NCBI GenBank assembly: GCA_002269645.1
Contig: NIVC01002473.1
Location: forward strand, 1-64,000
Source of the DNA: Macrostomum lignano
Lineage: Eukaryota
Length of the DNA: 64,000 bases
Direction: 5' to 3'
The translations under genes were made by a program, and so were the position numbers. The notes beneath the pieces are model-generated. The model had not been told where the DNA came from. It did not search any database and saw nothing but the letters and a program-made list of their open reading frames with translations. Shown one piece after another: positions 1 through 64,000 of this stretch; the first letter of the stretch is position 1, and each line of letters starts with the position of its first letter.

Positions 1-1825
1 AAGTGCTTTTCAGCAAGGGAGTTTTCCCGTATGACTATCTTAAAAATTCAGACGTGCTGAAGGATGCCGTGCTTCCCAGCCAAGAGAGCTTCTACAATGC
101 TCTGACTAAGAGCCACTGCACCAACTCTGACTATGAGCATGCTCAACGCGCCTGGCGAGAATTTCAGGTTTCAAATCTAAAAGAGTACATGCTGTGCTAC
201 CTCGAGCTCGACATCAGGCAGTTGGCTGATATTTTTGAAAATTTTCGCAAGATCAGCATGCAAGAGGATGGCCTTGATCCAGTCCATTTTATTTCGACAC
301 CAGGCTATCATTCGCTTCGGCATTGAAATCCATCAAGTCAGGGATTGAACTGCTAACAGATGCGCAGATGTATTCGCTGTTTGAGCGCGGCATTCGCGGC
401 GGCATGTCGTTTGTTAACATCCACAAAGTGCAGGCTACCTCAGCAGCGGGCGCCAGCACTGGTGTTGACAGCAATGAGGATGTTGATGGTGGCACTCCTA
501 CTATTCATGCTGGCCTCACCGAGCTTCTTGCTGTGGATGCAAACAACCTGTATGGACAGGCGCTCACTATGAACTTACCAGTCGGAGGATTCCGTTGGCT
601 GGACGATGATGAGCTGCTTTTGTGGACTGAAGATCGCATTCGAGGACTCAAGCTAACCGATCCACTCGCCTACCTCTTTGATGTTGACCTTGAGTATCCC
701 CAGAGATTCACGAAACCACCGAAGACCTACCATTTGCACCGGAAAAGGCTGCCCGAATTTCAGGGAATTTCCTGAATACATGCAGCAGCTGTGGGAAAAG
801 GTCGGTACGGAGAACTCCACCTATCATCCGACAGAGAAGCTGATGCTCACTTGTCACGATAAGCCTTCCTATGTGGTTCATTCCTCTATTTTGGCGTTCT
901 ACCTGAACCATGGAATGCGGGTTAGACGCATCAATCGCATGATTGAGTTTCACCAAGAGCCTCTCTTTGCTGCCTACGTCGAGAAAAATAGCCAGAAGCG
1001 GGCTGCAGCGAAAACCAACTTCGAAAAGGATTTCTACAAGTTAAAGAATAACGCGCTATTCGGCAAAACTATGGAGAATGTGCGAAAGCGGCGTGATATT
1101 CGAGTCTGCACCAACGTGGAAAAGGTAAAGGTACTGCTTGCCAAGCCGACAATTACCAATTTTATCATAATTACTGATTCACTAAGCGTTTTGGAACTGC
1201 AAAAGACAAAATTAAAGCTCGATCGGCCTATTTTTATCGGGCAATGCGTCCTAGACTTTTCGAAAATGATTATGTACGAGCTGTTTTACGACAAACTGAA
1301 GCCCTGGATAGAGAACGATGGAGGTGTCATCAAGCTATGCGGTGGTGATACCGATTCTTTCTTTCTCTCAATCAGCAACATGAGCGTTCAGTCTAAAGTT
1401 CTACCGCTGTTGAAGTCGAAGCAGCTGCTCGACACTTCAAACTATCCTCAAGAGCACGCGCTATTCTCGAATGATTTAAAAGCGCGACTTGGCTGCATTA
1501 AGGATGAAGCAGCCGGTGCTCGCTTTGAGGAGTGGCTGCTCCTAAGGCCGAAGCTTTACTCATTCAAGGCGAGTAGCCAAGCCGCGGAAAAGAAGAAGGC
1601 CAAAGGAGTTCAAGGATGCATTGTTAAGAAAGAGCTGGCTCACAGTGACTACCTAAGGGTGTTCAATGAGCTCTGCAGCCATTCTGTCGTTGTTCATCGT
1701 ATTGCCAGCATCCATCACCGACTGTACACTTTGCAGCAGCGGAAGTGTGCCTTAAGCATTTGGGAAGACAAGCGCGCTTGGCTGAGCCCTAACTATAGTC
1801 TCCCATTTGGTCACATTCGGCTGCT

Positions 1826-1864
<39 letters not shown>

Positions 1865-1979
1865 ACAACAACAACAACAACAACAACAACAGCAACAGCA
1901 GCAACAACAACAACAACAACAACAACAGCAGCAGCAGCAACAGCAGCAGAAATCATCAAAACGGCGCCGACTACTTTGA
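1..1979 (+). CDS. polB: Protein-primed family B DNA polymerase (5'-partial; three apparent 1-nt frameshifts at ~306, ~698-701, ~743-746)
   Basis: Motifs KGVFPYDY, LELDIRQLADIFENFR, GIRGGMS, DANNLYG, KLKNNALFGKT, DTDS, RPKLY and KAKGV are spread over ORFs 3-326, 323-775 and 678-1979. Restoring single bases gives ISTPGLSFASALKS and EYPPEIHETTEDLPFAPEK. Confidence 0.95.
1827..1949 (+). repeat. CAG/CAA microsatellite coding Q11-R-Q29 at the pPolB C-terminus
   Basis: Read directly; in frame with polB and followed by KSSKRRRLL-stop. Confidence 0.95.
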
Positions 1980-2536
1980 AATTGAATAATGAGTACAACA
2001 AGCTTGCTAAACAAAAACAATAATTTCTTTGCGATTTCAAAGTTTCTTTCTTTGACATTGAATAAAGGTTAACCGCTAATCTAAATAGGATTTTTTCCAA
2101 ATGCAATAAAAACTTTGATCATCTGCTGAGGCTAGCAACAATTTTTTGCTTCACAATATTTACTTACAATTGCGCGATGATGATAATGAAACCAATGCTT
2201 CGTTAGTGGTGGTGGTGTTTGCGGTGATGGCATGTGAGAGTTTTATTTTTTTCTAATTTTACCTGTACTTTGTGGTTGGTTTTTTGAATCCTGATATTGC
2301 TTTATAAGTTTTAATATATTCCATCTGCTTTTGGACTATTTTTTCCTATTTTTGTAGTGGTTTATCTGCTTGCTCGTATTTGCTTTTAGCTTGCTATTTG
2401 TTTATCTCTACAAGATGTTCACCACTGGTTTTTCATTGCAATTAAAAATGAAGACAAAAAAGCTAGTGCATGAGAGAGAATTAATTTGAATATTTTAATT
2501 AAACAAGCCGCGATTTATTCTTTCTTTTTATTTATT

Positions 2537-3103
2537 TCAGTTTGAAAGCAAGCAAGCTAATAGGGAACGGTCTGATTGTAGCATATGCTTAGACTTTGCT
2601 CCGCTGAGCACAAATGAGCCATTGTGAAAAAGCGTACACTTGCAGTATTGAAGCTGACAAACTAAAGCAGTAAAACTTTCAGGTTCATATTTCGCATTCG
2701 GTAGCACTTCACAGAGGTTTCTTAGTGATAGAGCCTTGGGCAAGTCTATTTTTCCATAAGCAGTAATAGTCTTAATTCGGACACAAACGGATTGACGAGG
2801 CAGCAGTTGAGGCGGAACTCTGCGATGCAGCATAGCCACGAAGCGACGGGCAGCCTTGACTGAGGCCGAGTAGCTCCGGGCGCCACAGATACTCAGTTGT
2901 CCAGTCGGATAGAGCAACAGAGTCACTCTGGGATTCCGCATCCTCTTGATGAGCACTCGGGGCCAGACGGGGCGATAGATGACATGAGCCATGCTGAGAG
3001 CCAGTTCCCGCAGAGGCAACTGGGCACCCCTGCCTCCAGCCAGCCTCAGATCCACGCCGCCAACCAGATTGGTCACTCGCAGGGCTGTCGCAGGTGTACT
3101 CAT
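2537..3103 (-). CDS. TATA-box-binding protein (TBP)-like protein, element-encoded, 188 aa, intronless
   Basis: Two TBP core repeats. Repeat 1, TNLVGGVDL...LIKRMRNPRVTLLLYPTGQLSICGARSYSASVKAARRF, matches TBP QNIVSTVNL...[38 protein letters not shown]. Repeat 2, YEPESFTALV...CTLFHNGSFVLSGAKS, matches YEPELFPGLI...VLLIFVSGKVVLTGAK. Confidence 0.88.
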   Translation of the reverse strand: MSTPATALRVTNLVGGVDLRLAGGRGAQLPLRELALSMAHVIYRPVWPRVLIKRMRNPRVTLLLYPTGQLSICGARSYSASVKAARRFVAMLHRRVPPQLLPRQSVCVRIKTITAYGKIDLPKALSLRNLCEVLPNAKYEPESFTALVCQLQYCKCTLFHNGSFVLSGAKSKHMLQSDRSLLACLLSN

Positions 3104-3617
3104 TTAGAGAGTCCTTTCTGTCAGTGGTGCTGTCTTTGAGAGCCTTTGAGTGGTGCGGGCACACCTCGCTTCTTAAGTTGATACAGAACTTTGGCTTCAG
3201 CCAGTTGTAGTAGAGCAATACATTTTTCACTGCACAACCAGTATCAGATGCTTGAATCAAAGGTGATCCCAGATCCTCTAGGTTGTACACCTGTCTGCCA
3301 AGCAGCTCAGTCAGAAAGATGGACTTTTTCACCCCGCTTGTCCAGGTGGGGCCGTAAGCAATGTTTAGAATGTCATTTGCCAAATGCATGTACGATCGGG
3401 ATCCATCTGTCCACTTGAAATGATGCAAATTCTTTGAGAGCTTTCTGTAATGCACCTGCATCTCAGGTGAGATTCGCTCCCATGAGAACGGAGAGGCGTA
3501 CACGTGATGAGTGATATGGTAACTGCCTGCCCGGACTTGGGCAATGGCTAGCTCCTTCACAACGAAATCTCTGCTCGATCTCTCGCGTGGGAAGCCTTGG
3601 AAGTCAATATAGTTCAT
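3104..3617 (-). CDS. Polinton accessory protein, possible DnaQ/DEDD-like nuclease fold; annotated ORF reads through to 2772 over the TBP gene
   Basis: IDFQGF...FVVKELAI...LHHFKWTDG...VYNLEDLGSP...CAVKNV is a pattern I associate with Polinton-linked proteins. The fold assignment is inference and the true stop is uncertain. Confidence 0.5.
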
Positions 3618-3657
3618 GATCGGATGGTTTCAAGATGCCTGATATCGGGAAGCCGAC

Positions 3658-4349
3658 TCAGTTCCCCTTCTTAAATAGTTTTTTCCTGTTCAGCTGTAGC
3701 CAAGCTCTCCCACTCCCGAATCCTTTAACTGTATGATGAGCAGGGGCGGCCTCTGGAGAAACAGCAGGTTTAGAAATTAGCTGCCTAACTGACTTTCCTA
3801 TGGCCGAAGCTGGGATGTTAAGCTTTTTATCTTGGAGCAATGAGACAAACTCACTCCAGCCCACCGGCTCGCTGGCACATTTCGAATCCCTCACGGCACT
3901 GTGAAACAAATCCAGGATGTTTGAGGAGGGTATTGTCTTCCCACAAATTTGCGCCTCGCCATTTTCGGACACCCGAATCAGAGAAGGATTGCCAGATAGG
4001 ATGGCCCATAGACTGCGGGCTCTCGCTTTAAACTTCTGCGGCACGGATTGGGTGATCTTTTCCCCCAGCTGCTTGGTGCAATATCAGTTTTCAGCATCTT
4101 TGCATCACTCGCAGGTACCGCATCATCCTTTCCAGTCCGCTTGCGCTTGGCCAGCAAACTCTTCATCGCATCATGGTACATGGCAGCTTTCACATCGTCT
4201 GGGCAATCCTCGGCAAGCAAAATATCATTGCATTTCCTCTGCGCATATCTCACAGCAGTGTCGAGTTCAGACTCAACTGGCTTCAAATTCTGTGTGAGCA
4301 TGTCGTATTCTGACTTGGGGATCAGAACCATTTCTGAGAACTTATTCAT
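3658..4349 (-). CDS. Conserved Polinton protein of unknown function (one frameshift near 4080)
   Basis: N-part MVLIP...DILLAEDCPDDVKAAMYHDAM and C-part KARARSLW...GEAQICGKTIPSSNILDL...PVGWSEFVSLL...NIPASAIG resemble a recurrent Polinton gene; the halves join as KQLGEKITQSVPQKFKAR. Confidence 0.65.
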
Positions 4350-4689
4350 TTTGTTTCTTTTTCTTCACTAGCTTTATTAGAATGTAGAGAATTTTGATAA
4401 AACCCGTATTTAGCAGATCCGCAGCTCTTCTATGTGTAGAAATTTTGCGGATTATTTGCTTTTGCTTCACTAGCGCTGCCTTTTCAGTGAGTGAGAACGA
4501 CAGAGTGTTTTGCAATAGGTTATAGCAGGCCTCAATGAGAAATTCATGTACTGCTTTTGGACCCGCTCTGATCAACAGACGTTTAAAGCTGATGGAATAT
4601 TTCGGTGAGGCGAGAACATCAAACAAACTTTCATGTGAGTCGAATGTTTCCATTATCATTAGTGTTGCAGAATATAGAGCAAATGGCAA
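4342..4689 (-). CDS. Small conserved Polinton protein (putative structural/membrane-associated)
   Basis: LLIRAGPKAVHEFLIEACYNLLQNTL...KQKQIIRKI...GFI resembles the small gene commonly found next to the ATPase; it overlaps the next gene by 8 nt. Confidence 0.55.
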   Translation of the reverse strand: MPFALYSATLMIMETFDSHESLFDVLASPKYSISFKRLLIRAGPKAVHEFLIEACYNLLQNTLSFSLTEKAALVKQKQIIRKISTHRRAADLLNTGFIKILYILIKLVKKKKQNE

Positions 4690-4706
4690 AATCTCGGCTG
4701 TTATTC

Positions 4707-5359
4707 TTAAGTGTAAACCAGGTGGGGTCGCTGATTGGGCAGGATTCGAGCCCGGACCCGCAGCTCATCAGGGGTGGAAGGGTGAAAATCCAGGAGCAGG
4801 TAGGCTCCCCTGCCGTGCGATGTCACGTGCTTGAACACTGACAGCAGAAAGCCGGGCTTCTCAGCAAAACACTGCCTGCCCAGCGCCGCAATCTGCAGCT
4901 GGTCTCTGGGTTCTTCATGATCACAAAGTACATCGCATTCAGACTCATTGTTCGCAACTCCTTCCCTTTAAAAAATACATTTTGGGTCAGCATAACCAGA
5001 AAGCAGGGCAAATGATGGGCAATTCCAGTGAAAACATTTCGCATTGCAGCAGAATTGGAAGTTTCTTCAATCAGGTCATCAAATACAACCAGGTCATTGG
5101 GTCTCAGTGCGGTCTCGATACTGCTGGGAAATCCCTGCTGCAAGTGCACGCCGAGACTGCTGAGCTCAGAGTGTGCTGCTTGTGAAATTCCGTAGTACCA
5201 CAGAACTCTCCCAGGCTTCACATCAAACATGACATCCTTGTATTGTATCAGATGTTTCACGAAGGTTGTCTTTCCTGCATTTGTAGGCCCGCTGACAATC
5301 ATGCAGCTTCCTTGTCGCAGGCGCACATCATAACAGTTTATCCGCTCACGTGTTTCCAT
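4707..5359 (-). CDS. A32/FtsK-like genome packaging ATPase (1-nt frameshift at ~4908-4910)
   Basis: Walker A SGPTNAGKT, Walker B LVVFDDL, AHH, LTQNVF and RTMSLNA. Adding one C gives KNPRDQLQIAALGRQ...AYLLLDFHP...ELRVRARILP...VYT-stop at 4707. Confidence 0.93.
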
Positions 5360-5392
5360 CGCCTGTTGAGCTAAATCCTTGATTTTAAAAGT

Positions 5393-5911
5393 CTAATTAA
5401 ATTTATTTTTTCTTAAGCAACTCTCAAACCTTTGCAGAATTCTTTCATTCAAGTGGCTCTGCTGATTTGCATGGAGGTGCCGCAGAACCCACTCAAACGA
5501 GCGCTTGAAACGAAACTTTTGATAGGCAAACAAGAGACAGAACAAACCGCATTTAGCAGAGTTGCAGCTCTGAATTCGATTCACATTGCTACGTAAGTAG
5601 AATGGAGAATACCAAAAGGATTTCAGTGCTCTGTGAATGATCTCTAAAGTGCTTGAGTCCCAGCCCAGAGAGTTAAAGAGTTCTATGGAATTCTCCTTAT
5701 TGGCATAACAAACCACCCAGTGACCAAAGGACGAGCCGTACTGAAGCAGAAAGAAAATAAACCTACATCGAGATAAATTTCTTTTGAGAGTTGCTCGCTG
5801 AATAAAGTTTAAAGCATAAGATGTTTTATTTATTGAATTCAAGACAATAATTAAATAGTTATTTTGTGGCAAAAAGCTTTTAGCCAGTTTAAGCAGTTGA
5901 AAAGCATCCAT
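5393..5911 (-). CDS. Adenain-like cysteine maturation protease
   Basis: GHWV (His), ELFNSLG (Asn at the usual acidic position) and IQSCNSAKCGLFC (oxyanion Gln, catalytic Cys). Confidence 0.9.
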   Translation of the reverse strand: MDAFQLLKLAKSFLPQNNYLIIVLNSINKTSYALNFIQRATLKRNLSRCRFIFFLLQYGSSFGHWVVCYANKENSIELFNSLGWDSSTLEIIHRALKSFWYSPFYLRSNVNRIQSCNSAKCGLFCLLFAYQKFRFKRSFEWVLRHLHANQQSHLNERILQRFESCLRKNKFN

Positions 5912-5934
5912 ATTAGCGTTGCGCCAGCGTACTC

Positions 5935-7217
5935 CTAGGATGGAAAATCTAGCAGAATCTCCCTGTGCTTCGTGACCTCAATCAGTGAGTCATACAGGCA
6001 CATAACAATCAGAGATACAGGCTCCTCCAGGGCCTGTCGGAAGCGAATCTCCAGCCGCAAATTTCCCTCCTTCTGTCCGTACCACAGGGCCGCTCCCTCA
6101 GGCGTGAGATCGAATGCGAAAGCTGTGTTGCCGTTGGAGAACAACTGGTAGGGGACCCACGGAACCGAGTTGGTAGGGCTGGCAGACTGACAGCTTTTCA
6201 GGTAGTGCAAGTACTCTCTCACGAATGAATTATTCTCAGGTGCAAATGCAGCGTGGCACATGGCTTCACCACCTTTCTTTAGTGCTAGCTGGCTGAGGTT
6301 GAAGCTCTGGAACTCGAAGGGGCTGGAATGGTGATGGCCATTGAAGGCTCGGTGGTTCACGAAGACCAGCATAACGAACTTCGGCAGTTTGCCATGGGTG
6401 AATCCTTCAATGTTTTTTGACTGAATTCCCTGGGTAGAATGAAGTTTTGCATTTCGGTTCGCTCGATGGGGTAAAGTGCGTTCTGATTGGTAAGTCCCTG
6501 CTCATGCGCTAGGCTGATGTGAGGCGCCACTTTGACTCGGCGCAGGTTCAGAATACAATGGGAAATTTCAATTCGGTAGGCTGTGTTGTTCTCATCTGGG
6601 GTTCGGATGGCAAATGCAGCTTCACTGGGCATCAGCTTGATGTGCAGGTGTAAATTGTTCAGCAGCAGAACAGGACACTGGAAGATGTCGCTGAGCAGCG
6701 GTCCCGCATACTCCACCCAGCGGGACTCCCTGTGTCTCTCGGCATGCCCCTCAGCAGCAGTTTCGGGTTCCAGGAATCCGGCGGGGTAGAAATTTAACTG
6801 CTGAGCATCGGATGAGCTCATGAGAGCTTTTAGGTAGGCATGGTAGGGGTAGAGCTGGTCTCCGCCAGAGACAATGCGCTGGTTGATGCTCACGATTACA
6901 TCTGAGAATGCCGTAGATAGGACAAAGTTTTCTGGGTGCACCCCACTGTCTCTGCGCTCAGTGACAACTCCATCGGCATTCCGAACCTCCTCCCTCATCA
7001 AAGCCCCGCCAAGCCGGACTAGGCGACAGCGAATATACAGGAATGAGCTCAGCAGATCAGTGTACTCATCAGCCGATGGATGGCAGTCGAATTCAATTGG
7101 TGAGTTAGTAGAAATAGAGTTCACGGGGTGAATATCAACATACGTTGATTTTTCAATAGCAGTCTGCAGCACGGGGGACTTGAACAAATCGAGTCTCGGG
7201 TTGAATCCGTAAGCCAT
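5935..7217 (-). CDS. Double jelly-roll major capsid protein (1-nt frameshift near 6400-6434)
   Basis: N-terminal LDLFKSPVLQTAIE...SPIEF...YTDL and C-terminal FNG...SPFEF...FAFDLTP...GNLRLEIRF; the halves rejoin as IEGFTHGKLPKFVMLVF. Confidence 0.9.
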
Positions 7218-7219
7218 TG

Positions 7220-7636
7220 CTATGAGAGTGAGTCCAGAACACGCTTCACAGTTTCTTTGCCCACTTTTTGTTTTCCTTTGCCTGTTTTCTTGGTCTGTGT
7301 TTTAGTCGTTCTTTTCTTAGGTTGCTTGCTTGTTCTGACCTTGCTCGTTTTGCGTGCTTCGCCACTTTTTTCCTTCTTCTTCATGCGCACCTGCTTTTTA
7401 TTCACCTTTTTAGCCTGTCCTTGATTTCCTATGTTTCTATTACTCGTACTATTGCTTCTGCTGCTACTGCTGGTTTGTACAGGCTTTGATGCTAATGATG
7501 ATGATGATGTTATGGAAGGTGCTGGAGGAGGCTGGTAAGTCATTATTCCAGGAAAACTCCCGCAGCCATAGAGCATGGACTTTTCATTTCCCGTCCGAGT
7601 CCCTGAATACTGCCGAATCAGCTGCTGATAGTTCAT
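7220..7636 (-). CDS. Basic, K/R-rich putative core (DNA-condensing) protein
   Basis: Lies between penton and MCP; has a Gly-containing N-terminus (LYGCG) and a very lysine-rich C-terminal half. The function is inference. Confidence 0.5.
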   Translation of the reverse strand: MNYQQLIRQYSGTRTGNEKSMLYGCGSFPGIMTYQPPPAPSITSSSSLASKPVQTSSSSRSNSTSNRNIGNQGQAKKVNKKQVRMKKKEKSGEARKTSKVRTSKQPKKRTTKTQTKKTGKGKQKVGKETVKRVLDSLS

Positions 7637-8442
7637 TGCATTGGTCTCTCACGTATCAGAATTGTGAGCAGAACAGGGCTGCCGCTATGAGCAGTCAGTG
7701 AGAAGCCAAAGATGTCTCGCAGTTGAACTCGAATGCTGTGTAGAAAATTTGTTTTCTGAATGGGGAAGAAAACTGTTTTCTTAAACACTTTGCTCCAGTA
7801 GCTTCCCCATCCGGCTTCAGGATTCATGTTCACAGTTCGCAGCAGGGAATTCCAGTTGCAATTAGTTGACTCCACAATGCTACAATGCACGTTGATCAGA
7901 TTGGTGGGCGGGCAGCCAATGTGGTACATGGAAACTTGGCGCCCAGGTGGAATTTTCACGGACTGATTTCCGAATCCCAGCCACTGCAGAATTTTACTTG
8001 ATGGAAGGAATAATTCTGCTCGAGCCGTGTTGTTGAGCACTACCGTTCTCAATTCTTGGATCTCAAACTTTATGCCAATATCTCTAGCGCTGCTCCGCCC
8101 CATTAAACCAGACTCATCAGCCTCCATTTCAGACTCCCTCTCACTCATTGCATCGAAGAACAGTGACTCAGAGTTGGCCAGCAGCTCATTCATGCGCTCC
8201 ACCAACTCCTCCACTCTAGCAAAGCGTCCGGGTTGAAGAACCAAGGCCTCATGCTCTCTTCCATCTGAGACAGTGAAGCAGTAAGGCTCGTCAACATTGA
8301 ACCATGCAGCAGGCAGATGGATTTCAGCCAGACCTGCCTCATAGTCCACATTTCGATCCAAGTAAATAGGTGAAGGCAGGTGAAAATGAAAGTCAGCAGG
8401 AGTACCTTCAGCATTTTCGCTGTTAATGATGATGCTTCTCAT
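7633..8442 (-). CDS. Minor capsid protein (penton, single jelly-roll); likely ATG at 8442
   Basis: DFHFHLPSPIYL...YEAGLAEIHLPAAWFNV at the N-terminus; INVHCSIV...LLRTV...SIRVQLRDIFG at the C-terminus. Confidence 0.8.
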   Translation of the reverse strand: MRSIIINSENAEGTPADFHFHLPSPIYLDRNVDYEAGLAEIHLPAAWFNVDEPYCFTVSDGREHEALVLQPGRFARVEELVERMNELLANSESLFFDAMSERESEMEADESGLMGRSSARDIGIKFEIQELRTVVLNNTARAELFLPSSKILQWLGFGNQSVKIPPGRQVSMYHIGCPPTNLINVHCSIVESTNCNWNSLLRTVNMNPEAGWGSYWSKVFKKTVFFPIQKTNFLHSIRVQLRDIFGFSLTAHSGSPVLLTILIRERPMQ

Positions 8443-8472
8443 AATTGGGAATGGCTGCACAATGTCGGCATC

Positions 8473-9540
8473 TTACACTTTTCTTAAGTCCTTCTCATCC
8501 ACCCAGTCAGTGGAGTCGTAGCCGGCCCACTTGACCAGATATCGGATCTTTCCCTGCCGCTTCTCAGTCTTCAAAATCTTTTCAATCACATACAGCCGCT
8601 GCGACTCCGGAACGGCCTGCAGTTCATGCTCGTGAAAAAGCCCACGAATCTCTTCTCCTTTCATGTCTTTTATCTTGTACATGTAGGGATAATGCTTTGG
8701 AGCTCTGGACACCACCGTGTACACTTCTTCGCTCCAGTTGGCCTTGTACCCTTTTCTAAAAAGCCTGGGTGCATTGGAAATCCGCACAGACTGGTTTTCG
8801 CTGAACTTTGGCTTTCCCAGCTTTTCCACAGTTTCAATCGCTTTCCCGTCATATAGGCTCATCCAGACCTCGGACTCGTTCTCCTGGCTGACATTCGTTG
8901 GGGCCATTCGTATGCTTCTGTGGTATGTTTTGTTGTAGGACTTCACTAGCTTAGGCAACACATCAAGCCAATGCAGAGTGCTGTTGTGAGTGAAGTAGCG
9001 CCACATTTTGCTCTTTAAAGTTCGGTTCCATCGTTCAATGACAGCCGCCTTCTGCTCACTGTTGGTTGGGAATGCCAGGATTCCCCTTTCCATACAGCAT
9101 TGGCGAAAAGTAGAGTTGATAAACTCTTTCCCCTGATCAGTGCGAACAGTGCGCGGTTGCCGCTTTGAACTTCTTAATATGCTCTCGAATGCCGACTTCA
9201 CTTCAATAGAAGACTTGTTCTTTAATGCCCTCGCCCATCCGTACTTGGACAGCACATCAATGCATGTTAGAATATACCTGTAGCCGTTATTATACTTGGA
9301 AAAAGGAATCATCTCCACCAGATCCAACTCCCATTGGTCATCAATACTTCGAACTATGATTGGGGCCCTCGGATAATTCCTCCTTGCTGGCTTATGTAAT
9401 GTGTAGACTGTCTGATCGTTAAGCCAGTTTTTCGCAGCTTTTTCACTCACTCGGATACCCTGCGTGCGAACTTCATTAATAAATTTATTGCAGCCAGAAA
9501 AGCTTGCTGGCTGCTCAGGGTTAAAGTAAATCTTTTCCAT
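8473..9540 (-). CDS. Retroviral-like (rve) DDE integrase with C-terminal chromodomain
   Basis: WELDL, IDVLSKY, TDQGKEF and IERWNRTLK; C-terminal YVIEKIL...YLVKWAGYD..DWVDEKDL is a chromodomain. ORF is uninterrupted. Confidence 0.95.
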   Translation of the reverse strand: MEKIYFNPEQPASFSGCNKFINEVRTQGIRVSEKAAKNWLNDQTVYTLHKPARRNYPRAPIIVRSIDDQWELDLVEMIPFSKYNNGYRYILTCIDVLSKYGWARALKNKSSIEVKSAFESILRSSKRQPRTVRTDQGKEFINSTFRQCCMERGILAFPTNSEQKAAVIERWNRTLKSKMWRYFTHNSTLHWLDVLPKLVKSYNKTYHRSIRMAPTNVSQENESEVWMSLYDGKAIETVEKLGKPKFSENQSVRISNAPRLFRKGYKANWSEEVYTVVSRAPKHYPYMYKIKDMKGEEIRGLFHEHELQAVPESQRLYVIEKILKTEKRQGKIRYLVKWAGYDSTDWVDEKDLRKV

Positions 9541-9760
9541 TTTTAATTAGAGAAAAAATTAAACTCATTTCGCATTCTTAAGTTCACCAGTAAACTAGCA
9601 TAACTATAGAGAGAGATGCTTATTTTATTTTATTTTTAATTTTAAACGAGCTCATTTAATAGGACATTAATGAATAAGCTGAAAAAGCTGGATAAATAGA
9701 ACTGTTAGACATCAATACAGATGGCATAGCAATGTCCACGCATAGTCACTTAAAAAGTTA

Positions 9761-10489
9761 TCAAGCACTTTTGTCTGCGTCACCATCCTCTCCACCATTG
9801 ATCACTTTGGGCAACTTGATTGCATTTTGCCTGCGCAGGGGCCACGGAAGCTTTCGTTTGTGACAGCCGCTGTTGCCGAGCCCTGAAGCAGCACGGAACC
9901 GGTACCACAGTGGGTCGTGCGACAGGTCGCTGTCTTGCTGGGGTATGCGCCCGACTGAAGTCTCTGGCAGAACAGGCGAGCTGGTTGCATTGTCCGACTC
10001 GACGATGCGCAGCCTCTTCTCTTCTTCTTCTTCTTCTTCGCTGACCGGCAGAGTTTCTTGGCCCTCATGCTTGATGTCCTCGGCCTCCAGCTGATACTCA
10101 CTCTCCGCCGACTTCTCTCGCAGCTCGTTGTCGATCCACTCGGCCTTCTTCCAGAGTTCTCCCCATAGACGGGGAGTCAGCGCCACTGAGTTCCGCCGCA
10201 GATAATCCTCTGTACAGTCTTCCGGCAGGCGCTTCAGCCAGATGATACCCCTGCTGACCACAACGAGTTTATCAAAGCCAAGCTTGACTGTGACGCTGTG
10301 CCGATTGACTGCCGAGTGCACAAGCTGGCGTTTCAGCTGCTTCAACTTCTCCCATTGGTATGCATTGAGGTTAAAGCCAGGGATGCCCGCTCTGAGCCCG
10401 CTTTCAGAGGAGAAGAAACGTCGGATTGCAATAAAGCGATGACCTTCGTACTCTTGCACTTGAACTTTGAAGCCGTCACAGAGATCCAT
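9761..10489 (-). CDS. PC4/Sub1-like ssDNA-binding/coactivator protein with probable tandem PC4 domains and an acidic tail
   Basis: KVQVQEYEGHRFIAIRRFF...GIPGFNLNAYQWEKLK matches PC4 YVSVRDFKGKVLIDIREYW...GRKGISLNPEQWSQLK; a second degenerate copy ends SVALTPRLWGEL. Confidence 0.75.
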   Translation of the reverse strand: MDLCDGFKVQVQEYEGHRFIAIRRFFSSESGLRAGIPGFNLNAYQWEKLKQLKRQLVHSAVNRHSVTVKLGFDKLVVVSRGIIWLKRLPEDCTEDYLRRNSVALTPRLWGELWKKAEWIDNELREKSAESEYQLEAEDIKHEGQETLPVSEEEEEEEKRLRIVESDNATSSPVLPETSVGRIPQQDSDLSHDPLWYRFRAASGLGNSGCHKRKLPWPLRRQNAIKLPKVINGGEDGDADKSA

Positions 10490-10499
10490 TAATGATATG

Positions 10500-10812
10500 T
10501 TTCTTTAAGAAGGATGCACAAAAATTCCTTTCGTCATGAAGCCAACCTCAAAAAATCGCCCATCTTATATATACTTTCTAGGCGGAGTGGGGTGGGTGCA
10601 ATAATGAGTTTCCTTCAGTACATATACCAGCATGCGCTTTGTTATCTCACCGGGCCCCCATGCCCACCCGATGTGCCCCCCATGGAATTTCCATGGCTCT
10701 CCCCGCGGCAGAGTCGCTCAATGGATTCACACGGGCCCGCATGTCCACTCACCAGGGCCCATGGCTTTTCCACGGAAATTCCTGCGGCAGAGTTCTGTTA
10801 TCCCATACTACT
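10500..10812. repeat. Putative right terminal inverted repeat region of the Polinton
   Basis: Non-coding GC-rich stretch with short palindromes (CCATGG, GGGCCC) ending in CATACTACT; the partner TIR is not in the window. Confidence 0.6.
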
Positions 10813-11024
10813 GACAGTGGTGCATGGGTTAAATATAACAAACAGTTACTAAGTCCGAAACCTCTACTGATAATTGTAATAAATATCAGCACTGAGATTC
10901 GAGAAAAATACACATCAACTTAATAAATTATAAATAAAATTCTAATTAACAAGATGTCAATGAATTTAAACTATTATTGACAAAAATCAGTGGCAAAGAA
11001 GCTTAAAAAGAAGGGCATAGGGTT

Positions 11025-11430
11025 AAAGAAAGTAGATTGAAGATATAGATAGGAAAAGTAGATTGGAAGGGTAGATAGGAAAATAGATTGGAAGAGTAGA
11101 GAGAAAAGTAGATTGGAAGGGTAAAAAGGAAAGTAGATTGGAAGCGTAAATAGGAAAGTAGATTGGAAGGGTAGATAGAAAAGTAGATAGGAAGGGTAGA
11201 TAGGAAGGGTAGATAGGAAGGGTAGATTGGAAGGGTAGATTGGAAAGTAGATTGGAAGGGTAGATAGGAAAGTAGATTGGAAGGGTAGATTGGAAAGTAG
11301 ATTGGAAGGGTAGATAGGAAGGGTAGATAGGAAGGGTAGATTGGAAGGGTAGATTGGAAAGTAGATTGGAAGGGTAGATAGGAAAGTAGATTGGAAGGGT
11401 AGATTGGAAAGTAGATTGGAAGGGTAGATA
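11025..11430. repeat. Purine-rich 12-13 bp tandem repeat (GGAAGGGTAGAT[T/A])
   Basis: Read directly. Confidence 0.9.
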
Positions 11431-11694
11431 GCAAGAAGCAGATTACAAGAGGCACCTGACCAAAAGATTGCGAATTGAAATTGAGCAAATCATAATAAAA
11501 CCTACAAAGAAGTACAAATCTGGAAAATCAAGGCATTCCCTCCGAATTAATAAAAAGTGCTCCCAGTGATAAAATAACAATCAACCACATAAAGAAGCGT
11601 GAATAACATACAAAGCATTTCAGCAATACGTGAACAACAAGCATAAAAACTATGATTTGCGCTTATAATAAGAATAAATTCAATTATGACTCAC

Positions 11695-14600
11695 CTCGCC
11701 TAGCAACGGCCTGGTGGTAGGGCGGCGGCGCCAACGGGCGGCCAACGGTGGCCACGGTGGTCTCGCTTCGGGGTGGCGGCGGCGGCGGAGGCGTAGGCGA
11801 AGCCACCGATGATGAGGATGAGGAAGGCGATGGGGAGGCTGGGAGCTGCTGGACGCCGCTGAGATGCTGCCGTTGCTGCATCACCTGTGGAAAGTGAAAT
11901 AAGCTTGCCATGGGTCAGGATTGAGAATCTGGGAGGCTGGTCCAGCAACTGAGGATCTGAGAGGCTGGCCCAGCAACTGAGGATCTGAGAGGCTGGCCCA
12001 GCAACTGAGGATCCGGGAGGCTGGCCTAGCAACTGAGGATCTGGGCGGCTGTCCAAGCAACTGAGGATTTGGGAGGCTGGCCCAGCAACTGGGGATCTGG
12101 GAGGCTGGCCCAGCAACTGGGGACTGAGGATCTGGGAGGCTGGCCCAGCAACTGAGGATCTGGGCGGCTGTCCAAGCAACTGGGAATGTGGGAGGCTGGC
12201 CCAGCAACTGGGGATCTGGGAGGCTGGCCCAGCAACTGGGGACTGAGGATCTGGGAGGCTGGCCCAGCAACTGAGGATCCGGGAGGCTGGCCTAGCAACT
12301 GAGGATCTGGGAGGCTGGCCCAACAACTGGGAATGTGGGAGGCTGGCCCAGCAACTGAGGATCTGGGAGGCTGGCCCAGCAACTGAGGATCTGGGAGGCT
12401 GGCCCAGCAACTGAGGATCTGGGAGGCTGGCCCAGCAACTGGGGATCTGGGAGGCTGGCCCAGCAACTGGGGATCTGGGTGGGCGACAGAGATAGATATG
12501 ATATAAACTGACCTGTTGATAGGGCGGCGGCAGAGGCGGTCTGGCCGCAGGCGCGGCGGCGCCGGCCACGACAGCGGCGGGCACAGCAGCAGGAATGTGC
12601 TGATGCTTGGCCGGCTTGCGGCCCTCGCTAAGCGACATGAGCTTGTTAAACTGGGCATCGTTAGTAGTGTTAAACTTAGTCCCAGCAGTGGAGGCCACAT
12701 CGGGACACTGGGAGATCGGGCCTCCGTCTGATTCAGCCGATGTCAGCCGGAGCCGGGACACGTACTCGGCCAGCTTCTTCTCGGCGATGGTCTCGTCGTG
12801 AAGCTTCTTGGTCAGAGCGGCCACCGCGGCGGAGCGGCGCTTTCCTGAGCCGGAGCCGACGGTCAGGGCGGAGCTGCTGCCGGCCCGTCGAAGCGGTGGC
12901 GGCACGGAGGCATTTGGGGCGCCAGCAAGATGCAGAGTGGCCGCCGTGGAAGCTGAGGCGGAGCCCTGATGATGCCTACCTTGCCGCCAGGTGTGACCTT
13001 CGTAGCTGGCCTGCGCATAGTGGCAGAAGCCGCGCACCTAAGTGCAAAAATATGGTTTCAAATGGTTGTAGAGGGTACAGCAACCTCCTGAAGATTCAGA
13101 GAGGGTACAGCAACCAACTTAAGATTTAGAGAGGGTACAGCAAACCCATGAAGTCTCAGAGGGAGTATACGAGCTAGCAACCTCTTGAAGTTTCAGAGAG
13201 GGTATAGCAACCTCTTGAAGTTTCAGAGAGGGTATAGCAACCTCTTGAAGTTTCAGAGAGGGTATAGCAACCTCTTGAAGTTTCAGAGAGGGTATAGCAA
13301 CCTCTTGAAGTTTCAGCGAGGGTATAGCAACCTCTTGAAGTTTCAGAGAGGGTATAGCAACCTCTTGAAGTTTCAGTGAAGGTATAGCAACCTCTTGAAG
13401 TTTCAGTGAGGTATAGCAACCTCTTGAAGCTTCAGAGAGGGTATAGCAATCCCCTAAATTGTCAGAGTGTACAGCAACCCCCTGAAGTTTCAGAGAGGGT
13501 ACAGCAACCCCCTGAAGTTTCAGAGATGGTACAGCAACCCCCTGAAGTTTCAGAGGGAGTATAGCAACCCCCTGAAGTTTCAGAGAGGGTATGGCAACCT
13601 CCGCAGTTTCAGAGAGGGTACAGCAATCCCCTGAAGTTTCAGAGAGGGTATAGCAACTCCCTGAAGTTTTAGAGAGGGTATAGCAACCTCTTGAAGTTTC
13701 AGAGAGGGTATAGCAACTCCCTGAAGTTTCAGAGAGGGTATGGCAATCCCCTGAAGTTTCAGAGAGGGTACAGCAATCCCCTGAAGTTTCACATAGAAGT
13801 CACTGAAAGACAAAAGATCACAAACTTACCTCTCTAGCCAGCAGTCGCAGCTTCTCAAAGTTAACTAGACCATCCTTCATCTGTTCATTGCACTCGCGAA
13901 TAGCAGTTAAATCTTTGCACAATATAGGCAGGTAAGGTATGGCTGGAGCTTGGAATTTATCGGATTTAAAAAGCTGCCGGTAGCTAGAGTGATTCATCCG
14001 GATATCAGTTAGTTTTTCTAAAGACTTCCAAATGTCTCGATATTTCTTAGGCAATTTCTCCCACGCAGGATTGAGCTGAGAGTTCTGACTCTTTGCTAGG
14101 CCAAGAGTCAGGCTCATCAAGGTATTGAGATTGTTCAATTGACGACAGTACTGTGCCACTTTGAGAAAGTGCTTCAATAAACGGACTCGACGGTTGGTGT
14201 TCTGCTCGGCCGTGAGCTCACTAACTGGCCAATTGGATTCTTTTTCAGTGACCGCCGAAAGCTCATTGATCTCTTTAGAGGCTTTCTCTTTCCGGTGCCA
14301 CCAGTCCACCAGGTGGGTAGGCAGGATTCGTTGGAACACGTTGAAGTCTTCTTTAGTGATGCGCATAGCCACTTCTTGCGGATCCAGCTGGGATTAATTG
14401 TTAGGTGTATAAGGTTTGTTAGGCGTTTCGATACATATCGGTATAGAGCCGATTTTGTCGCAACCTATAGCATGTAAATTAATTGGGAAACTGGAACAGA
14501 CTGCTCAAAGTTTTGAAATCGACTCGTTTTTTGCCTTTAAACTAATCACTTCTATTTTATTCTCTCTCCCTCTCTCTTATCCCCTTCTCTCCTATCTCAC

Positions 14601-17600
14601 TCTATCCCATCTCTCCTCTCTTCTACCCCCCCTCTCTCCTATCTCTCCAATCTCCTATCTCTCCTATCTCCCTCTCTCCTAACTCTCCTATCTCCCCTCT
14701 CTCCTAACTCTCCTATCTCCCCTCTCCCCTAACTCTCCTATCTCCCTCTCCCCTAACTCTCCTATCTCCCCTCTCCCCTAACTCTCCTATCTCCCTCTCC
14801 CCTAACTCTCCTATCTCCCCTCTCCCCTAACTCTCCTATCTCCCTCTCCCCTAACTCTCCTATCTCCCCTCTCCCCTAACTCTCCTATCTCCCTCTCTCC
14901 TAACTCTCCTATCTCCCTCTCCCCTAACTCTCCTATCTCCCCTCTCCCCTAACTCTCCTATCTCCCTCTCCCCTAACTCTCCTATCTCCCCTCTCCCCTA
15001 ACTCTCCTATCTCCCTCTCTCCTAACTCTCCTATCTCCCTCTCCCCTAAATCTCCTATCTTCCTCTCTCCTAACTCTCCTATCTCCCTCTCTCCTAACTC
15101 TCCTATCTCCCTCTCTCCTAACTCTCCTAACTCTCCTATCTCCCCTCTCTCCTAACTCTCCTATCTCCCCTCTCTCCTAACTCTCCTATCTCCCCTCTCT
15201 CCTAACTCTCCTATCTCCCCTCTCTCCTAACTCTCCTATCTCCCCTCTCTCCTAACTCTCCTATCTCCCTCTCTCCTAACTCTCCTATCTCCCCTCTCCC
15301 CTAACTCTCCTATCTCCCCTCTCTCCTAACTCTCCTATCTCCCCTCTCTCCTAACTCTCCTATCTCCCCTCTCTCCTAACTCTCCTATCTCCCCTCTCTC
15401 CTAACTCTCCTATCTCCCTCTCTCCTAACTCTCTTATCTCCCTCTCTCCTAACTCTCCTATCTCCCTCTCTCCTAACTCTCCTATCTCTCCTATCTCCTA
15501 ACTCTCCTATCTCCCCTTTCCCCTAAATCTCCTATCTTCCTCTCTCCTATCTTCCTCTCTCCTATCTCCCCTCTACCCTAAATCTTCTATCTTCCTCTCT
15601 CCTATCTTCCTCTCTCCTATCTCCCCTCTACCCTAAATCTTCTATCTTTCTCTCTCCTAACTACCTCTCTCCCCCTCTCTCTTATTCATACGAGTCGACT
15701 TTTGATAATGAATTCGTTGGTATTAAAAATTTCTAAAAAATAATAAGTTTTATCAGTCATTACTGCTTATTAAACATAAATAATATGTGTAGAAGTAGCC
15801 TACTCTACATCACTATTCAAGCAGACCTATAATAGTGCCAGGTACAAAACGAAAAAATATGTCAGTCTTTCGCATTTCTCTCTCTCACTTTTCACCCCAA
15901 AAAACAGGTAGATAAAAACATTTTTTCCTTACACAACTACAGTCATAGGTAGAAGTCCCATCCCGAGTTGAACTAGAGGGGGGGGGGCTAGGATCAGAAA
16001 TGGGCGGAGTGGACCTCCGGCACCTGGCACTGATGTATAGCAAGATGAGTCATCAATAGAAAAAGAGGGAGTGGAAAAGACTTGATAGAGGAGGGGTTTA
16101 AGTCGTGGGATTAGTTCTAGAACCCAGTTAGTGCGAGGCGCGTGTGTGTGTGCGTGATATACAGCTGCATGCACTATAACAGTGGCAAGTCAGGACACCA
16201 AGGGCAGAAGTTACAAGTATCTGAGGGTTTAGCAGGGATTCTGTGCAATAATTATACATCTTATATAATCTTTTACGCGCTATGATTCCAGAGGAAAAAG
16301 TCTGGGAAACGGGTATTAACCTCAAATACATATATAAAAGGCTTTATTATTATTCTGAATAAATAAAAAGTTAACCATGATTATTGATGAGTCATTCATT
16401 TGATTAATACTATTTTTGTAAACTGCCTGATTTTCTCGTTAATTATCTATGCAAATTGGCCAAAATTAATGCAAACTGGCCAATATGCTTGTAAATTGGT
16501 CACTATTAATGTAAATTGGCTAATATCCATGTAAATTATCAGTCATGATTATGTAGCTAAATTATGATTAGCTAATATTCATGTAAATTGGCTAATATTC
16601 ATGTAGATTGGCCAATATTCATGTAAATTGGCTAATATTCATGAAAATGGGCCAATATTCATGTAAACTGACCGATATTCATGTAAATTGGCAAATATTG
16701 ATGTAAATTAGCTAATATTCATGTAAATTGGCTAATATTAATGTAAATTGGCTAATATCCATGTAAATTATCAGTCATGATTATGTAGCTAAATTATGAT
16801 TAGCTAATATTCATGTAAATTGGCTAATATTCATGTAGATTGGCCAATATTCATGTAAATTGGCTAATATTCATGAAAATGGGCCAATATTCATGTAAAC
16901 TGACCGATATTCATGTAAATTGGCAAATATTGATGTAAATTAGCTAATATTCATGTAAATTGGCTAATATTCATGTAAATTGGCTAATATTCATGTAAAT
17001 TGGCCAATTATGTACATTGGCTATTAAGCATGTAAATTGGCCAATATTCATGTAAACTGGCCACTATCTATGTAAATTAGCTATTTTTTAGCAAAATTAT
17101 TTAACCAAGCAAAATGTTCAAGTGGGTATCAGCTAAGCAATAAGCAGAGCTCACCTGCAAAAAGTCCACAGCAGCCTCCCTGAGCACATCCTGAGCATCC
17201 GCATCTGACAGGAACTGGTGCGCCAGCTCATTCTGCTGTTTAACATAGTAGCGAGCGTTCAACGCTAGCCGGTTGCCAAGGTCTTGCAGATTATCCGACA
17301 GGGTCTTCCGCCGGATCAGCGGCCCAGCATTGACGCTAATCTCCATGAGTTTATACTCATTGCTTGAGCCGTGCAATCCGAACTCTTGCATAGACAGCAT
17401 CACAACTTCTCTAGCCGTAGTCTCCTGGTTGATGCACAACAGTTTAAACGCACCGTCGGGTCTGAAGACACGGATCACGTGATCCGGCTGATCGGCTACG
17501 CCACTGACACTGCCAATACCGGCGCTTAAATCTGGATTGGAGGTCGATCCCTTCAGAGCGTGACCTCCAGATGTACCTGCAGCAGAGGCGGCAACCTTCT

Positions 17601-20499
17601 CCGCTGCTCCGGTGTCGCTACCAGCTTTGCCAGGAACCAGCTGACGGCCTGTGGCTCTGCCGAGTGAGCCGCCGCCGCTGCTGCTGCTGCCGCCATTCCC
17701 CGAGTCCTGATGGCCTCCACCAGCTGCTGTGGCCGATGCATTGGAGGCCAGCAACAGTTTATAAAAATTTAGCGGATCCCAACGAACTGTCAAGTCGAGT
17801 TTAGCGTCAGACTGTTGCTGATGCGACGGCTGGTGGTGGGAGGGATGATAATGATTATCAATTTGAAACTTATTATCAATTGTTATTGATAATAACAATT
17901 GATTATTATCAATAATGATTACCAAATGATAGGTTTGGTAAAATCAAAACAAAAAAATGGCACCCATAGTCTGGAAATGGCACCCATAGTCTGGAAATGG
18001 CACCCATAGTCTGGAAATGGCACCTATAGTTTACAAATGGCACCCCTAGTCTAAAAATGGCACCCACCCATAATTTAAAAATGGCTACCATAGTAAAAAA
18101 TGGCACCCATAGTTTCAAAAATGACACCCATAGTTGAGAAAATGACACCCATAGTTTAGAAAATGGCACCCATAGTTTCAAAAATGGCACCCTTAGTTTA
18201 AAATGGCGCCCATAGTTTTGAAAATGGCACCCATAGTTTAAAAAATGGCACCTACAGTTTTAAAAATAGCACCCATAGTTTCAAAAATGGCACCCTTAGT
18301 TTAGAAAATGGCACCCATAGTTTCAAAAATACCACCAATAGTTTGGCACCTATAGTTTTTAAAATGGCACCCATAGTTTTAAAAATGGCACTTATAGTTT
18401 AAAAACGGCACCCATAGTTTAAAATGGCACTTATAGTTTAAAAACGGCACTTTTAGTTTAAAAATGACAACCATAGTTTAAAAATGACACCCTTAGTTTA
18501 AAAATGGCACCTTTAATTAAAAATGGCACTATTAGGTTTACAAAATGGCACTAAGTGCACAAATATTTGCCCCCCTCCTCCCATATCAAGCACAGCGTAC
18601 CTGCAGCAGGCTCTTCAGTCGCACCAGCGGCATCTGCTCCACAGGCTGACCACCAATGGACACGACTCGATCGCCGGCCCGTAGACCGCACAGAGCAGCC
18701 GGACTGCTGTCAATCACGTCTCGAACGTAACACAGCCGTTCGCCCAGATGAAACCTGGCCCCATTGTTAACCACAGGGCACGCCGCTTTTCTCAATCGCG
18801 ACTTTGTCGAGCAGGCAATTCTGAGCAGATTCTGCGGTCCTCGAGTCTCCTCCCGGCGTTCCAACTGCCTGTCGAAGTGTTGCAATATTCGAAACAATTC
18901 GCTGGAATCGTCGAAGTCGTTGAAATGATTGTTGGTCCACAGCAGGAACACTCGGACAGCACGGCTGGCCTGTTCGCCACCGCAGCCAAGGCCTTCAAGG
19001 AGCCGCTGGGCCACCGGCAGGCCGCTGTCCAAGAAGGTGCGATAAGTCAACAGGAAGTCGTCGGCATAGTTCGGGTCGGCGGAGGAACCACCGCGGCACT
19101 CCAGCAGCTGATCGATGAGCGCCTGCGGCGTGCCTCGAATTATCGTCTGCTGCTTTTTAAGCGTACCCGACTCCAGCGTGCGGATCTCCTTCACCAGCTG
19201 CAGACTGCCGTCCGAAGCTCGAATCTCTATGGTGTTCTCCGCTTCGGCTGAGAGCACCTTGCAGTACTGCTCCTGAGTACGGTGGATGAGGGGGTCATTA
19301 ACTCGTGAACTGCGAGGCTGTCCCAGCAACTGAGGATTTGGGAGGCTGGCCTAGCAACTGAGGATCTGGGAGGCTGTCCCAGCAACTGAGGATTTGGGAG
19401 GCTGGCCCAGCAACTGAGGATCTGAGAGGCTGGCCCAGCAACTGATGAGGATCGGGGAGGCTGGTCCAGCAACTGAGGATCTGAGAGGCTGGCCCAGCAA
19501 CTGGGGACTGAGGATCTGGGAGGCTGGCCCAGCAACTGAGGATTTGGGAGGCTGGCTAGGAAATCCCTCTCAGGGTGAGACACTTAGAAATCTCAAGGTG
19601 AGACACTTAGAAATCTCAAGGTGAGACACTTAGAAATCTCAAGGTGAGACACTTAGAAATCTCAGGATGAGACACTTAGAAATCTCAAGCTGAGACGCGT
19701 TAAAAACAACCAGCTGCAGTCCCAGCAGCAACCAACCTGAGTGATGAAGGCGAACCGACAGTTGGGCACCAGAGACCGCATGACCCCCACGTGGTGCTGC
19801 CGCTCAGTAGTCGGCTTCACTCCGAAGGCATCGCCGCAGTGCAGCTGCACGGGCGCGTTGCCAGGCCGTTGAATCTCCACTTCGCCATCAACAATAACGG
19901 ACCAAGAGTCCAGCTTCTCTCCGTCATCCAGTACAACCTTTCCAGGTTTCTCAACCACCGCGTACAGCATGCAGCCGGCGAATTGCCTCTGAGTAGCTCT
20001 AGTGAAATTTGAGAACGCGTGCAAACGTTGAAAGGAGTCTAGCAATAATTCGATGTCCTCATTTGACCTTTCAGTTGGGTCCTTTTCTAGGGCAATTAGT
20101 AGGGGACTCCGCCTAGGCAGGTCCGGTGTCACTTGAACCCCGTGAGCCGAATCAGCGTCCAGCATCCGCATCTGCTGATGAAGCTCTTCATCACTGTCAT
20201 AATTCTGCACGGAGCTGTCCAATTCCCCGCTGCCAGAGTAGGCTGACGATGTGTCTGAGCTGTGCGACATCCGCTTGGCAACTGAGGAATCGCTTAGGCG
20301 GGCTAGCAGAGTCTCCTGATGGTTCAGCAGCTGCGGGAGAGATGAAGGAGGATGGAATTAGCATGCCTGATGACACAGCATACGCCAGCACAGACCTGGC
20401 AGACTCTATAGACAGCTAGATGGACCTGACGGACTTGAGAATGTGTATTCAAAATATGGTCACGCAGCACAGCCTTTACAGACTTCAGCGTTGAACTGC

Positions 20500-20564
<65 letters not shown>

Positions 20565-20566
20565 GC

Positions 20567-20648
<82 letters not shown>

Positions 20649-20653
20649 GCAAA

Positions 20654-20694
<41 letters not shown>

Positions 20695-23600
20695 GACAGA
20701 CAGACAGAGACAGACAGACAGAGAGACAGATGGACACTACAGACAGACAGATAAACACTACAGACAGACAGATAGACACTACAGACAGACAGATGGACAC
20801 TACAGACAGACAGACAGACAGATGGACACTACAGACAGACAGACAGACAGATGGACACTACAGACAGACAGACAGACAGATGGACACTACAGACAGACAG
20901 ACAGACAGACAGATGGACACTACAGACAGACAGATAGACACTACAGACAGACAGACGGACACTACAGACAGACAGATGGACACTACACAGGCACTCAATA
21001 CGCATACATAAGAGTGTGTATTCATATTCAGACCATGAAAATCTCAATGCAATCATATTAGGGATGCCAATAATGCAACAGCCTACCTTAGGATACTGTT
21101 GCTGCTGCTGCATCATAGCTGCAGCTCTGGGATCGAGGCCAGCCAACGATGGGACGCCACCAACAGCAGCGACGGCACCGGAAGTCGGGTTGCTAGGACT
21201 GACAATACCACTAGGGTTGTACACGCGATCAAGAGCCACTACAGGCCTCTGCTCCAGATCTGGCGTGTCAATCTATAAGGTGACGCGTGAAAAATTACAG
21301 AAATAAATTAAGCTATCTATTAATATACTGTACTGAAATAGTTCGAATATATAGCTAATTAATAATAGACGGTAGTAATACGATACAAGCTCTGCAGTTC
21401 TATATATATGTAGACTTCAGGCGGCACGATGTATAAACGTGCGAATATTATAATATCGATTTTTCGGCAATTCTCTGCAGCCCTTCGCTTACAAAGGCAC
21501 GCCGGCCTCTTTGATCTATTTTTGCATGCAAATTTTAAAGCGTCAGTTATCACATTTCTCTGCGTCTGTGCGTTCTATCATCAGCCCGAGGCGCTTACCA
21601 CAAGTAGGTCGCAGGCCTCCAAACAGATGCAGTCCTCACGTCTGTAGGTGTCCCTGCCGATGCGGCGGCCGAAGCTGCGGTGGTTGTGTTAGAGGGCGGG
21701 GAATATTCATAATTCTTCTGAGAGGGGAATCTTTTTGCAGCGGCAATTCTTCTGAGAGGGGAATCTTTTTGAAGGGGCGATTCTTCTGAGAGGGGAATCT
21801 TTTTGTAAGGGTGATTCTTCTGAGAGGGGAATCTTTTTGTGGGGGCGATTCTTCTGAGAGGGGAATCTTTTTGAAGGGGCGATTCTTCTGAGAGGGGAAT
21901 CTTTTTGAAGGGGCGATTCTTCTGAGAGGGGAATCTTTTTGTAAGGGCGATTCTTCTGAGAGGGGAATCTTTTTGTAGGGGCGATTCTTCTGAGAGGGTA
22001 ATCTTTTTCTAAGGGGCGATTCTTCTGAGAGGGGAATATTTTTCTAAGGGGCGATTCTTCTGAGAGGGGAATCTTTTTGTAGGGGCGATTCTTCTGAGAG
22101 GGGAATCTTTTTCTAAGGGGCGATTCTTCTGAGAGGGGAATTTTTTTCTAAGGGGCGATTCTTCTGAGAGGGGAATCTTTTTGTAGGGGCGATTCTTCTG
22201 AGAGGGGAATCTTTTTGCAGCGGCAATTCTACTGAGAGGGGAATCTTTCTGCAGGGGCGATTCTTCTGAGGGGATTTTTTGTAGGGGCGATTCTTCTGAG
22301 AGGGTAATCTTTTTCTAACGGGCGATTCTTCTGAGAGGGGAATCTTTTTGTGGGGGCGATTCTTCTGAGGGGGATCTTTTTGTAGGGGCGATTCTTCTGA
22401 GGGGGATCTTTTTGTAGGGACGATTCTTCTGAGAGGGGAATCTTTTTGTGGGGGCGATTCTTCTGAGGGGGATCTTTTTGTAGGGACGATTCTTCTGAGA
22501 GGGGAATCTTTTTGTGGGGGCGATTCTTCTGAGGGGGATCTTTTTGTAGGGACGATTCTTCTGAGAGGGGAATCTTTTTGTGGGGGCGATTCTTCTGAGG
22601 GGAATCTTTTTGTAGGGGCGATTCTTCTGAAAGGGGAATCTTTCTGCAGGGGCGATTCTTCTGAGGGGGGTCTTTTTGTAGGGGCGATTCTTCTGAGAGG
22701 GGAATCTTTTTCTAAGGGGCGATTCTTCTGAGAGGGGAATCTTTTTGTAGGGGCGATTCTTCTGAGAGGGGAATCTTTTTGAAGGGGCGATTCTTCTGAG
22801 GGGAATCTTTTGCAGGGGCGATTTTTCTGAGAGGGGAATCTTTTTGTAGGGGCGATTCTTCTGAGAGGGGAATCTTTTTGTAGGGGCGATTCTTCTGAGA
22901 GGGGAATCTTTTTGCAGGGGCGATTCTTCTGAGAGGGGAATCTTTTTGTAGGGGCGATTATTCTAAGAGGGGAATCTTTTTGTAGGGGCGATTCTTCTGA
23001 GAGGGGAATCTTTTTGCAGGGGCGATTCTTCTGAGAGGGGAATCTTTTTGTAGGGGCGATTCTTTCAAGGGAATTTTTTATAGAGACGGTTTCTCTGCAA
23101 GGGAACACGATGGCAACTTCGGTAAAGAGTAATCTTGAATAATTAGCCAACCCCCCCCCTAGCAAAAGTACTTTGTTTATGACATTGCCAGACAGAGATA
23201 CAAACTTTGATGCGTCATAAAAACACAAAAAAATACTTTTTATGATCCTGACGTTAGTAACTGCTGTTCACAAACCACTCGAAATATGATTCTGAACAAA
23301 TTACTTTTTTATAAAAATCGTGATAAAACTTACCAAAAATTAACAATAAAAAGCTGTTATATTTTTATTCAATACTAATTTCAACTAAGCGTATTAAAAT
23401 CTATAGATAATACGCATCAAGTATAAACACGGCTTACTGACTAAATCACTCGCTATCATGCTGCGCCAGATATTGTAAGGTGAAGGCTACACTTTACATA
23501 CATTGGTTAGGGCGGTGGGACGGGGCACGGGGTATCCGATATTGCAGGCCGAGAGCTGAGGGAGAGAGACTGACTGGAAGCAGAAACAGCCAGTGAAAAG

Positions 23601-26600
23601 CCAGCTGCAGTACATTATGTATACATATGGATATACATTGCATGCTATTTAATACTAAACTAAGGCTTTACTAAACAGTCAGTGCCAAAAAAATTGTAAT
23701 TCTTGTTTATTAATTTGCAGATTATTACACAAGAATCCAATTGCATGGTCAATTGGTCCTTTGCAATTTAATATTGTTTAACTCTACACTACACTAACCC
23801 TTGTGTCTGATTCCCTCTCCGCCCCCTATCCTCTCTCTATCCGCCGCCTATCCTCTCCCTCTCCGCCCCCCTATCCCCTCCTCCGCCCCCTACCCTCTCT
23901 ATCCGCCGCCTATCTTCTCCCTCTCCGCCCCCCTATCCCCTCCTCCGCCCCCCTACCCTCTCTATCCGCCGCCTATCCTCTCCCTCTCCGCCCCCCTATC
24001 CCCTCCTCCGCCCCCTACCCTCTCTATCCGCCGCCTATCCTCTCCCTCTCCGCCCCCTATCATCTCTCTCTCCGCCCCCTATCCTTTCCCTCTCCGCCCC
24101 CTATCCTCTCCCTCTCCGTCCCCATCCTTTCCTTCTCCGCCCCTTATCCTCTCCCTCTCCGTCCCCATCCTTTCCCTCTCCGCCCCCTATCCTCTCCCTC
24201 TCCGTCCCCATCCTTTCCCTCTCCGCCCCCTATCCTCTCCCTCTCCGCCCCTTATCCTTTCCCTCTCCGCCCCTTATCCTTTCCCTCTCCGCCCCTTATC
24301 CTTTCCCTCTCCGCCCCTTATCCTCTCCCTCTCCTCCCTATATCCTCTCCCTCTCCGCCCCCTATCATCTCCCTCTCCGCCCCCTATCCTTTCCCTCTCC
24401 GCCCGCTATCCTCTCCCTCTCCGTCCCCATCCTTTCCTTCTCCGCCCCTTATCCTCTCCCTCTCCGCCTCCTATCCTCTCCCTCTCCGCCCTATATCCTC
24501 TTCCTCTCCGCCCCCTATCCTTTCCCTCTCCGCCCGCTATCCTCTCCCTCTCCGTCCCCATCCTTTCCTTCTCCGCCCCTTATCCTCTCCCTCTCCGCCC
24601 TATATCCTCTCCCTCTCCGCCTCCTATCCTCTCCCTCTCCGCCCCATATCCTCTCCCTCCCCTTCCTAAAAAACTCACAAAGTACAATAAAACACAGAAA
24701 AACTCACCAAGTAGTTGGCAAAAACATTTTTCCGCCAAGAAAAATGGAACCAGACAATAGAATATACCAGCAAGTGATTCGACTGCCATTGCTAAAAATA
24801 GAAATCAAAATTTGCGCATAACTACTGGTTTAACGAGTAATAAGTAGCATAGCTAGATAAACTGCATACTTTAGCTTACCTGTAGATAACAGTATTTGGC
24901 ACCGGGTATTCTTCGTGTCTAATAATCCAAGCGATTGACTTTAACAAATTCTCTCTGTAGTGCTTCAATTCGTCAATGCTGCGCAGAAATGCAAACAGAT
25001 AGTCGTGCTCCTGCGAACATTTTTACACGAAAAATCATTAATTAAGCATTTCAGACCAGTAGTCTACTTATAAGTAGAAATAGAAGCATTTCACTTTTTA
25101 ATTAATTCGTGTGTATTGTATTTAAACTGTACAATCTCTAAAGCGATGACTTACAATGTAATCATGATGTTAAAAATGTAAACAAATCATATGCTAATGC
25201 AGAATCTGCTTCCAATTTCCAAGGCTCTGTTTACTGATATGCCAAACCCCAAATTTAGAAATTGAAAACTACCACACAAAGCTTAGTGACTAAGAATTCT
25301 ATTAATATTCAAAGCATTGAACGCACAGATAATTATAGATATTTAATGTACCTGCTTATTCCGGTGCAAAAATGTAACAAAAACTCTACATAACTCAAAA
25401 TTTATGCACTTACTTGTTCAACAGATCCTACGTTAGGAGAATAGGGTAGATATGGTAGAGGGTGGAGGGGGTAGGGTAGATATGGTAGAGGGTGGAGGGG
25501 GTAGGGTAGATATGGTAGAGGGTGGAGGGGGAAGGGTAGATATGGTAGAAGGGTGGATAAAAGGGTAGACTGTGTAGATGGGGGCGGAGAGAGAATAGGG
25601 TATATATATGGTCGAGGGCGGAAAGAGAATAGGGTAGAATATGGTAGAGGGGGCGGTAAGACAATAGGGTAGACTATGGTAGAAGGGGCGGAAAGACAAT
25701 AGGGTAGAATATGGTAGAGTGGCGGAAAGACAATAGGGTAGAATATGGTAGAGGTGGCGGTAAGACAATAGGGTAGACTATGGTAGAAGGGGTGGAAAGA
25801 CAATAGGGTAGAATATGGTAGAGTGGCGGAAAGACAATAGGGTAGAATATGGTAGAGGGGGCGGAAAGACCCTTAGAATATGGTAGAGGGAGCGAAAAGA
25901 CAATAGGGTAGAATATGGTAGAGGGGGCAGAAAGACAATAGGGTAGAATATGGTAGAGGGGGCGGAAAGACAATAGGGTAGAATATGGTAGAGGGGGCGG
26001 AAAGACAATAGGGTAGAATATGGTAGAGGGGGCGGAAAGACAATAGGGTAGAATATGGTAGAGGGGGCGGAAAGACAATAGGGTAGAATATGGTAGAGGG
26101 GGCGGAAAGACAATAGGGTAGAATATGGTAGAGGGGGCGGAAAGACAATAGGGTAGAATATGGTAGAGGGGGCGGAAAGACAATAGGGTAGAATATGGTA
26201 GAGGGGCGGAAAGACAATAGGGTAGAATATGGTAGAGGGGGCGGAAAGACAATAGGCTAGAATATGGTAGAAAAGGCGGAAAGACAATAGGTTAGATGTG
26301 GTAGAGAGGGCGGAAGGGAATAGGGTAGAAGGGCAGTAGATTTGGTAGGTAGGGGCGGGAGAGAAGGACAGAACAAATGACACAAAAATGACACACAAGA
26401 GCTACAATAAAATACTGATACATTCTAACTGCTAAAAATGCATATTTCTTATCAATTATTTTAAGCAATTAGTTCACAGCGACATAGCATAAGACACTGG
26501 GCTATGCTAATGTCTAAAAATAAACTCATACTTTGAGCCAGTGCTTCTTATCTACGCAGTAAATTTATATCTCGACGATATCTTGGTAAATCAAAAGTAC

Positions 26601-26696
26601 AAATGGTACACATGCATAACTAATTACCTCGTCAGTTCTCTCATGACTTGGAATACGCAGAATCTTAATTAGGTCGTTATAATCGTTGTTAAACAT
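11695..26696 (-). CDS. RAPGEF2/6: PDZ-GEF (RAPGEF2/6, dizzy-like). Coding exons 26696-26628, 25010-24880, 24791-24708, 21674-21599, 21272-21087, 20330-19737, 19272-18601, 17817-17155, 14387-13830, 13037-12513, 11884-11695; terminal exon not identified
   Basis: GT-AG exons with consistent phases encode an N-terminal CNB ([10 protein letters not shown]), [10 protein letters not shown], a CNB ([13 protein letters not shown]), REM (DFLLTYRTF), PDZ (GLRAGDRV), RA (VIRVFRPD) and CDC25 GEF ([17 protein letters not shown]), plus a C-terminal PPPY. Confidence 0.92.
11922..12480. repeat. ~28-bp minisatellite (GGGAGGCTGGCCCAGCAACTGAGGATCT), RAPGEF intron
   Basis: Read directly; same unit recurs at 19310-19560. 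Confidence 0.95.
13065..13792. repeat. 29-bp minisatellite (GAAGTTTCAGAGAGGGTATAGCAACCTCTT-like), RAPGEF intron
   Basis: Read directly. Confidence 0.95.
14565..15690. repeat. Pyrimidine-rich ~23-bp minisatellite (CTCTCCTAACTCTCCTATCTCCC)
   Basis: Read directly. Confidence 0.95.
16470..17090. repeat. 20-bp minisatellite (TGGCTAATATTCATGTAAAT) with a ~232-bp higher-order duplication
   Basis: Read directly; the variant block AGTCATGATTATGTAGC occurs at 16541 and 16773. Confidence 0.9.
17955..18555. repeat. ~20-21-bp minisatellite (AAAATGGCACCCATAGTTT)
   Basis: Read directly. Confidence 0.92.
19310..19695. repeat. Two adjacent minisatellites: the 28-bp unit shared with 11922-12480, then a 23-bp unit (GGTGAGACACTTAGAAATCTCAA)
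   Basis: Read directly. Confidence 0.9.
20500..20990. repeat. (CAGA)n microsatellite grading into GGACACTACAGACAGACAGAT units
   Basis: Read directly. Confidence 0.95.
21712..23065. repeat. ~34-bp minisatellite (GATTCTTCTGAGAGGGGAATCTTTTTGTAGGGGC)
   Basis: Read directly. Confidence 0.95.
23812..24665. repeat. C/T-rich ~22-bp minisatellite (CCTATCCTCTCCCTCTCCGCCC)
   Basis: Read directly. Confidence 0.95.
25437..26330. repeat. Purine-rich ~35-bp minisatellite (GTAGAATATGGTAGAGGGGGCGGAAAGACAATAGG)
   Basis: Read directly. Confidence 0.95.
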
Positions 26697-29600
26697 GGAA
26701 GCTGGCTGTTTGAACAGGCACACAGAATCAGCAAAAATAAGTCAATAAAGCTTCAGCTGCAGTGCATTGAACTCAAAATAATGAGTGATTTGGCAGCTCA
26801 ATTTTCTCAGTTGGAAAAGTTTTTTTCCAAATTGCCTGAGCTAAAGGTTGACGATTTTATATGATGGCCAAGTTGTGTAGCAGATTCACAGGCTGAAATG
26901 GTGGATAAACAAGTTTTACAAATAATCAGAGGCGGAACCTCTAATATACAGTTTAGGAGATGGTTACATTAAAAAACTATTTTCTGATTGGATATTTAAA
27001 TCTTATACATGTACATGTATAATTTGGATCACATTGGGCTTAAATCACATCTACAAAAGACATTGAAAAATGGACATTTAAGTTAAAGGTTGGTTTTTGG
27101 CTAAAAATTAAAAGTAAGAGAAAGAAGTCTATTGGCTTTGTCAAACTATCAGCTTTGCACAATTTATAAGTATATCTAATATGCTAAAAAATTTCATCTA
27201 TCTAGGTATATGATAAATTTAAGAAAAAAATAACATTTGCATTTCTATTTTGAAAATTATTACATGGTATTATTTTTACTTCATTGAATATTGATTTTAG
27301 TTTATATTAACCTAAATTAAAGTTTAAATAATGGAAATATTAATGACACTAAACTGTCATATAGCTTATAAAATATTAGAAATTACATAGTTTACATAAA
27401 AATGCAATTTAAATTTATAAACAATTATAAGTTTTATCATTAAGTTTCCAAAAAAGATTTCAATGTGTGCCATAGTTATAAATCAAGATATCATAAACCT
27501 TTCAACTAAAAACAACAATGAAAAATATATATATATATATAATTAATTTTCAAGTCTTTTTCCTTGATTGAGATTTCTATTATCACTCACTAAATGTCTA
27601 AGGTTTGTCTGACTAATATTTCAGTCTATAGCCTGAATGCCTAAACCAATTTTTAAAAACTTGCTTTATTAAAATGGAAATTCTTGCGGATTCTGTGGAA
27701 ATAATTGCACTGAAAAAATTGAATGGGAAGATGGTAAAATATTTGAAAAAGAGTTTTTCCAATGCTTTTAATGGAGGCTAGAAATGGTCAAAATCTTGAT
27801 TAACTGAATAATTCTAATTGAGATTGTGCCACAACTTTTCTCTTTATAATGTAAGCCTCAATACTGGCTGCAAAAAAGCTCAATAGTAAACATTGTGCTG
27901 CTACTTGCCACCTATGACTTATCAATGTAGAATTTTGGCATAAAATTCTACATTGACTAGCTATAGCAATTTTTCATAAAACTTACCTGGATTCACCTAG
28001 AAAAGGCTACAAAGATTGCACCTCCTAACATTATGTATATTAATATTGCTATTGGATTGGGAACAAAGTATACACCTAAAAATGAAGAAAACAAATATAA
28101 AAATGAACAAGACAGTTCAAAAGTATAATAAATGCTTTTGGCAAAGAAATAAATTGTTGAAAGGTATAATATGCTAAGATGACATTTAATATAGTAGTGT
28201 ACTGGTAGATACATAAAAAGATTGAAATAAAAAATGTTTTATTTGTAAAAATTTTTTATATTAAAAATATTGTTTATTTTTTATTTTACATAATCTACTA
28301 TTTGTTTTTTTTATTTACTTTTGTTATTTGTTTCTTTTTTTAAATGTTCATACAATTTTTGACTTGCTTTTTTTCAATTGAATTTATTCAATTAATGTAT
28401 ATATTAACAGATCACAGTTGTTTATGGGAAAAATATAGTCACAAAAGTCAAAGAAATTATCACAATAAAACAGTCATAACTTTTTTATTTCTAAATCAAT
28501 TTTTACAAATGAGATGTCTATTTATTTATACAAATTAGATCCACTCAAGAATGACAACAAAAATATAAAATTTGAACATTTAAAAATCTTACTAAGTCAT
28601 TAGACTCTTTATAAATGCCATAGTTTGGAAGGCAACATATACACTGGGATTTCCCAGTGTACAACAAGGGTACTTGCCATTTTTCAACATATATCAACAT
28701 ATATATTACATCCCAATATATATGACTAAAGACACAGTGGAAAGTTTTGGCTTATATCTGTGATATACTTATGTACATTTCAGAATCAAATAAAATGACT
28801 TTATGTAAAATATATTACATGTAACATTATCATTATGAAACATAGAAAAATAAAAAACAGTTTTAAAATTAGTGAGCATTTTAAAACTTTTTTTTCTTAT
28901 TTTAAACAAATAAAAAGTATTTAAACTATTTCTTTTATAATTGCACTTTCTCATTGCACATTGCAAAAGTGCATAGTTTCTAGTTTCTAACTCTGCATGA
29001 AACAAAAAATTCAAAAATGAAAAAAACGTACAACTTCAGCATATATAATTGAAAACTTTTTTAAATCCTGGCATACAAATGTGGTCTTGTACTTTTTTCC
29101 CTACTAGACCTAGTGTACACTAATACAAAATTTAAACTATGGTATAAATGATAACCTGATAAAACTTGAAAGCATGCCAATTGGCTAGATAACAAAAAGT
29201 CAAAAAAAGTCCTATCTTTTTATTGAAAGTAAAATAAAGTATAAAAAATAAATTTTGCTAGATGATAATATTTAAGAACCAAGTATTAGGCCCCCTAAGC
29301 TTATTTGTATTTTTATTTAGAAAACTAAGTAAGACTTCAACAAAATATCAATAAGCTTTAGGCTTTTTAAGCCAAATTAAAAATGACAGTGTCAATGAAA
29401 CTAAGCCTAATAATAATATTAGTAATAGATATTTATTCAAATTAGTGCTTAATCAGGCTTAAGTCTCTTAAAATTAGTTTTTTGTACTAAAACATTTCAT
29501 AGATTATTTTTTCTGGAATCAAAATAGTTTACCAAACAAAAATACATAATAGTTATGCTGCAAAATAAATTCTAGTCTAGTCCTAGTGGCAGTGCACTAC

Positions 29601-31859
29601 ACCTAGACCTAGGCTAAATTACAAAAGCTAACATTGATCCACATATTTTGGCTCTTTGTCATTATTATTGATATCTACTAGATAACTGATGATTAAATAT
29701 ACTACTAGGGCCTACTAGGGGGCCTAGTCATTGATCTATCTAGCTATAATTTATTAAATTAAATAGCAATTATCTAATTACAATACTAGCCTGCACAGAG
29801 ACAGCGCTCCGAATTGTCCATAGGCAGGCATAGGTCCTATTTAACGATGCTAATTAAGAAATGATAAGTTAAAGCACAAATATAACCATAGACCCTAGCC
29901 ATAGGCTTGATTGATCTAACTAGATTTGTCTAGTACATGTAGAGTACGCATGAAAGCAATTGAACCTAGTCAATTTTTATTATTTGCCCAAATGCAAAAG
30001 AATTATTATTGCTCGTATAGCAGTCGTAGATACGTTGGTAGGCATCAGGCATGGCGATGGCTGATGGTAAGGCTAGTTGCCGAAAGTTTCCTTGTTCGTT
30101 AATAAGTTTGCCACGGGAGTGTCAAGCAGACAGCTCCCGGGCCGCGCGTCAGCCGTTTTAAAATTGGCTCTTGCGCCTGTTTATTTAAAATAGTAAGTTG
30201 GGCCGAAAGTTTCCTGTGTTCGTTCCAAGGACGACTTAAGTCGTCCGACCCGCATAGAGAATGAAAGTCATAATGGTTCATTCATCTGTTTATATTTCTA
30301 CCGGCTCGACAGGTGATTTTGAAAATATTAATATGCTTTTAAGCGATTAAATCAAAGAAACTTTGCAACTATAATGGTTCTTACGCTTTTAACGTTAAAA
30401 GTCATTTTATTTTTCACTTATATGCTTTATTACTACTATTCATTGCAAAACTTACGAGCAAATTTTACTTTGAAATGTGGGCATGTATGCTTAAAGAATG
30501 TGTGCTTAAGAACTTTTAGGCACACAATGAAAATTTTACGCGTGCTGAAAAGTAATCCGTCTAATCTTAGTTTACAATTTAACAACTTTAGGTGTAGATG
30601 ATTTTAATAAAGAAAAACTTGGTTCTTTCGTAATTAACTTGCATCAATGACATTTTCCCAGAAACTTTAATGATTCGAAGATGATTTTATTTTTCTAAAA
30701 ACTACAATTCATGAGTTTCATTCAATTTTTAAGAAGAGCTTCCATAAATGACATGCATTTTCAATACCATCATTGGTTTACATTACATTGTATTGCATTA
30801 CCTTACATCACATCACATCAATCACATAACTATACATGTTTTACAAGTAACTGTACTCGATTGTACATGTACTCTCTAAAAGTCAGCTAATATATGCTTA
30901 AAGAGTATATAACGCGTATAAAACATGTACACTGAACAACAACAACAAAGTACTACGCGGCCCCGTGCAAGGTCACAGTAATATTATAGTACATGTAGAT
31001 CAGCAGGGCGCGTCAGGGATGTTTTCTAGTGAATTCGTTGATCAGTTGTTCAGGCGCCTTGGTTCCTAGCTCACTCTGGTGTTGGTCCTTTTTGGTGCTC
31101 CTTGGAGTATTGCCGGCCGGTATCTGTGTTTCGGACCAATCGGAAGCTTCGAATTAACTAGCTATGGGATCCCTAGCTTTCGACCACTTGTATTTATAGG
31201 CAAACGGACCCCTCTCGAGGTCGTTCATCACATTTTCGTAAATGTCAAAGGGTCATGCTTTAATTGCTGTCAAGCTACATTGACAGGGTAGAAGTTAAGC
31301 CACTAGTCTAGTGTAAGCGCGCGTGATTGGTTACCGTAGCTGGGTTATATTTGGTTATCTTGATTGGTTCATCCGGGTGCATGCCGATTGATGAATCGCA
31401 GATGGGGTTTACACTTGACAATTGTAGGGCACGCGAAGGCGTATTCAGCATGTCAGTGAAGTATGAGACAGGCTAGGCCTACGAGCTAAGGTCTGCGATG
31501 CTTCACGCCTGCCCCTATCTATCCGCAGGTCAAGGCTGGTGGGAGGTCTGCACCCTCTATTTGCTTCTGGCAGCCGCAGACTCCCCCACGCTGTTTCACA
31601 AGTCGACCCAGGGGTACCCGTCCCCGCGTGTGTTCAAGGCAGACCCCAGGGCTGCTGGACAGACTGGGCTCCGGCGCTGGCGACCCATCCAGTGGCTTTG
31701 GCCGAATTTGGGTATGCTCGCCAGCCTGCAGGCCGTGCTGCTGCTTGCAGCTAATATATGCTTAATGCCTAAGGCCCTCTAATGCCTAAGGTGTCTGACC
31801 GTGCCGATGGGCTGGAAGGCCGGGAGTAGTCCGGTCGCTAGCGGTCCCCTTTTTCAAAC

Positions 31860-33884
31860 CGGCTGGCTTGAGGTGTCGGCCAGTCGGGTACTCAACTCGC
31901 GTAAAGAGTAGCCCTCCCACGCTTTTCAGCTATGACCACTAACGCCACCATCCCAAACGATCGAAACTGACCCGGTCGCCTCTGGCCCACCGGGATCAGC
32001 CGCTCCGGTAGCAGCTACCACTGGTAGCACCAAGGCCCAACCTGGTCCAACCGGGCCAGCTGACGCTGCCGCCGAGCACCCTGGCCGCCAGTCTAGCCGA
32101 CCGCGCACGGCCGAGTACCGACGGCAGCGAAACATCCGCCGCAACCGTAAGCGGCAGAAGTAGCGGGCTGCTGCTGCGCCCGCGGAGGGCGGGCAAGCCG
32201 CGGTGAGGCCTTCGGGAGCCATCGCAGCGGGGAGGCCCTCTGGGGGTCCGGTGGCGCGGCTGGGCCGTCAGGAACCGCCGTGTCCTCGGACTCTCAGGGG
32301 GCAACCCTGCCGGCCTACCGCTCTCCAAGGACAAGGCGGCCCCGCTCAAGACCTCCGAGTCCTACGCCTCCAAGGTCAAGCAGCCGCTGCAACCCGCCGT
32401 GATGATCCTCGGCGGGGACTTCGACCTGACGCCCGAGCAGCTCGACGTCGCGTGGCGTACCATCGACGAGGGCTTGCTCAACCTAACCCTGGAGGGCGTC
32501 TTCGTGGACATCGTCAAGTTCACCAAGGCGAACGGGTGCATCCTACTGTGGTGCAAATTCGAGGAAAGCACCCAGCCCCTGCGGGATCAGCTGCCCAAGT
32601 TCGACTGGCACAGCGATCTGGGCCAGTTGACCTTCGCCATGGAGAGCGAGCGGCAGAAGACCATCCGCCATCGGATTTGGGTCCCGGCCGACAGTGCGAT
32701 CAAGTCCGGGGAGCAGCTGCGGCAGCTCCTGCTCAAGCGGCACCCGGATCTCGACGCCAGTGGTCTTGTGTACCACAGCACGGTCCGCAAGGGCACGATC
32801 GGGGCCACCGTCATCCTCGGCCTGACGGAGGGATGGGCCAAGCGGCTACCACACGGCACAAACCTCCACCTTGGTCTCCATCAACTGACCATCCTCCGCT
32901 GTGAGGAGGGCAAGGTGGAGACCAAGAACAACGGGAAGCGCGCCGCTCCCGGAGCTGGGGCTCAGGCCCCGCCGGCCAAGCGACAGCAGCAACCCGATCC
33001 CGAGCCTAACAAGGCTATTCGCGCTGCTGAGTCCGCCTCGCGCGGACGTAGACCCGCCCGCAGTAACCGGCGGTCCGGGCTAATCCAGCGCGCACTTGAC
33101 GAAGCTCAGTCTCTGAGACTTCACCTCGAGCAGACTCGTGCTGCTCGCAAAAACACTGAAAGCCAGCCGAGGGAACTGGACGACGGCATGGTTCAGCCTT
33201 CCAACTGGTGGGATTACCACCAGCAGGACGCTGCCGGCCGAGCTCAGACTCCCGACGGCGGGGCGGCGCAATGCGAAGGCAGCAGCCATACCCCAGTCGC
33301 TGGGGAGGAGGGCGGTGTAGCGCGGCTAGGTGACTCACCTGCCGTGGGCGCCGTGTCCGCCTCCGCGGCGGCTGGGGAGGCGGCTGGGCCTGAGCCAATG
33401 GAAATTGGCGACTCAACTCTCACAGATTTTTTCCTCCCCTGGACAGTAGACATGACCGTCTCCCAGGGCATCCACTGCTTGCAGGTCAACCTGCAGCACA
33501 GCGTTGCTGCTTCGGTCAACCTCTTGAAGCACACTGACCAATACGCGCCAGGGATTATCCTTATCCAGGAACCTTGGACGCTAAGGGGCAGCCCCAACAT
33601 GTCCCCACTGGCTACCAGTGTTTAACCGCTGGCACCCGGGAGCGAAACCTGGCACCAAGATCCTGCATCATGGTGTCCAGTTCTATTAACACATGGCTCA
33701 GATCGGACCTGTCCACCAGGGACATCTGCGTCATCCAATCTGAAGACATACTCCCTGAGAGGACTACCCTCATCGCCTCGGTTTACCTACCGGGCGACGG
33801 CGAGATGATCCCAGGGGAGCTTGTCACACTGGTCGAGCTCTGCTCCACCAGAAATTATGAGCTGCTTGTGGCAGGCGATATCAA
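31860..33884 (+). mobile_element. LOA/Lian-like non-LTR retrotransposon, 5' part: ORF1 (DUF4780-like) and start of the APE endonuclease; degenerate and 3'-truncated
   Basis: ORF1 has SYASKVK...HRIWVP...LLLKRHPDLDASG...ATVILG. APE motifs CLQVNLQHS, LIQEPW, PRSCI, IASVYLP and AGDIN follow. There are frameshifts and a stop, and homology ends at GDIN. Confidence 0.75.
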
Positions 33885-33960
33885 CCCGTATAACAATCTG
33901 ACGTCCGCTGGACGTCTGCCTGGACGTCCAAATTGGACGTCCAGGCAACGTACCTGTGGG
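33885..33960. mobile_element. Short CCC...GGG-bounded element with GGACGTCC repeats (CACTA/EnSpm-like MITE or end fragment)
   Basis: Starts CCCG exactly at the LINE breakpoint, ends TGGG, and contains the palindromic GGACGTCCAAATTGGACGTCC. No clear TSD. Confidence 0.4.
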
Positions 33961-34688
33961 ATAGCAAAAAATACATTACACTCAACGTTGGTGAAAAGTC
34001 GAGTTTGGACGTTTCTAAAAGTCGAAAAGCGACCTTAATGCAAGCGCTTCCTTGTAAGCGTTGGTTGTAGCGTAATCATTTGCTGCTTATTAGCAGTAGT
34101 GACGTAATTAAAATATGCAAGAAAGTCAACGGAATAACGTTTTTCCACCGAGAGAATACATTCAACTGCTATTTAATACAAAATAGATAGTATTATTGGT
34201 ACTTTAACTAGGCTATTTATTTGCATTTAATTTATTCTCAAATAGATGAAAAATTTGACACCAATCAAGCTGCTGACAATGAAATTAAAATATATACAAT
34301 ATATAATAACATAACAGGCAGCTAGAAGTTTGAAATTTGAACAATATAATACGTGGTATATAAAATAGTTATAGCATTATTGTAAACTAAGAACCGGCTG
34401 TACAACTCCAGGACAAAAAGTAAGGACAGTTTCAAAAAGAATTGACAACAAAACGCACAGCGACAAATTAAATAGACAAAATAACATGATTAAGGGGGAA
34501 TTTTTGTAACGACTGCTAGTAAAACTAATATAAGTAAAATAATGGGCTTTTTATAATATTACATACAGCAGCAGAGTGCGCGTGGTGGGGAAAACGAATT
34601 GAACGCATGAAGACTTGAAGTCTTATACTCGTATTATTCAATACCATAAACAATGACAAACGTGAAAAGCTAAATTAGTAAAAGTTTC

Positions 34689-47634: not shown

Positions 47635-49704
47635 ATGGACTTCCTCTCTGCAGTCAGTAGTTTTATTCAAAATGCCAACAAAGTATTGCTTGAATTGAAG
47701 GACACTTTTGCAGGTGAGTAAGCCTTCCTTTGTAATCGTTAGCTGTTTTCTCAAAAAGTCTGTTTTTAATTATCAATTGGTGATTTAAGTGCAAAATAAA
47801 TTTCCAATATAATAATTAAAAATCGTTAGTTGAAGATCAAATTAAGTTAGAAACTGAAAATTTCAACTATTCACAGGTAAATTGATACCCTGCAAACATT
47901 CTATGTCTACTAATTTTTATCTTTTAAATTTACCTTTCAGATGATAGTATAGAAAACTTTGACAAAAGATTGCTGACTTGTGGAAGATTGATTGGCTTAT
48001 ATTCATCTATGCTTAAACAGTAAGTATATTTGCAGTTTAGGAAAAAATTAATAGCATTATATTATATATTAATGATCAATAAAAAACTTTTTTATATATA
48101 TGATAATTTTTAGATGCAGTGTCAACTCATTCAAGGAATTAGATTCCCTGTTCAAAGCAAATTTTGCACAATATGAGGTTCAGGAAGTATATGAAAATCT
48201 TTTGCAATTTGAGGTAACCACATTTTTATTGTACTAAAATATTAATTTCACAAATTTTTTTATATGATTATTTTTCTTGATTTTTTATAGGAATCGTGGG
48301 ATGAATTTCTCACTAAGCTTGATTCAAAATATCTACAGCAGTGGCTACCTCAAAGTCCTGGATCCAATGCTACTGATGTCCTTCAAATGCAACTGGTCTG
48401 TGCAACGACTAAGCAGCAGCTCCCACTCAGCGATCTGATTGGCCAAGGAACTAAATTTCTTCTGCTAGTTTTCCTACGCCATTTAGCCTGACATCCATGA
48501 CAGCAGCATGCGGTAGAGTTGCAGCTGCGGCTTGTGAGTAGTTTTATATTAAGAGATTGTTAAGAGCCTTTTAGTTTTGAAAGTTTGCATACCAAATCAT
48601 TTTCATAGTTCCCCTATGAAATGGCAATTTTATTTTTCTGGCAGCTAACCTTTAAAATGTATGCACCTCTTTAGGTTTCATTAATATACTAAATCTCCTG
48701 CTATTAATGTATACTCATGCATGATGTTGGGTTATCTGAATGACCTTTCATTCTGGTCTTGAGAATGGTCTTGAGAGGGGTTGCTCCACTTAGAGTAAGT
48801 GTCGTTTTGTAAAAACAGTCCAGAGATTAGTCAGTAATCAAGGTAAAGGTTAATCAAACTTAAGGGTCCCAAGGGTCTTGGTGGGCGCCCCTGTCTCTTG
48901 GTGGGCGCTCCTGTCTCTTGCTGGGTGCCCCTGTCTCTTGGTGGACGTCCTTGTCTTTTAGCGGACACCCTTTGTCTCTTAGTGGGAGCCCCTGTCTTTT
49001 GGTGGGCGCCCTCCATCTTTTGGTGGGCCCCGCCCCTGCCTCTTGGTGGGCTACCGCTATCTCGGGCTTGTTAATTTCTTGTCATAAATCCAGCTTGTTG
49101 GCCTTTTTAAGTTTCGTTTTCCGATCACGCCCCCGTGTTACGCCACTGCGTGCCGTATTAACTCTGCGATTTTGACACGTTGACTGACCAACTGCCATGG
49201 ATAATATATTATTTACAATAACCCAAATCTTACACACCCGCGCAGCCAAGCCTGCAAGCTGCGCACTGCCGCCCGCTGCTGATCAGCTTCGCTTCCGATC
49301 CAGACGTCATCCGCAACTGGTTAACTCGCGTCTGCCTAGTTGACAAAACTCCAAATAGTACATGCACAGAGACATCCGATGATCCTTCAGTAGGTGCCTT
49401 CGCCGACCCGGAACGTGACCTGTATCGACGCTTTGGTTTGAATCGTTCCGCTGTCAACAGCTGGGGCGTAGCGGCTCTTCATCACTACGCCCAACTGTCC
49501 GCTTGTGGTGTTAAAACGGACAAACCGGCCGATGTGAACACAGAGGATCTGCTGCAGATGGGTGGCGATTTTCTACTGAAAGTAGAATACAACGGATCAG
49601 GTAGTGATGCGGAGTGTCGGCTTGTGTTTAGTCAGGCAGGCGGATCGTCTACTGACCGACCGAGTATTGATACTATTCTAGCCAAGTGTCGCGAGTACAT
49701 GTAG
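47635..49704 (+). CDS. SELENOL: Selenoprotein L (thioredoxin-like, UxxU). Exons 47635-47713, 47941-48019, 48114-48213, 48291-48533, 49246-49704; 319 aa; Sec codons at 48489-48491 and 48498-48500
   Basis: GT-AG exons in phase translate to ENLLQFEESWDEFL...LLLVFLRHLA-U-HP-U-QQH...DPERDLYRRFGL...QMGGDFLL...DRPSIDTIL, matching the SelL LRHF(G/A)ULPURDH pattern. A SECIS lies downstream. Confidence 0.93.
48870..49035. repeat. ~20-bp minisatellite (CCCTGTCTCTTGGTGGGCGC) in SELENOL intron 4
   Basis: Read directly. Confidence 0.85.
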
Positions 49705-49819
49705 TGTAGCTAGCGTAGCTTATTAAATAACTTGTCGCTTTATGTTATGCTGGTGCTTTTTTACCGGAAAATATGAACACTTAGTAGAATTGACTACAGA
49801 AGTACAGAACACGCGCCCT

Positions 49820-50455
49820 AGGATAAATATGTTTGTAGGGACTACTGTCTGTACAGGATGTTTGTAAGGACAGCTGTCTGTACAAGATGTTTGCAAAGAC
49901 TGCTGTCTGTACATGTAGATGTTTGCAAGGATTGCTGTTTGTACAAGATGTTTGCAAGGACTGCTGTCTGTACAAGATGTTTGCAAGGATTGCTGTTTGT
50001 ACAAAATGTTTGCAAGGACTGCTGTCTGTACATGTAGATGTTTGTAAGGACTGCTGTCTGTACAAGATGTTTGCAAAGACTGCTGTCGGTACAAGATGTT
50101 TGTAAGGACTGCTGTCTGTACAAAATGTTTGTAAGGACTGCTGTCTGTACAAAATGTTTGTAAGGACTGCTGTCTGTACAAAATGTTTGTAAGGACTGCT
50201 GTCTGTACAGGATTTTTGTAAGGACTGTTGATTGTACAAGATGTTTGCAAGGACTGCTGTCTGTACATGTACAAGATGTTTGTAAGGACTGCTGTCTGTA
50301 CAAAATGTTTGTAAGGACTGCTGTCGGTACAAGATGTTTGTAAGGACTGCTGTCTGTACAAAATGTTTGTAAGGACTGCTGTCGGTACAAGATGTTTGTA
50401 AGGACTGCTGTCTGTACAGGATGTTTTGAAAGGACTGCTGTCGGTACAAGATGTT
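49820..50455. repeat. ~29-bp minisatellite (GTACAAGATGTTTGCAAGGACTGCTGTCT) downstream of the SELENOL stop
   Basis: Read directly. Confidence 0.95.
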
Positions 50456-50549
50456 GATGTTGCAGTCAAATACCAATATCCATTCTGCCATTCCAAAATA
50501 GTAGACTTATTACATGTATTACATTACACGCAGTTGACATATATATAGC

Positions 50550-50610
50550 GCAATAATGACGGTCTCGTAACGGAAAAACTTTCTATAGTTCGTTGAGACC
50601 CGATCGGACA
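50550..50610 (+). promoter_or_regulatory. Type II SECIS element for SELENOL
   Basis: AUGAC (50556-60) and CGAU (50601-04) form the quartet. GGUCUC/GAGACC and AACG/CGUU form helix II, with unpaired AAA and an AACU/AGUU apical mini-stem. AATAAA occurs at ~50676. Helix I is not clearly resolved by eye. Confidence 0.85.
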
Positions 50611-51474
50611 CAGTCTGAATGTAATCATTATATTTACACTTCAGATGCGTTATATTTGTCAATTGTTTTCTTCATAATAAATCCAGAATAAAAATACACT
50701 CAACTGTAAACTGATGTAAATCTTCAGTAATAAAAGCATGCACGACAATATTAATTTATTTTTATTCATTTTCAGAATGTAACTAAATATACTCTTACAA
50801 GATATTTGTTATAAACAACCGCAGCGGTAAAACTTGCACTGACTACAAACTGTTATAACGGCGATTGCATTAGATAGAAAAAGGAAAAGGGAAGTCTGAT
50901 TTAAGGACATTTAAAGGGTAAAATGCCGGACACAAAGTTGATAAGTACAGGGAGTGCTATCAGAAATGTTTATAAAAGATTGGATAATCAATGATTAGAA
51001 TACTGTTTCTTCTACATGTATATTGGAGTCGATGTCAGTTACACATGTAGTGATTATCTATGTACTGACACTGCAGTTATCGTATAGTTATAGTTATTCG
51101 TACAGCAAAGCTTAAAACGAATCTAACTATTCGAAAACAGAAGCAAACAGAAATCAAATAAGGAAGCTGCTGGTATTACAGAGTTAATGTGTTAGGCACA
51201 AGTTGTTATGTTTAAAGTTACATTAATAACCTGACTATTTTGACGGTGCAAAATTGAATAGTAAAATTAGCAAAATTGAAACGTAAAACAGCAGCATACT
51301 AGATGAAGATGAGATCGACTGAGTGAAAGGGTAAGACAGGTCAAACTACTTGCTAGAAAAAAGCGTGTGCCACAGCGAGATCAACATGGAAATTATGCTG
51401 CACAGGGGATGCAACCAGAGTGGACAGATGAGCTAGAAACAGCAGTGACGACGAGACGGAAGTATTGAAAACTA

Positions 51475-52290
51475 GAGGTGGACAGAGTAGATAGAGCAGA
51501 GTGGATAGAGTAGAGAGTAGATAGAGTAGAGTGGACAGAGTAGGGAGTAGATAGAGTAGAGTGGACAGAGTAGGGAATAGATAGAGTAGAGTGGATAGAG
51601 TAGGGAATAGATAGAGTAGAGTGGACAGAGTAGAGAGTAGATAGAGTAGAGTGGATAGAGTAGGGAATAGATAGAGTAGAGTGGACAGAGTAGGGAGTAA
51701 ATAGAGTAGAGTGAACAGAGTAGGGAGTAGATAGAGTAGAGTGGATAGAGTAGGGAGTAGATAGAGTAGAGTGGACAGAGTAGGGAGTAGATAGAGTAGA
51801 GTGGATAGAGTAGGGAGCAGATAGAGTAGAGTGGACAGGGTAGGGAGTAGATAGAGTAGAGTGGACAGAGTAGAGAGTAGATAGAGTAGAGTGGACAGAG
51901 TAGGGAGTAGATAGAGTAGAGTGGATAGAGTAGGGAGCAGATAGAGTAGAGTGGACAGGGTAGGGAGTAGATAGAGTAGAGTGGACAGAGTAGAGTGGAC
52001 AGAGTAGGGAGTAGATAGAGTAGAGTGGACAGGGTAGGAAGTAGATAGAATAGAGTGGACAGGGTAGGGAGTAGATAGAGTAGAGTGAACAGAGTAGGGA
52101 GTAGATAGAGTAGAGTGAACAGAGTAGGGAGTAGATAGAGTAGAGTGGACAGGGTAGGGAGTAGATAGAGTAGAGTGGACAGGGTAGGGAGTAGATAGAG
52201 TAGAGTGGACAGGGTAGGGAGTAGATAGAGTAGAGTGAACAGAGTAGGGAGTAGATAGAGTAGAGTGGACAGGGTAGGGAGTAGATAGAG
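51475..52290. repeat. 30-bp purine-rich minisatellite (GATAGAGTAGAGTGGACAGAGTAGGGAGTA)
   Basis: Read directly. Confidence 0.95.
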
Positions 52291-52354
52291 TAGAGTGGAC
52301 AATACAGAAAGAGCCAAAAGCAGAAGTGAAACAGCTGATGAAAAAAGCTCAAGA

Positions 52355-55300
52355 TCAGACCATAGAAGACCAGAGCCAGACCAGCACATTGCAAGTGGCG
52401 GCAATGGCCAGACACAGCAGGAGTCGCCGGGGCCGCAGCCAGGGCCACAGAAGCCACGCAGCCTTGCCCTCGGTGGAGCCGGCCGACTCCAAACCTGCGG
52501 TGCTGCCACCGTAGCGGGTGATTCTCAGCACGAACACCGCTCTGGACAGCACCAGGAACAGAGCCAGAGCTGCCAGCACCAGGGCTAGGAACAGAGCCAC
52601 CGGGTGTTGATGATGCTGGCTCTTGGAAATCGCGTAAATCCTATTTCGATGTTGATACTCTGCGATTGGAACCTGCATTTGATTTTTTATTTTGAAATTA
52701 CTGATTTTGATTTTGACATGAATGAATTTGCTTTTGACATTACTGATTTTAATTTTGAGATGAATGAACTTGATTTTGACATTACAGATTTTAAATTTTC
52801 ACATTACTGATTTTGATTTGACATTGCTGATTTTGAATTTTGACATTATTGATTTTGAAATTACTGATTTTGATTTTAACACTACTGATTTTGATTTTGA
52901 AACTACTGATTTTGATTTTGACATTACTGATTTTGATTTTGAAACTACTGATTTTGATTTCGACATTACAGATTTAGATTTTGACATTACAGATTTAGAT
53001 TTTGAAACTACTGATTTTGATTTTAACACTACTGATTTTGATTTTGACATTACTGATTTTGATTTGACACTACTGATTTTGATTTTGACATTACTGATTT
53101 TGAAACTACTGATTTTGATTTTGAAACTACTGATTTTGATTTTGACATTACTGATTTTGATTTTGAAACTACTGATTTCGATTTTGACATTACTGATTTT
53201 GATTTGACATTACTGATTTTGAATTTTGACATTACTGATTTTGAAACTACTGATTTTGATTTTGACATTACTCATTTTTTATTTTGACACTACAGATTTT
53301 GATTTTGAAATTACTGTTTTGATTTTGAAACTACTGATTTTGATTTTGACATTACTGATTTTGATTTTGAAATTACTGATTTTGATTTTGAAATTACTGA
53401 TTTTGATTTTGACATTACTCATTTTTTATTTTGACACTACTACTGATTTTGATTCTGACACTACTGATTTTGATTTTGACATTAATGATTTTGATTCTGA
53501 AACTACTGATTTTGATTTTGACACTACTGATTTAGATTTTTGACATTACTGATTTTGATTTTGACATTACAGATTTAGATTTTGACATTACTGATTTAGA
53601 TTTTGACACTACTGATTTTGATTTTACCTTATCTTGATGCTGCTGCTGGGGCCCTCGACGTTTAACAAGGGCTCGACGAAACGACAAGTCGTGATCGGAG
53701 TCCGCATAATCGGTGTCACTTTTCGAGGAGCCAGACCCAGTAGCAGACAAAGGAGCCGCCGTTTGCTTAACGCCAACCATTCGATTTGTTAGCGACTGTT
53801 TCTCTAGTTTTGGAATTTTTCTATTCCTTTTTGGAAGCTTATTCCTTGATCTGTTGCCGGCAGGTGGCGGCGGCCGACAAGAGCCGGGGCCGCTGGCTAC
53901 GCCGACCGGGATGCCGCGAGCTCGCATCCTGCAGCGCTGCTCTTCGATACGGCGCCCAGCGGCTAGCAGGTCGCGAGTGGCCTCCGGTGAGCTCCAGAGA
54001 CGCTCAGCTACTGCGGAAGCGAGAGGCCTGTTGGATTGGTGGGACACGGGGGTGAATGTGTGAAGCTTGTAGCCCAGCTTTATGAACAGGGTTTGTAAGT
54101 GTAATTGAAGCCGTTGAGGACTTTAGGCTGCAATCTGATTTTAAATGATCATGTGGTGCGGAGTTTCTGGGGTTTGAGATGTAGCATTTGCGAGCAATGG
54201 GTTTTAGTTGTGGTATTTCATCAGGATTGGTGTGGGATTCAATGGGATTCGTGTGGGATTCAATATGATAAATTGTGGGATTCAATAGGATGTAGTGTGG
54301 GATTCAATAGAATGGGTGTGGGATTCAATAGGATGGGTGTGGGATTCAATAGGATGGGGTGTGGGATTCAATAGGATGGGTGTGGGATTCAATAAGATGG
54401 GGTGTGGGATTCAATAGAATGGATGTGGGATTCAATAGGATGTGGTGTGGGATTCAATAGGATGTGGTGTGGGATTCAATAGAATGGATGTGGGATTCAA
54501 TAGGATGGGGTGTGGGATTCAATAGGATGTGGTGTGGGATTCAATAGAATGGGTGTGGGATTCAATAGGATGGGGTGTGGGATTCAATAGGATGGGGTGT
54601 GGGATTCAATAAGGTGGGGTGTGGGATTCAATAGGATGGGGTGTGGGATTCAATAGAATGGATGTGGGATTCAATAGGATGTGGTGTGGGATTCAATAGG
54701 ATGTGGTGTGGGATTCAATAGAATGGGTGTGGGATTCAATAGGATGGGGTGTGGGATTCAATAGGATGTGGTGTGGGATTCAATAGGACGGGGTGTGGGA
54801 TTCAATAGAATGGGTGTAGGATTCAATAGGATGGGGTGTGGGATTCAATAGGATGTGGTGTGGGATTCAATAGGATGGGTGTGGGATTCAATAGGATGGG
54901 GTGTGGGATTCAATAGAATGGATGTGGGATTCAATAGGATGTGGTGTGGGATTCAATAGGATGTGGTGTGGGATTCAATAGAATGGATGTGGGATTCAAT
55001 AGGATGGGGTGTGGGATTCAATAGAATGGGTGTGGGATTCAATAGGATGGGTGTAGGATTCAATAGGATGGGGTGTGGGATTCAATAGGATGTGGTGTGG
55101 GATTAGATAGGATGGGGTGTGGGATTCAATAGGATGCGTGTGGGAAAAATGGACAAAAACCGGAGCAAAATCTGGACGACCTCCGGACGAGAGTAGTTTT
55201 TCCGTCCGGAAATTGATCTGGTATTTCATCCGCTCGTTTCTCCGCTGTTCGAGACGGATCTAACCGGATAAAATACCGGATTAAATCTACTTACATCCTC

Positions 55301-58300
55301 CCTACAGTTTTGAGTCAGTGTGGTTTATGTAAAGCAGATTTTCTATTATAAATAGTCATGGGGATTATGGAAGGAGTCTCCGAGGGAAAACCGATGGAAG
55401 ATGACCCCATCATACGGTGATCTCCTCAGGCAATCCCTGGCCTACAAACACCTGGTCAGCGTCGCAAATTCCTTTCGATCTTTTGCAATATGTTATCAGA
55501 GATATACAGAAACTATGCGTATGTAGGATGAATTTAGGTTTATATATATATAATCATATGTCCGTTTAATGCCAATGTCTATAGAATTCTGCATATGCTT
55601 TTGCGTAGGATAACTTCAGCAACTACAAAAATTAAATTCATAAATTCTAAAACCCGAATTTCCAGCCCATCTGGCGATATGGATGAAGATGAAAAATCAA
55701 AACAGGCGCGTCGCATTTACATGCGTCGGTACATGCTGAAGCGCAGAGCTGAGGCACGGGAGCAATCTCCATCAGCCCCCTAGCCCCTAACTGTCGCTTC
55801 CTCAAGCGGCAACTGTTCAACTGGCCAAGGAGCTGCAAGTGCTTGCGTGCCAAGTGTCCAAGGAGCGGCTTGTGAGACAGGTGGTAGGTTTTTGATTCTG
55901 TACTTGGGTAATCTGCAGTTACTACACATTCAAGCTCATATTTATGCACATTTGCTAGTATAAGTAGTTGGAAAGTATACTCTATAGTATACAGTTTTAT
56001 TAGTTATGAAAGGTCATTAGGAATATGGATGATTATTGGAATAGAAATTTAATTTCGAAATTTGACGCTTATGTACCGCAGGCGATTCAGAGGACAGTAC
56101 TAGCGACAGCGACAGCTCCGTCACTGGCTCCGATGTCTCTGAAGCGATGGACATCGCCGGAGATTCAGGTGGACCTCCTCCGAGTACTCCTAGTACTTAC
56201 TCAGGTGACTCCGGTAAGTAATAGTTAATACTTACAGTTTACTATTACACAGTAAGCATTCAGTACATTGGAGTGTATTCAGATTTGTATGTATGCATGT
56301 AGCTATGGACAGCAAACAATGGACCACGCGGCTTGATTTTGACAAAACTGCTATCGATTTCTATTTTTAGGTTCTGAAGACAACAACGTGCCGGATCCAG
56401 GAGAGCTTGAACCTGAGCCCGACCCAAAGTTGCTCCAGCCATGGCACGAAGCGTTGCTTCCAACACTTGGTGAAGCGCTGCTGTAAATCGAGTCGTTTGC
56501 TCAGGATGTCAAACTGTCCCGTGAAAGTGTTACGTAAGCGGACTGGGCGAGCGGCGCGCAACGTGCTTAAGTCTGTGCAGATGTCTACTGGCACGTCTAA
56601 ATGTCGGACAGTGTGCAATGTCTGCTATAGGAATAGCCCTGGCCGAACCGAAGACAGCAATGAAGCATGTAGTAACTGCCAGTCACCTAAAGTGGCTAAC
56701 TTTTGGGTCTTCGATGTTAAAAACCAGCTCGAGACCTTTGTGTCGGCCCGCAGGCTGCTAGATCTTATTGTGTTCCCTGCACACAAGCCTGTGGCAAATG
56801 ATGTGCTCCACGAGGCCAACAGTGAACTCTATCAGGACTATATAACGAGCATTGTGCCTGAAGATCGGAGTGACTTGGCCAGAGAGATGTGCTATGACGG
56901 CTTCGCTCCGTAGCTTTAATGAAGCGATGATTAAGGATGATGAAGCGATGATGAAGTGAAGCATTGTTATTTGTTGTATGTAGAACGACAACTAATTACC
57001 GGAACATCTTTTTGCAAAGTTATCATTAAACTTATTATTTTTACAATTGACAGCTGCCATATGACAGTTTTGATGAAATTTGAAGGGTGTTTTCTTCTCT
57101 TTAAAAGCTCCTTTTCTGTAGTATGCTTGAACTCTTGAATTTATTCCTTTTGAGTACGTCTTATCTATTGTACAAGTAACCCGCGCTATTCCGCTATTTG
57201 CTTCTTCCGCTATTCTTTTCTGCGCTTAACCGCCCTCCTACTTCGTACTATGACACTTATAGTAATGGGGAACGTATCCTCACTCCCACAGCCTTGGACG
57301 GCGTACTAGCGCAGCAAATCAACAGCAATGGCGACGAAAAGGAATATAGGAAAAGGGAAACCGGACGATGACAATAACGATACTGTTAACGAACTATCCG
57401 TTGTCCCTAAGGGAAGTTCGTCGAAAGTAGTCGGAAGCGCAGACGACCAGCATCAAATGACCCCGTTTAAGTCTAAAGTTACGGCTCGGTAATACGTTTT
57501 TCAATACTCGCAACGTGACAACCGTACGGAATCAGTTTGCACTGATGCAACTTGCACAACTTGCGCAATTATTGTTAGCGTTTGCAAGACAACACCATTG
57601 CCACTAAATATCGGCTCCGTAGTCGCAATCGTAACCGCGAAAACAAATAGACTCCGAGCTAAACGCTACACAGGGACCACAATAAAGGGTCCCTTTGATA
57701 GCAAGGGGGAGGTGGCTGCCGCGGCCAAGCTGACGAACGTGTACGCATCGCCGCAGAGCTGCCGCGAAGATGCTCGTCTTGCCGTGGACTGACACTTAAA
57801 CTACAACGAGAAAAGAGTTTATCTGACACTCTAATTATTCTCAAATTACGCGATTGCAACATGCCCTGCAACCACGTACATACATCAAGCAGGTTCGAGG
57901 AGGAAATTCGCGAGCTGGGCCTAAAAATTATGGCCGGTCGTAAAGTTAAAGCTTCATTGCTAAAACAGTTAGGCCAAGAACACGGAAACTTCGTTTGTCT
58001 TCAGCGCAATGTATCGACAGCCAACGCTCTAATAACGCGTGCTTCCAGCTGCTTGACTGGACTTGTCCAGGCACAATCAGCAGCTTCGGCTGATGCAGAT
58101 ATGTCTGACGAATAACTATCTGACGCGGCCGAAGGCGATGACGGCCGAGAATTTTGTGCGCTGGTTTCAGCATGCGGATCTACGTCCGACACGCAACCGG
58201 GATAATCTATCTCAAGTCGTGTACCGCTGTCAGAGAGGCAGCCTTTTCTACTTGTGACCGTTGGCCATAGGTCCGACCTGGACAGTCGGCACGAGGAGTA

Positions 58301-61300
58301 TAAGGAAACGATGAAGCACCCGGTGGACATAGATGACGAGGCCCACAAAAAGACTGAGGATAAGCGACGCTTAGCGTGATTAACGCTGATGAGGGCTCTA
58401 TTCAGAAGCGTATTCACGGACGAGGAACTAGCCTCGTCCAGTCTGTCCGGCCGACGGATTGCAGGCTACAGGTAAGGTGCTGTAAACCCTGGAAAATTGG
58501 CCGCAGCCAAAATTTGGCTGGCGAATGCATCTATCGTTTACACCTAAGCCGAACTCCACCGAGCGTTCACCCGTTGCGGTAAAACAGCTCGCGAGAAGCT
58601 GGGGTACCCGAAACGTGTCGGAACGAAGAAAGCGGCTAATCCGGGAACCACCAAGCCGGATGCCACCAATCCGGGAAGCACCAAGCCGGGTGGCACCAAG
58701 CCGGGTACCACCAATCAGTCCACGACCAACAAGCCGTCCACCACCAAGCCGTCCGACTCCGGCGTACTCGGACGTCCGACTGGCTTAGTCAAAGAAGCCG
58801 AAGCACGCCAGGTAGACGCATCCAAGCAGGTTGTCGACATATCGGAGCTGGACGGGACTAACGACATGCCGAACCTAATAGTTCGCGATTAGTAACATAA
58901 GAATTTAAAGCTAACTAAAAGGTAAAATTTTATGGTCCCCTTTTGGTGTCCAAGGTGGAGCCCTTAATCTGTAGTGTAGTGTTAGCCTATATGGTGGTTT
59001 ATCTCTTAATCTGTGGTGGATCCCCCAATGTGTACTGTTAGCGATTTATGGTGGTTTATCCTGTGAGGAAGGGTGAGAGAGAGGTTGAGGAATGTGAGCG
59101 AGTAGAGGGAAGGTGGGAGATTAGAGAGATAGTGAGAGTAGAGAGACTGAGAGAGTAGAGGGTGAGATGGTTGAGGTGGGTGAGAGAGTAGACGATAATG
59201 AGATTGTAGGTGGTGACGCGAGAGGGAACTGGCACATGACCCTCTGTAAATCGCCTATGTCTATTTGAAGTGTCTTACACATGCTACTTGCAGTAGAGTT
59301 GAATGAGACACGATGTCTAAACACGCTATTCTATTCCTTCACATCAATCGCAACCTCGCACCGCTTTCGCTGCCAATTGCAGCTAGTGTTAGAGTCAGTG
59401 TTAGTGCGAATTTGAAAAAAAAATGTATGGAATGGACGAATATTTCGCCAGGCGTGAATTTTGAAGCCGGAATAACTGCTCCAGACTGTGTTTCTCATTT
59501 TTTCATCTCTTATTAGTAATCAATTTTATACTGCCAAATTCACGGACTATTAACCCGGTATTTCATCCTGCACTGCTAATCCGGATTTGATCCGGTTTTG
59601 TAGTCCGCATTTACATCCTTTTCCGGAGGTACCCGCGGAGCTAGGACCAGATGAAAGTACTAAAAAATTTACACTTTCATCCGTAATGTTAACAATTCAT
59701 CCGGCTTTCGTCCAGCATTTTTAAATAGGCACTTTATATTACGAACCGGATGAAAATCCGGAATTGTGCCTGGCCCTGGAGAAATTCAAAAGGTTGGATG
59801 TGGGATTCAATACAATGGGTGTGGAATTCAATAGGATGGGGTGTGGGATTCAATGGGATGGGGTGTGGGATTCAATAGGATGGGGTGTGGGATTCAATGG
59901 GATGGGGTGTGGGATTCAATAGGATGGGGTGTGGGATTCAATAGGATGGGGTGTGGGATTCAATAGGATGGGTGTGGGATTCAATAGGATGTGGTGTGGG
60001 ATTCAATAGGATGGGGTGTGGGATTCAATAGGATGTGGTGTGGGATTCAAAAGGATGTGGTGTGGAATTCGAAAGGATGTGGTGTGGGATTCAAAAGGAT
60101 GTGGTGTGGGATTCAAAAGGATGTGGTGTGGGATTCAATAGGATGTGGTGTGGGATTCAATAGGATGGGGTGTGGGATTCAATAGGATTTGGTGTGGGAT
60201 TCAAAAGGATGTGGTGTGGGATTCAATAGGATGTGGTGTGGGATTCAAAAGGATGTGGTGTGGGATTCAATAGGACGGGGTGTGGGATTCAAGGAGATAA
60301 AATCTGATGGAGTGCAGCGTCAATCCTCAAGTGGCCTTACCAAATCCTCTGCAGCACAGTATTATCGTCTTGGTATTCGTTCCACATGCAGGCTTCACCG
60401 CCAAGAACGTTGGCCATCCAAGAAGGCGGCGGTGGCTGCTGCTGCTGTTGCTGCTGAGGTGGCGGCTGCTGCTGCGGCATCTGCTGTTGAAACGGTCCGC
60501 CATTATAAGTGCCAGCATAATTAGCAATAGGATCGCACAGGTACATTTTAGTCCACTGAGGACCGTACTCTAGCCTGTCCAGGTACCAGCAGGTGCTGTA
60601 GAGAACTCGGTAGCCAGCTTGGGCGACCATGGCTACATCGGAGGCTTCGCCTTTCCATACCTGCACTATGGTGCCTCTCTTTAGCTAAAATGAGAAAAAA
60701 AAGTAAGACATATTGTATTACTACTACTAATAGTATTATTGAACTTTAAGTTAGATTTTCATAAAGTTTTCGAAACTTAGAAAACAGAAAGATCGTTATT
60801 GTAGTTTACTGCAAAACTGGCTACACCTCAATGTATATTCTAATCAGTTATCATTCTGATAAAAGCTCCTCTACCCCAGATGTACACACACTGGCCATAG
60901 AATAAAACCCCCTCTACCCCAGATGTACACACACTGGCCATAGAATAAAACCCCCTCTACTCCAGATGTACACACACTGGCCATAGAATTAACCCCCTCC
61001 TCTACCCCAGATGCACACACACTGGCAATAGAATTAACCCCCTCCTCTACCCCAGATGTACACACACTGGCAATAGAATTAACCCCTTCCTCTACCCCAG
61101 ATGCACACACACTGGCAATAGAATAAACCCCCCTCTACCCCGGATGCACACACACTGGACATAGAATAAACCCCTCTACCCCAGATGCACACACACTGGC
61201 CATAGAATAAACCCCCTCTACCCCAGATGCACACACACTGGCCATAGAATAAAACCCCTCTACCCCAGATGTACACACACTGGCCATAGAATAAAACCCC

Positions 61301-64000
61301 TCTACCCCAGATGTACACACACACTGGCCATAGAATAAACCCCTCTACCACAGATGCACACACACTGGCCATAGAATAAAACCCCTCTACTACAGATTCA
61401 CACACACTGGCCATAGAATAAAACCCCCTCACCCCAGATTTACACACACTGGCCATAGAATAAAACCCCTCTACTACAGATTCACACACACTGGCCATAG
61501 AATAAAACCCCTCTACTACAGATTCACACACACTGGCCATAGAATAAAACCCCCTCACCCCAGATTTACACACACTGGCCATAGAATAAAACCCTTTACC
61601 CCAGATGTACACACACTGGCCATAGAATAAAACCCTTTACCCCAGATGTACACACACTGGCCATAGAATAAAACCCTTTACCCCAGATGTACACACACTG
61701 GCCATAGAATAAAACCCTTTACCCCAGATGTACACACACTGGCCATAGGATTCCTCTACCCCAGATGTACACACACACTGGCCATAGAATAAACCCCTTT
61801 ACCCTAGATGTACACACACTGGCCATAGAATAAACCCCTCTACCCCAGATGTACATAGACCATAGAATAAAACCCCTCTACCACAGATTTACACACACTG
61901 GCCATAGAATAAACCCCCCTCTACCACAGATTTACACACACTGGCCATAGAATACAACCCCTCTACCACAGATTTACACACACTGGCCATAGAATACAAC
62001 CCCTCTACCACAAATTTACACACACTGGCCATCGAATACAACCCCTCTACCACAGATTTACACACACTGGCCATAGAATACAACCCCTCTACCACAGATT
62101 TACACACACTGGCCATAGAATAAACCCCCTTCTACCCCGGATGCACACACACTGGCCATAGAATAAACCCCCTTTACCCTAGATGTGCACATACTGGCCA
62201 TAAAATAAAACCCTCTCGCAACTTTAGATGTACACACAACATTTACTAAAGAATCGAATTTACTCGAATCAGAAGCCATTTAGAAAACTCACCATAACAC
62301 CGTGATCGTAAGCCTCTTGCCATACAATAAAACCGCGTTTGTTACTATTTGACTTGCCGGCACTCAAAGATGTTATGATATTTTGCAATCTGTGGGTATT
62401 GGTACAGTGTAAACAATATTCAATAAAAGAAGAGTGGGAGTGCAAACTAACTAAAATCCACACAGCAAGTAACTTTACCGTCGAAAATAATAATCAATCA
62501 GCTGATCACTCCTAGAGAAACCAAAATCAGCTCGCATTCGATTCACAATGGGATTATTATCCCTGTAAGGTGATAATAGAGCTTTGACATTAATGTTTGA
62601 TATAAGCTACGAGTACAACAGATAAACATTAAACACTTACCAACAAGAGGTGCCAACTTCGTCAGCTCCAAGATGAATATAATTATCTTTGAATACGCTA
62701 GAAATTTCTGCGTACAACTTTTTAAGAAAATCGAAGGTAGCATTCAATGCCGGATTCATGGGACCATAGAAACCGGTCCAGCGGTTGGCATAGTTGAAGC
62801 ATTGCGTGAAAATTTCCGGATAGCCAAGAGACCAGCTGTGCGTGTGGGCTGAAAATTTTACAGGCATGGCGTTTCTTAATTTCTGCTTTTAGTAGCATAT
62901 AGATAGAAAACTTAAGCTAAATGGGAAGGTTTTGAGTTACTTGAGGATGTGTATGTCTTGAGTAAAGGCTTAGTATGTGTGCATCTGGGGTAGAGGGGTT
63001 CTATTTTATTGCCAGTGTGTACATCTGGAGTGAGGGGGTTTTATTCTATGGCCAGTGTGTGTACATCTGGGGTGAGGGGGTTTTATTCTATGGCCAGTGT
63101 GTGTACATCTGGGGTGAGGGGGTTTTATTCTATGGCCAGTGTGTGTACATCTGGGGTGAGGGGGTTTTATTCTATGGCCAGTGTGTGTACATCTGGGCCG
63201 AGGGGGTTATATTCTATGGCCAGTGTGTGCACATCTGGGATAGAGGGGTTTTTATTCTATAGCCAGTGTGTACATCTGGGGTAGAGGGGGTTGTATTCTA
63301 TGGCCAGTGTGTACATCTGGGATAGAGAGGGTTTTATTCTATGGCCAGTGTGTGTACATCTGGGGTAGAGGGGTTCATTCTATGGCCAGTGTGTGTACAT
63401 CTGGGATAGAGGGGGTTTTATTCTATGGCCAGTGTGTACATCTGGGGTAGAGGGGTTGTATTCTATGGCCAGTGTGTACATCTGGGGTAGAGGGGTTTAT
63501 TCTATGGCCAGTGTGTACATCTGGGGTAGAGGGGGTTTTATTCTATGGCCAGTGTGTGAGCATCTGGGGTAGAGGGGGTTGTATTCTATGGCCAGTGTGT
63601 GTACATCTGGGGTAGTGGGGTTTATTCTATGGCCAGTGTGTGTACATCTGGGGTAGAGGGGTTTATTCTATGGCCAGTGTGTGAACATCTGGGGTAAAGG
63701 TATTTGCTTCAGCCGGAAGGATTTTCATAGCATTTATCAAACCAAAGTTCGGCATGACTTACCAGGCGTGTCAAACTCGGGTATAACTCGTATGCCCCGA
63801 ACTCTGGCGTACTCAATTATCTCTCGAATATTGGATAATGAGTAAATGCTATTACTATCATATGCGCCCTGTGTGTTAAAAAAATGTTGTTTAGATTAAA
63901 CAAATAATTAAAGCATAGTAAAAAACACTTTAAAACGATTTTTTACCTTCTCAGATAGCTTAGGAAATACCACACTCTGATAGGGAAACGACTGATCGTC
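52355..64000 (-). CDS. HEXA/HEXB: GH20 beta-hexosaminidase (HEXA/HEXB-like), 5'-partial. Exons >64000-63947, 63868-63763, 62848-62641, ~62606-62479, 62389-62293, 60684-60341, 54027-53628, 52672-52355
   Basis: [51 protein letters not shown] and [13 protein letters not shown]; GT-AG junctions. One junction at ~62607 needs one extra base. Confidence 0.92.
52690..53625. repeat. 21-bp minisatellite (TGATTTTGATTTTGACATTAC) in the last hexosaminidase intron
   Basis: Read directly. Confidence 0.95.
54225..55142. repeat. 22-23-bp minisatellite (GGGATTCAATAGGATGGGGTGT), left half
   Basis: Read directly. Confidence 0.95.
55143..59780 (+). mobile_element. Degenerate CACTA/EnSpm (CMC) DNA transposon with a transposase fragment (~56370-56913) and a BEN-domain-like second gene (~58140-58890)
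   Basis: CNVC...CSNC...FDVKNQL...CYDG resembles an animal EnSpm transposase N-terminus. [22 protein letters not shown] resembles a BEN domain. Both ends are rich in ATCCGG/TCCGGA subterminal motifs, and the right end is ATCCGGAATTGTGCCTGG. Confidence 0.65.
59795..60292. repeat. Same 22-23-bp minisatellite, right half
   Basis: Same unit and orientation as 54225-55142. Confidence 0.95.
60865..62205 (+). repeat. ~41-bp minisatellite (CCCAGATGTACACACACTGGCCATAGAATAAAACCCCTCTAC)
   Basis: Read directly. Confidence 0.95.
62975..63695 (-). repeat. Reverse-complement array of the same ~41-bp unit (TATGGCCAGTGTGTGTACATCTGGGGTAGAGGGGTTTTATTC)
   Basis: The unit is the reverse complement of that at 60865-62205. 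Confidence 0.95.

Follow-up and report, generated by a model that had tools for sequence, protein, structure and literature searches.

A Polinton that fills the first 10.8 kb of the window (the whole 64,000-nucleotide stretch analysed, from Macrostomum lignano contig NIVC01002473.1) encodes its own TATA-binding protein (TBP), and an altered TATA-like box precedes its capsid and packaging genes, an arrangement suggestive of a simple late-gene switch built into the element. Judging from sequence and structure modelling, the element TBP probably drives late genes by recruiting host TFIIB and Pol II to that box. The finding bears on how Polintons control their capsid genes and on whether they need a helper virus. 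If the element supplies both the TBP and the box that it reads, early-to-late expression should be possible without a helper.

The TBP gene, its element and its copies

An intact, intronless ORF of 188 aa at 2537-3103 is the TBP gene. It has the same orientation as the capsid block, as the sequence-only reading had described, and lies on the minus strand; the plus strand there is stop-rich. PF00352 matched two stretches of the ORF (E 1.3e-22; 79.8 bits, cut-off 22.9), which places it in the TBP family and agrees with the alignment to both TBP core repeats noticed earlier. All 35 solved-structure sequences with E < 1e-8 were TBPs or TBP fusions, and the closest solved relatives by sequence were archaeal and eukaryotic TBPs. 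A structure model from a 130-row alignment reached a pLDDT of 96 and a pTM of 0.86, although the rows are mostly TBPs and the model is thus biased toward the TBP fold; folding from the single sequence gave a pLDDT of 37, too low for use. The saddle fold, whose absence had been named as grounds for abandoning the assignment, was found in the model, from which Foldseek led to TBPs (E 5e-14 to 1.5e-9, TM ~0.8). One earlier claim fell away. The ORF was said to start at a TAAATG junction, but the TAA lies in the TBP frame and ends no gene. It is no stop-start junction because the upstream ORF overlaps the TBP gene by 110 codons, and TAAATG was found in only 4 of 14 representative copies; a reading as a poxvirus-like initiator was rejected as well.

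The polymerase B gene lies on the plus strand and the remaining genes on the minus strand, in the order PC4-like, integrase, putative minor capsid, basic ORF, putative major capsid, C5 protease, ATPase, two small ORFs, upstream ORF and TBP. The 3' part of the family B DNA polymerase (368-1979, plus strand, in two frames in the assembly; a weak PHROG match, E 5e-4) is tail to tail with the TBP gene, and its frame ends in a long CAG/CAA repeat (1808-1960) giving a polyglutamine tail. Together with an rve integrase carrying a chromodomain (8473-9540, minus strand, Pfam), this weakly matched polymerase places the element among Polintons/adintoviruses. The other minus-strand genes are an adenovirus-type cysteine protease (5393-5911; Peptidase_C5, E 4e-5, above the cut-off), a PC4-like gene for an ssDNA-binding protein or coactivator (9761-10489; PF02229, E 8e-5, below the cut-off), and an ORF with a Walker A motif and weak P-loop matches that we take, from gene context, to be the packaging ATPase (4823-5359, frameshifted in the assembly); a search of the genome with PF04665, for an A32-like ATPase, found nothing. 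The ORFs at 5935-7217 (two frames in the assembly) and 7633-8442, both on the minus strand, are presumably the major capsid and minor capsid (penton) proteins; neither had a Pfam or PHROG match. Several genes between 368 and 7217 are frameshifted in the assembly, and some of these frameshifts may be assembly errors, since independent runs differ from the assembly at such places. The right terminus, AGTAGT (10807-10812, minus strand), which we assume to be the Polinton-typical motif, lies where similarity to five other copies stops (10812-10816), and the left end is beyond the contig start. Host RasGEF exons with a cyclic-nucleotide-binding domain lie beside the element at 13818-20270 on the minus strand.

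The upstream ORF (2772-3617, minus strand, 281 aa) is conserved over its first 165 aa, which we take to be DEDD-exonuclease-like; searches of Pfam, PHROGs, PDB and the protein collection returned nothing for the ORF. Towards its 3' end it shares the sequence of TBP codons 1-110 but is read in another frame. All 12 of 12 family-1 representatives keep this second frame open across 108-112 codons of the TBP gene; in family 2 the open overlap is 130 codons long, or 91 in one copy. Synonymous reshuffling leaves the frame open in only 0.1-2.3% of runs.

A genome search with the TBP ORF gave 151 matches. Among the 150 listed, 94 are near full-length open copies of the window's own family (family 1), 69-100% identical; seven copies are identical to the window ORF, and many are diverged. 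In 18 stretches picked across the subfamilies of these open copies, the upstream ORF precedes TBP in all 18, the ATPase is found in 17 and the capsid gene in 16, with the polymerase tail to tail with TBP in 16; the upstream ORF is also present in all 30 + 12 short loci. TBP thus stands at the same place in other copies, whose lack of it had been proposed as a test. dN/dS was 0.07-0.27 in the first half of TBP (9 representatives, 36 pairs) and 0.05-0.30 in the second half (23 pairs, with 13 others saturated). TBP is a stable element gene, held open under purifying selection. Four sequencing runs guessed to be RNA covered 29-30 of 30 bins, non-coding parts included, so these runs could be DNA.

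TBP is found in all three Polinton lineages detected in the genome. Family 2, 35% identical to family 1, has 20 near full-length open TBP copies and the same gene order. A third lineage was revealed by a capsid search and taken as a TBP-free control, yet it carries a TBP. For annotation purposes, the genome's roughly 150 open frames of the 'TATA-binding protein' type belong to elements, whereas host TBP and TRF2 occupy three loci each.

Several minor features accompany these copies. In a family-2 stretch (L049) the PC4-like gene is tail to tail with TBP and polymerase-like sequence lies at the opposite end, the reverse of family 1. The family-3 TBP (L127, L131, L135, L141-L150) is very divergent, with 83 matches of which 41 are near full-length and open; it has no in-frame ATG, lies behind a splice-acceptor-like site in two of three cases, and has a deoxynucleoside kinase and a dUTPase among its neighbours. 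At three matching loci (L053, L054; C860, C1655, C2018) a broken TBP stands with a mere scrap of the upstream ORF, in a pattern like that of host genes, and is probably an old remnant. The polymerase arm starts with variable Cys-rich ORFs, most of them behind TATA-like boxes (L109, L112-L114, L068). Seven close pairs (among L031-L048) are 91-100% identical in DNA until the repeat junction (TBP codons 105-112), where identity drops to 62-85%; beyond it the figure is ~45%, and the polymerases of these pairs are strongly different. Repeat 2 thus seems to move with the polymerase arm, making many TBPs natural chimeras.

Residue changes on the DNA face and relationship to host TBP

Residues were compared with those of host TBP from the same genome, and yeast residue numbers (e.g., Pro191, Val122) denote the element TBP positions that we take to be equivalent. 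The element TBP is a bare core, almost without an N-terminal extension. As the sequence-only reading had seen, the YEPE stirrup (139-142) and both Phe of repeat 2 (F144, F159) are retained and the second dyad Asn is replaced by Thr (T112); the first dyad Asn is kept in repeat 1 (N12). Canonical TBP has four intercalating Phe, two per repeat (passages of PMC3142196), and the element TBP departs from this in repeat 1. Replacement of both these Phe had been proposed, and it stands in full for the first, where Pro occurs (P48, with W47 adjacent and Trp or His there across the proteins); the second is a conservative change to Tyr (Y65). Pro191 is also absent, its place being taken by T145, and the canonical combination of an Asn pair with Pro191 is thus not found.

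Families 1 and 2 have these DNA-face changes in common despite being only 35% identical. Across them N12, V14, T61, L63, Y65, K111, T112, F144 and F159 are invariant, as are E140, P141 and E142 of the predicted acidic stirrup in 10 of 10 rows. Because the changes are invariant or nearly so over these 10 proteins, the DNA face looks remodelled rather than decayed. The family-3 TBP lacks the first Asn in the portion seen. The acidic C-terminal stirrup of TBP has a role in TFIIB contact. Its invariance next to an altered DNA face could also suit a decoy that binds TFIIB, NC2, Mot1 or TAF1 without productive DNA binding and so damps host transcription or defence. We regard such a decoy as quite improbable: the altered DNA face is itself invariant in distant relatives, which suits a new ligand better than decay, and the family-specific boxes described below would be left unexplained. 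The TFIIB-decoy role raised by the sequence-only reading gained no specific support.

A recently captured processed copy of host TBP or TRF2, carried as a functionless passenger, is refuted by the results and has next to no likelihood left. The TBP gene is intronless in families 1 and 2, as such a copy would be, and the core of host TBP is likewise intronless. The element TBP is ~25% identical to host TBP and to TRF2. An AU test rejects the families-1/2 clade as sister of host TBP (p 0.008) or of TRF2 (p 0.027), so that a TRF2/TBPL1 grouping was not recovered either; the dN/dS values lie far below 1, and the 94 open copies among the 150 listed matches do not suit a passenger. By these sequence comparisons the element TBP is not a recent host copy, which disposes of an origin that had been named as fatal to the proposal.

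In trees of 56 and 30 of the 160 alignment rows, selected by us, plus family 3, families 1 and 2 form one clade with the outside relatives P0009, P0023 and P0159 (SH-aLRT 96 and 99). A single origin for all three TBP families is not rejected by the AU test (p 0.46), nor do the trees, whose branches are long, establish it.

A TATA-like box before the central-block genes

Eight of ten central-block genes are preceded by the box YWTAAGAA or a one-base variant of it. All the boxes given here lie on the minus strand. The TBP gene itself has CTTAAGAA at 3170-3177, within the upstream ORF (13 of 13 family-1 copies), and the upstream ORF has TTTAAGAA at 3668-3675 (box in 12 of 12 copies), the form there being TATATAAGAA, which overlaps a canonical TATA, in 8 of 12 copies. 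Further boxes precede a 105-aa ORF (4704-4711; 10 of 11 copies), the packaging ATPase (5410-5417; 12 of 12), the putative minor capsid gene (8481-8488; 12 of 12) and the integrase (9575-9582; 8 of 10). The major capsid gene has here the variant CCTAAGAA, one base off, at 7314-7321; a box stands before this gene in 11 of 11 copies, and in 7 of the 11 it is CTTAAGAA. The box at 7778-7785 lies ~150 nt before the basic 138-aa ORF, with a box at a like place in family 2. Within 130 nt before the protease (0 of 14), the 123-aa ORF (0 of 13) and the basic ORF (0 of 12), no box was found in family 1; the protease and the 123-aa ORF abut the preceding gene and may share its transcript.

YWTAAGAA occurs exactly seven times in the 7.2-kb block against a shuffle mean of 0.67 (0 of 1000 shuffles reach seven) and five times in 6.6 kb of family 2 against 0.48 expected, counts to be read with the motif having been chosen by eye from both families together, so that neither is a blind test. 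The best hexamer has a p of 2.7e-5, which fails correction for 2966 hexamers alone, and the site counts are non-independent, amounting to ~8, 6 and 6 distinct sites in the three lineages. TAAGAA occurs 10 times on the sense strand and never on the antisense strand, with 7 of the 10 lying 30-115 nt from a start. The box persists over differing codons and frames in families 1 and 2; several boxes fall in Leu-Arg codons (TTA AGA in 4 of 19, ~0.4 expected from codon use) or on stop codons. Most boxes lie at least 34 nt before the ATG, many at 40-60 nt, and three family-2 boxes are very near the first ATG (11, 18 and 11-13 nt). Family 3 has another form, TATAAGYA, with two to three per stretch in 8 of 8 stretches and none in 12 of 12 family-1/-2 stretches, mostly 43-60 nt and in some cases 95-240 nt before starts. 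There were no matches to a TATAAAC box here.

The terminal genes differ, with a canonical TATA in place of the variant box of the virion-type genes, these classes being drawn by gene type and not by expression timing. The PC4-like gene has the canonical TATA TATATATAAG at 10564-10573 (minus strand), and of the copies compared, 4 of 5 and 8 of 11 have a canonical TATA before this gene. The TBP gene has the YWTAAGAA box in family 1 and a canonical TATAAA in family 2 (8 of 8), so the start-up of the two families differs.

A role outside Pol II initiation, such as bending the termini for replication or packaging, or Pol III service, fits these data poorly and is very improbable. TBP does adjoin the polymerase in families 1 and 3, and in apparent recombinants repeat 2 goes with the polymerase arm; against this, the neighbour of TBP in family 2 is the PC4-like gene, and the box sits before genes on the sense strand.

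A stronger competitor, though still unlikely, is that the box is read by host TBP, as a weak TATA, or by a baculovirus/nudivirus-type helper RNA polymerase, which starts at TAAG, with the element TBP having another task. All three boxes contain [AT]TAAG, and TAAG is the late motif needed by the baculovirus polymerase (passages of PMC9786725). A few boxes are also too near the ATG for a TATA position, and host TBP tolerates G at position 6 (passages of PMC1636458). However, plain [AGT]TAAG sites show no enrichment and are in fact depleted (7 against 16), TAAG being enriched only with a following AA (families 1 and 2) or YA (family 3). The flanks of the box vary with the TBP lineage, and the distance of most boxes from the ATG also speaks against this competitor.

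The fit between box and protein bears on the same question. In passages of PMC1636458, which relays the rules of Patikoglou 1999, the C-terminal repeat of TBP reads the 5' half of the box, and Pro191 permits only T at position 1. The Pro191 position holds Thr, Ser or Asn in families 1 and 2, and Pro is kept in family 3 (clear FPQ in two of three, FPM in one). Correspondingly, C opens the box at 40 of 63 family-1 sites and 7 of 22 family-2 sites and at 0 of 31 in family 3, although these counts repeat few sites over related copies of three lineages and are thus a lead, not proof. The 3' half, read by the N-terminal repeat, is AGAA in families 1 and 2 and AGYA in family 3. An idea that Ser at the Val122 position makes room for G6 was discarded, because G at position 6 already fits wild-type TBP (PMC1636458). 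Given this, and given solved structures that by their titles show wild-type TBP on T(-30), G(-26) and C(-25) variants, host TBP may read TATAAG boxes and could read the T-initial boxes.

From the fold, conservation, selection, gene order and family-specific form of the box, all directly observed, we infer the binding of the element TBP, its contact with TFIIB, the timing and the polymerase in the following scheme. The end genes (the PC4-like gene and the first gene of the polymerase arm), with their canonical TATA, would be read by host TFIID. The element TBP would be made at a low level first, aided by nearby host-readable boxes, and would then bind the variant box YWTAAGAA. Its acidic stirrup would have been retained for host TFIIB, and host Pol II would be recruited to the genes for integrase, capsid and packaging proteins and, within family 1, to the TBP gene as well. 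Several observations count against this scheme besides the possible reading of the box by host TBP: the boxes in Leu-Arg or stop codons, the three family-2 boxes very near an ATG, the protease and 123-aa ORF without a box, the differing start-up of families 1 and 2, Pro at an intercalating position, and the missing first Asn in family 3. The sequence-only reading had proposed altered promoter specificity directed at late promoters; a conserved TATA-like box before the virion genes now speaks for this part. More tentatively, the arrangement could be the smallest known viral late switch, a single TBP co-evolved with its own TATA variant in each lineage and transcriptionally insulating the lineages from the host and from each other. 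Three natural TBP/box pairs in one genome offer an altered-specificity TBP set for studies of TATA recognition.

Relation to known systems and relatives

The closest parallel in design is the TATT-binding proteins of beta- and gammaherpesviruses (EBV BcRF1, KSHV ORF24, CMV UL87), in which a viral TBP-like protein acts with a variant TATA before late genes, a canonical TATA stands at early genes and host Pol II is used (passages of PMC4893493 and PMC12529657). These proteins are ~10% identical to TBP and part of a six-protein viral complex, and KSHV ORF24 has been modelled as incompatible with TFIIB (PMC12529657). The element TBP, by contrast, consists of little more than its 188-aa core, shares 25% identity with TBP and keeps the stirrup. 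Among the element ORFs, Pfam and PHROGs revealed neither partners of a six-protein initiation complex nor ORF24-like extra domains. The element TBP is not a member of the herpesvirus system and is much closer to cellular TBP.

With cellular TBP, TRF2 and archaeal TBP it shares the saddle fold, the two repeats, N12, V14, YEPE, F144 and F159. Unlike cellular TBP, it has Pro and Tyr at intercalating positions and Thr for the second Asn, and it lacks Pro191. TRF2 of the same genome shows another pattern of residue losses. Giant-virus TBP-like proteins and ASFV pB263R serve a viral RNA polymerase. These proteins and poxvirus VITF-3 resemble the element TBP in being virus-encoded TBP folds (PMC5825884, PMC12917281), with VITF-3 serving the viral RNA polymerase (PMC12917281). 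However, their structural identity to the element TBP is at most 20%, and these elements showed no gene for an RNA polymerase.

In gene content the element is like Polintons, Mavericks and adintoviruses, with polymerase B, rve integrase, C5 protease, a putative ATPase, putative capsids and the AGTAGT terminus. The sequence-only reading knew of no description of a TBP in Polintons. The searched literature does link TBP to this group in one place, as a label in the legend to Figure 5 of Starrett et al. 2021, on MELD (PMC8502044 and preprint), and the passages found discuss neither a promoter box nor a TBP function; what holds of the earlier statement is that the article text searched gave no description of a Polinton TBP together with a box of its own. 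Word look-ups gave neither TATA nor TBP in PMC10748475, PMC8097293, PMC11071308, PMC11131425 and 10.64898/2026.06.19.733378, or in one supplement file of PMC8502044.

No relative turned up in IMG/VR scans that used the TBP alignment, the upstream ORF or P0097 as query, and an Atlas search returned generic TBP clusters only. A metagenome scan gave 12 loci, none of which had another Polinton gene by tblastn; five of the 12 were examined and are archaeal-type or cellular TBPs. The element TBP may be an old, widespread and overlooked Polinton module; in that case these elements would carry out a timed viral programme in the nucleus unaided by a helper. P0087, P0091, P0097 and P0029 are bare TBPs of 170-173 aa with Thr at the second Asn, some on contigs of 9-19 kb, and from these features may be element TBPs of other hosts.

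What the first reader, a model, noticed from the sequence alone, without database searches (positions are those of the whole stretch)
47635..49704. Hidden selenoprotein L with two selenocysteines (U-H-P-U)
Seen: exon 4 reads CTA CGC CAT TTA GCC TGA CAT CCA TGA CAG CAG CAT, and homology continues in frame through exon 5. The ORF track and standard annotation would truncate or miss it. Known: SelL carries a UxxU motif forming an intramolecular diselenide and is patchily distributed in aquatic animals and bacteria; the usual motif is ULPU. Inference: a His variant and, if the host is a flatworm, possibly a new lineage record. There is also a ~20-aa insert (DKTPNSTCTETSDDPSVG) before DPERDLY.
Basis: partly seen in the sequence, partly recalled or inferred. 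Interest (0 to 1): 0.82.

Follow-up and report, generated by a model that had tools for sequence, protein, structure and literature searches.

The report
Unannotated two-selenocysteine SelL gene in flatworm
The window (Macrostomum lignano genome) holds an intact five-exon selenoprotein L gene with two in-frame UGA (selenocysteine) codons, which public gene models skip; it is an ordinary member of a known family, in a phylum that was thought to have lost it.

Summary
Five GT-AG exons (47635-49704, + strand) splice into a 319-codon frame. Its only internal stops are two TGAs, at codons 153 and 156 (FLRHLA-U-HP-U-QQH).

The protein aligns end to end with selenoprotein L (SelL/SELENOL) relatives. 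Twenty-four intronless metatranscriptome mRNAs and one hemichordate genome carry TGA-x-Pro-TGA at the same place. The consensus is ULPU, so His at x1 is a minor variant.

The host is Macrostomum lignano: UniProt model A0A1I8IZH1 maps here at 98-100% in most segments. That model is a chimera that joins the first six codons directly to exon 5, so the gene really is hidden.

A 2013 survey of three flatworms found no SelL and inferred loss before the flatworm radiation. This locus contradicts that inference.

Two lineage-specific inserts (16 and 9 aa) are real.

The weak point is the SECIS. The only candidate (50556-50604) has a good AUGA/GA core, helix II and an unpaired AA. However, it lies 851 nt past the stop, has no canonical helix I, and gets no Rfam hit. 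Rfam also missed most genuine SelL SECIS elements.

Verdict: a new member of a known kind, of moderate-to-low interest.

The parts
47635..47713 (+). Exon 1 (ATG 47635-47637; MDFLSAVSSFIQNANKVLLELKDTFA, phase 0). An AG (ttcag) lies 5 nt upstream of the ATG and could be a trans-splice or 5'UTR acceptor (inference only).
   Evidence: the N-terminal region aligns with SelL relatives
47941..48019 (+). Exon 2 (79 nt), bordered by tttcag| and |gtaagt
48114..48213 (+). Exon 3 (100 nt), bordered by ttttag| and |gtaacc
48291..48533 (+). Exon 4 (243 nt), which carries the redox motif FLRHLA-U-HP-U-QQH
   Evidence: motif aligned with the ULPU of relatives and with the CxxC of prostamide/PGF synthase
48489..48491 (+). 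First Sec codon (TGA, codon 153)
   Evidence: the homologous TGA is present in the Glandiceps genome and in 24 mRNA loci
48498..48500 (+). Second Sec codon (TGA, codon 156)
48534..49245 (+). Intron 4 (712 nt, gtgagt...cgcgcag), containing a 20-bp minisatellite at 48876-49051
49246..49704 (+). Exon 5 (459 nt): the C-terminal two thirds of the thioredoxin-like domain (QMGGDF, DRPS), ending in stop TAG 49702-49704
   Evidence: (E = 2.4e-9 and weaker to distant relatives; 4e-97 to the M. lignano model)
49342..49395 (+). Lineage-specific insert (about 16 aa, within DKTPNSTCTETSDDPSVG), absent from 16 other SelL sequences
49582..49608 (+). Second lineage-specific insert (VEYNGSGSD, 9 aa)
49829..50455 (+). 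29-bp minisatellite (about 21 copies) in the presumed 3'UTR, between the stop and the SECIS candidate
50556..50604 (+). Candidate SECIS: AUGA-C, helix II (GGUCUCG..AACGG / UCGUUGAGACC), unpaired AAAA starting 13 nt after the core, a 3-bp mini-stem, then C-GA-U. Form-2-like. Helix I is not canonical.
   Evidence: no Rfam hit
50676..50692 (+). Two AATAAA poly(A) signals (50676-50681 and 50687-50692), 72-83 nt after the SECIS candidate. An ATTAAA also lies at 49722-49727, just after the stop.

Best explanation
This is the Macrostomum lignano orthologue of selenoprotein L (SelL/SELENOL). SelL is a thioredoxin-fold, Prx-like2 (AhpC-TSA_2) protein. Its CxxC-equivalent redox centre is encoded by two UGA codons two residues apart (here U-H-P-U).

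Shown here:
- an intact five-exon reading frame;
- both TGAs at the family's conserved positions;
- full-length homology on both sides of them.

Inferred:
- both UGAs are recoded as selenocysteine by the standard eukaryotic machinery (tRNA-Sec, eEFSec, SBP2);
- recoding is directed by one SECIS in the 3'UTR, most likely the hairpin at 50556-50604;
- as shown for vertebrate SelL in the literature, the two Sec residues cycle between diselenide and diselenol in a redox reaction whose substrate is unknown.

Automatic annotation read the TGAs as stops. It therefore built chimeric models that skip exons 2-4.
For: Frame and splice sites.
TGA positions.
Pfam: AhpC-TSA 7.6e-6 and AhpC-TSA_2 5.4e-5; all 9 members of alignment A2, this protein included, hit PF13911.
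Relatives: an exhaustive HMMER search with exon 5 found 46 relatives. The full-length ones carry LLRHxA-[TGA read as W]-x-P-[TGA]-RDH. The cluster of hit P0010 contains NCBI 'selenoprotein L [Biomphalaria glabrata]'.
TGA conservation: 24 intronless metatranscriptome mRNAs have TGA-[L/S]-P-TGA at the aligned position. The Glandiceps talaboti genome reads CTACGCCATTCTGCC TGA CTA CCA TGA.
Alignment: 25-33% identity over about 287 residues to 15 of the 16 loci (19% to L023), including the N-terminal helical region, with no gap at the exon 4/5 junction.
Closest solved structure: prostamide/PGF synthase, with its CxxC under the UxxU.
Host: P0001 (UniRef A0A1I8IZH1, M. lignano) maps to the window at 98-100% in most segments.
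SECIS candidate: it is the only one on the + strand in 49705-53000. It passes a strict filter that gives about 0.025 chance hits per kb in shuffles. The 49-nt segment folds on its own into the SECIS shape.
Literature: two Sec residues, a single SECIS and a diselenide (PMC3316567; PMC13134290).
Against: - No expression or Sec-insertion data could be obtained.
- Rfam SECIS_1 gives no hit, even in a 91-nt search.
- The candidate lacks a canonical helix I.
- It has CGAU instead of the UGAU seen in all relatives' SECIS, and AA at +13 instead of +10 to +12.
- It lies 851 nt after the stop, against 28-61 nt for the SECIS nearest the stop in relatives.
- Its stability is unremarkable (z = -1.47).
- An ATTAAA 18 nt after the stop could end transcripts before the candidate.
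- The flanking residues Q-Q-H differ from the otherwise near-invariant R-[D/E/S]-H.
- Pfam scores are at or below the curated cut-offs.
Confidence: 0.85

Rival explanations
1. The locus is a decaying or silent SelL copy. The UGAs terminate translation, giving at most a 152-residue N-terminal fragment, because no functional SECIS is present.
For: No Rfam SECIS hit. Helix I is non-canonical and the candidate is far from the stop. A minisatellite has expanded in the 3'UTR. The gene sits among retroelement remnants. The active-site flank has diverged, and there are two inserts.
Against: There are no stops or frameshifts in the 163 codons after the second TGA, and all four introns keep GT-AG borders. 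The family's invariant residues downstream are kept (W, D..Y, QMGGDF, DRP). In the second genomic copy, the one nucleotide difference I could infer in exon 5 is synonymous in the SelL frame (anecdotal). Rfam also fails on most genuine SelL SECIS elements.
Confidence: 0.09
2. The two TGAs are assembly or sequencing errors for Cys codons, so the protein is an ordinary CxxC Prx-like2 protein.
For: None directly. Cys forms of selenoproteins are common in general (established knowledge).
Against: It would need two independent errors, both producing TGA, at exactly the two positions that are TGA in 24 other mRNAs and in a hemichordate genome. Both M. lignano gene models avoid exon 4, as expected if both copies carry stops there.
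Confidence: 0.02
3. UGA is a sense codon in the source organism (for example UGA = Cys in Euplotes), or the contig is a contaminant, so no selenocysteine is involved.
For: The gene ends in TAG and has no other TGA in frame.
Against: The window matches M. lignano protein models at 98-100% in most mapped segments across 13 kb. The gene has spliceosomal introns of 77-712 nt. Relatives from many animals, which use the standard code, have TGA only at these two codons.
Confidence: 0.01
4. It belongs to another Prx-like2 subfamily (PRXL2A/B/C or SelU-like) and not to SelL.
For: The best solved structure is PRXL2B, prostamide/PGF synthase. Pfam sees only the generic AhpC/TSA domains.
Against: The PRXL2B match is weak (E = 0.0018) and covers the domain only. 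The SelL-specific N-terminal region of about 120 aa, the RH-x-A-U-x-P-U-x-x-H signature and the QMGGDF/DRPS motifs are shared with SelL sequences along the whole length.
Confidence: 0.03

Closest known systems
Selenoprotein L (SelL / SELENOL) of fishes and aquatic invertebrates (Shchedrina et al. 2007, cited in PMC3473315; PMC3316567; PMC13134290)
   Same: Two UGA codons two residues apart, at the CxxC position of a Prx-like thioredoxin fold. N-terminal helical extension. The signature LLRHxA-U-x-P-U-x-x-H. The QMGGDF and DRPS motifs. About 300-330 residues. An aquatic host.
   Different: His instead of Leu at x1, and Q-Q instead of R-[D/E] after the second Sec. Two inserts (16 and 9 aa). The SECIS candidate is 851 nt from the stop with an atypical helix I, whereas relatives place a canonical AUGA..AA..UGAU element 28-61 nt after the stop. 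It is found in Platyhelminthes, where SelL was reported absent (PMC3828610).
Prostamide/prostaglandin F synthase (PRXL2B, PDB 9us9/9usa)
   Same: Same fold family (AhpC-TSA_2). Its CxxC aligns with the UxxU, and the DE..LY and Q.GG motifs align.
   Different: It has Cys, not Sec. It has no N-terminal extension of about 120 aa. Sequence similarity is very low (E = 0.0018 with a family profile).
Selenoprotein genes mis-annotated in public databases (PMC12822975)
   Same: The in-frame UGA is read as a stop, so models truncate, skip the Sec exon or fuse neighbours. This is seen here for M. lignano A0A1I8IZH1 and A0A1I8FVG9, Biomphalaria KAK6997796.1 and Glandiceps XP_077992630.1.
   Different: Nothing new in kind; these are further examples in invertebrates.

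Membership tests
Selenoprotein L (SELENOL) | Two in-frame UGA codons separated by two codons (UxxU) at the redox-motif position | tested here: met
   TGA at codons 153 and 156. They align column for column with the TGA-x-P-TGA of 24 mRNAs and of the Glandiceps genome, and with the CxxC of PRXL2B.
Selenoprotein L (SELENOL) | Prx-like2 / AhpC-TSA thioredoxin-fold domain | tested here: met
   PF00578 at 26.3 bits (cut-off 26) and PF13911 at 24 bits (cut-off 27) for the single sequence. All 9 aligned family members hit PF13911 at E <= 0.01.
Selenoprotein L (SELENOL) | Full-length orthology, including the N-terminal region and the motifs RHxAUxPU..H, QMGGDF and DRPS | tested here: met
   Alignments A1 and A2 and the 17-sequence MAFFT alignment: 25-33% identity over about 287 aa to 15 of 16 loci, 19% to L023. 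The cluster of hit P0010 contains the NCBI entry 'selenoprotein L'. No phylogeny was built.
Selenoprotein L (SELENOL) | A eukaryotic SECIS element in the 3'UTR that serves both UGAs | tested here: inconclusive
   There is one candidate, at 50556-50604, with an AUGA/GA core, an 11-bp helix II and an unpaired AA. The chance expectation is about 0.025 per kb. Against it: no Rfam SECIS_1 hit, a non-canonical helix I, and no hit from my own models R1 and R2. The controls were insensitive: Rfam found 4 of 19 genuine SelL mRNAs and missed L017 in a 91-nt test, and R2 found 1 of 6 held-out elements.
Selenoprotein L (SELENOL) | Actual selenocysteine insertion and diselenide formation | not testable with these tools
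   This needs 75Se labelling, mass spectrometry or ribosome profiling.
Selenoprotein L (SELENOL) | The host has the Sec-decoding machinery | not tested
   It is not in this window; ARAGORN found no tRNA here. The literature reports 7-19 selenoprotein genes in three other flatworms (PMC3828610), so the machinery is expected.

The most novel reading that the evidence does not exclude
SelL was not lost at the base of Platyhelminthes. It persists, as a Sec-containing gene with a diverged active-site flank (UHPU-QQH), two inserts and an unusually distant, atypical SECIS, in the early-branching macrostomorph M. lignano. The loss would then have happened later, on the lineage leading to planarians and parasitic flatworms. 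Because M. lignano can be manipulated genetically (my own knowledge, not checked here), it would be an invertebrate model in which the function of a diselenide protein could be tested.
Probability: 0.7. Interest if true: 0.4.

Novelty: new member of a known kind. Interest (0 to 1): 0.35.

Why it matters
It corrects a published inference that SelL was lost before flatworms diversified, and so refines the history of selenoprotein loss in the phylum. It flags two chimeric M. lignano gene models and two faulty SelL models in other invertebrates. SelL's substrate and role are still unknown, so a copy in a laboratory flatworm gives a place to knock it down and test function. Beyond that, this is a routine result of the kind that dedicated selenoprotein finders produce.

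Tried and rejected
**Searches that gave little or nothing**
- The search for homologous proteins with the full protein found nothing. With family alignment A1 it found only P0045.
I therefore used exon 5 alone, and no structure prediction was possible.
- Exact look-ups of two exon-5 ORFs found no transcript contigs.
- PDB search with the single sequence found nothing relevant.

**SECIS work**
- Rfam at E <= 10 gave no SECIS over 12 kb, 261 nt or 91 nt.
- An ungapped pattern scan found nothing near the gene.
- I rejected a second SECIS-like site at 49775-49810 by eye: its 3' GA is out of register and its helix II has only 8 bp.
- I considered a 3'UTR intron ending at the AG at 50532-50533, which would bring the SECIS closer to the stop. 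I found no convincing donor, so this stays speculative.
- MAFFT could not align SECIS elements structurally.
- Model R1 (three near-identical seeds) was too specific.
- Model R2 (four loop-trimmed seeds) recovered only 1 of 6 held-out genuine elements and did not score the M. lignano candidate. That result is uninformative.
- I could not locate the Glandiceps SelL SECIS with confidence.

**Other**
- Removing the 16-aa insert as an intron is excluded. All GT..AG combinations in 49320-49393 have lengths that are not multiples of 3 (my reading).
- The original SelL paper (PMC1955791) is not held.

Full report

Yes. The quoted 36-nt string occurs once in the window, at 48474-48509 on the + strand, and in none of 100 shuffles.

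Reading the sequence, I placed five exons: 47635-47713, 47941-48019, 48114-48213, 48291-48533 and 49246-49704. Every intron begins with GT (gtgagt, gtaagt, gtaacc, gtgagt) and ends with AG. Intron lengths are 227, 94, 77 and 712 nt.

The spliced sequence is 960 nt, or 319 codons plus TAG. Its only internal stops are TGA at codon 153 (48489-48491) and codon 156 (48498-48500). This gives ...KFLLLVFLRHLA-U-HP-U-QQHAVELQLRL|PSLQAAH.... My first attempt was off by one base and gave 19 stops, which shows how specific the correct frame is.

**2. What is it?**

- *Domain.* Pfam places residues 125-278 in the AhpC/TSA thioredoxin-like families: PF00578 at 7.6e-6 and PF13911 at 5.4e-5.
- *Relatives.* The word-indexed protein search found nothing. 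An exhaustive HMMER search with exon 5 found 46 relatives. The full-length ones (P0005, P0015, P0035, P0050) read LLRH[FL][AS]-W-[LD]-P-W-RDH. The W stands for a TGA that the source pipelines translated as Trp.
- *Named member.* The cluster of hit P0010 contains the NCBI entry 'selenoprotein L [Biomphalaria glabrata]'.
- *Direct check of the codons.* The Glandiceps talaboti genome reads CTA CGC CAT TCT GCC TGA CTA CCA TGA CGA GAC CAC. A metagenome scan returned 40 loci. Of these, 24 are intronless mRNAs with TGA-[L/S]-P-TGA-R-[D/E/S]-H at the aligned position.
Position x1 also takes S and D, so the His here is a minor variant. The Q-Q after the second Sec, in place of R-[D/E], is a comparable departure.
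- *Extent of homology.* The M. lignano protein aligns with these sequences over about 287 residues. Identity is 25-33% to 15 of the 16 loci and 19% to L023. The alignment includes the N-terminal helical region encoded by exons 1-3 and has no gap at the exon 4/5 junction.
- *Inserts.* Two segments are unique to it: about 16 residues within 49339-49395, and VEYNGSGSD at 49582-49608.
- *Solved structure.* A family profile finds prostamide/prostaglandin F synthase (PRXL2B) as the closest solved structure, with its CxxC under the UxxU.

**3. Host and annotation**

The best hit, P0001, is UniRef A0A1I8IZH1 of Macrostomum lignano. It maps onto the window between 45907 and 58880, at 98-100% identity in most segments, so the window is that genome.

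The model is a chimera. It runs from an upstream retroelement-like ORF into MDFLSA, then jumps straight to exon 5 (PSLQAAH...). It then splices out of the last codon into downstream genes.

A second M. lignano model (A0A1I8FVG9, 3935 aa) covers a paralogous copy. It reads the start of exon 5 in the wrong frame and then shifts into the right one. The single nucleotide difference I could infer there is synonymous in the SelL frame. That is only an anecdotal hint of constraint.

The gene really is hidden from standard annotation. The same fault affects Biomphalaria KAK6997796.1, which lacks the UxxU segment. It also affects Glandiceps XP_077992630.1, where a repeat-derived stretch replaces the segment.

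**4. How it most likely works**

Shown: the reading frame, the two TGAs at conserved positions, and homology on both sides of them.

Inferred from established knowledge of eukaryotic Sec decoding and from the SelL literature:
- Both UGAs are read as Sec under the direction of one 3'UTR SECIS (PMC3316567).
- The two selenols form a reversible diselenide in a peroxiredoxin-like fold (PMC13134290).
- The substrate is unknown.

**5. The SECIS, the weak link**

*For the candidate.* On the + strand between the stop and 53000, a permissive scan finds exactly one candidate: 50556-50604, AUGAC-GGUCUCG-ua-ACGG-AAAA-(ACU-uucuau-AGU)-UCGUUGAGACC-CGAU.
- It has the AUGA/GA quartet with a U.U pair, an 11-bp helix II, unpaired As 13 nt after the core, and a form-2 mini-stem.
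- It folds this way without any constraint.
- Two AATAAA signals follow 72-83 nt later.
- Under a strict filter, dinucleotide shuffles give about 1.6 hits per 64-kb strand. That means roughly 0.02-0.04 expected by chance in the 1-1.5 kb downstream of the gene.

*Against it.*
- There is no canonical helix I.
- It has CGAU where nine relatives' elements all have UGAU.
- It lies 851 nt after the stop, where relatives place the element nearest the stop 28-61 nt away.
- Its thermodynamic z-score is modest.
- Rfam SECIS_1 gives no hit at any search size.

*Calibration of the negative results.*
- Rfam detected a SECIS in only 4 of 19 genuine SelL mRNAs.
- In a matched 91-nt test it missed the textbook-looking element of L017, while scoring L025 at 21.4 bits.
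- My own covariance models were no better.

The SECIS is therefore plausible but unproven. An ATTAAA 18 nt after the stop could produce transcripts that lack it.

**6. Comparison with what is known, and novelty**

The locus meets the sequence-level definition of SelL. The SECIS test is inconclusive and Sec insertion cannot be tested here.

A selenoproteome survey of Schmidtea, Schistosoma and Taenia found no SelL. [quoted passage not shown] No held paper links Macrostomum with SelL.

This is therefore a new lineage record and moves the inferred loss to a later branch. Named relatives among my hits come from molluscs, a coral, amphioxus and a hemichordate, in line with the family's known aquatic distribution.

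It is a new member of a known kind. It is useful for annotation and for the history of selenoproteins in flatworms, but it is not surprising to a specialist.

**7. Verdict**

- Observation: confirmed.
- Confidence that this is a functional two-Sec SelL gene: about 0.85.
- Confidence that 50556-50604 is its SECIS: about 0.6.
- Interest: 0.35.

Noticed in passing
window 2537-10489, minus strand: Thirteen back-to-back intronless ORFs. Pfam hits: TBP-like (2537-3103, 1.3e-22), adenovirus-type cysteine protease (5393-5911), rve integrase plus chromodomain (8473-9540) and PC4-like (9761-10489). The other eight ORFs scanned have no significant Pfam hit. It looks like an integrated Maverick/Polinton-like or other virus-like element.
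   Followed up: partly
window 41782-43104 (+), within the GC-rich block 42-46 kb: A 440-aa ORF with RNase H and RVT_3 domains: a retroelement remnant just upstream of SelL. The chimeric UniProt model starts in this region.
   Followed up: partly
window 55171-55229, minus strand: A second hairpin passes the strict SECIS filter (AUGAA...AA...AGAU, -15 kcal/mol), next to a 22-bp minisatellite. I did not look for an associated UGA-containing gene. Shuffle rates suggest it may be chance.
   Followed up: no
whole window: Very dense minisatellites: 47 TRF rows with score >= 100 and periods of 4-134 nt (one row of 232). One lies in SelL intron 4 (48876-49051) and one in its 3'UTR (49829-50455). GC content swings from 0.26 to 0.63 between 2-kb bins.
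   Followed up: no
L007:965-1026 and 1213-1273; L012:583-644 and 832-892; L013:950-1011 and 1199-1259: Three related metatranscriptome SelL mRNAs each carry two SECIS_1-type elements about 250 nt apart. Vertebrate SelL is described as using a single SECIS (PMC3316567).
   Followed up: partly
L001:12785-12949 (Glandiceps talaboti, OZ203266.1): The NCBI model XP_077992630.1 replaces the UxxU part of the Sec exon with a repetitive CGLCMEAWNIYR stretch, although the genome encodes LVFLRHSA-U-LP-U-RDH. The Biomphalaria 'selenoprotein L' KAK6997796.1 likewise lacks the motif.
   Followed up: partly
window 47626-47634: An acceptor-like ttcag lies 5 nt before the SelL ATG. It could be a spliced-leader trans-splice site or a 5'UTR intron acceptor (speculation).
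   Followed up: no
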